From: Nanobdellota archaeon
GTDB lineage: Archaea > Nanobdellota > Nanobdellia > Woesearchaeales > JAHJEM01
Length of the DNA: 47,288 bases
Assembly (NCBI GenBank): GCA_018825425.1
Contig: JAHJEM010000070.1
Coordinates: forward strand, 1-47,288
Direction: 5' to 3'
Part shown: piece after piece, positions 1 through 47,288 of the stretch
Layout: each line of letters opens with the position of its first letter
Numbering within the stretch: position 1 is the stretch's first letter
Translations under genes and position numbers: made by a program
The notes under the pieces: model-generated
The model's input: the letters and a program-made list of their open reading frames with translations, nothing else
Database searches by the model: none
What the model was told of the DNA's origin: nothing

Positions 1-2
1 AA

Positions 3-620
3 CTGGACTTTACAATCAGGATTCCTGAGTGCACCACACCAAAATACTATGTGGTAAAACTCAATGTTGAGTATTTGGGAAGAAGCATAATTTACAAATC
101 AGGAAGAATAACTGTAACTCAAGGTGCTTGTGGTCTAGTTCCAGGTAACTTCAACATTGTTGACATCTATAATATTCAAGATGTTCCTGTTGGAAGTGCT
201 GCTGTGTATCCAATTAAGATAACTAATACAGATGATTATGCAAAATCATATGTTGTCCGTCTTGTTGGTGTGGATGGTTGGGGTAGCTATTACCTTGATA
301 GTGGCAGCGTAGTTGTCTTGGATCCTGGTCAGGAGAAAACAGTCAATGCACAAGTGTATGCAGGTAAGGATGCAGATATCGGCGAAAGGACGTTCATGGC
401 TGAAGTTACGCATAAGAATGAGGTAGAACAGATTGTGTTAGTGGCAAGTGTTAAAGGCGAAGATGAGAACAGGAATACTCTTCTTTTCCCTTCAGGGATT
501 ACAATCCTGAAAATTGTCCTAATCATACTTGTCATAGCTTTTATAGTGGTCGCTGTTCACTATACGTATGCAAGGCGAAAAGTTGTGAATAGGAACGAGT
601 TCCTGTTTCCTCAAGCATAA
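3..620 (+). CDS. Cell-surface protein, C-terminal part (5' end upstream of window); CARDB/COG1361-like beta-sandwich module plus C-terminal TM anchor
   Basis: Frame is open from nt 3, with no stop before the track's GTG at 51. 'IPEC..YYVVKLNVEY' and 'YPIKITNTDDY' resemble the repeated module of the 806-aa neighbour. Hydrophobic ILKIVLIILVIAFIVVAV is followed by a basic tail. Confidence 0.6.
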   Translation: MDFTIRIPECTTPKYYVVKLNVEYLGRSIIYKSGRITVTQGACGLVPGNFNIVDIYNIQDVPVGSAAVYPIKITNTDDYAKSYVVRLVGVDGWGSYYLDSGSVVVLDPGQEKTVNAQVYAGKDADIGERTFMAEVTHKNEVEQIVLVASVKGEDENRNTLLFPSGITILKIVLIILVIAFIVVAVHYTYARRKVVNRNEFLFPQA

Positions 621-816
621 TTATTTTTTTACTATTTTCATTATCATTCAGTATATATATTTCATCAATAAAATTAACCAACGAAAACACACAACGTGTC
701 CAGATGATTATTAATCACTTCAAAATGGTTATAATCGAAACTTTTAAATAGTAATGGGCATTATTTCCCACTTGGCACGGCGAGTGTTTTATATATGATT
801 CGTTGAGGGGAAATAC

Positions 817-1563
817 ATGAAAAAATTTTTGTTGCTTTCGGCAATCCTATTGGTAGTACTATCCTATTTTGTAAGCGCTCAATGTGAAACACTTGATACT
901 CAAACAGAAGACGTGCTTATTGATTCTGATTGTGATATTTATCCTGATATTGATGATAATTGTCCAAACACTGCGAATCCTGATCAAGAGGATTCAGATG
1001 GCAATGGGATTGGGGATGCATGTGAATCGCGTGTCCAGACTTCTCATCCGCCAGTTCCAGTTCTTATAAATGAACCTGTTGATGAGCCTGTGCCTGTACT
1101 AATAAGCATGCCCATAACTTCAAATACACTTGATATTCAATATATCACTATCAATGATCTTCAAAAGGGAGGTCTTGGTGAACTATACACTATAAAAGTC
1201 ACAAATACCCTTGGATATTCTGTACCTGTATCCATTAAGGTATCAGATATATATGAATGGGGTACATATTCAATCAAGCCAAGCAGTCTTTTAACTTTGG
1301 GATCAGGAAAGAGTGCAAAATTCCACATTTATGTGAAAGCAGATTTCACAGCGCCTTCTGGTGAACAAAAATTTCATGCAACCGTTGTTGCAGATGGCAA
1401 AGAAAGGGAGCTGGAGCTTTATGCTAATATTATTGGTGAGGGGAAAGGTACATCAAAGTCAAGAGACTATGGTACAACACTTGAAACAGTACTTATCTTT
1501 ATTGTGGTGTTGTTGCTTGTAATAGGCTTGGCGGGTGGATATGATAGATTAAAGAAAAGATAG
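817..1563 (+). CDS. Secreted, membrane-anchored surface protein with thrombospondin type-3-like Ca-binding repeat and CARDB-like domain
   Basis: N-terminal signal peptide (LLLSAILLVVLSYFVSA). 'DSDCDIYPDIDDNCPNTANPDQEDSDGNGIGDACE' matches the TSP3 DxDxDG/NCP pattern. 'YTIKVTNTLGY' is a beta-sandwich motif. C-terminal TM plus basic tail. GGGGA SD lies before the ATG. Confidence 0.65.
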   Translation: MKKFLLLSAILLVVLSYFVSAQCETLDTQTEDVLIDSDCDIYPDIDDNCPNTANPDQEDSDGNGIGDACESRVQTSHPPVPVLINEPVDEPVPVLISMPITSNTLDIQYITINDLQKGGLGELYTIKVTNTLGYSVPVSIKVSDIYEWGTYSIKPSSLLTLGSGKSAKFHIYVKADFTAPSGEQKFHATVVADGKERELELYANIIGEGKGTSKSRDYGTTLETVLIFIVVLLLVIGLAGGYDRLKKR

Positions 1564-1575
1564 AGGGTGTCTAAT

Positions 1576-3987
1576 ATGAGAATTAAAATGTATAATCAAA
1601 AAGATGAATCAAGGGAGATGCAGAATATGCAAAAGATGCATATAAAGCGAGTATTTACAGTATCCACCATTCTATTTGCACTGACATTGCTGATGTCTTC
1701 AATTGTCATGGCAGAATTCCAGGTCAATCTTTATTCAAATGAGTTTTCCATTGCAACTGAAAGGGATGACCTGAAAGTGTGTAGTTGTGGAACCAGAACA
1801 GATACATACGAAATAACAAATGTCGGAAACGTAGCATCACTCTTTTCCATTTCAACAGAATCGAATATTAATTCTTGGATAAGCCTATCTCAAAATACTT
1901 TTGAATTGCAACCAGGTAATGCTAGAAAAGTCGAGGCTTATGTCTATGTCCCTTGCGACACTCAAGGTTACTGGAATTATAATTTCAAGGTCCAGACCAA
2001 TTATGGAAGACAGAAGGGTATTTCAAGAGATGTGGCTGCTCATCAATGCCAGAACATCAAGGGCATGCTCAGATATTTCAATAAGACCATCGATCCATGT
2101 GAGACTGCTGAGTTTGAGATCATTATTGAGAATGTAGCCAGTTTCACGGAAAAGTACGAAGTCAGTTTGGGTGAGTATGACAAATATGCACAATTCTCTG
2201 AAAAAGAAGTCGAGATTGAACCAGGCAAGAAAAAGAGCGTCTTTGTCTATGTACAGATGCCTTGTGATGTTTATGGTACAATTCCATTGAATTTCCATAT
2301 CCACTCAAAACTAAATGGTCTTGACCAATATATTGGACATGGTTTGATTATTACAAGATCTTATGATTACAGTATTGATGGCAGGGAACGAAATGAGATC
2401 TGTAGCAGGGTTGTCAGTAAGATACCTGTAAAATTCACAAATAATGCTAAGTTGCCAAATGACTATAAAGTATCCTTTACAGGGCCTTCTTTTGCATCAT
2501 TTGAGCCTACGCAATTGACTCTGCTTCCTGGAGAATCACAAGAATTTGACATGCTATTTAACCCAGGAGTGACTGATGAAGGTATGCATACGCTTGGCAT
2601 TACCTCAAATTCAGAGCTCGGAGACATCACAAAAACCAGAAATCTTAATGTGGATGTCCAGCATTGTTATGATCATCAAGTTAATATTGATGCTCAGGCA
2701 CTTGATAAAGTGTGCTGCGGCAAAAAGATCTATACTGTAAACATCAGAAATTCAGGCATGTATACCGAGACCTTCTATCTGAAGCTAAAGTCTCCATTGT
2801 GGGCAAGACTCTCTCAAGAAGCAATAACCTTGAGACCTGGTGAGAATCAGAATATATTTGTTGAAGCAGACATTCCTTGCATAGATGATCAGTTTGAAGT
2901 TAGAATCATTGCTGAATCCGCATCTTCAGGCATCAGATCAGATGATGTCGTGACAATCCATTCATATGGTCCTGATAGCTGTACGAGGATAAAAGTAGTA
3001 AATGATGATAATCATATTGACTATTATACCAAAGAGTTTAATTTGGTATTGGAGAATGCAGGTGTCCAAGATGCAAGGTATTCTCTTGAGTTTATCTCTC
3101 AATTCTTTACAACTGATGTCACAGAGATTGACCTTGCCGTTGGAGAGCAGAAAACCATCAAGCTTGATTCAGTAGACTTAAACGGTTTTAGAAAAGGAGT
3201 ATACCTTGATGAGTTAAGAGCAGAAAACCAAGATTCTGGAAGCCTATATAAAGAAACTATCAAATGGAATCTAAATAAGAGGGGTATTTTCACTAGATTC
3301 GTGGATTATTTGTCAAGGAGCTATGTTTGCCTTGCTTTCCTACTATTATTCATAATTGGTGTTATTTTTGCACTTATATTGCTTTTCTACAAGCAAGTGC
3401 TAAAGGCATTTACACCTGAAAACAGCACCCTTATCTTGAGAAGAGTCCCGTACAACAGTAAGAAAAGGACAAGCGCAATTATATTATTTATCATTGTGTT
3501 TTTATTGCTGTTTTTGGCGGCGTTTGGATTCAGTGAAAGGCCTAGCTACGATCTGGTCCAGAAACCATTATATTTTGAGATGTATCAGAACTCAGAACTA
3601 GACATTAATGTTGCAGATTATTTCGCAGATCCTGATAATGATCCTTTGATGTTCTATGCTTCAAAAACAGAGAATATGGCAATTGATATTGCAGGAGAAA
3701 CCGCAAATGTCAAGCCAGCAGAAGGTTTCTTTGGCGAACGGAACATTGTCTTTATTGCTGATGATGGAAAAGGCGGCAGAGCTGAAAGTGCAGTCATAAC
3801 ACTGAAGATACTAGAGAAGCCAAAGAGAACCCTGACACAAGGCTTCGCATACAACTGTCCGATTGTGTTTGTGGCATTCTTGTTTGTGCTCTGGTTGGTT
3901 ACTTTCATCTTCCACGTGAGAAAAGGTAGGTTTGTATATTTTTACAGACAAAACAAGCCTACTAAGAAACCAAGGAGAAAGAAATAA
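1576..3987 (+). CDS. Large multi-domain surface/membrane protein (repeated Cys-bracketed CARDB-like modules, cadherin/Ig-like domain, several TM segments)
   Basis: ORF 1567-3987; the ATG at 1576 follows a GGGTG SD. At least four modules start with C and end in a 'PC' motif (VPCDTQGYWNYNF, MPCDVYGTIPLNF, IPCIDDQFEVRI). 'DPDNDPLMFYAS...VFIADDGKGG' is cadherin-like. Internal and C-terminal TM helices. Confidence 0.7.
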   Translation: MRIKMYNQKDESREMQNMQKMHIKRVFTVSTILFALTLLMSSIVMAEFQVNLYSNEFSIATERDDLKVCSCGTRTDTYEITNVGNVASLFSISTESNINSWISLSQNTFELQPGNARKVEAYVYVPCDTQGYWNYNFKVQTNYGRQKGISRDVAAHQCQNIKGMLRYFNKTIDPCETAEFEIIIENVASFTEKYEVSLGEYDKYAQFSEKEVEIEPGKKKSVFVYVQMPCDVYGTIPLNFHIHSKLNGLDQYIGHGLIITRSYDYSIDGRERNEICSRVVSKIPVKFTNNAKLPNDYKVSFTGPSFASFEPTQLTLLPGESQEFDMLFNPGVTDEGMHTLGITSNSELGDITKTRNLNVDVQHCYDHQVNIDAQALDKVCCGKKIYTVNIRNSGMYTETFYLKLKSPLWARLSQEAITLRPGENQNIFVEADIPCIDDQFEVRIIAESASSGIRSDDVVTIHSYGPDSCTRIKVVNDDNHIDYYTKEFNLVLENAGVQDARYSLEFISQFFTTDVTEIDLAVGEQKTIKLDSVDLNGFRKGVYLDELRAENQDSGSLYKETIKWNLNKRGIFTRFVDYLSRSYVCLAFLLLFIIGVIFALILLFYKQVLKAFTPENSTLILRRVPYNSKKRTSAIILFIIVFLLLFLAAFGFSERPSYDLVQKPLYFEMYQNSELDINVADYFADPDNDPLMFYASKTENMAIDIAGETANVKPAEGFFGERNIVFIADDGKGGRAESAVITLKILEKPKRTLTQGFAYNCPIVFVAFLFVLWLVTFIFHVRKGRFVYFYRQNKPTKKPRRKK

Positions 3988-4047
3988 ATAGTTCCTATAT
4001 TATTTTATTTTTATTATTGAGATTATTGTCAAATATGAGGTGATTTA

Positions 4048-4644
4048 ATGAAAAGTTTATATGCAATTATTCTGGGAAGTGCTCTTGCAGCTGGTGCCGC
4101 GAATGCAGATATTATTCTTGATGGAGATACATCCGACGTAACAGGTAATCTAAGAGGATCGAATTCAACTACTCAAACCATACCACAATCTGGAATAACA
4201 ACCTATATTGAAGGAGGCATAACTGTTGAATTGCCTTATGAACCTCGAGGTCCATGGAAAGTTGAGTACCAAAACGCTCTTGAAATGGCCAATAAAAGAG
4301 GGGGTGTACGTTTCACCTTTTGGGATCAAGATTTTGGTGAAGGACTTGATGTAATCACTGAATTTTGTAGGTTATCTGACGGTACACCAACATCGGGAGT
4401 AGGAAAAAGATATTGGCGCATGCAAGTAAGAGACGGACAGAATTTGATAGGACTTGCTGGAAGGTTATCTCAATTTACAACTAGGCGTGTTACTTGGGAG
4501 GATTTGTATGAAGCGAACAAAGCAGTTATTGGTGATGATCCTCATCATATTGAACCTGGGCAAACTTTCACCTATGGGGCTGATTTCCAAACGCCCAGAG
4601 AACAAAGAGATGAAGCAAACCTTCATAAAATCAGAGAATTATAA
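4048..4644 (+). CDS. Secreted protein with C-terminal LysM-like (YgaU-type) motif
   Basis: GAGGTGAT SD upstream. Ala-rich signal peptide MKSLYAIILGSALAAGAANA. 'LYEANKAVIGDDPHHIEPGQTFTY' resembles the LysM C-terminal consensus (..EANK....PD.I.PGQ.L.). Confidence 0.55.
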   Translation: MKSLYAIILGSALAAGAANADIILDGDTSDVTGNLRGSNSTTQTIPQSGITTYIEGGITVELPYEPRGPWKVEYQNALEMANKRGGVRFTFWDQDFGEGLDVITEFCRLSDGTPTSGVGKRYWRMQVRDGQNLIGLAGRLSQFTTRRVTWEDLYEANKAVIGDDPHHIEPGQTFTYGADFQTPREQRDEANLHKIREL

Positions 4645-4647
4645 AAT

Positions 4648-4657
4648 TTTATAAATA
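4648..4657 (+). promoter_or_regulatory. TATA box candidate for tRNA-Trp
   Basis: TTTATAAATA is centred about 30 nt upstream of the mature tRNA 5' end at 4682. Confidence 0.4.
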
Positions 4658-4681
4658 AACAAACATTTTTTTCTGATTCTA

Positions 4682-4828
4682 GGGGACGTAGTATAACCTG
4701 GCTAGAATAGTTGGCTCCAGTTTGCTGGAGCGCTGAGCCAAACTCTTGTTTGGCAATGAAGAGAAAAACGGCATGTGCTTTAAGCAGGAAGATACCAACG
4801 GATTGGGGTTCGAATCCCCACGTCCCCA
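4682..4828 (+). tRNA. tRNA-Trp (anticodon CCA) with a 73-nt intron at the canonical 37/38 position; CCA not encoded
   Basis: Acceptor GGGGACG/CGTCCCC with A73. T-arm TGGGG-TTCGAAT-CCCCA. Anticodon stem GTTGG (4710-4714)/CCAAC (4795-4799). Loop C-U-CCA-G|intron|A. Near-canonical bulge-helix-bulge at both splice sites. The D-stem is imperfect (G10:U25, U11:A24, A12/A23 mismatch, U13:G22). Followed by T7. Confidence 0.75.
4721..4793 (+). ncRNA. tRNA-Trp intron carrying a box C/D-like guide for the anticodon loop
   Basis: CTGGAGC (4725-4731) is perfectly complementary to exon GCTCCAG (4714-4720). CUGA at 4733-4736 puts C34 (4717) opposite the 5th nt upstream. Hairpin 4737-4754 is followed by AUGAAGA (4756-4762), a C'-like box. 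Confidence 0.5.
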
Positions 4829-4829
4829 G

Positions 4830-4836
4830 TTTTTTT
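4830..4836 (+). terminator. Oligo-T terminator after tRNA-Trp
   Basis: T7 run one nucleotide after the discriminator base (4828). Confidence 0.5.
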
Positions 4837-4915
4837 GCCCAGTTCGTACTGTTGAGCAAAGCGAAACAGTATAATACTGTGCTGGGTTGTACGTCAGCGT
4901 ACAAGTGGGAATCAA

Positions 4916-4933
4916 CACGTCCCCAGTTTTTTT
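4916..4933 (+). repeat. Exact 18-nt direct repeat of the tRNA-Trp 3' end plus T7 (copy of 4819-4836)
   Basis: CACGTCCCCAGTTTTTTT occurs at 4819-4836 and again at 4916-4933. Similarity extends upstream (GAATC..CACG), giving 25 nt with 2 mismatches. Confidence 0.85.
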
Positions 4934-4954
4934 AAATAGACTTATGAGGAACAA

Positions 4955-5815
4955 ATGATAGGAATAATTCTGGTTGTAATCGCTGCGATATCTGCGGCAA
5001 TTGAACATGTTCTTCAGAAACTGGTTATAACTAGAGGTAAAAGTCTGGCATACACATTTATTTGGCAAGTGTTATCGGCAATTCTATTCTTTATATTATT
5101 TCTATTTAACATTGATTTTCCAAAAGGAGTGTTGCCATGGATAATTGTTGGTGTTTCTTCCTTGTTTTGGATTGCGGGTTCTTTTTCAGGATTTAAGTCA
5201 TATGAATATTTGGATTTGTCAATTAAGGGACCTTTGTCAAAATTGAAAATCATATTTGTGCTGATTCTTAGTGTTCTAATTTTCAAGGAGAGCCTGTCTG
5301 CTGAGAAATTAATTGGTACAGGACTTGTTGTAATTGGAGCAATTCTTATTACATATAATCGGCAATTGAAACTATCTAGTTTCAAGAATAAAGGAGTGAT
5401 CTATGCGGTTTTATCTTCTTTTCTTATTGCTATGGCATTTCTAATTGATAAGTATGCTCTCAATTTTTTTGAAGTCGAACTATATATTCTGCTTGTTTTT
5501 CTGCTTCCTGCGATATATATTGCGCCATTCGCATTTAGGAAGAGAAAAGACGTTGAACAACTCATTAAAACAAGTTTTTGGAAGATTGCAATCACAATGG
5601 TTTTTGGATCTTTGGCATATTATCTGACACTATATGCATTTAAAATGATTGAGGCGAGTGTAGCCATACCCATTTTTGAGTTGAATACTATGTTCGCTGT
5701 TGTTGGTGGAATTATATGTCTAAAAGAAAGAACTGATATTAAGAAAAAAGTAATCTCGACAATTCTGATTGTATTAGGAGTTGTGTTAGTGTCGGGATTA
5801 TATGTTGTTTTCTAG
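4955..5815 (+). CDS. EamA/DMT-family transporter
   Basis: About 10 hydrophobic helices arranged in two halves, typical of EamA-type permeases. GAGGA SD upstream. Confidence 0.7.
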   Translation: MIGIILVVIAAISAAIEHVLQKLVITRGKSLAYTFIWQVLSAILFFILFLFNIDFPKGVLPWIIVGVSSLFWIAGSFSGFKSYEYLDLSIKGPLSKLKIIFVLILSVLIFKESLSAEKLIGTGLVVIGAILITYNRQLKLSSFKNKGVIYAVLSSFLIAMAFLIDKYALNFFEVELYILLVFLLPAIYIAPFAFRKRKDVEQLIKTSFWKIAITMVFGSLAYYLTLYAFKMIEASVAIPIFELNTMFAVVGGIICLKERTDIKKKVISTILIVLGVVLVSGLYVVF

Positions 5816-5821
5816 GAGAGT

Positions 5822-7771
5822 CTATCTCTTCTTCCCCAACCTCATCTCAAGTGTCCGTATCTGTTCTCGGATCTCAATGGCCCTTTCAAATTCGAGCTTC
5901 TCTGCTGCTTCATGCATCTTGGCATCGAGTTCAATTATAACGTTTGGAATCTCTTTTTTAGGGATGTGTTTTGTGTCTTTAATCTCCACTTCTTTCTCTT
6001 TTATTGGTTTGATTATTGTTTTTGGGGTAATCTTATGCTTCTTATTGTATTCCATCTGTATCTGTCGTCGTCTTTTGGTCTCTTTAAGGGCCAATTTGAT
6101 AGAATCAGTCATCTTATCAGCATACAATACCACTTTTGAATCCACGTTTCTAGCTGCACGTCCAATAATCTGTATCAAACTCTTTGTGTCCCGCAAAAAA
6201 CCTTCCTTATCCGCATCTAGAATTCCAATGAAACTCACTTCAGGGATATCCAATCCTTCTCGAAGCAGGTTGATACCCACTAGTACATCGAATTTTCCAA
6301 GCCTGAGCTCTCTTATTATCTCTGTTCGTTCCAGTGTATGGATTTCAGAATGAAGATATCTGGTCTTGATTCCTTCCTCTGCCAAGTATTCGCTCATTTC
6401 CTCAGCCAGTTTTTTTGTGAGTGTTGTTACGAGAGCTCTATTTCCGCTCTTGATGGTAGCCTCAATCTCTTTTTTTAAGTCTTCAATCTGTCCTGTGATG
6501 GGTCTGACCTCAACTACAGGATCAATCAAGCCTGTGGGTCGTATTATCTGTTCGACAATCTGTATGGAAGCTTCGCGTTCATATGGTCCGGGTGTTGCAG
6601 AAACAAATACTACTGATCTCATGTATTTTTCAAATTCTTTGAATTTGAGTGGACGATTATCATAAGCGCAGGAGAGGCGGAATCCATAATCAACAAGATT
6701 CCTTTTTCGGCTGCGATCTCCTTTGTACATACCGTGAAATTGAGGTATGGTCTGATGACTCTCATCAATTATCATAAGGAAATCATTAGGAAAATAATCC
6801 AGAAGACAGTATGGTTTTGATCCTTTTTTTCTGTTGTCAAAATGTCTTGAATAATTCTCAATGCCCTTACAATATCCTGTTTCCTCGATCATTTCTATAT
6901 CATAATTAGTGCGTTGTTTTAGACGGTGTGCTTCAATCATCTCAAGCTTAGGCAGTTCTTCTTTTAATTCCTTTCTTAATCCTTGCAATGCCTTAAGTTT
7001 TGCTCCTTCAGGAATAACGAAGTGGCGTGCGGGATAGACATAGAAATATTTCATCTCTTCTTTGATGGCTCCTGTTATCTTATCTACTTCAACAATCCTT
7101 TCAACAACATCTCCAAACATTTCAAATCTGATTATATCATTGAAATATCCTGGGACGATGTCAATAGTGTCACCTTTGGCTCGAAAGCGTCCAGGCATGA
7201 GTTCAGTCTGGTTTCTCTCAAATTGGATGTTGATTAGCTTGTGAAGCAAGTCATTTCTTGTAATTTTTTGCCCTTTTTTTATTTCAAAACCCAAGTTTTT
7301 GAAGTGCTCAGGGTTTCCTAGTCCATAAATGCAAGAGACTGATGCAACAACAATGACATCTCTAAAGCCAATTAGAGATGCTGTGGTCGAGAGTCTCATC
7401 TGTTCAATCTTCTGGTTTATTGCAGAATCTTTCTCTATATATTGGTCTTTTGATGGGATGTAGGATTCTGGTTGATAATAATCATAGTAAGAGACGAAGT
7501 ATTCAACATGATTATCTGGAAACAATTCCTTGAACTCATTGTATAGCTGTGCTGCAAGAGTCTTGTTATGTGCAATCACTAGCGTTGGTGTCTGTGCTTG
7601 GGCAATCACGTTTGCCATGGTAAATGTCTTTCCAGATCCAGTCACGCCGAGAAGAGTTTGCGCTGCATATTTCTTTTTAAGGCCACTGACTAGCTTGCGA
7701 ATCGCTTCAGGCTGCGAACCTTTTGGTTTCATACTTTTAGACAGTTCGAATCCTATCATTTTATTTGTCAT
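5822..7771 (-). CDS. uvrB: Excinuclease ABC subunit B
   Basis: Walker A 'GVTGSGKTFTMANVI', helicase motifs, C-terminal UVR domain 'EKLEFERAIEIREQI'. 4-nt overlap with uvrC. Confidence 0.95.
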   Translation of the reverse strand: MTNKMIGFELSKSMKPKGSQPEAIRKLVSGLKKKYAAQTLLGVTGSGKTFTMANVIAQAQTPTLVIAHNKTLAAQLYNEFKELFPDNHVEYFVSYYDYYQPESYIPSKDQYIEKDSAINQKIEQMRLSTTASLIGFRDVIVVASVSCIYGLGNPEHFKNLGFEIKKGQKITRNDLLHKLINIQFERNQTELMPGRFRAKGDTIDIVPGYFNDIIRFEMFGDVVERIVEVDKITGAIKEEMKYFYVYPARHFVIPEGAKLKALQGLRKELKEELPKLEMIEAHRLKQRTNYDIEMIEETGYCKGIENYSRHFDNRKKGSKPYCLLDYFPNDFLMIIDESHQTIPQFHGMYKGDRSRKRNLVDYGFRLSCAYDNRPLKFKEFEKYMRSVVFVSATPGPYEREASIQIVEQIIRPTGLIDPVVEVRPITGQIEDLKKEIEATIKSGNRALVTTLTKKLAEEMSEYLAEEGIKTRYLHSEIHTLERTEIIRELRLGKFDVLVGINLLREGLDIPEVSFIGILDADKEGFLRDTKSLIQIIGRAARNVDSKVVLYADKMTDSIKLALKETKRRRQIQMEYNKKHKITPKTIIKPIKEKEVEIKDTKHIPKKEIPNVIIELDAKMHEAAEKLEFERAIEIREQIRTLEMRLGKKR

Positions 7772-9342
7772 TTCTTTTCTCTTAATGCTTTCTTGCGCAA
7801 AAGCCGGTTATATTTTATTGCGAATCGATGAGCCTCATCTCGAATTTCTTGGAGATACCTTAGGCCCACACTCTTCCTTTCCAATCGAAGGGTTCCTGAA
7901 ATTCCAGGGAGATGGATCTCCTCAAATTTCTTTGCAATTGAGATCATTGGAATCTGCAGGCCAAGTCCTCTGAGCACATCTAAACCTGCACCTAGCTGGC
8001 CTTTCCCTCCGTCAATCAGTATGAGATCTGGCATCTGGTTCTTCTCTTCGAGAAGCCTGCGATATCGTCTGAGGATGACTTCTGAAATAGCTTTGACATC
8101 GTCAATGCCATGTACAGTCCGTATTTTGAACCTGCGATAATTGCTCTTATCTGGTTTTCCATTCCTAAACTGTATCATGGATCCTGTTGTAGATGTGCCT
8201 GATAGATGAGATATGTCAAAGCACTCAATCACTTTTGGAGGATTGTTTATTTTCAGAGCACGTTGAAGTGCTTCAACCTTAACCATGTCACCGAAAAAAT
8301 TCAATTCAATATTTTTAGCAGTCAGATCAAGCAATCCTTTTTTCTCTCCAATCTTAGGGACATTGATTCTGACCTGGGATTTTCTTTTTTTCGATAGAAA
8401 TTCATTAAATGCACCAGATACTTTTGTTGGGATAATGATTTCTTTTGGAATTGGATTATCAGAGTAGAATCTGCTCAGGAACTCCTCGAAGAAGTCATCA
8501 GAAAAATCAAAAATAAACTCTTGCTTGTTGTAGAGTGTGCCATTATGGACATTGAATACAATCAGATAGACCTTGTCGTCTTTGATCAGATAGTTTATGA
8601 CATCCTCATCATATTTTTTTTGGCGTTCCATTATCCATTTCTCGTTGAGGTATTTCAAAGATTCAATCTGGTTTCGCAGAAGGATCGCCTTTTCAAATTC
8701 AAGAGAATTGGAAGCCTTTTTCATCTTGGATTCAAGTTTTCTTATCAGAAATTTTGTCTTACCCTTAAGAATATCTCTTGCAATACCTATTATTGATCCA
8801 TATTCTTCCTCATCCAACAAGCCTATGCATGGTGCAAGGCAGAGGCCGATATGATATCTAAGACATGCTCGTTTTGGCAGTTTTTTGCATGTTCTTATAC
8901 CAAGAATTCTGTTTATCAGATATAAGACATCCTCTCTTGCACTGGCTGAGATAAATGGTCCATAATACTCTCCTTTTGAGGTTCTTTTCCGTGCAATTAT
9001 TACCCTTGGAAACTTCTCTTGTGTAATCTCAACATATGCATACCGTCTAGAATCTTTTAGATCAATGTTATATTTTGGTTTGTTTTCTTTTATCAGATTG
9101 TTCTCTAGGAGAAGTGCATCTGATTCAGAATCAGTGATTATGAAATCAATATCTGCAATTCTTTTTTTCAATTGCTCGGTCTTGATATCGCTTTGCTTTT
9201 TATAAAAATAGCTATCAACCCTTTTTTTCAGGTTCTTCGCCTTGCCAATATATATGATGTTTCCTTGCTTGTCTTTGTAGATATAACAGCCAGGCTCAGC
9301 TGGTAATTTTTTGGCTAGTTTTTTCTTTTCTTCCATTTTCAA
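7768..9342 (-). CDS. uvrC: Excinuclease ABC subunit C
   Basis: N-terminal GIY-YIG motif '[25 protein letters not shown]', a UVR domain and a C-terminal endonuclease region. The start overlaps the uvrA 3' end by 47 nt. Confidence 0.9.
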
Positions 9343-12136
9343 AAATTTGTTTTAGGAATTGACCTGTATAACTCTTCGTGTTTTTGATGAGTTCTTCTGG
9401 CGTTCCTGATCCTATGATTTGTCCTCCAGCATCTCCGCCTTCAGGCCCTAGATCAATGATATGATCTGCAGATTTGACTACATCAAGATTGTGCTCAATG
9501 ACCAGAACTGAGTTTCCTTTTGAGACCAAGTCATCAAGTACCTTTATTAATTTTTTGACGTCGTGAAAATGCAGGCCTGTTGTTGGTTCATCAAGCAGAT
9601 ACATGGTTTTGCCTGTGGCTTTTTTCGATAGTTCTCTTGTGAGCTTAATTCTCTGGGCTTCACCTCCTGAAAGGGTTGTTGAACTCTGGCCCAGTTTTAG
9701 ATAATCAAGACCGACTCTCTTTAAGGTCTCAATCTTATTTTTTATGCTTGGGATATTTATGAATAGTTCATACGCCTCCTCAACACTCATATCAAGAACA
9801 TCTGCAATGCTTTTATCTTTGTATTTCACTTCAAGAGTCTCAGCATTATACCTCTTGCCCTTGCATTCTTCACATTCTACATATACATCAGGCAAAAAAT
9901 TCATCTCAATCTTGATAAGGCCATCTCCTTGACAAGCTTCGCATCTGCCGCCTCTGACATTGAACGAGAAGCGTCCAGGCATATAGCCTCTAAGTTTAGC
10001 TTCCTTGGTTGAGGCAAATATTTTTCGAATCTCATCAAATGTTTTTGTATAAGTTGCAGGGTTACTCCTGGGAGTTCTTCCAATTGGCGTCTGGTCAATA
10101 ACAATGACTTTATCAATCTCAGAGTCAAATTCAATTCTATCATGCTTGCCAGGTCGGACTTTGGAATTGTAAAGCTTTTTTTGAAGTGCTTTGTAAAGAA
10201 TCTCATAAATTAATGTTGATTTTCCACTACCTGAAACACCGGTTATCAGAGTCAGGACGCCTAGAGGGATTTTCGCATCAATGTTTTTAAGATTATTATG
10301 TTTACAACCAAATATTGTTAGGAACTCTTTTGTGGTTCTACGTTTCTCAGGAAAATCAATAGTGCGTTTTCCAGATAGATATTGTCCAGTCAGACTTTTT
10401 GGATTACTTTGGATCTGTTTTGGTGTGCCTTCTGCAATAATCTTTCCACCATGAATCCCTGCGCCAGGACCCATATCAACAACATAATCTGCATTCTTAA
10501 TAGTATCTTCATCATGCTCGACTACAATTAATGTGTTTCCAAGGTCGCGCAGGTGGTGAAGTGTTTGTATAAGTTTATGATTATCTCTTTGGTGCAATCC
10601 TATTGAAGGTTCATCAAGAATATATAGAACACCCATAAGATTGGATCCAATCTGTGTTGCAAGCCGGATCCTTTGAGCTTCTCCACCTGAAAGAGACCCT
10701 GCAGAACGAGACAATGTGATATAGGATAATCCAACTTTGTCCAGGAATGAAAGTCGTTCATTGATCTCTTTTAGGACTTGTTTTGCAATCTCCTTCTTCT
10801 TTGGATCAAGCTTAAGATTCTTGAAGAATATTTTGGCGTCAGAGATAGGAAGATCAGTCACATCAATAATCGATTTATTGTTGATTTTTACTGCGAGCAC
10901 TTTGGGTTTCAATCTTTTTCCCTCACAGTCTGGGCATTTAGACACTCTCATGTGTTTCTCGAGTTCAGTCCTTCTGTAATCAGACGTTGTCTGATGATAA
11001 AGTCTGTCTGATTGAGGAATCAAACCTTCCCAAGTGCCCTTATGTGACCAATTGGCATCGCCATTTTTCATAACCATGTTAAACTTGATCCGTTCAGTAG
11101 AACCATACATCAATATGTCGTGCTGTTTCTTGGTCAAATCTTTAATTGGGGTGAGTACAGAAAATTGAAAATGTTTAGCAACAGCTGCCAAGTACTGTCC
11201 ACGCCAGCCATCGATTGCATTTCGATAGAGCGAGACTGCGCCGTCCGCAATAGCCTTGTTCTTATCTGGGATTATTAGATCTGGATCAAATTCCATCTTA
11301 ATTCCTAGGCCATGACAGGCCTCGCACGCACCAAATGGGCTGTTAAATGAGAACATCCTGGGTTGAAGCTCTTCAAAACTTGTGTCGCAATGTGGACATG
11401 TCATCTTAGACGAGAAAACCTTGTCTCCGCTTTTCTCTTGGTTGATAATAACTAATCCAGCACCCTTTGATATTGCGGTCTCGACAGATTCTGCAAGCCG
11501 AGTCTTATCAGATATATCAAGCCTGTCAACAACGATGTCTATATCATGCTTTTTGTATCGCTCCAACTTGACCTTATCAGTTGTCTTCTGGATTTTACCA
11601 TTGACACGCACTCTTGAGAAACCTTCCTTGTTTAGATCCTCTATTAATTTCTCATAGGTTCCTTTTTTTTGGCGAACAATAGGTGAGAGAATTGTGATTT
11701 GGCCTTTGAAAAAGTTTGATATACGTTCAGTTATCTTCTGAGACGATTGAGATTCAATTAGTATGTTGTGAGTCGGGCAGTAGGGTGTTCCAATCCTTGC
11801 AAAAAGCAATCTTAAGTAATCATAAACCTCTGTCACAGTCCCAACAGTACTTCTGGGATTCTTGCTCGTTGTTTTCTGCTCAATAGAAATTGCTGGTGAG
11901 AGACCATCAATACTATCCACATCTGGTTTGTTCATAAGCCCGAGGAACTGCCTAGCATATGCGGAGAGTGATTCTACATATCTTCTCTGGCCTTCGGCGT
12001 ATATTGTGTCAAATGCGAGAGTAGATTTGCCACTTCCTGAGAGGCCAGTTACAACAATAAACTTGTCTCTAGGAAGAGTTACATTGACATTTCTGAGATT
12101 GTGCTCTCTAGCGCCCTTTATCACAATATCTTTCAT
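9296..12136 (-). CDS. uvrA: Excinuclease ABC subunit A
   Basis: Two ABC ATPase modules ('[23 protein letters not shown]', '[11 protein letters not shown]'), LSGGE signatures, Cys4 zinc modules. Confidence 0.95.
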
Positions 12137-12258
12137 ATTTAAAGGAAATTTTTCAAGGGTTTATATTGTTTACCCCAATATGTCCAGTGGTATTTTGGAT
12201 ATGTTCCTATGAGTTATAGACGATATCTTTTTAAACATAAGAATGGTGGTTATTATGT

Positions 12259-14151
12259 ATGGAAAAAAACGTAGGATTCCATGTGAGAATTACTTGGAAA
12301 GTGCTTATTGTTCTAATTGCAATTCTCTTGTTTTTATCAGGTGTAGCATATTTGTTTTGGCCATTTGACTATAGTCTTACAATTGCAAATACTAAAGGGG
12401 ATGAGATACTGACTAATGTTCTCATAACTGAATCTGATGGGGGCATTGTCTTTTCTGATTATACTAGCAGTTTAGATATTCGTTTGTGGAAAGGCAACTA
12501 TACAATCCATCTGGAAGCAGAGGGTTATGCAATCCAAGAGGAACTGCTTGTCAACAAGGTAGGATTCAAGCAGAATAAAGATTTGGTTGAAACAAGAACT
12601 CTGCAACCTGTCATGCTTCGTGTTTCATCATTTGCATTTACTGATCCCACAACCACACTGGAACTTTCCCCAATGTTGTATGCAAAAGGGATCAATATTC
12701 TTGGTGACACTGTAAATCAAGAGTTGGGTCCTGAACAAGAGTTGATGTATGGTAATTATATTATAACTGTTTATGATAAGAATTTTGCTCGTGATGCAGA
12801 GATTCATGGTGATAGAATTTTCTTATATGGTGAACCCCAGAATATGCTCTTGTTAGAGCCAAATGATAATTTCTTGCGGCTTGAACCTAAAGAAGTTGAA
12901 TATGTTTTCAATTATATCTCAGATTTTTTGGAATATTCAGAACATCTTGCTTCAGACGACCGTGGACTCCCAAAACAATTCTATATTTATTCTAAAGATC
13001 ATGTGATGTCGTTGGGAGACATGTTGTTTCTTGTCTGTTTAAAGGGAGCATATGTAGGGCCGGGTGCAGATTATCAATACTATATGCCAAAATGGAAAGA
13101 ATATACTCTGGGTGAACTTGCACACAATCATACTGATTGTTATGCCTCTGCCTTGAATGGTACCATTCCTGGTATGGTTGAAAATGGTGGTTCTGATGCG
13201 CAAGTATTTGAGTTATTAAAAGCGGCGGCAATCAGCAGTGTAAAACCTCTTGAACTTAATACCAAGAAACGCGGTCCTGACATCGCATTCACATTTGACA
13301 TTGAAGCAGGAAGATATGTCTGGGAAGATAATGGATTGAGTATTGGTCCTTGTGAGAGTGCTGATTATTCGCTTGGTTTAAAGGATGATGAGATAGTTTG
13401 TGATGATCCTGCATATGTTGCTTGGATGACTCCAACTACTGGCGAGACCACTTACACTCAATATCCATATCCACAAGTATCAAACCTTCTTGGATATGAG
13501 CAGATACTGGATTATTCGGAAAGATATGGCATACCGACGACAAATTACATAGTAAAAAAAGATCTTTTGGCAATTCAAAAACTTGATCAATCATTGATTG
13601 ATCGGACCAATGTGTTGATTGGAGATGGGTTGTTTGAAGTTGGATCCCATACAAGATATCATACTCATCTTGGTGTGGTTGAGCCAGCCATTGCCAGGGC
13701 CGAGATTCGTAAGTCAAAGGAATTCTTAGAAGAATACTTTGATACCTCTGTTTATGGGATTCGTGCTCCGTATCTCAGTAAAATAGGTGATGAAGATAAT
13801 CATGCAGATGAAGTCCAGAAAGCAGGATATGCCTATTATTCTAGTGTCGGGGAAAATTTCGGTAAGGTCCGAGGAAAAGGTCTTGTCCATAAGCCTTATT
13901 CTGGCGAACCATATCTTGCGTATGACAACCCAATAGATTTCCGTCACAAAGTGAATACATATAGCTACCTGATCACATTGGATCATCCGTGGAACCTGGT
14001 CTATGACGAGGTTGAGGAAGAGGAGTATAAGTTGCGGGAGAATCCTGGTTTGTTGGATAATCATCGTGCACTCATCTTGACTGCAATTTCCAATGGTGGT
14101 ATACTTGTTCTTGCAAAGGATCTGAGATTGTATAAGGGATTCACTTATTGA
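12259..14151 (+). CDS. Membrane-anchored polysaccharide deacetylase (CE4/NodB-like) with N-terminal carboxypeptidase-regulatory-like domain
   Basis: N-terminal TM. 'FTFDIEAG', 'GSHTRYHTHL' and 'RAPYL' resemble NodB motifs. A prealbumin-like region lies near the N-terminus. Confidence 0.65.
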   Translation: MEKNVGFHVRITWKVLIVLIAILLFLSGVAYLFWPFDYSLTIANTKGDEILTNVLITESDGGIVFSDYTSSLDIRLWKGNYTIHLEAEGYAIQEELLVNKVGFKQNKDLVETRTLQPVMLRVSSFAFTDPTTTLELSPMLYAKGINILGDTVNQELGPEQELMYGNYIITVYDKNFARDAEIHGDRIFLYGEPQNMLLLEPNDNFLRLEPKEVEYVFNYISDFLEYSEHLASDDRGLPKQFYIYSKDHVMSLGDMLFLVCLKGAYVGPGADYQYYMPKWKEYTLGELAHNHTDCYASALNGTIPGMVENGGSDAQVFELLKAAAISSVKPLELNTKKRGPDIAFTFDIEAGRYVWEDNGLSIGPCESADYSLGLKDDEIVCDDPAYVAWMTPTTGETTYTQYPYPQVSNLLGYEQILDYSERYGIPTTNYIVKKDLLAIQKLDQSLIDRTNVLIGDGLFEVGSHTRYHTHLGVVEPAIARAEIRKSKEFLEEYFDTSVYGIRAPYLSKIGDEDNHADEVQKAGYAYYSSVGENFGKVRGKGLVHKPYSGEPYLAYDNPIDFRHKVNTYSYLITLDHPWNLVYDEVEEEEYKLRENPGLLDNHRALILTAISNGGILVLAKDLRLYKGFTY

Positions 14152-14909
14152 GTTGATTTCTCATATGATTTTTCATTTGTAGTGGATCTTATGTTGTCAT
14201 AAACTGCTCTTACCAACCTTGGTCCAAGTTCAACCAAGGGTACTGATATTGCAAACCTTTGTGGCATGACAAAATAAACATGTCTCTTGTTGAAATTGCC
14301 ATCTCTTACTGAGTTTGCCACTGTCAAGTCTGATCCGCTTTTTAATCCGTGTTCATATGCTCTTCCGATGAGTTCATAATCATCAACATCTGCTAGGAGC
14401 TTGAATCCCACCTGGTACACATCTAGTTTCCATTCCTTTACTTTGCCTATGACCTTGGGCAGTTTCTCTAGCTCAATTGTCATCTTGTCCTGGCTTGAAC
14501 TGATCTTTCCTTTCTGGTGCCTTGCGCCATAATCTGATACTGCTGCTGCAAGAACCACCACGTCAATCGGCTCGCTTTTCAGCACGCGTTCTAGGGTGTC
14601 ATGATACTGTGCAAAGGTCTGGATCACGTATTCATGTAGACGGTTTGCATGGACAAGGTATCTGTTGGTTGCAGTATGCAACCGCATTATCTCATCTTCC
14701 AGGTTCTTGTTTGGATCCAAGGCGAGTTGGCTGCGAAATGGTCTTTTAGCATGCTTGCTATGAATATAATGAACACTTGCGCCAGATTCAAGGAAAGCTT
14801 CAGCAATTCTTGCACCTGTGCTTCCACCACTGAAGTTACCTATGTGTCTTATGTCGTCTATTTTTGTAATAGTTCCTCCGCTTGTGATCAAAACTTCTAG
14901 TGGTTTCAT
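14145..14909 (-). CDS. coaB: Phosphopantothenate--cysteine ligase (stand-alone CoaB domain)
   Basis: 'VLITSGGTITKIDDIRHIGNFSGGSTG' matches the DFP/CoaB signature. Lies next to coaC. Confidence 0.8.
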   Translation of the reverse strand: MKPLEVLITSGGTITKIDDIRHIGNFSGGSTGARIAEAFLESGASVHYIHSKHAKRPFRSQLALDPNKNLEDEIMRLHTATNRYLVHANRLHEYVIQTFAQYHDTLERVLKSEPIDVVVLAAAVSDYGARHQKGKISSSQDKMTIELEKLPKVIGKVKEWKLDVYQVGFKLLADVDDYELIGRAYEHGLKSGSDLTVANSVRDGNFNKRHVYFVMPQRFAISVPLVELGPRLVRAVYDNIRSTTNEKSYEKSTQ

Positions 14910-14921
14910 TTTTTCCTCGTT

Positions 14922-15548
14922 CTATATATCTAATTTTAACTGCTCAACCTCTTCTTCAGGATTATCCTGGGCTTTTGCGTATCTCAACATTGCATTTACA
15001 ATCGCAGTCAACCTTGGCATCTTGGCTTTTCCCTCACCAACGCGTGGTGGAATGATATTGATGCCATATTTTTCTGATTTCTCCAGGTTTTCTTGGAGCA
15101 TTGGATTCTGATACAGTGTTTCATGCATTGTTGGGGCAAGATACACAGGAACTCCTTTGCCGAGCGCACTTGCTATTAGTGTTGTTACGGGGTTATCTGC
15201 AATTCCTGAGAAAATCTTGTTGATGGTGTTTGTGGTTGCAGGTGCTACTAACACTATGTCTTCTAGGCAGATGTGCTCTGAATTTCCACTGAGCTCTGTC
15301 ACAACAGGATTACCGCTTCCCCATTGAAGACTTGCTTCACCTACAAACTTATGGGCCTCGTAAGTTGTGTATACATTGACATTCGCACCATATCTTCTAA
15401 GATGTCGTGCGATTTTTGGAACTTCTATTGCTGCAATTCCTCCTGTTACGCATAGACCAATTGAATAATCATCTAGTTGATGTCCGATTCTCTCGACCTG
15501 CAAATCCTCATTTTTTCTCTTTTCGAGTCTTTCATATTCTTGTGTCAT
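14922..15548 (-). CDS. coaC: Phosphopantothenoylcysteine decarboxylase (stand-alone CoaC flavoprotein)
   Basis: 'GLCVTGGIAAIEVPKIARHLRRYGANVNV' and 'APATTNTINKIFSGIADNPVTT' are flavoprotein motifs. Confidence 0.8.
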   Translation of the reverse strand: MTQEYERLEKRKNEDLQVERIGHQLDDYSIGLCVTGGIAAIEVPKIARHLRRYGANVNVYTTYEAHKFVGEASLQWGSGNPVVTELSGNSEHICLEDIVLVAPATTNTINKIFSGIADNPVTTLIASALGKGVPVYLAPTMHETLYQNPMLQENLEKSEKYGINIIPPRVGEGKAKMPRLTAIVNAMLRYAKAQDNPEEEVEQLKLDI

Positions 15549-15563
15549 TTTTTTCTCCCAGTT

Positions 15564-16430
15564 TTAATCTCCATTTGATAAGTCTAATTTTGGTAGTATC
15601 AGGTCTGCATTCCTGTAGTACACTTGACTTTTCTCATAATCTGAGAAATCTCGCATAGCAGTCTCTATGAAGTAAACAGAATCCTCATGAGTCTGTACTG
15701 GAAAATCAGTCCCGAACAAGAGCCTTGTAGGTCCGACTTCATGCAATACCTTTCGGATGTCCTCAACTGCTCTTGGTATGTCTGCCCTATCAAATTTTGA
15801 ATCAATCAATCCGCTCATGTCAGTGTACAGGTTTGGATTTCTTTTCATGACCTCAATTAAGTCATCGGTGAATGGTTTGCACAAGTGGCAAGCGATGATT
15901 GGTGTTTTTTCGTATCTTTGAGCCACGAATTCAAGATCTCTTGCCTTGACCATACCTGCAATTGCAGGTGTTCCATACTTTCTCATACTGGAGTATGAAT
16001 ATCCGCAATGGAATGCCATTGGCAGTTCATGTGTTTCTGCAATGTCTGCTACCTGTTGGAATTCCATTGATCTCAGGTCAATATGCTGATATCCGGTGTA
16101 AATCTTTACACCTTGGATGTTTCCTTCCTCAGCCAACTCATTTAACTCGTTCATACCCTGGTGGAGGTAATGTTCGAAGTCTAAGCTTCCGAAGATATGA
16201 AATGTGTCTGGGTGTGCTCTCCTATTTGTTTGCCTGACCCAATGAACCATCCTATAATTGGAAACACCTGATGCCTTGTGCGGAAAATAGGTTGCGAGGA
16301 GCACTGTTCGCTCCACATTGTGAATTTCCATCTGTTCTAGGATGTGATCAAGATCTGCGCTGGGCGGTAGTGTGTCTTTGACTTTTCTATTGGTCGTGTG
16401 GCAGTGAATGTCCATTTTTTTCATTTTCAT
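15564..16430 (-). CDS. Metal-dependent amidohydrolase (TIM-barrel, COG2159-like)
   Basis: 'DIHCHT' near the N-terminus and 'FGTDFP' near the C-terminus. The track ORF starts at TTG 16448; ATGs at 16430, 16424 and 16415 are more likely starts. Confidence 0.65.
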   Translation of the reverse strand: MKMKKMDIHCHTTNRKVKDTLPPSADLDHILEQMEIHNVERTVLLATYFPHKASGVSNYRMVHWVRQTNRRAHPDTFHIFGSLDFEHYLHQGMNELNELAEEGNIQGVKIYTGYQHIDLRSMEFQQVADIAETHELPMAFHCGYSYSSMRKYGTPAIAGMVKARDLEFVAQRYEKTPIIACHLCKPFTDDLIEVMKRNPNLYTDMSGLIDSKFDRADIPRAVEDIRKVLHEVGPTRLLFGTDFPVQTHEDSVYFIETAMRDFSDYEKSQVYYRNADLILPKLDLSNGD

Positions 16431-16470
16431 CACAATAATGGTTGCCAAAAGGAATCTTTATATTTACTCT

Positions 16471-16509
16471 ATAAATCTTTAAAGAACTATAAATTATAGA
16501 AAGATTTAT
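16471..16509. promoter_or_regulatory. Nested inverted repeats in a divergent promoter region
   Basis: ATAAATCTTT (16471-16480) and AAAGATTTAT (16500-16509) flank the palindrome CTATAA-A-TTATAG (16487-16499). A third AATCTTTA copy is at 16453-16460. TATA-like runs on both sides. Confidence 0.4.
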
Positions 16510-16528
16510 ATATGGGTTTGTCGTCTAA

Positions 16529-17437
16529 ATGATTGTGAGAGTAGTAGAAAGAAGTGTTCAGGAAATAGGAAAATCCCTTCTTATAACTCTACCTAAAGAA
16601 TGGGTTAATCTACTGGGTGTAAAAAAGGGCAACAAGCTTAAGATACTAATTTCTGAAAGAGGAACCCTTCAGGTCTCTCCTGAGTTCATTGATGGGGATG
16701 AACACACAACCGTGACTCTGCACTATGATCAACATTTCAAGAGACGATTCTTGAGAGATTATTTTAATGGCAATGAAAGAATTGTCATCAAATTCAAGAG
16801 ACCTTTGAGTGAGGTTGAACGAAAGGATCTCTATGTATTCCTGAAACGATTTATGAATGCTCAGATAATTGAAGAGACTCCGACCAAGAAGGTGGTTAAA
16901 TGCTTCAAGATAGATGAACTTTCAATAGACGAATGCCTGCGCAGGATGTTTTTCTTGTGTATGAATATATTTGATGAGGCTGTGGAAGGCAGGAGCCATG
17001 CCAAGATGCAGGAACTCCTTGATACCATGAGAAGATTCTATTATATGCTTGTCATGCAGGTGAGAAGGTTCTTATCTGAAGGAAAATATGTCAAGGAAAA
17101 CCAGATTCCACTTATTAGGGCACTGGATTTTCGGATGGTTGCAGAGAAAGTTGAGAGAATAGGTCACTTTGCTCAGGAATTAGGTATGTCAAAGCACCTC
17201 AATATCAAATATGTAAAGATTGCACGTGATTATTTCCAGAGATCGTTCAATTGTTTTATCAAACCAGATTATGATAAGGCAACTCCTTTGTGGCAAGAAG
17301 CATGGGTTATTCAGAAACAGATAGAAAAGAAGATAGACCAAGCACATAAATCAGGAAATATTGACAATTACCAGGAATTTAGTACTTTGCTCTGGATAAG
17401 TAGGACTTCAAAGGATATCAGCATGCTCATCAGATAA
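16529..17437 (+). CDS. phoU: PhoU-family regulator with N-terminal AbrB/SpoVT-like domain
   Basis: 'GKSLLITLPKEW' is an AbrB-type swapped hairpin. The helical PhoU-like remainder matches the typical archaeal architecture. Confidence 0.6.
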   Translation: MIVRVVERSVQEIGKSLLITLPKEWVNLLGVKKGNKLKILISERGTLQVSPEFIDGDEHTTVTLHYDQHFKRRFLRDYFNGNERIVIKFKRPLSEVERKDLYVFLKRFMNAQIIEETPTKKVVKCFKIDELSIDECLRRMFFLCMNIFDEAVEGRSHAKMQELLDTMRRFYYMLVMQVRRFLSEGKYVKENQIPLIRALDFRMVAEKVERIGHFAQELGMSKHLNIKYVKIARDYFQRSFNCFIKPDYDKATPLWQEAWVIQKQIEKKIDQAHKSGNIDNYQEFSTLLWISRTSKDISMLIR

Positions 17438-17520
17438 TAATCAGAGAGAATACAACAAAATTACATTAAATTTAAATATAACTTGATTGGAAATAATATA
17501 AGAAAGTGAGGTGGGCAAAA

Positions 17521-18393
17521 ATGAAGAAACTATTCTTGATTATTCTTTGTATACTCGTCACTCTATTATTTTTGACGGGCTGCGATAATAAGAAAAAGAT
17601 TGAAGACAAAGTTGATGAGATCACAGATGTCTTAGATGCTTGTCCTGATTGCGAGGAGTGTCCTTCGCCTGATGAATGTCCAACCTGTGATGACTGTATA
17701 TGCCAGGATTGTGCAGAATGCGAAGTATGTGGTGACACAGGTAACCTTATGGAACTTGAGTTTGAAGATGTAGAGTTGTTAGAATTGGATGACTCAGGAA
17801 GCAAAGAAAGCAGAAATTTCTATTACAATGGTGCAGAGTATGATACTCTAAACAATGCACATCTTGTTTTCAAACCACGATGTGATAATGATGTTGAAGC
17901 GATGAGAATTGAAGTAAATGACGATAAAGTCTTTGATGGTGAGATTAATTGTGGAGTCATCAATGATATAGACTTGGATATTGCATATGTTGATGCAGGA
18001 AGGAATTCATTGACATTGATCTCTTCTGGAGAATATATGGTAACAAACATTGTTTTGCATTCTGAATTTGATGGTCTTGATCCTCAAGAGGAAGTTGTTT
18101 TTGACGTACAATTCGAGATTGACGATGATGAGATTGAATTCAAATCATTATCAGACTTTACACTCAAGAATTATTACGAATATGAGATAAATCTGGATGA
18201 GGATGATATAGAGAAAGACTTGATATTGGCATTTGATGCACCAGATAACAATGACGGCGATGTACGTGTGTTGTTCAATGATGAAGAGATCTATTATGGT
18301 ATTGCAAAGAAAAGGAACAACAGGATTAGTATTCCAAAGGTAGACTTGAGCAAAGGAGAGAATTACCTTACCATAATTGGCATACCAAAATAG
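17521..18393 (+). CDS. Secreted lipoprotein-like, Cys-rich and highly acidic protein
   Basis: GAGGTG SD 7 nt before the ATG at 17521. Lipobox-like 'LFLTGC'. 'CPDCEECPSPDECPTCDDCICQDCAECEVCGD' Cys cluster. Asp/Glu-rich. Confidence 0.6.
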   Translation: MKKLFLIILCILVTLLFLTGCDNKKKIEDKVDEITDVLDACPDCEECPSPDECPTCDDCICQDCAECEVCGDTGNLMELEFEDVELLELDDSGSKESRNFYYNGAEYDTLNNAHLVFKPRCDNDVEAMRIEVNDDKVFDGEINCGVINDIDLDIAYVDAGRNSLTLISSGEYMVTNIVLHSEFDGLDPQEEVVFDVQFEIDDDEIEFKSLSDFTLKNYYEYEINLDEDDIEKDLILAFDAPDNNDGDVRVLFNDEEIYYGIAKKRNNRISIPKVDLSKGENYLTIIGIPK

Positions 18394-18404
18394 GATAAGT
18401 TAAT

Positions 18405-19379
18405 ATGATATCAAAGCCGCAAAAAAAGGAGAAGCATCATACCATAGAGTCTGCTCTGTCAAATGATCGCTCTGGAGGCTTTGTTATCCAGTTTCTCACA
18501 CCTCTGTACAACCTGATTGCGGCTCTGTCCAAAGGACGCCTCACTTTCAGTCCGAGTTTTTGGAGTATTGTATCAATTGCATGTATATTGACTCTTATCA
18601 TATTGAATAAGGTTGCTGCAGGATACCTATTGACCATGGCACTGGTCACCCTAGTTTTTGAATTCTTCTCTACAAACCCACAGATATTCAGGAAGAGTGG
18701 GGTGGACGATGATGATGAATATAAATATGCATTCTTGGCAGGTGCAAATGGAGAATCCTTGTTGCGAGTGGAAAATTTCTTGGAGGAATCCAAGCTGGAT
18801 TTTGATCAATTAAAGCAACTGCTCACATCTAAACATGGCAAGAGTCTTCAGATATACAAGAAGATTGCAGAGACTCAAGTGTTCACCGCAGATTTCATCG
18901 ACTACATGTTTGAGGCCAGGATGGACAAATATTTATCAGATGAGGCAATTAGTTTGCTTGTAGAAGCAAGCCAATCATGTATGAATGTGGAGACCTTTGA
19001 AAGACTCTATGGACGAGGATGCGTACGGCTTAGAGGTACTTTGGTTCTCAAGAATCCTGATCTAATCCAGAATAAGAATTGGTTTCAGAGATTCACTTTT
19101 CCTTGGCTTAAGATTGAATCTTGGTTCACATATTTCTTTGCAGAACCGAGCAAGAAATTCTTAGTATCCTTGCTGATTATGGGTGGGATTGTTTTCTTTA
19201 GCCGAGACTATATACTCAACCCCATAACTGAGTTACCAGAGTTGTCTTTGGTAGCAAGTTCAGCAGTTGGATACTTTGTGGGTACTTGGTTGTTTGGATT
19301 TATAATATTGGTCATCTACCTGAAAATGCGACGTTGGATCACAATCTATTGGTGGGGTGTAGTTTACAGAAGAAAATGA
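18405..19379 (+). CDS. Hypothetical membrane protein
   Basis: Long ORF with N- and C-terminal TM helices; no recognisable motif. Confidence 0.5.
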   Translation: MISKPQKKEKHHTIESALSNDRSGGFVIQFLTPLYNLIAALSKGRLTFSPSFWSIVSIACILTLIILNKVAAGYLLTMALVTLVFEFFSTNPQIFRKSGVDDDDEYKYAFLAGANGESLLRVENFLEESKLDFDQLKQLLTSKHGKSLQIYKKIAETQVFTADFIDYMFEARMDKYLSDEAISLLVEASQSCMNVETFERLYGRGCVRLRGTLVLKNPDLIQNKNWFQRFTFPWLKIESWFTYFFAEPSKKFLVSLLIMGGIVFFSRDYILNPITELPELSLVASSAVGYFVGTWLFGFIILVIYLKMRRWITIYWWGVVYRRK

Positions 19380-19392
19380 GTTAGAAATCGCT

Positions 19393-19977
19393 TCACTTCT
19401 TTTTCTTGATATTTAGTTTCTTATACGCTATGAATATAACCAATATTAGCTCAAGTAGGATGACAATAGGCCGTAGCCAACTCAAGAAGTCAGAGAAATA
19501 CAGCCCTGTTCCGATGAATAGGGTCATGAGTCCGCCAAAGAGGAAACCTGTTCCTACCCACTCGTTGAGAGGATTCTTACTTGCTGGGAGCCAAATACCG
19601 ATTGCCACAGCTACAAGTCCCAAGACTGCGGCGATCAGGAAGGTCCAAAACTTGAATTGACTCTGAGCTTGTTCGTACTCGTATTGGCAGATCTCACATT
19701 TCCATGCGATTGGGCATCCATCAAAATCAGTTTCCCATTGGATATCACCATGTATTTCTTTGCATGCATCTTTATCTTCCTGAAGAGTTTCAGATATGTC
19801 TGGGCATGAAAAATTCCTTTCAGCATTATACACATACGGTTTGACAGGCCGTTCATTAGTATCGCAAAAATCATCCCAGTCAGGATTCGGATTCACAGCC
19901 TCATTCAAAGAGAACACGAATACTGTGAATAATACTGTGATGATCAATACAGCCATGATACGTCGAAAGTCAGCCAT
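19393..19977 (-). CDS. Hypothetical membrane protein with Cys-rich extracytoplasmic domain
   Basis: N-terminal TM, 8 Cys in the middle part, three C-terminal TM helices, KKKK tail. Confidence 0.5.
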   Translation of the reverse strand: MADFRRIMAVLIITVLFTVFVFSLNEAVNPNPDWDDFCDTNERPVKPYVYNAERNFSCPDISETLQEDKDACKEIHGDIQWETDFDGCPIAWKCEICQYEYEQAQSQFKFWTFLIAAVLGLVAVAIGIWLPASKNPLNEWVGTGFLFGGLMTLFIGTGLYFSDFLSWLRPIVILLELILVIFIAYKKLNIKKKK

Positions 19978-20063
19978 ATAAATGCTTAAGACAGATGAAA
20001 TATATAAACTTTATTGAATATTAAACAAAAATCTTTATAAATGCATCAAACTGAAGTAGAAAC

Positions 20064-20948
20064 ATGGTTTTTGAACAGATTTTTGGACCCAAATGGTTAG
20101 AAAAAAAACCAGGTCTGACATTTCTTTTAGGATTTGTATATGCTGAATTAGGTATAATATCTGCTCTGCTTATTTTTCCAGAGAATCCTAGCCTGATCTC
20201 CATTGGTTTTATCAGCATCCTTATTCTTCCTTCATTGAATCAGTTGCTGAGTATGGAGACGAATCAGGATATAAAAAGAAAAAAGTTTTCCTTAATTTAT
20301 TTGTTCAAGGATCATTATGATATCTTGAGTGTTTACGCTTTCTTGTTCTTGGGAATTCTTCTGGCATATGGCATATTTGCTGCAGTTCTTCCAGCAGCTC
20401 ATACAGAGAGGGTTTTCGAGGTCCAATTGGATATATACTTCTCAAATGTGGGAAGGTCTATTGATCCTTATGTGGGTACAATACAGGGCGCCGCAGTACA
20501 GGGTGCATCCGTAGCAGGGATAGCATACAGTCAGGCAGCAGATTTCTGGAGCATATTTCTAAATAATCTTAAGGTAATACTGGTGTGTTTAGTCTTTAGT
20601 TTGGTGTATGGTGCAGGATCTATCCTTTTCCTTACCTGGAATGCGTCAGTATGGGGTACTATATTTGGATATGTGGCAAAAAGAACAGCAGATACTGGAC
20701 CTGAGATTGTTAATTTCTTTGTCATAATGGCTTGTGTATTTCCACATATGATTTCAGAGGCGCTTTCTTACTTTATGGCTGTTTTTGCCGGTGGAATAAT
20801 TTCAAAGGCAGTCATTAGAGAGAAATTTGATTCTAGGATGTTCAACCATGTGCTGCTTGATGGTTTCGTGATATTTTTTCTAGCACTGGTTCTTCTTTTG
20901 ATTGCAGCATGGTTAGAAGTATATATTTTCCCATTTTTTACCTGTTAG
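20064..20948 (+). CDS. Integral membrane protein, SpoIIM/DUF95-like
   Basis: Multi-pass TM topology. 'FPHMISEALSYFMAVFAGG' resembles the DUF95 'PHG..E' motif. Confidence 0.45.
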   Translation: MVFEQIFGPKWLEKKPGLTFLLGFVYAELGIISALLIFPENPSLISIGFISILILPSLNQLLSMETNQDIKRKKFSLIYLFKDHYDILSVYAFLFLGILLAYGIFAAVLPAAHTERVFEVQLDIYFSNVGRSIDPYVGTIQGAAVQGASVAGIAYSQAADFWSIFLNNLKVILVCLVFSLVYGAGSILFLTWNASVWGTIFGYVAKRTADTGPEIVNFFVIMACVFPHMISEALSYFMAVFAGGIISKAVIREKFDSRMFNHVLLDGFVIFFLALVLLLIAAWLEVYIFPFFTC

Positions 20949-21030
20949 GGAATGGTGTTGACTCGATTTAAGCGCAAGGTTTAAATACTTCTATATATTC
21001 AAGCGACTAACAGAATTCAGGGTGAATAAT

Positions 21031-21567
21031 ATGGGTCAAGATGATTTTAATAAAGATATGGACAAATACATAAAAAAAAGGAAAGAATCAGATGGTGTAA
21101 CTGTCAATTTCAACATCAGAAAGAAAGCTGAAACCAAAAAATTTGACGAGGATCTCGAGGAATATGGTGAATCAAAGGGTTTTGTCTCGAGGATTTTCAA
21201 GAAAACAGAGTCTGAAGAGTTAGGTGATGATATCGAGCAATTCCAGGAACTTGAGGATGAGCTTGAAGAAATAGAGACTGAAACAGATGATTTTACCAAA
21301 GAAGAGATAGACCAAAAGAAAGTAAGTGTAATGTCTAAATTCTTTAATTTTTTCAAGTCAGAGAATCAAGAATCAATGCCTGATGATGAGAATATGGGTG
21401 AAGATATGGTTCTCATGGATGAAGAGGTCAAGGATGTTCTTAAACTGGCTCTTAAATGGATTGAAAAGCTCCCAAAGACCCGACTTAGAGAATTTAAGAC
21501 ATCTGGAGATGCTGATAAATTCAAGGATGTTCTGATTAGGTATGGGATAGCTAAGGATAAGAATTAA
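21031..21567 (+). CDS. Hypothetical highly acidic protein
   Basis: GGGTGA SD before the ATG at 21031 (the track starts at GTG 21022). Glu/Asp-rich coiled region. Confidence 0.5.
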   Translation: MGQDDFNKDMDKYIKKRKESDGVTVNFNIRKKAETKKFDEDLEEYGESKGFVSRIFKKTESEELGDDIEQFQELEDELEEIETETDDFTKEEIDQKKVSVMSKFFNFFKSENQESMPDDENMGEDMVLMDEEVKDVLKLALKWIEKLPKTRLREFKTSGDADKFKDVLIRYGIAKDKN

Positions 21568-21651
21568 TTTTCCAATTTTTTTAATTTTGTTTCTGATATT
21601 TTCTATATTGTTCTAATCATATTTAAAAAGCCAACTTGTTTCCTTTCCTTA

Positions 21652-22590
21652 ATGGATCCTGCACACAAAAAGCTTCTTGAAAAACAAGGTTATCGTATGG
21701 TCGGCAATCATAGCGCTGTGAAAATCTGTGATTGGACTAGAAAGAGCTTAAGAGATGAGGGTGTGTGCTATAAGCAGAAGTTTTACGGCATCCAAAGCCA
21801 TAGGTGTTGCCAGATGACACCAACTCTACATTTTTGTGATTTTCAGTGTATTTTTTGTTGGAGAGTGCGTGATAACTATGTTCCGTCAAAGATTGATGAT
21901 CCTGAAACTATAATTGATAAGGCTATTAAGGCTCAAGGAAATCTGCTTTCTGGTTTTGGAGGGTTATCCAAGGTGAACAAGGAAAAGCTGGAAGAAGCTA
22001 AGAATCCACTCCATTTTGCTATTTCTTTAAGTGGTGAGACTCTTTATTATCCAAAGCTCTCAGAACTCATAAGAGTGCTTCACAAGCGCAATATTTCCAC
22101 TTTTGTGGTCTCAAATGGGAGCCAGCCAGATGTCATGAAAAGTCTAGAAAAACCCACACAATTCTATATGTCTCTAGACAGTCCAAATCAAGAGATTTTT
22201 CTGGAAGTCAATAGGCCAGATAATCCAAAAGCATGGGATAATGTCTTGAGAAGTCTGGATGAGCTGAAAAATATGAGGGATAAAACTCGTACAACAATAA
22301 GAATTACTCTTGTAAAAAGTCAGAATGATGAGTACCCTGAGAAATATGCAGCACTTATTGAAAGGGCGCAGCCTTTGTTTGTAGAAGTCAAGGGATACAT
22401 GTTTGTAGGTGCTTCAAGACAGAAACTGAGTCTTGCCAATATGCCAAGGCATTCTGAGGTAAAAGCTTTTGCAGAAGAGATATGTAAGCACTGTTCTTAT
22501 AAGATTATTGATGAGCAAGCGAGATCAAGGGTTATTCTGCTTATGCAAGAAGATATTCCAGGACGGATAATGCGCTTTGAGGGTAAGTGA
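21652..22590 (+). CDS. taw1: tRNA 4-demethylwyosine synthase (radical SAM, Taw1/TYW1)
   Basis: 'HRCCQMTPTLHFCDFQCIFCWR' gives the CxxxCxxC cluster plus upstream Cys typical of TYW1. Length and C-terminal region fit. Confidence 0.85.
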   Translation: MDPAHKKLLEKQGYRMVGNHSAVKICDWTRKSLRDEGVCYKQKFYGIQSHRCCQMTPTLHFCDFQCIFCWRVRDNYVPSKIDDPETIIDKAIKAQGNLLSGFGGLSKVNKEKLEEAKNPLHFAISLSGETLYYPKLSELIRVLHKRNISTFVVSNGSQPDVMKSLEKPTQFYMSLDSPNQEIFLEVNRPDNPKAWDNVLRSLDELKNMRDKTRTTIRITLVKSQNDEYPEKYAALIERAQPLFVEVKGYMFVGASRQKLSLANMPRHSEVKAFAEEICKHCSYKIIDEQARSRVILLMQEDIPGRIMRFEGK

Positions 22591-23252
22591 TGATGGGTAT
22601 CAAGGAAAATTATGAAGCTGTGCTAAAAAAGATCGAGACAGTTTCTTCTGGACGACAAATCCATGTTGTGGTTGTAACAAAAACACATCCTGCTGAACTG
22701 GTAAATGAAGCAATTTTGGCGGGCGCTAAGATTATTGGTGAGAACAAGATTCAAGAAGCAGAGGATAAGTTGCCTGCAGTTGAAGGACAGGTCAGGAAGC
22801 ATTTTATTGGTCACTTGCAGACAAACAAGGCAAAAAAAGCTTCTGAACTCTTTTGTATGATCCAGAGCCTTGACTCTGAAAAACTTGCATGTGAAATTGA
22901 TAAACGATGCGAAGTGCTTGGAAGAGTCATGCCTGTTCTAATTGAAGTGAATATATCTGGAGAGGAACAAAAATTTGGAATTAACCCTCGAGATGTGCAC
23001 GGCTTTATCAAAAAAGTATCTGGTTATGAGAATATAATTGTTGAAGGACTGATGGGTGTTGCTCCTTTTGTCGACGATGAAACCGTGGTGCGAGAGGGCT
23101 TCAGGAAACTAAAGCAAATATACGATCGCTATGCTTCTGAATTCAGGTTCAAGTATCTATCAATGGGTATGACTGAGGATTACATGATTGCAATCCAAGA
23201 AGGAAGTAATATGGTTCGAATTGGAAGGGCAATATTTGGAGAACGAAACTGA
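22587..23252 (+). CDS. yggS: YggS-family pyridoxal-phosphate homeostasis protein
   Basis: 'VVVTKTHP', 'IGENKIQEA', 'HFIGHLQTNKAKK', 'SMGMTEDY..VRIGRAIFG'. Overlaps the taw1 stop by 4 nt. Confidence 0.85.
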   Translation: MMMGIKENYEAVLKKIETVSSGRQIHVVVVTKTHPAELVNEAILAGAKIIGENKIQEAEDKLPAVEGQVRKHFIGHLQTNKAKKASELFCMIQSLDSEKLACEIDKRCEVLGRVMPVLIEVNISGEEQKFGINPRDVHGFIKKVSGYENIIVEGLMGVAPFVDDETVVREGFRKLKQIYDRYASEFRFKYLSMGMTEDYMIAIQEGSNMVRIGRAIFGERN

Positions 23253-23266
23253 GATGCTAATTCTAT

Positions 23267-23857
23267 TCATTTAAGTTTAAGAATGGTACCATCCGGACCT
23301 GGATTTATGATTAGTGTCTTTCCGATTTTATCTTGTTTCTTGCTTCCCTCATGGATATGACCGCAGATGTTAATCGCCGGTTGATTCTTTTCAATAAATT
23401 TCCTTATTGTTTTACAACCAACATGGGCTTGATTGACAAGGTCAACGTTGGTACGATGTGGTGGGCCGTGTGTCATGAAAATGAACTTCTTGCCCTTAAG
23501 AACCCTTGCATATTTGTCTCCTTTCTTTTCTAATTCAGGGTCTGTTTCGGTGAATCCCCCTCCACCCCAACCAAAAACATAGAGATCACGGAACTTGAAG
23601 ACCTTTCTATGGATTACCTTAATGGAATTTAATCCTTTTGCTGCAGCTCTCATACTCTCATCCGTTTCATGATTACCGTGGATGATTAAGGTATACTTAT
23701 TGAGATTGTTTAGTTTTTCGAGAAATTCTCGCAGATTGGCATCAAAGACTGTAAGATCACCTGCGCAGAGGATTATGTCTGCGTCCTCTGATTTTTTAAT
23801 AATACTGTCGAATTTTCTTCTTTCTCCGTGTGTGTCAACAAATGCCAAAATGTTCAT
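23267..23857 (-). CDS. Metallophosphoesterase (YfcE/MJ0936-like)
   Basis: 'FVDTHG', 'CAGDL', 'GNHE', 'GHIH' motifs. Confidence 0.8.
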   Translation of the reverse strand: MNILAFVDTHGERRKFDSIIKKSEDADIILCAGDLTVFDANLREFLEKLNNLNKYTLIIHGNHETDESMRAAAKGLNSIKVIHRKVFKFRDLYVFGWGGGGFTETDPELEKKGDKYARVLKGKKFIFMTHGPPHRTNVDLVNQAHVGCKTIRKFIEKNQPAINICGHIHEGSKKQDKIGKTLIINPGPDGTILKLK

Positions 23858-23878
23858 GATGATTGGAGGAAGTGGGGA

Positions 23879-23891
23879 TTTATAAATTTAA
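23879..23891. promoter_or_regulatory. Near-symmetric TATA element, possibly bidirectional
   Basis: TTTATAAATTTAA is centred about 26 nt upstream of the minus-strand ATG at 23857, implying a leaderless transcript. It is also the only strong TATA upstream of the hairpin array on the plus strand. Confidence 0.35.
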
Positions 23892-23962
23892 TGTCAAGAA
23901 AAATTTTGGTGCTCTCCAATCTCCGTAACTGAAACTTTATCCTAATCTATCTGTTCGTCATA

Positions 23963-24304
23963 CTCCCCCCTAAAGATTTGTCGAATTCATTCGACAAAGG
24001 GTGGAGCATTACGGACTCTTATTAACTGAGATTTTAAAGAATCTCAGAACTTTGAAAGTTTTCAACTTTCAAAGTAATGGGACAAAGTTTCTGGAAATTG
24101 CGAATCTTTGATTTGCAAGTGTTGCGAACTCGTTCGCAACAACTATTAAATCGAGCAGACGAGCCTACAATGAGAATTCCTCGAAGAGGAATTATAGGGA
24201 CTATCGAAATCTAAAAGATTTCGAAAGTGTCTCCCACCTCACAGAGATTTTTAAAGAAAATCTTTGGGACTCTTGAATACTAGATTCAAGAGAAAAGGTT
24301 GGAG
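23963..24304 (+). ncRNA. Candidate novel structured RNA: array of nine distinct hairpins framed by two paralogous closing helices
   Basis: Hairpins at 23977-23998, 24026-24047, 24049-24075, 24098-24118, 24121-24140, 24175-24193, 24204-24224, 24242-24266 and 24270-24292. Closing helices at 23963-23970/23999-24006 and 24231-24238/24297-24304. G:T pairs fit only a plus-strand RNA. No ORF of 60 aa or more. Confidence 0.4.
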
Positions 24305-24328
24305 CTTTGGATCGATTTAAGAGTAACC

Positions 24329-24336
24329 TTTATTAA
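24329..24336 (+). promoter_or_regulatory. TATA box candidate for ahcY
   Basis: TTTATTAA lies about 50 nt upstream of the ATG at 24385. GGTGAT SD at 24375-24380. Confidence 0.3.
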
Positions 24337-24384
24337 TGAACTCAATCTTTTCGAATGGATTTAATAATTTAGAAGGTGATATTA

Positions 24385-25641
24385 ATGGATAAGGGAGATA
24401 ATTACGAAGTAAAAGACATAAAACTTGCTGAGCAAGGGAAGAGGAATGTTGAATGGGCGGAAATGGAAATGGGAGCCCTTCTCAAAATTCGTGCGCAGTT
24501 TGAAAAGGACAAGCCTCTTAAGGGAATGAGGGTTGGAATGGCACTTCACGTGACTAAGGAAACTGCAGCTCTTGTAAGGACTATTATTGCAGGTGGAGCA
24601 GAGGTTGCAATCACAGGATGTAACCCATTAAGCACACAAGATGATGTTGCAGCATTCCTGGCAAAAGAAGGAGTTCTTGTTTGGGCATATAAGGGTGAAA
24701 GCAACGAAGATTATTACAGATATATTGATAATGTAATTAAATTCAAGCCACACCTAACAATTGACGATGGTATGGATCTAGTATCAGAGATTCATAAGAA
24801 GTATCCTGAGATGATTCCTGACATTATTGGTGGATGCGAGGAGACCACAACAGGAATAATAAGATTGCATGCAATGCAAAAAGACGGTGCACTCAAGTAT
24901 CCTGTAATTGCGGTTAATGATAACAAGACCAAACATCTGCTTGACAATTATTATGGGACTGGTCAAAGCACTCTTGATGGAGTGATCAGAGCAAGTAACA
25001 TCCTGATTGCAGGAAAAAATGTGGTTATTGCAGGTTATGGTAGCTGTGGTAAAGGTGCTGCTCTACGGGCAAAAGGACTTGGCGCAAGTGTAATCGTAAC
25101 TGAAGTCGCTCCATTTCCTGCTCTGCAGGCGAAAATGGACGGACACCAAGTAATGAAGATGAAAGATGCAGTTTCCGTGGGAGACATATTCATAACAATG
25201 ACTGGGAATAAGAATGTAATTACTCCAGAACACTGTAAAGGCATGAAAAACGGTGCAATCATATGTAACAGTGGTCATTTCACAAACGAGATTGATGTTG
25301 ATTCATTGGATAAGCTTCCAAAGCGGGAAATAAGACCCTTATTTGATGAATACATCGTTGGTGGCAAGAAGATATACCTTGCTGGCGAAGGCAGGCTTGT
25401 GAATCTTGCCTGTGCAGAAGGCCATCCAAGCCTTGTAATGAGCACAAGCTTCTGTGGCCAGGCACTGAGCCTGAAATATCTGGTTGAAATGAAAGGGAAG
25501 TTGAAGCCTGAAGTTGTGATGTTGCCTCCTGAATTGGATGATTATATTGCAACTATCCAGAATGAATCACTTGGTGTTGAATTGGATGAATTGACACCTG
25601 AACAGGTCAAGTATATGAATAGCTGGGAAGAAGGGACATAA
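24385..25641 (+). CDS. ahcY: Adenosylhomocysteinase
   Basis: 'VKDIKLAEQGKRNVEWAEMEMG', 'GCNPLSTQDDVAA' and the NAD-binding 'IAGYGSCGKGAALRAKGLGA'. The track ORF starts at GTG 24376; the ATG at 24385 has the SD. Confidence 0.95.
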   Translation: MDKGDNYEVKDIKLAEQGKRNVEWAEMEMGALLKIRAQFEKDKPLKGMRVGMALHVTKETAALVRTIIAGGAEVAITGCNPLSTQDDVAAFLAKEGVLVWAYKGESNEDYYRYIDNVIKFKPHLTIDDGMDLVSEIHKKYPEMIPDIIGGCEETTTGIIRLHAMQKDGALKYPVIAVNDNKTKHLLDNYYGTGQSTLDGVIRASNILIAGKNVVIAGYGSCGKGAALRAKGLGASVIVTEVAPFPALQAKMDGHQVMKMKDAVSVGDIFITMTGNKNVITPEHCKGMKNGAIICNSGHFTNEIDVDSLDKLPKREIRPLFDEYIVGGKKIYLAGEGRLVNLACAEGHPSLVMSTSFCGQALSLKYLVEMKGKLKPEVVMLPPELDDYIATIQNESLGVELDELTPEQVKYMNSWEEGT

Positions 25642-25679
25642 AGCAAAGCATTTATACTTGATTTTTTTGTGGAGATAAC

Positions 25680-26312
25680 ATGAATTACAAAGTCATATAC
25701 AACGAGAACTATTTTAGTGGTAAGAACTCGTTCTTCTACACGTTGGGATATGGTCGCTTTTCAGGCACATACTTTAATAGCTTGTACAAATCAATCCATA
25801 AATATGTTAAAAATGATTTCCACGTGTTAGATGTGGGTTGTGCATATGGTCTGATGCTCTTGAGGTTTCCAGATAGTGTTCAAAAGTTTGGATTGGATGT
25901 TAGCAAATACGCGATAGATATTGCGAGGTCAAAAGTTCCTGGTGCTGTTTTTAAACTTGGAAATGCAGAGCATAGATTTCCGTTTGCAGGTATTGATATG
26001 ATCCTTCTTAATGATGTCATTGAACATATTGAACAACCTGAAAGTCTTCTCAAGAATACCTACAGCGCCCTCAAACGGGGGGGTATACTGTTCATTACAA
26101 CACCCAACCTGAATATTGTACGAAAACGACTTTTTCGTTATGCTGATACCAAGGAACACCACATATCCATGTTTACCCATGAAGATTTACTAGATTTGCT
26201 GGAACGAAGCGGATTTTCAGTCTTGGAGAAGTGGACCTTCATTGATATAATATCAAGCATCCGATTGAGTTCTAATGGGCTAGAATCAGCATTTATTTGC
26301 AGGAAAAAATGA
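25680..26312 (+). CDS. Class I SAM-dependent methyltransferase
   Basis: Motif I 'VLDVGCAYGLM', post-I 'GLDVS', motif 'LNDVIEHIEQP'. Confidence 0.8.
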   Translation: MNYKVIYNENYFSGKNSFFYTLGYGRFSGTYFNSLYKSIHKYVKNDFHVLDVGCAYGLMLLRFPDSVQKFGLDVSKYAIDIARSKVPGAVFKLGNAEHRFPFAGIDMILLNDVIEHIEQPESLLKNTYSALKRGGILFITTPNLNIVRKRLFRYADTKEHHISMFTHEDLLDLLERSGFSVLEKWTFIDIISSIRLSSNGLESAFICRKK

Positions 26313-26334
26313 TGTCTTTACTCAATATCTTTTC

Positions 26335-26988
26335 CTATGTGTTATTCTTAGAAAATATCTTCCTATAATACTCGCAATACTTTGTAATCTCACACGCCTC
26401 ACAAACTGGTCGTATTGGCTTGCATACATTCTTTCCGTGATACACAAACAGGTCATTTATGTATTTCCATGTGCTTTTATGTGCGATCTCCATTAGTGCA
26501 ATTTCTGTCTTCTCAGGTTGCTTGGTATGAACCAGGCCTAGCCTATTACTAACCCTGTGTACATGAGTATCCACAGGTATTGCCGGTTTATCAAATGCAT
26601 AAACAAGCACGCACCCTGCGGTCTTTCTGCCCACACCCGGTAATCCAGTCAGATCATCCATATTATCAGGCACCTGGCCTCCATACTCATTGATCAGAAC
26701 ATTGCTAATGTCTATAATCCTTTTTGCTTTTACTTGATAGAAGCCGCTTTTTTTTATGATTTTCTCAACTTCTTTTCGCTTAGCATTGGCAAGTTGTTTT
26801 GGAGTCTTATAATGTAAAAAAAGCTCTTTTGCAATCACTTCTGTAGTCTCATCCCTTGCACGAGCAGACAGAACAGTAGCAATCAATGATTGAAAAGGAG
26901 AACGGGCCTTACTTATCCTAGCAAGCATGGTATTTCCATAATTAGATTTTAGAATGCAGATAATTTCTGATATATTTGATTTGCTCAT
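26335..26988 (-). CDS. nth: Endonuclease III (HhH-GPD DNA glycosylase with 4Fe-4S cluster)
   Basis: 'LTGLPGVGRKTAGCVL', 'VDTHVHRVSNRLGL', C-terminal 'CKPIRPVCEACEITKYC'. Confidence 0.9.
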   Translation of the reverse strand: MSKSNISEIICILKSNYGNTMLARISKARSPFQSLIATVLSARARDETTEVIAKELFLHYKTPKQLANAKRKEVEKIIKKSGFYQVKAKRIIDISNVLINEYGGQVPDNMDDLTGLPGVGRKTAGCVLVYAFDKPAIPVDTHVHRVSNRLGLVHTKQPEKTEIALMEIAHKSTWKYINDLFVYHGKNVCKPIRPVCEACEITKYCEYYRKIFSKNNT

Positions 26989-27098
26989 CGGAAATAAGTG
27001 AACACAAGTACACCAATTACCAGAAGATATATTATTCTTTCAAGGATTCGCGTATTTAAAGTTAGTGTTACTTGACTCATAAAAATACCCCCAAAAAT

Positions 27099-27959
27099 TT
27101 ATGGATACGCAGTTGTTTTGACTGTATCCACTTCTTCGTCATCATCATCAAATATTACAATTCTGATTTCTCTACTTTCATCATCATCTGGGAATGAAAC
27201 TCCTTTAATGGTGAAGAATTGAGATACTGTTTCGCCAGTTTTAACACTGCCAATCTCAAACTCTCCTCCTTGAGCTACATCATACATAGGATCACTCCTA
27301 TCCTCATAAATATAAGCTTTACCATAAAGAACCATAGTTTTGCCTTTGCCATTTTCTATCTCAAGTTTGACTGCTTTAACCTTTTTGGTGTTTTCTCCAA
27401 CACCTGCGGCGACATCAACTGTGAGAATCTTGGCTTCTAGCAAACCAGAAAGTCTCTTCTCTTCACATTTAAAATCCGCAGTGCATTCTTCATTATATTG
27501 GCAATCACTATCTTCTTCGCATTCTGGAGGTATCTCAACGCAAGCATTATCTTCGCATGTGTATCCAGAATCACAATCAGAATTCATCCTGCATTCAATA
27601 TCATCATCTGCCTCTTTGGGTTCAGAATTGCAATCATTATCATACCAATAGCCGCTACAAGTACCGCCGCAGTCAACTTGGGTCTCATCCTGATTCTTTA
27701 TTCCATCAGTGCAAGTCCCCGCTACTAGATCCGCGTCAGTTTGTGTTTCAGGTACATCTGTATCTTCCACACCTTGAAGCTCTGTGTCTGCAGTAACTTG
27801 GGCAGTTACAGCATCTCCTGTATCATGATTCCATTGAATGAAATTTAGACTTGCAAGCACGAGAATTACGATGATAAAGAAAAATCTCTCCAGACTTCGT
27901 GAGTTGACTGTTAATTGGATTTCACTCATTTTCTTTAAAAATGGAATGAACATAGTCAT
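27099..27959 (-). CDS. Secreted Cys-rich acidic protein
   Basis: N-terminal TM/signal. 'CTDGIKNQDETQVDCGGTCSGYWYDNDC' plus further Cys-rich, Asp/Glu-rich repeats, then a beta-rich C-terminal domain. Confidence 0.55.
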   Translation of the reverse strand: MTMFIPFLKKMSEIQLTVNSRSLERFFFIIVILVLASLNFIQWNHDTGDAVTAQVTADTELQGVEDTDVPETQTDADLVAGTCTDGIKNQDETQVDCGGTCSGYWYDNDCNSEPKEADDDIECRMNSDCDSGYTCEDNACVEIPPECEEDSDCQYNEECTADFKCEEKRLSGLLEAKILTVDVAAGVGENTKKVKAVKLEIENGKGKTMVLYGKAYIYEDRSDPMYDVAQGGEFEIGSVKTGETVSQFFTIKGVSFPDDDESREIRIVIFDDDDEEVDTVKTTAYP

Positions 27960-28013
27960 ATTTAAACTTTTCTATATGTTTATCTGAGCTAAAATTCGAG
28001 AAACTGCCTTTTT

Positions 28014-28454
28014 TCAGGCTCTTATGAGCTTTTTCGGCATAAACCCTTCAACCTTGATATGTTTCACTACTGGGAATGAGGTGAACTCACTAATGTTAAA
28101 TCTATTAATGTCTTCCAAAAAGCAGTAATATTGTTCAAGATCTGAAAAAATCATGTCTGCTCCGAAATCATATTCTTGCAATGAGTAAACATTATTAGCA
28201 CTTGGGTGTCTGACAAGGTACTCCTTCAGACCAGTCCTATCCTGTGCGCTTAGATGGATGATTCTCCTGCTCTCAAAGCCCATAAACGAGAAATCAATAA
28301 TTGAGGTATGTCTAAAGTTTAGATGTGAGATTAACTGTTTATATGCTGAAAACAGGGTGGTTATGGGTATATGACGTTCGTTTGCAATGCTACTTAGGCT
28401 CTTTCTGGAATTAATCCTTAATTCTGACAATAGAATCGTATCATGTTTGCTCAT
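28014..28454 (-). CDS. Lrp/AsnC-like transcriptional regulator
   Basis: N-terminal HTH 'LSELRINSRKSLSSIANERHIPITTLFSAYKQL' plus a RAM-like C-terminal half. Paralog of 28522-28980. Confidence 0.6.
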   Translation of the reverse strand: MSKHDTILLSELRINSRKSLSSIANERHIPITTLFSAYKQLISHLNFRHTSIIDFSFMGFESRRIIHLSAQDRTGLKEYLVRHPSANNVYSLQEYDFGADMIFSDLEQYYCFLEDINRFNISEFTSFPVVKHIKVEGFMPKKLIRA

Positions 28455-28521
28455 TTGGTTAGGCCTCTTTTTTTGATATATTATTCAAGTTAATAATGCT
28501 TTTGCAGAAAATTCCGGAAAC

Positions 28522-28980
28522 TTATTGCATTGGCTGCTGTGGCAAGAGATCGGAATTTGTCAGAAAAGCCTCTTTTTTTATGTCTTCTAGAATGAAAAAC
28601 TCCTTTCTCTCTAGAATTTGGAAGGTTTCAAGTTTTTCTGAAAAGTCATTTAGATCCTGAATATCTCTAAAAATACCTTCAATCATGAAACTATATTCTC
28701 CTGCAAGCCTAAAAACGTTGTTTATACGGTTTTCGTTACTCAGAAAATTCTGCATTTTTTCCTTGTCCGCAGTCTTAATCAGCATGTTTACTCGGACATC
28801 ATAGCCCAATTTTTTGAAATCAAGAAGGGTTGTGTGTTTATGAATCAATTTCTTCTCGAACTCCTTAAGCTTATCATATATTGTGGAGACAGGTATTCTG
28901 GTTTTTCTGGATATTGAGGTTAATGGTGTCCTTGAATTCCTTCGAAAATAACTCATCAATAGTAGTTCTTTCTGATTCAT
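28522..28980 (-). CDS. Lrp/AsnC-like transcriptional regulator
   Basis: 'YFRRNSRTPLTSISRKTRIPVSTIYDKLKEFEKK' HTH plus a RAM-like domain. Confidence 0.6.
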   Translation of the reverse strand: MNQKELLLMSYFRRNSRTPLTSISRKTRIPVSTIYDKLKEFEKKLIHKHTTLLDFKKLGYDVRVNMLIKTADKEKMQNFLSNENRINNVFRLAGEYSFMIEGIFRDIQDLNDFSEKLETFQILERKEFFILEDIKKEAFLTNSDLLPQQPMQ

Positions 28981-29157
28981 TGTATCCCTCCATTTTTCCT
29001 TTATTTTTCGATTTAAACCAAATATATATTCCGGAAGTCTTTCAGATAAATATAAATACTGAGAGAGCTATCACTGAATGGTTCAGGATTCTTCTGAAAC
29101 TGAGTACAATATTTCCGGATTAACTCAGCAAAATTTATAAATAGTTACCCCTTAGCG

Positions 29158-30762
29158 GTGGTTATGCATCGCCTTGAACATAGGATCCTTCTTATATTCA
29201 AGAAAGAGCCGAATAAAGAGTTTTCAACCACTGAAATAGTCAAATCCGTCTTCTCAAAAGAATATGAAGAAATTCGCTATCAGCTTTTGAGCACACAATC
29301 TGACAATGAGACTAAAAGAACTGCCCAGCGCAAAAAGGCAGAATTGCACCGTCGGATTCTATATCATCTGAACAAGCTAGTAAATGATGAGATTCTTGCA
29401 GTGTCTAGAATGAAAGAAAGGGGAGAGAAGCTCTTCCAACTTGGTTTTGAATCTGGAGATTATGTGATAGAGAGAAGAAAACGAAAAGTCATGATATCTA
29501 AGCCCAAAGTTCCTTCGGTCCCAATAGAGACCTATGAGGAAGAAGGGATTGCTAAGAGATTTGACAAGCATACCTGGATTTCCAGGATGAATTCCATAAT
29601 CATTCAAGGTGATAAGTTCAATGATTTAACATCACTTTATACTCTTCTTACAAAGGTTTTTTCCTATGTGAATGACTGTGCAGGCATAAACCAGTTTGAA
29701 ATCCTGCTTCAGAAACAGAATTTTGAGGATATCACTAATTTTATCAATAAAGTCAATATAGATACCCAAGATTTTAATAAGGAAGTGAGTCTTGTTATCG
29801 ATTTTGCAAATGTCAATGATTCAATACGACTCACAGAATTTTTATATTTCTACTGTCATCTGAACCCACAAAAGATTCATCTCATACTGAAGACAGATCC
29901 AAAAGGTATGCAAAAGCACAGAAAAACCTTTGAAACAGCAATCAAACTGTACTCAACAGCTAAAAGAAAGATCAACATCCACAATAACATGGTCCATCAT
30001 GCACCTTATCTAGTGGGTCGTGCAGGAGTGTACACTTTTGAGGATCCTGAATGGGAGAGTTTCAGAAAGCAAAGACCTGATGTGCTGTTTTGTGTTTGTG
30101 GTCAGATATCTGTTATAATAGATGTCCACAGATTCTTTAAACAGTATAATTCTGCGCATGATTTCAGAACATTGGTAATGAAATGTGCTAAGACCTTAAT
30201 GATTGCCAACAGGATTCAGCGACTTAATTCAAACAACTATTTTCTAGATCTTAACAAAGCGGCAGAACCTAGGCCTGAAGATCTTTATCTGCTTGGAAAA
30301 AATTACATCCGTTTATGGAACTACAACTTGGAAGACCCAAGGCAGAAAGAATTGTTCGAGTTGTTACAAAGTTGCAAGCGAAACGTTGATATTTTCTGCA
30401 GGACAGAAGAGACTATCTACAAGAGTTGCGGTATACCTATAAGATTTAGGATTGTACTAAGTAGTGGTTTTAGCAAACACCAAAACCAGGGTTTGAGTCA
30501 AAGAAGATACTTGAAAAGAACCATAAGAAGTATAAAAGATTTTGATGATGAAGAGATAAGTAGAGGATTAGAAGAAAGAGAAAGTTTGCTTTCAACATTC
30601 AGTAAAGCGGATCGTGTCAGATTTTTTAGGGCAGGAGAAGTCAAAGCACCTCGTATAGTCAGTGAATTCATGATGCTTATGAATACTTTTGAACTTCCAT
30701 TCTTCTGCTATGATTTTGCAGAAAGAAAAGGAGAGCTCACGTTGGATCAATTTTTTCCGTAA
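29158..30762 (+). CDS. Hypothetical 534-aa protein with N-terminal winged-helix-like domain
   Basis: 'ILLIFKKEPNKEFSTTEIVKSV...ILYHLNKLVNDEILAV' looks like a wHTH. The remaining ~430 aa show no motif I recognise. The stop is 3 nt before the thyA-like gene. ATG alternative at 29164. Confidence 0.55.
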   Translation: MVMHRLEHRILLIFKKEPNKEFSTTEIVKSVFSKEYEEIRYQLLSTQSDNETKRTAQRKKAELHRRILYHLNKLVNDEILAVSRMKERGEKLFQLGFESGDYVIERRKRKVMISKPKVPSVPIETYEEEGIAKRFDKHTWISRMNSIIIQGDKFNDLTSLYTLLTKVFSYVNDCAGINQFEILLQKQNFEDITNFINKVNIDTQDFNKEVSLVIDFANVNDSIRLTEFLYFYCHLNPQKIHLILKTDPKGMQKHRKTFETAIKLYSTAKRKINIHNNMVHHAPYLVGRAGVYTFEDPEWESFRKQRPDVLFCVCGQISVIIDVHRFFKQYNSAHDFRTLVMKCAKTLMIANRIQRLNSNNYFLDLNKAAEPRPEDLYLLGKNYIRLWNYNLEDPRQKELFELLQSCKRNVDIFCRTEETIYKSCGIPIRFRIVLSSGFSKHQNQGLSQRRYLKRTIRSIKDFDDEEISRGLEERESLLSTFSKADRVRFFRAGEVKAPRIVSEFMMLMNTFELPFFCYDFAERKGELTLDQFFP

Positions 30763-30765
30763 AAA

Positions 30766-31443
30766 ATGGATATCATAAACACCACAACATTCGGAGCATG
30801 GAAGGCTGGACTTAAGGCCATTACAGATCAAGGAAGAGAGTATCTTGACGAAGATGATAAAAGATCATGTGTGGAGCTCACCAATTTTATTGTGACTATC
30901 GAAAATCCATCTGAAGATATTCTTAAGCCAATAGAGTATCTGAATGAATTGAATCTCTGGGTATATCCTCCTATAGACGAATTGACTAGTGTAATTCTAA
31001 CTAAAAGAAAAATACCAACCATCCAGTATACGTATGGATCGCGATTATTTAATTTCCAAAGGAGTATTAATCAGATCCATGATTATGTTATTCCTAAACT
31101 GAAGTCAGATCCTGCATCAAGAAGAGCAATAGCTATGCTCTATGATCCTACCCAAGACTCCAAACTCCATCATAAAGAAATTCCTAGCTTGATTTTCTTA
31201 TTTTTCCAGATACGAGATGAGAAACTGCATGTGACAGGATGCGTGCGAAGCAATGATTTTTTTGTTGGATGGCCAACAAATGTGTTTCAGGTATTCAAGC
31301 TGCAAGAATTGGTAGCCAAGGAATTAGACTTGAAAATCGGGTCATTATCCACGATGAGCAATTCAGCCCATGTTTATAAGGAATATGCAGAATCAATCAA
31401 GAAACTGGTTAATGATAAAATGCCTTTGAATAGTCTTCCCTGA
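30766..31443 (+). CDS. Thymidylate synthase-like protein (short archaeal/methanogen type) with Ser at the nucleophile position
   Basis: By-eye alignment to E. coli ThyA: 'SRRAIAMLYDP' ~ 'SRRIIVSAWN'; 'RSNDFFVGWPTNV' ~ 'RSCDVFLGLPFNI'; 'SAHVYKEY' ~ 'DTHLYSNH'. 'IPSLIFLFFQI' aligns to 'APCHAFFQFYV'. Confidence 0.7.
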   Translation: MDIINTTTFGAWKAGLKAITDQGREYLDEDDKRSCVELTNFIVTIENPSEDILKPIEYLNELNLWVYPPIDELTSVILTKRKIPTIQYTYGSRLFNFQRSINQIHDYVIPKLKSDPASRRAIAMLYDPTQDSKLHHKEIPSLIFLFFQIRDEKLHVTGCVRSNDFFVGWPTNVFQVFKLQELVAKELDLKIGSLSTMSNSAHVYKEYAESIKKLVNDKMPLNSLP

Positions 31444-31490
31444 AAGACTCAAAAATAGTTCTATATACTTGTTATATATAAATGCCAAGC

Positions 31491-31512
31491 ATATACCTTA
31501 TATACCTTATAT
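31491..31512. repeat. 9-bp tandem repeat ATATACCTT x2 plus a partial third copy
   Basis: Copies at 31491-31499 and 31500-31508, partial copy from 31509. Lies upstream of a TATA-like ATTATATAAA (31539-31548). Confidence 0.7.
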
Positions 31513-31571
31513 TTTATAGTGGTATTTTTCTATCGAAAATTATATAAACATACCACTGTCGAGTCTGCAGT

Positions 31572-31778
31572 ATGGCTAAAGACGAAGATATGGACACTGA
31601 TGAGGTCTACAACGGAGAAGGAAGGGAAGAGATGATGAGGAATGACGAGATTAGCCCTGAAGAAGAAGCATTTATGAAGGGTTATGACGAAGACATGGAT
31701 GAAGAGGAAGCCGACTCCGGTGACTTGGCATACGAAGAGTCCTTTGCTGAGAAAACAAAGAAACCAAAGCGTAAGTAA
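31572..31778 (+). CDS. Small highly acidic protein (68 aa)
   Basis: The TATA-like element sits about 28 nt upstream of the ATG (leaderless-type spacing). A hairpin plus T5 follows the stop. Confidence 0.5.
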   Translation: MAKDEDMDTDEVYNGEGREEMMRNDEISPEEEAFMKGYDEDMDEEEADSGDLAYEESFAEKTKKPKRK

Positions 31779-31782
31779 TTAA

Positions 31783-31805
31783 ATATTACGACGTAATATC
31801 TTTTT
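31783..31805 (+). terminator. Hairpin plus T5 terminator
   Basis: ATATTACG-A-CGTAATAT followed by C and TTTTT (31801-31805). Confidence 0.5.
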
Positions 31806-31916
31806 CTATAGGTGTACCCGTCTTGTTCTGATTTGACAATATCTGTCTCAATCACACAAAAGCTTAAATAATCATATATCCAAAAAGAGAATTAATTCAT
31901 ATGTGAGGTGTGAAAT

Positions 31917-32144
31917 ATGGGAAATGTTGGATTTGACAATGCAAGAGTAAATACTGCTACCGTTGTGCAGAGTGGAGATTTTAAGGACTACATTTTGATG
32001 CAGATATCCAAGCATGGAAAACAAGATATGATGGTGCTTGTTGACAAGGAGTCCATTCAATCCTTTATGGACCAACATGGAGATGGGGACAATGCCCTGG
32101 AGAATTGGGTCAAGAGCAAGAAGCTCACTTTAGTATTTAGTTAA
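31917..32144 (+). CDS. Hypothetical small protein (75 aa)
   Basis: GAGGTG SD 7 nt upstream of the ATG. Confidence 0.5.
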   Translation: MGNVGFDNARVNTATVVQSGDFKDYILMQISKHGKQDMMVLVDKESIQSFMDQHGDGDNALENWVKSKKLTLVFS

Positions 32145-32154
32145 TCTTTTTTTT

Positions 32155-32865
32155 TTATTTCTTTGCACTTTTCCACATGTAATCAAAGTAGCTTCTATAA
32201 GCTTGCGCTGCAGCCTTGTTCTCAATGATTATTCCTTCAGGTTCATCTGTCCAGATGATGATGGCAATTTTGTCCCCGTAAATATTGGTCACAGCTGGGC
32301 TTTCCTTGATATCAGGTAAGTGCCTGTACTCTGTGTTTTTAGTATCACTCTCACGTCTTCCTTTTCGAATCAACATATTGGTATTGATGCTGTTCTCTTG
32401 TTTCATACGATCGAATTGGAGGGCAAAATCAGGCATTCTTTCACTAAATTGTCCTTCAGAACCAAAAGTGAAATTTGGCTTACCTGTCTTTATCATGTCG
32501 AGAAGTATGGTCTTGATTCCTCTTGCACCTTTGAAGAGTCGTACTTGGCCCTCTACCCTTCCGACTTTGTGTCTTGCCTGGAGTTCAGGAAGAATTGCTT
32601 TTACATCCTCTTCTTGTTCCCGTAAATATTCCAAGAGTCGTCTTGGCCCACTGGCCTGGAACCATTTGACATTACCAATCAATGCATATGAAACTAATCC
32701 CTTCTCCTGTAATGATTTCAATGCATTGTAGCAAGAGCTCCTATCGATTTTCGCAATCTTTGATATCTGTCCTGCTTTCTTGGATCCATGATCATTCAAG
32801 GTAAGATATACTTTTATCTCGTTCTGGGTAAATCCGAGCTTTTCCAATACTTTTTGAGTGTCCAT
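32155..32865 (-). CDS. trmB: TrmB-family transcriptional regulator
   Basis: 'LEKLGFTQNEIKVYLTLNDHGSKKAGQISKIAKIDRSSCYNALKSLQEKGLVSY' is a TrmB-type wHTH. Confidence 0.8.
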   Translation of the reverse strand: MDTQKVLEKLGFTQNEIKVYLTLNDHGSKKAGQISKIAKIDRSSCYNALKSLQEKGLVSYALIGNVKWFQASGPRRLLEYLREQEEDVKAILPELQARHKVGRVEGQVRLFKGARGIKTILLDMIKTGKPNFTFGSEGQFSERMPDFALQFDRMKQENSINTNMLIRKGRRESDTKNTEYRHLPDIKESPAVTNIYGDKIAIIIWTDEPEGIIIENKAAAQAYRSYFDYMWKSAKK

Positions 32866-32959
32866 TCTGTAGATGCAAATTCAACAACTATTTATATATT
32901 ATTGTTGTAGAGTGTTCTACAACGAGGGTTGATATATTGTCTTGATTCTTCTATAGAAA

Positions 32960-33187
32960 ATGAGTCAAGAAATGGAAGAAGCAATCGATTCAATAATCGC
33001 CGAATGTGCAAAACGACTAGAATATGATTTTCTGAACAGAGACATTTTTCTTAATGGAGATCGTGCAGAGGATAGATTGGCATTACTTAGGCGCGTGCAA
33101 GCATATCGAAGCGAACAAGTGCATACAGATACATCGCCTTGGTATTCGTCGGGAGAAACAATTCCTCTCTGGTATGAACACGGTTAA
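32960..33187 (+). CDS. Hypothetical small protein (75 aa)
   Basis: ORF only; hairpins at 33192-33210 and 33213-33239 follow the stop. Confidence 0.4.
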   Translation: MSQEMEEAIDSIIAECAKRLEYDFLNRDIFLNGDRAEDRLALLRRVQAYRSEQVHTDTSPWYSSGETIPLWYEHG

Positions 33188-33303
33188 CTGTACTTTGTCA
33201 GAAACAAAGTTTCGCTCATATCGAGGTTCGACTTGAGCGTAATTCTGATATGATTTGAGAGTGGTGATAAACCTTTTTATGTATAGTTGTAAAAAAGGCT
33301 AGT

Positions 33304-34254
33304 ATGATACAGATTGTGGAATATAATCCAGGTGAAGACAACCTATTTGAGTCGAGTCTGGATAAGATGGGATTTGAGAATCTCAAGCTTATTACCTGTA
33401 TCCATCCATCTCCACAAGATTTCAAACAGCTCTCAGAGCAACTCAAGCTACCTAGCACGACATTGCATCAGGCAGCAGATGATCATGAGAGGCCAAGAAT
33501 TTATGATATGGACAATTATACCCAGATGATATTCAAGTCGCCTTCAAAAAAGAACGAGAAGTTGAGGGTGTATAGCTTTGCAGTCTTTCTCTCTGAGAAT
33601 CTTCTTCTGATTTTATCACGACATGATATTCAGGGGCTCCATGAATTGGTGTCTCTTGATCCTGAGGTGCTCAAGCCATATTTTCGGCAAGGGACCACAA
33701 ATTTGCTCTATGAGCTGCTAGAAAAAGTCATGGATGATTACTTCAAGTATCATGAGGATCTTGGAAACAGTATCAATTACATTGAGGACCAGATGGTTGA
33801 TAGTTCCAAACCAAAGAATCTTCACGGAGTGTTTAAGCTCAAGACTTCATTGATCTACTTCAACAAAGCATTATCTGTCAATAGGGATGTTATTATTGCC
33901 CTGGAAAAGGGATTGGCAAAACACGCAAATCCAGAAATCATTCCCAAATTTAGGTTGGTTTACAATGATATTCTTCAGCTAATAGATGTGACTGGAACAG
34001 ATAGAGAGATAGTTACAGGAGCAATTGAGATATATATGACTTCTGTATCGAATAGCCTGAACATCTCCATGAAAAAGATGTCTGCATGGGCATCACTTAT
34101 ATTGTTGCCGACATTTATCACAGGTCTGTATGGTATGAACTTCAGATTCATGCCAGAAATAATGTGGAAGTATGGTTATGTCTGGTCACTTGGATTAATG
34201 GTTCTCTCTGTAGTTGGACTGTATCTGATTTTCAAGAAGAATAAGTATTTGTGA
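33304..34254 (+). CDS. corA: CorA-family Mg2+/Co2+ transporter
   Basis: 'YGMNF' GMN signature between two C-terminal TM helices; typical length. Confidence 0.9.
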   Translation: MIQIVEYNPGEDNLFESSLDKMGFENLKLITCIHPSPQDFKQLSEQLKLPSTTLHQAADDHERPRIYDMDNYTQMIFKSPSKKNEKLRVYSFAVFLSENLLLILSRHDIQGLHELVSLDPEVLKPYFRQGTTNLLYELLEKVMDDYFKYHEDLGNSINYIEDQMVDSSKPKNLHGVFKLKTSLIYFNKALSVNRDVIIALEKGLAKHANPEIIPKFRLVYNDILQLIDVTGTDREIVTGAIEIYMTSVSNSLNISMKKMSAWASLILLPTFITGLYGMNFRFMPEIMWKYGYVWSLGLMVLSVVGLYLIFKKNKYL

Positions 34255-34270
34255 TACTCTTTAGTTATTC

Positions 34271-35368
34271 TCAGCGTATATGCAACTCAACTATATCTTT
34301 GTCCTTAAACGCATGCTTCAAGGTTGTCAGTCTCTGTCCTGGGAATTTTGCGCTTGGGCCCCATATCCTTACAAACTTGAACTTGTCTACAAAATCGCGG
34401 TGGAGCTTGTTGCAAAGATCATAGGTTGTACTGTCCCTGAACATGATCATGGGTTCTTTCATGTCTGCAGGTTTTCTTGGTTCTTTCATGTATAATCTTA
34501 TGAAATTCAATTTCTCAAAGATAAGTTCTCTAAGCTCATCGAGATGATCAGCATTCTTGGCACTGATAGAAATATCAATAGGAATTTTACTCTTGATCTT
34601 GTCTGCTTCTTCTTTTGAGATCATGTCAATCTTGTTGAGCACAGTGATTGCAGGCAGGTATTTTTTGTTGTCTTCTATGCAATCAATAAGTTGATCGTCT
34701 GTTATAGTCTCGCGAATTAAGACATTTGCATTATTGATTCGGAAGGTCTTAAGTATGGTCTTAATCGTCTCATCATCAAGCATTGGAAGTCTGCAGGTCT
34801 TTCCAATATTGATTCCGTCTTTTGCAGTCTTTGTGATTCGAACATGTGGTCTGTGCTCGTTCAGACGGATTCCTGATTCATTTACTTCTTTCATCAATGT
34901 ATCATACTGTCCAGGAGATGAAGCATCGATTATTACTAGCGCCAGATCTGCATTTCTCATAACTGCCAAGACCTCTTTTCCTCTTCCTCTTCCAGAAGCC
35001 GCACCCCTTACTACTCCTGGGACATCAAGCACTTGTATCTTGGCAAACTTGTATTCCATGAGTCCAGGAATACATTTAAGCGTGGTAAAATCATATGCGC
35101 CTATCTCGCTGTTAGCATTTGTAATTGCGTTCAAGAGTGTGCTCTTTCCTACACTTGGAAAACCGAGAAGCAGAACAGTTCCATCTCCTGTTTTACGGAC
35201 AGCATATCCTTCAGTCTTGCCCTTACCTTTTCCCCTTGATTCTTCCTTCTCTTTGAGTTTAGCAAGTTGAGCTTTGTACAGGCCAATAGCGTGCTGTGTA
35301 CTCTTATTATATTTTGTATTACTAATAAGGTTCTCAAGCTCCTTAATCTTGTCTTCATAGCTAGGCAT
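34271..35368 (-). CDS. OBG/DRG-family GTPase with C-terminal TGS domain
   Basis: G1 'GFPSVGKSTLLN', G3 'DVPG', G4 'NKID'. TGS-like C-terminus ends in 'KDKDIVELHIR'. Confidence 0.85.
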   Translation of the reverse strand: MPSYEDKIKELENLISNTKYNKSTQHAIGLYKAQLAKLKEKEESRGKGKGKTEGYAVRKTGDGTVLLLGFPSVGKSTLLNAITNANSEIGAYDFTTLKCIPGLMEYKFAKIQVLDVPGVVRGAASGRGRGKEVLAVMRNADLALVIIDASSPGQYDTLMKEVNESGIRLNEHRPHVRITKTAKDGINIGKTCRLPMLDDETIKTILKTFRINNANVLIRETITDDQLIDCIEDNKKYLPAITVLNKIDMISKEEADKIKSKIPIDISISAKNADHLDELRELIFEKLNFIRLYMKEPRKPADMKEPMIMFRDSTTYDLCNKLHRDFVDKFKFVRIWGPSAKFPGQRLTTLKHAFKDKDIVELHIR

Positions 35369-35453
35369 ACATACAACAAAATCGCGCGGTTTTTTAAATT
35401 TGCTTCTTTAAAACCAAAAATGTTAATAAACTCATTCCAAAATAGTAGATATT

Positions 35454-35660
35454 ATGATAAAAGACACAAGCTATATGGAAAAAGCAAGGGCTGCGTATTC
35501 TATCCTTGACTATATTATACGTAATGATTTCAGTGAGATGCTAGGCACTCCCCATGCAGAGAAGTACAAGAGTGTTCGGGAAAGAATTGCGCAGGCAAAA
35601 CAGGATCTTCAAGACGCAGAAAATACGTTGGTGTGCCTTGAACAAGAATCTAGAGCATAA
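35454..35660 (+). CDS. Hypothetical small protein (68 aa)
   Basis: ORF only. Confidence 0.35.
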   Translation: MIKDTSYMEKARAAYSILDYIIRNDFSEMLGTPHAEKYKSVRERIAQAKQDLQDAENTLVCLEQESRA

Positions 35661-35776
35661 CAAACCTGGAGCAGAACAGAACTATATTACAGCGGATGAT
35701 TATTAGAATTTGCATAAGTCTGGTGTATGGATGTCCTACAGTAAAGTATATAATATAAGACAAATTCCCAATTCTC

Positions 35777-36037
35777 ATGTGGATTGAACCATTAGCAGCA
35801 AAACTCATTACATTGATTCTTATTGGGATATTTGTAATTATCATGTTTACAATATTCAAGAAGGTGCTAAAACTCATCCTCAACGCCATAATTGGCCTTG
35901 TAGCTTTGTTCGCGTTCAATGCAGTCTTTGGAACAGATGTTGCCGTCAACTTTTGGAGCGTGGTGATAACTGCACTTGGGGGTATTGTTGGATTCATTGT
36001 TGTTATTGTGCTGCATTTCTTAGGTGTTGCTTTCTAA
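35777..36037 (+). CDS. Small membrane protein, BofA-like
   Basis: Two or three TM helices. 'ILNAIIGLVALFAFNAV...ALGGIVGF' resembles the BofA family pattern. Confidence 0.45.
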   Translation: MWIEPLAAKLITLILIGIFVIIMFTIFKKVLKLILNAIIGLVALFAFNAVFGTDVAVNFWSVVITALGGIVGFIVVIVLHFLGVAF

Positions 36038-36138
36038 TTCGCGGGCACTGGTCATTTTCTAATAGGATAATTCAATGCGCAGATGTTCTGTAAGTGGGGT
36101 TTTACCTACTAAATAGCACTGGACATGTGCGCGCCGGG

Positions 36139-36146
36139 TTTATATA
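36139..36146 (+). promoter_or_regulatory. Canonical TATA box (TTTATATA) for the small-ORF cassette
   Basis: Exact archaeal consensus, preceded by GC-rich GCGCGCCGGG. Direct repeats GCACTGG(T/A)CAT at 36045-36055 and 36116-36126 lie upstream. Confidence 0.45.
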
Positions 36147-36243
36147 CTCTTCAATCCCAATAACAATTATCCCCCTGCGAGGCAATGAGAATCCAAGTCC
36201 TGGATTTTCAGCCTCAACATGTGGGAAACCACGAGGTGAAAAA

Positions 36244-36360
36244 ATGACGACAGAATATATCGAAAGGATTTTTCAGGAAAAAATGATGGAAATGACTAGA
36301 AGGACAATTGCAGAATTTGACAAGCAATTTACAAAACCTGTTGCAGACAGGCTATTTTGA
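36244..36360 (+). CDS. Small ORF A (38 aa)
   Basis: GAGGTGA SD (36233-36239) ends 4 nt before the ATG. Predicted helical peptide MTTEYIERIFQEKMMEMTRRTIAEFDKQFTKPVADRLF. The stop TGA is immediately followed by the SD of ORF B. Confidence 0.4.
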   Translation: MTTEYIERIFQEKMMEMTRRTIAEFDKQFTKPVADRLF

Positions 36361-36369
36361 GGTGATAAT

Positions 36370-36489
36370 ATGATTGCAGTAAATGATACCCATTATGCCC
36401 AGCACATAGCACACACTTTGCAAGAACACGCTTGCATACTTCCTGATGAGGTAGCTGAAATAGTTGAATATATTACGTTCTCTTCGTAA
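36370..36489 (+). CDS. Small ORF B (39 aa)
   Basis: GGTGAT SD (36361-36366) before the ATG at 36370. Peptide MIAVNDTHYAQHIAHTLQEHACILPDEVAEIVEYITFSS. A terminator hairpin follows. Confidence 0.4.
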   Translation: MIAVNDTHYAQHIAHTLQEHACILPDEVAEIVEYITFSS

Positions 36490-36510
36490 ACTGTGTTTTC
36501 TAGCCCCACC

Positions 36511-36541
36511 GCAGCACTTAGGTGCTGCAGCTTTTTCTTTT
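36511..36541 (+). terminator. GC-rich hairpin plus T-rich tail
   Basis: GCAGCAC-TTAG-GTGCTGC followed by AGCTTTTTCTTTT. Confidence 0.55.
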
Positions 36542-36622
36542 AAGTCTGAGAAGTGGTTTTTTTCATTGAATTCATGTATGCAGATGTATACATGTGTATG
36601 CAAGATAAGGGGTGGTTTTTGT

Positions 36623-36724
36623 ATGAGATTCGTGAAATTGGGAGTAATATTAGCAATAACTGCGCTAAAGCGCGGGCAGACCGGCCTTGCGGCCGGAACA
36701 GGGCTGATCCAAAGGATCAGTTGA
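36623..36724 (+). CDS. Possible small hydrophobic peptide (33 aa); doubtful
   Basis: GGGGTG lies 9 nt upstream of the ATG. Peptide MRFVKLGVILAITALKRGQTGLAAGTGLIQRIS. The 3' two-thirds coincide with the GC-rich hairpins, which may be the real feature. Confidence 0.2.
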   Translation: MRFVKLGVILAITALKRGQTGLAAGTGLIQRIS

Positions 36725-36778
36725 TTCCGAGCGATAGCTCGGCCCTGTCCACGCCTTTGGCGTGGCCATTTTGATTTT
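36660..36778 (+). ncRNA. GC-rich five-helix element (candidate small structured RNA or complex terminator)
   Basis: Helices at 36660-36675, 36681-36696 and 36749-36765. A further helix 36698-36703/36743-36748 encloses hairpins 36704-36720 and 36727-36742. All pairs are Watson-Crick except one T:G. Tail is CCATTTTGATTTT. Confidence 0.35.
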
Positions 36779-37275
36779 CAATGCTTTTCCAGAAATTCGC
36801 TTATGTAAAGTGCAGTATCCGGACATAGTTCATTATGTTCTGCCATTTCCTGAAGTTCAACTCGAGATATCCATTTTCCCTGTTCACATTCCTGCTCATT
36901 GAGTTTAACTTCCACATTACTCTGGGCCATAAAGATCTTACCCATATATCTGATAATATCAGATTCATACTCAAAATCAAATAAGAACTTCACCTCTGCT
37001 TCAATACCACACTCCTCCATAAGCTCACGCTTTGCAGCATGTTCAAAGGATTCTCCTGCAATAACTGCTCCACCCGCACCAACTACCCATTTCAAAGGGC
37101 AGACCTTCTTGGTGCTCTTTCGTTGGTTGACATAGAATTTGCCAGCGTCATTTATGAGTACAACAACAACCATTTTATGCAACAAATTCTCTTCAACTAC
37201 TGCTTTTCGGGGAACAGTTCTAAGAACATTCATATCCTTGTCAATCTCTTCATTATATTCAATCATATTGCACAA
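36778..37275 (-). CDS. NUDIX hydrolase
   Basis: Nudix box 'GGAVIAGESFEHAAKRELMEECGI'. Confidence 0.85.
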   Translation of the reverse strand: MCNMIEYNEEIDKDMNVLRTVPRKAVVEENLLHKMVVVVLINDAGKFYVNQRKSTKKVCPLKWVVGAGGAVIAGESFEHAAKRELMEECGIEAEVKFLFDFEYESDIIRYMGKIFMAQSNVEVKLNEQECEQGKWISRVELQEMAEHNELCPDTALYISEFLEKH

Positions 37276-37351
37276 TAAAATGGGTCAGATTCTTTAATTT
37301 TGTCATAATTTCTGCATAACCTTTTTAAATGAGCACAGCATCTTCTCTCCT

Positions 37352-37918
37352 ATGGAGATAATCAATCAAGACGAGTTCAATCAGAAAAGGTTGGCATACA
37401 TCAAGAAGATGAAGGATTGGATATTCATATATCCAACAGACACAATCTATGGAATAGGATGTGATGCAACCAATGATGAACTTGTAAAGAAGATTAGGGA
37501 CTTGAAAAAAAGTACGCAACCATTCACTGTTATTGCCCCTTCCAAAAAATGGATACAGGACAATTGTGAGACAAGTGATCTGGTACAGGAATGGATGGAG
37601 AATCTCCCAGGTCCGTACACACTTATTATCAAACTTAAGAACTTGGATTGTGTTGCTCCAAGTATTCTGAATGGAAAGACTACTCTTGGCATACGTATTC
37701 CAGAAAACTGGTTTGCAAAGGTAGTTGAAGAGCTAGAAGTGCCTGTAGTCACTACATCTGCTAACCTATCTGGAGAAAACTTTATGACCAAAATTGAGGA
37801 TCTTGATCCGGATCTTAAAGCAGGAGCAGATATTATTATCTATGAGGGTGAAATAATGGGAAAACCATCTACTTTGGTCATTATTGACCATGAAGATGTA
37901 CATATTAAAGAAAGATGA
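37352..37918 (+). CDS. tsaC: L-threonylcarbamoyladenylate synthase (YrdC/TsaC-type, single domain)
   Basis: 'IFIYPTDTIYGIGCDATN', 'VVTTSANLSGE'; 188 aa with no Sua5 C-terminal domain. Confidence 0.8.
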   Translation: MEIINQDEFNQKRLAYIKKMKDWIFIYPTDTIYGIGCDATNDELVKKIRDLKKSTQPFTVIAPSKKWIQDNCETSDLVQEWMENLPGPYTLIIKLKNLDCVAPSILNGKTTLGIRIPENWFAKVVEELEVPVVTTSANLSGENFMTKIEDLDPDLKAGADIIIYEGEIMGKPSTLVIIDHEDVHIKER

Positions 37919-38550
37919 CCCTTGAAAAAAAAGTTAAATCTGGAAAACTAAAAATTCTTTCAGCAGGAGATTTGCATGGAGATATTGCTCTAGCAAGAAA
38001 GCTTGCAGACAGAGCTGCAAAAGAAAAAGTAGATCTAGTCATTCTGTGCGGTGACATAACTAATTTTGACAAAAGTTCAGACAATATGATCGGACCATTT
38101 CTGGCCAAGAACAAAAAGGTAATTTTTATCCCCGGTAACCATGACAGCTTTGCCACAGCAGACTTTCTTGCTGAAGTGTATGGAATCAAGAACATTCATG
38201 GATACAGTGTCAAGTACAAGGATGTAGGTATCTTTGGATGTGGTGGCGCAAATATTGGTCCTGTTACAGAACTATCTGAAAAGGAAATCTATGATATGTT
38301 GAAACAAGGTTTTTCTAGAATCAAATACCTTGATAAAAGAATCATGGTGAGTCATGTACCTCCATCCGGCTCAAAAATGGAAAAGTTGTGTCCAGGAGCA
38401 GGCTCTAGCGGAGTCAAGGATGCAATGGAGAAGTTCAAGCCAGATTTATTGCTCTGTAGTCATATCCATGCAGCAGAGGGTATAGAAGAGAAGATTGGCA
38501 AGACAAAAGTCATTAATGTTGGTCAAGTAGGAAAGATAATTGAGATTTAG
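37915..38550 (+). CDS. Metallophosphoesterase
   Basis: 'SAGDLHGD', 'LCGDITN', 'GNHD', 'SHIH'. 4-nt overlap with tsaC. Confidence 0.8.
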   Translation: MTLEKKVKSGKLKILSAGDLHGDIALARKLADRAAKEKVDLVILCGDITNFDKSSDNMIGPFLAKNKKVIFIPGNHDSFATADFLAEVYGIKNIHGYSVKYKDVGIFGCGGANIGPVTELSEKEIYDMLKQGFSRIKYLDKRIMVSHVPPSGSKMEKLCPGAGSSGVKDAMEKFKPDLLLCSHIHAAEGIEEKIGKTKVINVGQVGKIIEI

Positions 38551-38632
38551 TACTACAAAATACTATAAACTTCGTATGCAAATCATTGAATATTAAAAAC
38601 ATTTAAATAAACAATTAACCGTGGTGAATATT

Positions 38633-39724
38633 ATGAAAAAAACAATTTTGATGGCATTCGCATTGATGATTCTGGCAATACCTGTCCTAGCACTTCAGGG
38701 TACAACAACTAATATTGTTATTTACTCACCACTTAATAACACATCAATTGGTTTGCAAAGTCAAGATTTTACCTTTGAAATTGATGGTCCAGAAGATGCA
38801 AGTTCATGTTCTTTCATTGCAGATGGAGATATTCTTAAGACATATCCTACAATTCCGCATAGAATAGACAGGAAATTTACAGTGCAGCTGCCTCAAGGAC
38901 AACATGAATGGAAAATAAACTGTGTTTTTCCAGATGGAGAGATCGAATCTGAGACCAGGATACTAAATGTAGATCTGACAGGACTTCCAACAGGATGTGT
39001 AGAAAAACAATCTATGGGAAGCGGTAAGTTCAGGCACGTATTTGATAAGGAATGCGCCGAGCAGACACCTGTAACTATACAGGGCTTAAGACCAAATGAT
39101 TGGATTGAGATTACACTAGAGGAGACATCTCGTTTGCCAGGTGGCCGGTTTGAGACCAAGACAAATTACTTCATACTATATTTGATTAAGCTCTCAGTAA
39201 GAAATGGTCAGGATTTTTTCCAGTATAATACAAATAGGAATACTGCAAAAGTAGATGCCCTTGTTGGTGAAGCAGTTGAAGTGGATATTGATGGTGATGA
39301 CATCAATGATATTACTCTGACTGTGAATGAAATTTATCTGAAAAAAGCAAGCGTAACCATACGCATGCTCGATGTAGACTATGATGCTCCTGTTATCAGT
39401 GATGATCCTGACATGGTTGATGAAGAGGATGTTGAACCTGTCGAGCCAGTTATCCTTGATGATGAGGATGAACCAGAAGAAATGGATGATGTGGTTGATG
39501 ACCTCGTGACAGATGACGAAGAAGAGACAACTGGTTCTAATCCAGCCAAGTTATGGAGTACTATCATTATCATAATGGTGTTACTCGCAATTCTTGTGTA
39601 CTTGACCGTGTCTCAAAGAAAAGAAAAGAAGACAAAACAAGTGAAGAGAAAAGCACCACAAGGCAAGAAAGCTGATTTTATAATTGAAAGCAGTGCAAAA
39701 GCCAAGAGGAAGAGAAGGAGATAA
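38633..39724 (+). CDS. Secreted, C-terminally anchored surface protein with acidic linker
   Basis: GGTGA SD before the ATG at 38633 (the track starts at GTG 38621). Signal peptide, Asp/Glu-rich stretch, C-terminal TM plus Lys/Arg tail. Confidence 0.55.
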   Translation: MKKTILMAFALMILAIPVLALQGTTTNIVIYSPLNNTSIGLQSQDFTFEIDGPEDASSCSFIADGDILKTYPTIPHRIDRKFTVQLPQGQHEWKINCVFPDGEIESETRILNVDLTGLPTGCVEKQSMGSGKFRHVFDKECAEQTPVTIQGLRPNDWIEITLEETSRLPGGRFETKTNYFILYLIKLSVRNGQDFFQYNTNRNTAKVDALVGEAVEVDIDGDDINDITLTVNEIYLKKASVTIRMLDVDYDAPVISDDPDMVDEEDVEPVEPVILDDEDEPEEMDDVVDDLVTDDEEETTGSNPAKLWSTIIIIMVLLAILVYLTVSQRKEKKTKQVKRKAPQGKKADFIIESSAKAKRKRRR

Positions 39725-39726
39725 AT

Positions 39727-39921
39727 ATGCCAGTTGTCGAAATCAAAGTATGGGAAGGAAAGACAGACGATAAGGCAAAAGAACAGCTTATTATTGATGT
39801 CACTGACGCAGTCCAAAAGAATGTGGGCTGCCCAAAAGAAGCAATTGACATCTGTATAACTGAAGTACCTCGCAAGAATTGGGGCAAGGGAGGGGTTGTT
39901 TCTTCAAAACTTAATCTATAA
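39727..39921 (+). CDS. 4-oxalocrotonate tautomerase-family protein
   Basis: 'MPVVEIKVWEGKTDDKAKEQLIIDVTDAV' with catalytic Pro1; about 64 aa. Confidence 0.8.
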   Translation: MPVVEIKVWEGKTDDKAKEQLIIDVTDAVQKNVGCPKEAIDICITEVPRKNWGKGGVVSSKLNL

Positions 39922-39937
39922 ATTCTGTTGTCAAAAG

Positions 39938-41374
39938 TTAACCCTTTATCACACCCAGAGGTTTTACTTTCGCAACAATATTGCCAATACCCATCCTATT
40001 ACTCACACTGACAACCTCATCTACATCCTTGTAGACTTGTGGTGCTTCTTCACTAATACCTTTCCAGCTTGCCGCCTTGACATAGATCTTTAATTTCTCA
40101 AGATCACGAGTTACATCATCTGCCCTGAACTTCTGTTTTGCAGCCATTCTTGACATAACTCTTCCAGCCCCATGAGCAGTGCTACCAAAGGTCTCATCCA
40201 TGGCTTTCTGGGTTCCGACCAGAAGATATGATGAGGTTCCCATGCTTCCAGGAAGTATGATTGGCTGACCAATATCCTTGTAATCTGCAGGAATGTCATC
40301 ACTTCCAGGACCAAAAGCGCGCGTAGCTCCTTTTCTATGGACATAAACTTTTCTTTTATTTCCATCAAACTCATATTCCTCGAGTTTGGCAATATTGTGA
40401 GCAACATCATACACTGTCTTTAGTTCAACATTGTCTCCAAATACTTGGCGAAAACTCTTTCTGACCTGGTGCGCGATGATATGTCTATTTGCCCAAGCAT
40501 AATTTGCAGCAGCACTCATTGCTTTGAAGTACTGTTTAGCAAGATCGCTATTTGCAGGAGCATAAATCAAGTCCTTTTCAGGTAGTGAATTACGGATGTC
40601 AGGAAATGCATCTTCCATCTTCCTGATATAATCAGAACACACTTGATGGCCAAGACCTCTTGATCCACAGTGGATCATGACTGTGACCTGATCCTTTCCT
40701 TCTAGCTTGAATGCTTTTCCGATCTTCTCATCGTATATTTCATCAACAACCTGTATCTCTAGAAAATGATTGCCAGCACCTAGGGTTCCAAGTTGTTTTC
40801 TTCCGCGGCTCTTTGCTCTTTGGGATACTTCTTTGGCATCTGCAAGTTTTATTGATCCTGAACCTTCGCAATGCTCGAGATCATCCTGATTTCCGAGATT
40901 ATTTTTTACTGCCCATGCCGCTCCAGTATTCAGAACATCATCAAGCTCTTCATCATTGAGGCGTAAGCGCGACTCTCCACCAACACCACAAGGTATATTT
41001 CGAAACATTGTATCAAGGAGCTCCTTAATCTTAGGTTCCACATCTTTCTTCTTTAAATTGGTTGTTAGAAGTCGGACTCCGCAGTTGATATCAAAACCCA
41101 CACCACCAGGACTAATAACTCCAGTTTCTGCATCAAAAGCAGCAACACCACCAATAGGAAAACCATATCCCACATGCATATCAGGCATGGCCATTGAAGC
41201 TGTATATATTCCTGGAAGACAAGCCACATTCTTACATTGTAAAATCGCGTCGTCTTCTACTCCTTCAAATAGTTTTTCACTTAAAAAGAACCTTGCAGGT
41301 ACATTCATGTTGTCTTCTTTTGCAAGCTCGTAAACGCAATCTCCAACTTTTTTCAGTCTATCTTTTATTCCCAT
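39938..41374 (-). CDS. rtcB: RNA-splicing ligase RtcB
   Basis: 'GGVGFDINCGVR', 'HCGSRGLGHQV', 'GSTAHGAGR'. Confidence 0.95.
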   Translation of the reverse strand: MGIKDRLKKVGDCVYELAKEDNMNVPARFFLSEKLFEGVEDDAILQCKNVACLPGIYTASMAMPDMHVGYGFPIGGVAAFDAETGVISPGGVGFDINCGVRLLTTNLKKKDVEPKIKELLDTMFRNIPCGVGGESRLRLNDEELDDVLNTGAAWAVKNNLGNQDDLEHCEGSGSIKLADAKEVSQRAKSRGRKQLGTLGAGNHFLEIQVVDEIYDEKIGKAFKLEGKDQVTVMIHCGSRGLGHQVCSDYIRKMEDAFPDIRNSLPEKDLIYAPANSDLAKQYFKAMSAAANYAWANRHIIAHQVRKSFRQVFGDNVELKTVYDVAHNIAKLEEYEFDGNKRKVYVHRKGATRAFGPGSDDIPADYKDIGQPIILPGSMGTSSYLLVGTQKAMDETFGSTAHGAGRVMSRMAAKQKFRADDVTRDLEKLKIYVKAASWKGISEEAPQVYKDVDEVVSVSNRMGIGNIVAKVKPLGVIKG

Positions 41375-41450
41375 TGTGGGATTTTGTATTTATAAATGAT
41401 TTATATAGTTTCTCTAAAGTTATTTAAACTCGACCTCATTATCTATATAA

Positions 41451-41918
41451 ATGGTTTTTGCTCTTCAGGGGGGAGAGCTTGATGATTTCACAAAGAAATC
41501 AGCCAAGGGTCTCAGATATAGAGAAGACATATTTTGCAGTGTTTACACATATAGTCTTGGCTCTGATGAGATACGGGTTGTAGTCAATTCCTTCATTGAG
41601 CACATGCTAACACAAGAAGAGGGCAAAAAGCCATATATGAACTTTCTTCAAAAGAATCATCTTCATGGTGAGGTAAGGAGTCAATTCACAATGCCTGGGT
41701 TCTTCGATAGGTTAGAGGAAATCAGTAAGCATGACGTTTACAAGAGATTGGTTTTTCATATTCCTGCATCGGATCTCCTTGACTTGCTGGAAGTTGAACA
41801 AGGAACCCGCATTCTGTTCGCCCAACTGACAGAAGGCGTATCAGAAGAAAGCGGAAGCAGTCTGTATTTTATTCTTAACAAAGGAAAGATTGCATTGTTG
41901 CATACGATATTTACCTAA
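41451..41918 (+). CDS. Hypothetical protein (155 aa)
   Basis: ORF only; convergent 8-nt overlap with the phosphorylase gene. Confidence 0.4.
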   Translation: MVFALQGGELDDFTKKSAKGLRYREDIFCSVYTYSLGSDEIRVVVNSFIEHMLTQEEGKKPYMNFLQKNHLHGEVRSQFTMPGFFDRLEEISKHDVYKRLVFHIPASDLLDLLEVEQGTRILFAQLTEGVSEESGSSLYFILNKGKIALLHTIFT

Positions 41919-43635
41919 AATAAGCATTCACAACATATTGTTCAACCATTCTATGTGTGTTAAAGAATGATCCATTCAGTGCAATGCAATGCCTCATAAT
42001 GTTGACCCATGCTGATTTGTCGTGATAGAACAAAGGTAATATTTTTTTCTCCAGTTTTAAATACATTTCAGCAGCATCTTGATCATCATTTCTTGGAGAG
42101 TCTGTACTTGCAGTCTTTCCAATACTCCATCCTGTCTCATTCTCTATATGGCCTTCAAGCCACCACCCATCCATGGAACTAAGGTGAGGAACACCATTAT
42201 GTGCTGCCTTCATGCCGCTGGTACCAGAGGCTTCCCATGGAGGAATTGGAGTATTTAACCACAGATCTACTCCAGAGACCAAGAGTTTGGCGCTGTCCAT
42301 GTCATAGTTCTCAAGCCACACAATTTTGATCTTATCTTTTAAGGATGCGGCAATATCATTGATGTGCTTGATTATGCCTTTTCCATGCTGGTCAGCAGGG
42401 TGTGCTTTTCCTGCAAAAACAATTTGAATCTTACCGACTTGTTCAGAAAGATGAACTAACCTGTTCACATCCTTAAACAGTAAGTCTGCTCTTTTGTAAG
42501 CTGCGGCCCTTCTTGCAAAACCAAGGGTGAATATATCTCTGTCAAAGCCTGCATTTAGTCTTGAGTTCAGAAGATCAATGAGTGCGCCCTTTGCTTTTTC
42601 ATGAGCTTCCATTATCTCATCCCTTGGAATGCCGATGGCATATCTAAGAGAGAATGATTCACGACGCCAGCCAGGAATATATTTGTCAAAAAGCTCTTGG
42701 AATGAATTACACGTCCAGGTCACTGAATGCACGCCATTTGTTATGCTGTCAATAGGATATTCAGGGAACATACCTCTTGATATCTCGCCATGTTTTTCAG
42801 CGACTCCATTAATGTATTCGCTGAAATACAATGCCAACTGAATCATGCTGAGTTTTCCATCCTGGACGATGCTTGCTTCATGTTCATCTGGAAAATCTGG
42901 CAAGGTATTTTTTACCACATCAAGAGGAAAATTATCCCTTCCTGCAGGTACTGGCGTGTGGGTTGTAAACACCATCCTTTTTCTAATTTCAGTCACAAGT
43001 TCATCTGCAGGGACCTTACCTTTCAGACGATTATAAAGCTCAAATGCGATGAAGGCAGCATGTCCCTCATTCATATGATATTTTTTCAGATTTGTATATC
43101 CAAGCGCTTCCAGAATACGTACTCCTCCAATGCCAAGAATTATTTCCTGGAGCATACGATAATACTCATCTCCCCCATAAAGATGGTCAGTCAGTTTTCT
43201 GTCATAATCGCTGTTCTCTGGGAGGTTTGTGTCCAGGAAGTAAACAGGAACTTCATAGTTAGCACAGCCTTTGCATATATATTCCCAGGCTGTAACCTTG
43301 ATGGTGCGGTCCTTGAGAGGTATATCAATGACTACATCAGTCTTCTTGAGGAAATCATCTTTAGACCAGTCAACAGGAATCTCTTTTTGTTCACCATTTT
43401 CGATTTTCTGATAGAAGTATCCTTTTGAGTGTACTAATGTTACTGCAATGACTGGAACGTGCAGATCTGCAAATGCCTTAATCGTGTCGCCTGCAAGAAC
43501 TCCAAGACCTCCACTGTAAGTAGGAATCCTATGGTCCAGTCCTATTTCCATACTGAAATATGCTACAATCCTCTCATTCTTTTCTACTTTGATCCTTCCA
43601 TGATGCTTCATAATACATGTATCAATCTGCGTCAT
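41911..43635 (-). CDS. glgP: Alpha-glucan phosphorylase (GT35, short archaeal/bacterial type)
   Basis: 'AYFSMEIGL..IPTYSGGLGVLAGD' and the PLP-lysine region 'EASGTSGMKAAHNG'. Confidence 0.85.
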   Translation of the reverse strand: MTQIDTCIMKHHGRIKVEKNERIVAYFSMEIGLDHRIPTYSGGLGVLAGDTIKAFADLHVPVIAVTLVHSKGYFYQKIENGEQKEIPVDWSKDDFLKKTDVVIDIPLKDRTIKVTAWEYICKGCANYEVPVYFLDTNLPENSDYDRKLTDHLYGGDEYYRMLQEIILGIGGVRILEALGYTNLKKYHMNEGHAAFIAFELYNRLKGKVPADELVTEIRKRMVFTTHTPVPAGRDNFPLDVVKNTLPDFPDEHEASIVQDGKLSMIQLALYFSEYINGVAEKHGEISRGMFPEYPIDSITNGVHSVTWTCNSFQELFDKYIPGWRRESFSLRYAIGIPRDEIMEAHEKAKGALIDLLNSRLNAGFDRDIFTLGFARRAAAYKRADLLFKDVNRLVHLSEQVGKIQIVFAGKAHPADQHGKGIIKHINDIAASLKDKIKIVWLENYDMDSAKLLVSGVDLWLNTPIPPWEASGTSGMKAAHNGVPHLSSMDGWWLEGHIENETGWSIGKTASTDSPRNDDQDAAEMYLKLEKKILPLFYHDKSAWVNIMRHCIALNGSFFNTHRMVEQYVVNAYFR

Positions 43636-43651
43636 TAATAAATGTTTTGGA

Positions 43652-44506
43652 CTAAAGAACGAGTGATTTCAATCTGTCAATCCTCTGCTTCATCGGAGGA
43701 TGGGTAGAGAAGAGTGCAACCAATCCAGTTCCTCTGAATGGATTTGCAATGAACAAGTGTGCAGTGGTTTCTGTATTACTATTGGCTCTAAGAGGCGCTT
43801 GTCTGATTCCATGTTCGATTTTACCCAGTGCAGAAGCAAGTCCTGTTGTGTCATGAAGCGTTCTTGCAGCGCTTTCATCAGCCTGATACTCGCGGCTTCT
43901 GCTTATTGCCATCTGAATGATTGCTGCTAGAAGAGGTGTCAAGATTGCAAGTACAATTAGTTCTGCAAAATTACCATCATCATTATCTCGTCCTCCAAAA
44001 CCTCCGAAAATTGCTGCGAATCTTGCCATCATTGCAACATATGAGATCACTCCTGCAATGGTTGCTGCAACTGCTTGAATCAAGGTATCTCTGTTCTTGA
44101 TATGGCTGATTTCATGAGCAATTACACCCTTAAGCTCGCTATCGTTCAGCATATTTATGAGGGCTTCAGTTGCTGCCACTGCTGCATGTTTTGGATCTCT
44201 CCCTGTAGCAAAAGCATTAGGATGAGCACCAGGCACAATGTATGCTTTGGGAACAGGAATCTGTGCCATATGAGCAACTTCACTAACTAGTTTGTGAAGC
44301 CTGCTGTTTCTGGGAGCAGGTTGTGCCCTGTACATCTTTAGGACAATCTTATCAGAATACCAGAATGATACAAAATTCAAGATGAGTGCAAAGATAAGTG
44401 CAATTGCTAGGCCTGTGGGTCCTCCTACAAGGTCTCCTACCCAAAGGAGAAGTGCAGTCAAGGCTCCCAAAAGGATTACAGTCCTGAAATTGTTGGTAAA
44501 TGACAT
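43652..44506 (-). CDS. htpX: M48-family zinc protease HtpX
   Basis: 'HEISHIKNRD' HExxH motif and four TM helices. Start placed at the ATG at 44506 (MSFTNNFRTV); the longer track ORF would overlap archease. Confidence 0.85.
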   Translation of the reverse strand: MSFTNNFRTVILLGALTALLLWVGDLVGGPTGLAIALIFALILNFVSFWYSDKIVLKMYRAQPAPRNSRLHKLVSEVAHMAQIPVPKAYIVPGAHPNAFATGRDPKHAAVAATEALINMLNDSELKGVIAHEISHIKNRDTLIQAVAATIAGVISYVAMMARFAAIFGGFGGRDNDDGNFAELIVLAILTPLLAAIIQMAISRSREYQADESAARTLHDTTGLASALGKIEHGIRQAPLRANSNTETTAHLFIANPFRGTGLVALFSTHPPMKQRIDRLKSLVL

Positions 44507-44582
44507 TTTTTGATGAGCAAAGGGCAGGGGGTTTTTATGGTTTTTGGAAAAATATTTATACAGTGCCCAGAATTCAGAAGAC

Positions 44583-45005
44583 ATGCAACCATTCAAATAT
44601 CTAGAGCACACTGCTGACTGCAAATTCCAGGCATATGGAGATAGTATGGAGCAGGCTTTTGAGAACGCGGCTCTGGCCATGATGAACCATCTGACTCCCG
44701 TGGACAAGATCAAGAGTATGGTGTATAAGACAATCAATGTCAAAGCCAATCAGACAGACAAGCTGCTTTATGCTTTTTTAGAGGAATTCATTTTCTTTAT
44801 TGATACAGAGGGGTTTATTGTAGGGGAAATAAAGTCTCTAACCATTGACAAGACCAATGAAGAATATGTTCTCAAAGCAGAGGTTGGTGGAGACACTTAC
44901 AAGAATTATGAAGTTGTGGGTGATATCAAGGCTATAACCTACAATGACATGTTCATTGAGGAGAAAGAGGGTGTGTGGACTGTGCAGGTTGTTATTGATA
45001 TATAG
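44583..45005 (+). CDS. Archease
   Basis: 'MQPFKYLEHTADCKFQAYG' and 'IKAITYNDM'. A TATA-like ATATTTATA lies about 27 nt upstream of the ATG at 44583. Confidence 0.85.
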   Translation: MQPFKYLEHTADCKFQAYGDSMEQAFENAALAMMNHLTPVDKIKSMVYKTINVKANQTDKLLYAFLEEFIFFIDTEGFIVGEIKSLTIDKTNEEYVLKAEVGGDTYKNYEVVGDIKAITYNDMFIEEKEGVWTVQVVIDI

Positions 45006-45022
45006 ATCTGATTCTTGTTTGC

Positions 45023-45439
45023 CTATTTATAAGAAATAACCCTTAAATCTTCAGCCTTGGTCTCGCTCTTTTCTCTTAGCTCTTGGACTTCCTCGAGTTC
45101 ATGATCATCCTTGTCAAAATTCATTGTGACAGGATCATTCAGTAGTTGTTCAGCACTCATCTCTGTCTTGGTAACGCTATCTGTTGAAGGGATGCTGTCA
45201 AACATGCTCATGGGTGCTGCAGTCGGAGTACATGGTGAAGGTGCATTTGTGGTTGGAGTTGATCCAAACATATTCATAGGAGATGCAGGAGCACTAGTCA
45301 TTCCTGTGTCATTCCCAAAAATGTCAGCATGCTTATGTTTTATTGGTGTACTTGTTTCGTCAACCAATCTCTGCAAGAACAATATCATCTTCTTCAAGTC
45401 TTCTTTAGAATCTTTTTCAGTGTCTATCTTGATTTCCAT
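45023..45439 (-). CDS. Hypothetical low-complexity acidic protein
   Basis: ORF only; Pro/Ser/Thr-rich middle with acidic ends. Confidence 0.4.
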   Translation of the reverse strand: MEIKIDTEKDSKEDLKKMILFLQRLVDETSTPIKHKHADIFGNDTGMTSAPASPMNMFGSTPTTNAPSPCTPTAAPMSMFDSIPSTDSVTKTEMSAEQLLNDPVTMNFDKDDHELEEVQELREKSETKAEDLRVISYK

Positions 45440-45453
45440 TTTGCAATTACATT

Positions 45454-46593
45454 CTATACATAGTGAACTTCAACCTGGAAATTGTCATAGGTCGGGTACT
45501 CTTTTACTATGCAATAGCTTGTATATAAATTTTTGGGCAAACCTTGAACAGCACCCACTGTAGTCAGTATCCTGAATCGTCTTTTGTCCAATTCCATGTA
45601 CTTGGATGGAATCTTGTGATTCTGCTTCATGTCTTTCATAACAGACATCAGTCTGGCAATTATTTTTTTCCTGGAGATATCACTCAACGTTTGTGTATTT
45701 TCAGGATAGCCGATTCCTGGTTGAAGATGCTTAGGATAGATTGCCCCTCTGACCAGAAGTCCTTCTTTATCCACATGATCATATGGCTTTTTGGCATTTT
45801 TGGCCCTTTTCTTGATTCTTTTGGCCATCTGGACCCTATCTTTTAGGGTCGCAGAACAATAATGTGCACGCAAACCAACCTTTGCACAGTATCGTACCAT
45901 ATCTTTTCCTAGCTTTTCAGAATTAAGAACTCCGTATGAGAGAGAATCCTTAGGTTTATGTCCTAATTCAAGCAATTTGCTTATGGAATTGTCTGCAATC
46001 TCAAGCTCATTTAGATTCATGAACTTGATATTGATATCTTTTGCATAGTCAATAAGAGATATTATGTGTTTTTTCATGCCTGGAATGACAGGAATTTCGA
46101 TTCCCACATCCCAATTGAAGCTTGTTGCATGTTCCATCATGCTCCATTCATCTGGTTTCTCAAGTTTTGGATGGAATCTTATCTCATCCAAGCCTGCCGC
46201 ATGTAATTTCTTCAAGCTGTCTGGTGTTACAAGTGTCAAAGGCGTGTAAAGATGGATGTGGAACCTCTTTCCAAACCTTTTCTTGAGTTTTTTTATCCAA
46301 TCCACTGTTCGAGAAAGACAGACTAGTGGATCTCCACCAGTTATACCAACACCTTTTGAAGAACAAAGCTTGATCTCCTCAAAAAGATCCTTGATATTTG
46401 GACCAATAGGCCATTCATTGGCAAGAATGACATCCTTTCCATACTTCTTGTCAGAAATCGGGCAGTAATAACAGCCAGCACCACATAATCCTGTAATAAA
46501 AAGAACGGTTTTCTCACCTTTTACGCATTGTTGACATCCTTTGGGCAAGTTGCCTGCGCGGTAGGAGTAGTATGGGGTTTTTGTTGGTTTCAT
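45454..46593 (-). CDS. Radical SAM protein (COG2108-like, PFL-activase-related)
   Basis: 'ITGLCGAGCYYCPIS' CxxxCxxC cluster plus an upstream 'CQQC'. Confidence 0.75.
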   Translation of the reverse strand: MKPTKTPYYSYRAGNLPKGCQQCVKGEKTVLFITGLCGAGCYYCPISDKKYGKDVILANEWPIGPNIKDLFEEIKLCSSKGVGITGGDPLVCLSRTVDWIKKLKKRFGKRFHIHLYTPLTLVTPDSLKKLHAAGLDEIRFHPKLEKPDEWSMMEHATSFNWDVGIEIPVIPGMKKHIISLIDYAKDINIKFMNLNELEIADNSISKLLELGHKPKDSLSYGVLNSEKLGKDMVRYCAKVGLRAHYCSATLKDRVQMAKRIKKRAKNAKKPYDHVDKEGLLVRGAIYPKHLQPGIGYPENTQTLSDISRKKIIARLMSVMKDMKQNHKIPSKYMELDKRRFRILTTVGAVQGLPKNLYTSYCIVKEYPTYDNFQVEVHYV

Positions 46594-46602
46594 TTGGGCT
46601 GT

Positions 46603-46857
46603 TTATTTTTTTAATAATGATTCTATGTCCAATTCTAAGCTTTCAACGCGCTCCTTGAAAATATTTATGGAATCTTCCACGCCTTTATTATAGATTTTCA
46701 TTCCGACATTCTCCAGAAAGTGATTTAGAATGTCTTCTGCGGCGATTATTCCAATTTCAGTATTTCTTTCTGTCTTAAAAAAATCAATTAGTTCTTTAAT
46801 ACTTTCTTTTTTATTCTTGTTTGAAATAAAATCCTGCCTGTGGGTAACGTCCTTCAT
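46603..46857 (-). CDS. Small conserved protein, DUF2164-like
   Basis: 'IGIIAAEDILNHFLENVGMKIYNKGVEDS' resembles the DUF2164 core. Confidence 0.4.
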   Translation of the reverse strand: MKDVTHRQDFISNKNKKESIKELIDFFKTERNTEIGIIAAEDILNHFLENVGMKIYNKGVEDSINIFKERVESLELDIESLLKK

Positions 46858-46880
46858 TTTATATTATTTCTTTCCCGGTG

Positions 46881-47288
46881 CTATAAAAACACATCCTGAT
46901 AATTCTTAAACACATTATTTGCAACTTCTTCTGCATCCATTCCTTTTAATGCCGCTATTTTCTTGATTCCTTCGACCACAAATGGAGGTTCATTTCTTCT
47001 TATGTCCTTGTACGGACTCATATATGGGGCGTCTGTCTCAGTGAATATCCTTGACATGTCCTGTTGCTTTACAAGCTCCTGAAGTTGTTGAAGCTTGCTT
47101 ACAATGCAGGGGATACTCGTGTACCATCCATTGTCAACAATCCTTTTTACAAGATGTTTTCTTCCCATGAAACAATGCATGACCACTTTCTTGGTGTTTG
47201 AACTCTCAAGCATCTCTATAACATCTAATTCTGCCTTTCGAGAATGAACAATCAAAGGAATCTTCTTCTTTTCTGCAAGCTCAATGAT
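46881..47288 (-). CDS. tatD: TatD-family hydrolase, C-terminal part (5' end beyond window)
   Basis: The frame stays open to nt 47288 ('IIELAEKKKIPLIVHSRKAE'). 'HCFMG' and 'TETDAPYMSP' motifs. Confidence 0.8.
   Translation of the reverse strand: MIELAEKKKIPLIVHSRKAELDVIEMLESSNTKKVVMHCFMGRKHLVKRIVDNGWYTSIPCIVSKLQQLQELVKQQDMSRIFTETDAPYMSPYKDIRRNEPPFVVEGIKKIAALKGMDAEEVANNVFKNYQDVFL

What the first reader, a model, noticed from the sequence alone, without database searches (positions are those of the whole stretch)
23858..24384. Array of nine different near-perfect hairpins in a 527-nt ORF-free divergent spacer: candidate undescribed structured RNA
This spacer lies between the metallophosphoesterase start (23857, minus) and the ahcY ATG (24385). 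It is several-fold longer than most spacers in this window, and no frame has an ORF of 60 aa or more. It contains nine consecutive hairpins with unrelated stem sequences. HP1 23977-23998 (10 bp), HP2 24026-24047 (8 bp), HP3 24049-24075 (12 bp), HP4 24098-24118 (9 bp), HP5 24121-24140 (9 bp), HP6 24175-24193 (8 bp), HP7 24204-24224 (9 bp), HP8 24242-24266 (10 bp), HP9 24270-24292 (9 bp). Loops are 2-6 nt and linkers 1-34 nt. The only non-Watson-Crick pairs inside stems are G:T (24102:24114 in HP4, 24244:24264 in HP8). These are G:U wobbles on a plus-strand transcript but A:C mismatches on the minus strand, which favours RNA-level structure read left to right. HP4 and HP5 share TTGCGAA(T)C arms and could swap partners. 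The likely ahcY TATA (24329-24336) lies downstream of the array, so the array is probably not the ahcY leader. I do not recognise any known RNA family here.
Basis: partly seen in the sequence, partly recalled or inferred. Interest (0 to 1): 0.8.

Follow-up and report, generated by a model that had tools for sequence, protein, structure and literature searches.

The report
Orphan nine-hairpin array, likely RNA
A tiny-genome DPANN archaeon from deep Swedish groundwater carries, between two diverging housekeeping genes, a unique 350-400-base stretch that folds into nine short perfect hairpins; it is statistically real and matches no known RNA family or mobile element, but its function cannot be proven because no related genome carries it.

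Summary
Seven of the 16 perfect hairpins (stem >=8 bp) in the 47-kb window lie within 316 nt (23977-24292). Two more hairpins there each carry a G:T pair. Shuffles give 0.14 such hairpins (max 2). 714 kb of related DPANN DNA never has more than 4 per 350 nt. The spacer folds far better than shuffles (z -9.2 on +, -6.6 on -) and is the outlier among all 13 long spacers.

No Rfam family matches. The window holds no transposase, reverse transcriptase, Cas or Nop/Tas gene. No second copy exists anywhere I searched. TIGR stem-loop units are absent.

The plus strand is weakly favoured: 4 in-stem G:U against 0 A:C, and an 18 kcal/mol lower fold energy. The stems are not all unrelated. The array has two similar halves (HP1,2,3 resemble HP6,8,9), a central related pair (HP4/HP5), and closing helices CUCCNNCC/GGNUGGAG that share a C.U mismatch.

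Relatives are distant (AhcY <=77%, MPE <=58% identity). They lack both the gene adjacency and the long spacer, so covariation cannot be tested.

My best reading is a lineage-specific, plus-strand structured RNA. A DNA-level palindrome cluster, an ahcY leader and a neutral relic are not excluded. Metatranscriptomes have been published from the same kind of habitat (Fennoscandian Shield deep groundwater); if they sample this organism they could settle it.

The parts
23267..23857 (-). Left flanking gene: metallophosphoesterase (MPE), 196 aa. It is not part of the element.
   Evidence: Pfam Metallophos/Metallophos_2, E 1e-15. Homologues are all DPANN-type, at most 58% identical.
23879..23886 (.). 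TTTATAAA TATA box of the leaderless MPE gene. The sequence is its own reverse complement, so in principle it could also fire rightwards, with a plus-strand start near 23910.
   Evidence: It lies at the same distance before the ATG as the TATA boxes of most genes in the window, which sit about 25-32 nt upstream. The rightward use is inference.
23936..23943 (+). Weak TATA-like TTTATCCT preceded by an A-rich stretch. It predicts a plus-strand start near 23965, which is the first base of helix alpha.
   Evidence: Read from the sequence and compared with the promoters in the window. Inference only.
23963..24006 (+). Module alpha: CUCCCCCC (23963-23970) pairs with GGGUGGAG (23999-24006) and encloses HP1. 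The helix has 7 pairs and one C.U mismatch.
   Evidence: Pair probability 0.8-1.0. The pattern is found twice in the window and 0 times in shuffles, but the pattern was chosen after seeing the data.
23977..23998 (+). HP1, 10 bp perfect, 2-nt centre (a tetraloop UUCA when read as RNA).
24026..24047 (+). HP2, 8 bp perfect, loop UUAAAG. Resembles HP8.
   Evidence: The resemblance is direct repeat D8 and the alignment.
24049..24075 (+). HP3, 12 bp perfect, loop UUC.
24098..24118 (+). HP4, 9 bp with one G:U (24102:24114), loop UUU. Its arm TTGCGAATC is related to the HP5 arm.
24120..24141 (+). HP5, 10 bp perfect, 2-nt centre. Its arm TTGCGAAC is related to the HP4 arm, so HP4 and HP5 can swap partners.
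24175..24193 (+). HP6, 8 bp perfect, loop GAA.
24204..24224 (+). HP7, 9 bp perfect, loop AAA. It is extended by ACU/AGU and AGG/UCU pairs on either side.
24231..24304 (+). Module omega: CUCCCACCU (24231-24239) pairs with AGGUUGGAG (24296-24304) and encloses HP8 and HP9. The C.U mismatch is at the same position as in alpha, and the neighbouring pair is A-U where alpha has C-G.
   Evidence: It is the minimum-energy structure when 24175-24306 is folded alone. In the long fold it costs only 2.3 kcal/mol more than the minimum, with pair probability 0.1-0.2.
24242..24266 (+). HP8, 10 bp with G:U at 24244:24264, plus a further U.G at the top of the stem. Loop AAA or UAAAG.
24270..24292 (+). HP9, 9 bp perfect, loop ACUAG. 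Resembles HP1: 6 of 9 pairs are identical and 3 differ on both sides.
   Evidence: comparison by eye.
24013..24270 (+). Four GGAC/GGGAC motifs in single-stranded linkers, at 24013-16, 24079-83, 24197-201 and 24266-70. There are none on the other strand.
   Evidence: 4 observed against 0.9 expected from the window's own frequency; GTCC occurs 0 times against 1.2 expected. The motif was chosen after seeing the data.
24329..24336 (+). TTTATTAA, the probable ahcY TATA box. It lies downstream of the array.
   Evidence: ahcY has a Shine-Dalgarno sequence (GGTGAT, 24375-24380), so it needs a leader of about 25 nt.
24385..25641 (+). Right flanking gene: S-adenosylhomocysteine hydrolase (ahcY), 418 aa. 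It is not part of the element unless the array is its long leader.
   Evidence: Pfam AdoHcyase, E 1.5e-67.

Best explanation
The array is a lineage-specific, highly structured RNA of about 340-400 nt. It is transcribed left to right from inside the MPE/ahcY divergent spacer, roughly 23910/23965 to 24305-24325.

It folds into nine independent AU-rich hairpins. Because the stems differ, each can form locally as it is transcribed without mispairing. The hairpins are grouped by short closing helices into modules: alpha[HP1], [HP2 HP3], the central pair HP4/HP5, HP6, [HP7] and omega[HP8 HP9].

In this reading the hairpins are rigid spacers. The working parts are the single-stranded linkers between them. 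These carry recurring G-rich motifs (GGGAC x3 plus GGAC, and AAAGGNUGGAGC x2) and C-rich motifs (CUCCNNCC x2). One of the C-rich motifs contains CACCUC, which I recognise as the core of the usual 16S rRNA anti-Shine-Dalgarno sequence; the 16S rRNA of this organism was not available to check. I infer a scaffold or decoy RNA that binds several copies of a protein, or pairs with G-rich or SD-like RNA segments.

What is shown: the hairpins, their statistical excess, the modular similarity of the two halves, the absence of any known family, and a modest plus-strand bias. What is inferred: that the region is transcribed at all, the transcript ends, and the scaffold/decoy function.
For: - Hairpin excess: 7 perfect hairpins against 0.14 in shuffles, P about 1e-11 against the DPANN background.
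- Fold z of -9.2 on the plus strand, the strongest of all spacers and stronger than the tRNA spacer.
- The plus strand is 18 kcal/mol more stable than the minus strand, with the larger z.
- All four in-stem non-canonical pairs are G:U on plus, which would be A:C on minus; there are no other mismatches.
- GGAC occurs four times in linkers on plus and never on minus.
- The nine hairpins have pair probabilities of 0.8-0.99. Helix alpha is at 0.8-1.0 and helix omega is near-optimal.
- A covariance model of HP6-HP9 matches HP1-HP3 on the same strand (22 bits, E about 1e-3 window-wide). It maps HP6->HP1, HP8->HP2 and HP9->HP3.
- Alpha and omega share a C.U mismatch and differ by a C-G to A-U double change.
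- Both flanking genes have their own promoters right next to them, so about 400 nt in the middle is not needed for either.
- The window is a housekeeping chromosome region with no mobile-element genes.
- No part of the array is repeated elsewhere.
Against: - There is no evidence of transcription.
- No homologue exists, so there is no phylogenetic covariation.
- Any two perfect hairpins show 'compensatory' differences when aligned, so the paralogue comparison is not an independent test.
- Primary-sequence similarity between the halves is not significant (score 24 against 19.4 +/- 2.7; 12 of 150 shuffles reach it).
- The covariance-model self-hit may partly reflect generic hairpin content.
- The strand bias rests on four pairs (one-sided p about 0.06).
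- The stems are more perfect, and the centres shorter (2-3 nt in seven of nine), than in typical old structured RNAs. This looks as much like DNA palindromes.
- As single-stranded DNA the region folds with z -10.
- No clear oligo-T terminator follows the array on the plus strand; the best T-run, T5 at 23903->23899, is on the minus strand.
- The linker motifs were picked after seeing the data.
Confidence: 0.4

Rival explanations
1. A DNA-level palindrome cluster. Divergent transcription of MPE and ahcY puts negative supercoiling into the spacer. Nine perfect AT-rich inverted repeats with 2-6-bp centres could extrude as cruciforms, or fold as hairpins whenever the DNA is single-stranded. They would then act as a topological sink or insulator, or as entry or recognition sites for a DNA enzyme.
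For: - Seven of nine stems are perfect, and seven of nine centres are only 2-3 nt, which is the typical shape of palindromes.
- Both strands fold far better than shuffles: z -6.6 to -9.2 as RNA and -10 as ssDNA.
- The array lies exactly between two diverging promoters.
- TCGA is enriched eightfold, 8 against 1.1 expected.
- C-GAA-G type triloops, which I recall as unusually stable in DNA, occur in HP6 and in the hairpin cluster of the nearest relative.
Against: - All four imperfections are G:T. These are tolerated on one strand only and would be A:C on the other arm of a cruciform.
- The motif content of the linkers is strand-asymmetric.
- Long-range helices such as alpha and omega make sense only for a single strand.
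- Stems of 8-12 bp are short for stable cruciform extrusion (general knowledge).
- None of the other divergent spacers of >=100 nt in the window (12137-12258, 26989-27098, 28981-29157, 32866-33303) stands out in folding, z between +1.4 and -2.0.
- No origin, recombinase or HUH-enzyme gene is nearby.
- GC skew shows no switch at this point.
Confidence: 0.2
2. A long structured 5' leader of ahcY. A distal promoter near 23880-23940 would give a 420-480-nt leader whose hairpins, and whose alternative pairings (the HP4/HP5 partner swap, or the CACCUC segment pairing with the ahcY SD GGUGAU), tune ahcY and methyltransferase expression or mRNA stability.
For: - The array is on the same strand as ahcY and directly upstream of it. 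No strong terminator lies between the array and ahcY.
- The plus strand is favoured.
- HP4 and HP5 can swap partners.
- A 16-nt, 81% complementary stretch links 24220-24235 to codons 3-8 of ahcY (I3).
- From general knowledge, bacteria regulate ahcY with an SAH riboswitch, so RNA control of this gene has precedent.
Against: - The three closest ahcY genes have only 68-170 nt upstream and no array.
- There is no SAH or SAM riboswitch match.
- A good TATA (24329-24336) and an SD lie downstream of the array, so ahcY does not need the array.
- Perfect hairpins without conserved junctions are unlike ligand-binding aptamers.
- The I3 complementarity is at chance level for this region.
Confidence: 0.15
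3. A neutral relic. The spacer would be the scar of a rearrangement or of decayed foldback or palindromic mobile DNA (for example a non-autonomous IS200/IS605-type or REP-like element), multiplied by local duplication and kept perfect by template-switch 'palindrome correction'. It would have no present function.
For: - MPE and ahcY are not neighbours in any relative, so the spacer sits at a synteny breakpoint.
- The element is unique to this genome as far as can be seen.
- There are signs of internal duplication: HP4/HP5 and the two halves.
- Perfection of the stems is expected if they are young.
- There is a very weak resemblance of HP2-HP3 to the Rfam IS605-orfB-II RNA: 18 bits against a gathering score of 88, E 1.5.
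Against: - No transposase, TnpB, RAYT or integrase gene is in the 47 kb.
- No second copy of any hairpin exists in the window, in about 1.5 Mb of fetched loci, or in the phage and plasmid collections.
- DPANN genomes are compact, and the other spacers here show no such content.
- The one-sided G:U pattern and the nested closing helices are not expected from neutral decay.
Confidence: 0.15
4. A guide-RNA array of the TIGR-Tas stem-loop type, or another RNA-guided system whose units are variable palindromic stems.
For: TIGR stem-loop arrays are described as tandem units closed by 'variable but consistently palindromic sequences'. They lack sequence-conserved repeats and escape CRISPR finders (PMC12045711; bioRxiv 10.64898/2026.09.09.750476). 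They are common in small-genome symbionts such as CPR bacteria.
Against: [quoted passage not shown] Here the loops are 2-6 nt.
- A scan using the published rule finds no unit in the spacer, and only one in the whole window, elsewhere.
- No Nop-domain protein appears among 44 of the 45 main ORFs of at least 100 aa scanned with Pfam; the overlapping 183-aa ORF 5802-6353 was not scanned. The adjacent genes are MPE and ahcY.
- The two nearest unknown ORFs have no relative in the PDB.
Confidence: 0.02

Closest known systems
Multi-hairpin protein-sponge sRNAs (CsrB/RsmZ type; from general knowledge)
   Same: A several-hundred-nt non-coding RNA built from many short hairpins. A short G-rich motif recurs in exposed positions. 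There are signs of growth by internal duplication, and such RNAs evolve fast and are restricted to a lineage.
   Different: In CsrB the GGA motifs sit mostly in hairpin loops and bind CsrA, which archaea lack. Here the motifs (GGGAC, GGNUGGAGC) are in linkers and the loops are only 2-6 nt. No partner protein is known. Rfam Csr/Rsm models do not match.
REP/BIME clusters of bacteria (repetitive extragenic palindromes)
   Same: Clusters of short, nearly perfect palindromic hairpins packed head to tail in an intergenic spacer.
   Different: REPs are one sequence family repeated tens to hundreds of times per genome, usually after the 3' ends of genes, and are linked to a RAYT transposase. Here each stem is different, none recurs in the 47 kb or elsewhere, the spacer is divergent (5' ends of both genes), and no RAYT is present.
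TIGR-Tas stem-loop arrays (PMC12045711; bioRxiv 10.64898/2026.09.09.750476)
   Same: A tandem array of units defined by variable palindromic stems rather than conserved repeats. Such arrays are invisible to CRISPR finders and are found in reduced-genome symbionts.
   Different: There are no box C / box D flanked dual spacers, the loops are about ten times too small, and there is no Nop-domain gene (and the Pfam calls).
Large 'ornate' orphan ncRNAs found by structure or composition screens (OLE, ROOL, GOLLD; the Hgc RNAs of AT-rich archaea; from general knowledge)
   Same: A long intergenic RNA candidate recognised only by exceptional secondary structure and not tied to a neighbouring gene.
   Different: Those families are defined by conservation and covariation across many genomes and have irregular, junction-rich folds. 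This one is a single instance made of plain perfect hairpins, and it is not GC-enriched (35% against 38.7% for the window).
IS200/IS605-family end hairpins and TnpB omega-RNA scaffolds (Rfam IS605-orfB-I/II)
   Same: Several adjacent stem-loops in non-coding DNA. There is a faint Rfam resemblance at HP2-HP3.
   Different: The score is far below threshold (18 against 88 bits, E 1.5). There is no tnpA or tnpB, no other copies, and no recognisable element ends.

Membership tests
Any Rfam 15 family | Covariance-model score at or above the family's gathering threshold | tested here: not met
   Only a tRNA at 4682-4828 passes in the whole window. In 23800-24450 the best hit is Spd-sr37 at 25.2 bits against a gathering score of 45, E 0.05. 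All other hits have E >= 1.
SAH / SAM riboswitch (cis-regulator of ahcY) | Match to the aptamer model upstream of ahcY | tested here: not met
   No SAH or SAM family appears among the hits with E <= 10 under permissive filters.
TIGR-Tas stem-loop array | Units made of two [box D + 8-12-nt spacer + box C] intervals <=15 nt apart, closed by a stem of >=5 bp | tested here: not met
   The rule was re-implemented from the TIGRFinder methods. It finds 0 units in the spacer on either strand.
TIGR-Tas stem-loop array | Adjacent gene for a Nop-domain (Tas) protein | tested here: not met
   The neighbours are MPE and AhcY. No Nop hit appears among 44 of the 45 main ORFs of at least 100 aa scanned in the window; the overlapping 183-aa ORF 5802-6353 was not scanned. 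The nearest unknown ORFs have no PDB relative. A very divergent Tas elsewhere in the genome cannot be excluded.
REP/BIME | The same palindrome sequence repeated at many loci in the genome | tested here: not met
   No hairpin recurs in the other 46.8 kb of the window; the best match is a 15-nt AT-rich stretch with E 0.06. The rest of the genome is not available.
REP/BIME | Associated RAYT (IS200/IS605-like Y1 transposase) in the genome | not testable with these tools
   None is in the window (Pfam).
CRISPR array | A conserved direct repeat of 24-37 nt alternating with unique spacers | tested here: not met
   The direct-repeat families in the spacer have two copies each at 66-87% identity. The best internal direct similarity is not above shuffles. 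There are no cas genes.
Archaeal box C/D or H/ACA guide sRNA | C (RUGAUGA) and D (CUGA) boxes, or a pseudouridylation pocket with an ACA box and a K-turn | tested here: not met
   No box C occurs inside the array, the stems have no internal loops, and the snoRNA models score at E >= 1.
Archaeal replication origin | Repeated ORB/mini-ORB boxes flanking an AT-rich unwinding element, usually next to orc1/cdc6 | tested here: not met
   There is no repeated box, no orc1/cdc6 in the window (Pfam calls), no skew switch at 24 kb, and the spacer GC of 0.35 is only slightly below the window's 0.387.
Structured ncRNA gene (generic) | Conservation with compensatory base changes across species | not testable with these tools
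   The only other copy is 100% identical. The nearest relatives lack the spacer. Nothing turned up in 839 kb of fetched loci, mostly DPANN, with a covariance model.
Structured ncRNA gene (generic) | Folding energy significantly below that of dinucleotide shuffles, with a strand preference | tested here: met
   z -9.2 on + against -6.6 on -; -168.6 against -150.6 kcal/mol. In-stem G:U to A:C ratio is 4:0.

The most novel reading that the evidence does not exclude
The array is the first seen member of a new kind of archaeal RNA: a 'hairpin-array' scaffold. Many short, deliberately dissimilar perfect hairpins hold recurring single-stranded G-rich and C-rich motifs at fixed spacing, so that the RNA can titrate a protein or the SD/anti-SD pairing partners in a genome-reduced DPANN symbiont. 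Looser hairpin clusters may be diverged members of the same functional class. Candidates are the one in its nearest relative (L017:7155-7324) and the GC-rich multi-hairpin element at 36655-36775 in the same window.
Probability: 0.2. Interest if true: 0.75.

Novelty: new variant of a known kind. Interest (0 to 1): 0.5.

Why it matters
DPANN archaea have about 1-Mb genomes with very little non-coding DNA, and almost nothing is known about their regulatory RNAs. A 400-nt stretch devoted to the most extreme hairpin cluster found in over 1.5 Mb of comparison sequence is unlikely to be idle.

If it is a transcript, it would be a new orphan class of archaeal structured RNA and a handle on post-transcriptional control in uncultured symbionts. 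If it acts as DNA, it would be a rare natural example of a designed-looking cruciform array between divergent promoters.

Either way it gives a concrete target that can be checked against deep-groundwater metatranscriptomes from the Fennoscandian Shield, if they sample this organism.

Tried and rejected
- **Rfam** at gathering and at permissive thresholds: nothing.
- **tRNA/tmRNA scan:** nothing.
- **Synteny route.** The MPE protein searched in genome contigs gave 13 loci, at best 49% identical, with no arrays. An exact-protein look-up found only an identical Logan contig from SRR2544004. The contexts of the closest MPE homologues (58%, 56% and 52% identical) and ahcY homologues (77%, 77% and 75%) all have short spacers and different neighbours.
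- **Metagenome scan** with an MPE family alignment: 80 DPANN loci, 714 kb, and no cluster of more than 4 perfect hairpins. The two best clusters are an AT-rich terminator region and a transposase coding region.
- **Hairpin cluster in the nearest relative (L017:7155-7324).** It has a real fold signal (z -5.5). Its sequence similarity to the window array is at chance level (score 23 against 20 +/- 2.6), so I do not claim homology.
- **Module pattern CTCCNNCC...AAAGGNTGGAGC** searched in viral contigs: 73 hits, all chance, none with the hairpin content.
- **blastn** of the array against phages and plasmids: nothing meaningful.
- **Covariance model** of HP6-HP9 against 839 kb of fetched loci (mostly DPANN): best E 0.32.
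- **TIGR-Tas stem-loop array:** read up and tested by rule; rejected.
- **Origin of replication, CRISPR, C/D and H/ACA guides, riboswitch, REP/BIME, IS605 ends:** each fails a defining feature (see the membership test).
- **Small ORF 24077-24214 (45 aa):** no TATA or SD at the right distance, and it runs through four palindromes; treated as chance.
- **Internal direct-repeat similarity:** not significant by sequence alone. I therefore present the paralogy as suggestive only.
- **Literature searches** for hairpin arrays in DPANN or archaea: nothing relevant.
Full report
**1. What is there**

The 527-nt spacer 23858-24384 lies between a metallophosphoesterase gene on the minus strand (23267-23857) and ahcY on the plus strand (24385-25641). 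The only correction is that HP5 is one pair longer (24120-24141, 10 bp).

A mechanical scan of the whole 47,288-nt window for perfect stems >=8 bp with 2-8-nt loops gives 16 hairpins. Seven of them fall within 23977-24292. HP4 and HP8 are missed only because each contains a G:T pair.

**2. Is it more than chance?**

Yes, by a wide margin.
- Dinucleotide shuffles of the spacer contain on average 0.14 such hairpins (maximum 2 in 2000 shuffles), against 7 observed.
- The background density is 0.19/kb in the rest of the window, 0.15/kb in 640 kb of viral contigs and 0.28/kb in 714 kb of DPANN metagenome loci. No 350-nt stretch in those loci holds more than 4. The Poisson probability is about 8e-12.
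- The RNA fold of the spacer has z -9.2 on plus and -6.6 on minus. The other twelve spacers >=100 nt range from +1.4 to -4.9, and the spacer with the window's tRNA reaches only -3.7.
- Every hairpin has a mean pair probability of 0.8-0.99 in the partition function.

**3. Organism and context**

The window has 38.7% GC. Its genes are chromosomal housekeeping genes: UvrABC, RtcB, Sua5, Tyw1, YggS, CorA, thymidylate synthase, endonuclease III.

The best protein relatives are Nanoarchaeota/Woesearchaeota-type DPANN archaea, and they are distant: MPE <=58% and AhcY <=77% identical. An identical copy occurs in a Logan contig assembled from SRR2544004. That run is an Aspo Hard Rock Laboratory deep-groundwater biofilm metagenome (PMC5364579).

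The window holds no transposase, TnpB, integrase, reverse transcriptase, cas, Nop-domain or orc1/cdc6 gene. GC skew follows gene orientation and does not switch at 24 kb.

**4. Anatomy**

In-stem irregularities are four G:T pairs (HP2 top, HP4, HP8 twice). There is no A:C and no other mismatch. Seven of nine centres are 2-3 nt.

The stems are not all unrelated.
- HP2 and HP8 share GAGAUUUU-UAAAG (D8).
- HP4 and HP5 share UUGCGAA(U)C and can swap partners.
- HP1 and HP9 share 6 of 9 pairs and the same 3' flank, AAAGGNUGGAGCNUU.

Two 8-9-nt C-rich segments pair with those G-rich flanks: CUCCCCCC at 23963-70 and CUCCCACC(U) at 24231-39. The resulting helices are alpha (around HP1; probability 0.8-1.0) and omega (around HP8+HP9). 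Omega is the minimum-energy fold of 24175-24306 taken alone, and costs 2.3 kcal/mol more than the minimum in the long fold. Both helices have a C.U mismatch at the same position and differ by a C-G to A-U change next to it.

A covariance model built from 24175-24306 matches 23978-24085 on the same strand with 22 bits (E about 1e-3 window-wide). It maps HP6->HP1, HP8->HP2 and HP9->HP3. The array therefore looks like two similar halves around the central HP4/HP5 pair.

Cautions:
- Plain sequence similarity between the halves is not significant.
- The alpha/omega pattern was defined after seeing the data.
- Two perfect hairpins always look 'compensatory' when aligned.

GGAC/GGGAC occurs four times, always in linkers and only on the plus strand (4 against 0.9 expected; its complement 0 against 1.2).

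**5. Strand and transcription signals**

The plus strand is favoured by the 4:0 G:U to A:C count (one-sided p about 0.06), by 18 kcal/mol, and by the larger z.

Most genes in the window carry TTTATAAA/TTTATATA-type boxes about 25-32 nt before the ATG, which implies leaderless mRNAs. MPE fits this pattern (23879-23886). That box is palindromic and could also fire rightwards.

That is downstream of the array.

A weak TATA (23936-43) would place a plus-strand start at about 23965, exactly at helix alpha. A minus-strand unit is also conceivable: TATA-like 24336->24329, with a T5 run at 23903->23899. Sequence alone does not settle this.

**6. Search for relatives**

- The closest MPE and ahcY homologues sit in different neighbourhoods and have 68-170-nt upstream spacers.
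- The nearest relative comes from the GenBank assembly GCA_043825215.1 and a Logan contig of run SRR26275509; that run is listed in a study of Fennoscandian Shield groundwater (PMC11484514). It has a looser cluster of about six hairpins at L017:7155-7324 in a convergent spacer (z -5.5). Its similarity to the window array is at chance level.
- No array of comparable density was found in 714 kb of DPANN loci.
- There was no covariance-model hit in 839 kb of fetched loci, mostly DPANN (best E 0.32).
- There were no copies in the window, the fetched loci, phages or plasmids.
- Pattern hits in viral contigs are chance.

The decisive covariation test is therefore not possible with present data.

**7. 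Known systems considered**

Rfam has nothing.

TIGR-Tas stem-loop arrays were the most tempting analogue, because their units are closed by variable palindromic stems and lack conserved repeats (PMC12045711; bioRxiv 10.64898/2026.09.09.750476). However, their stems enclose about 37 nt holding two box-D/box-C flanked spacers, and they sit next to a Nop-domain gene. The published detection rule finds no unit here, and no Nop protein is encoded nearby.

REP/BIME, CRISPR, C/D and H/ACA guides, riboswitches, IS605 ends and replication origins each fail a defining feature (see the membership table).

**8. Interpretation**

The most economical reading is a lineage-specific plus-strand structured RNA of about 340-400 nt. 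Dissimilar hairpins fold locally and act as rigid spacers. The recurring single-stranded G-rich and C-rich linker motifs are the likely working parts, for protein or RNA binding, which would make it a scaffold or decoy. The existence of the structure signal is shown. Transcription, transcript ends and function are inferred.

I give 0.4 to the RNA-gene reading. The rivals are:
- a DNA-level palindrome or cruciform cluster between divergent promoters (0.2);
- a long ahcY leader (0.15);
- a neutral relic of duplication or mobile DNA at a synteny breakpoint (0.15);
- a guide array (0.02).

**9. Verdict**

The feature is real, extreme and unexplained, and it belongs to no described family. It is also a single, unconserved instance made of very plain hairpins, with no expression data. 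Interest is moderate (0.5). It would rise sharply if a plus-strand transcript or a second, diverged copy were found.

Noticed in passing
window 36655-36775 (within spacer 35998-36777): A second multi-hairpin element, this one GC-rich (about 60% GC in a 38.7% GC window). It has five short stems with loops UAAA, UUGC, AAA, GAUA and UUUG, including a three-way junction, and is followed on the plus strand by the T-runs CCATTTTGATTTTC. The fold z is -3.5 on plus and -4.2 on minus for 36600-36790, and -4.9 on plus and -4.8 on minus for the whole spacer. There is no Rfam hit even at E<=1 and no similar sequence in the fetched loci. It is probably another unannotated ncRNA.
   Followed up: partly
L017:7155-7324 (GCA_043825215.1, JBDRSD010000003.1; identical in Logan SRR26275509_9329): The nearest relative has its own cluster of about six hairpins: a 12-bp stem CAGAAATTTCC.., the 8-bp ATGTGAAC-GAA-GTTCACAT and the 9-bp ATGCAAACC-TTT-GGTTTGCAT. 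It lies in a convergent spacer after a 57-aa zinc-ribbon ORF, with z about -5.5 on both strands. Two of its hairpins look like HP4/HP5 of the window, but overall similarity is at chance level.
   Followed up: partly
window 4682-4828 (+): The Rfam tRNA hit spans 147 nt (39.8 bits), so it is presumably a tRNA gene with an intron. ARAGORN reported no tRNA in the window.
   Followed up: no
window 31444-32154 and 32866-33303: Two further long spacers (711 and 438 nt) contain no ORF >=100 aa and show no folding signal (z about 0 to -2). Their content is unexplained; small genes or decayed genes are possible.
   Followed up: no
window 37915-38550 (+): A second metallophosphoesterase paralogue (211 aa, Pfam Metallophos, E 2e-18) lies 14 kb from the MPE that flanks the array.
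   Followed up: no
window 36245-36488 (+): Read by eye, there are two short back-to-back ORFs (ATGACGACAGAA... and ATGATTGCAGTA...). They are followed by a GC-rich hairpin plus a T-run (CCGCAGCACTTAGGTGCTGCAGCTTTTTCTTTT). This may be a small two-gene unit, such as a toxin-antitoxin-like pair, just upstream of the GC-rich element. The coordinates are not verified.
   Followed up: no
window 16449-16528, 19978-20063, 41375-41450: Several divergent gene pairs share very short spacers (76-86 nt) with two back-to-back TTTATAAA/TTTATATA boxes. This shows how compact divergent promoters normally are in this genome, and it makes the 527-nt MPE/ahcY spacer stand out.
   Followed up: partly
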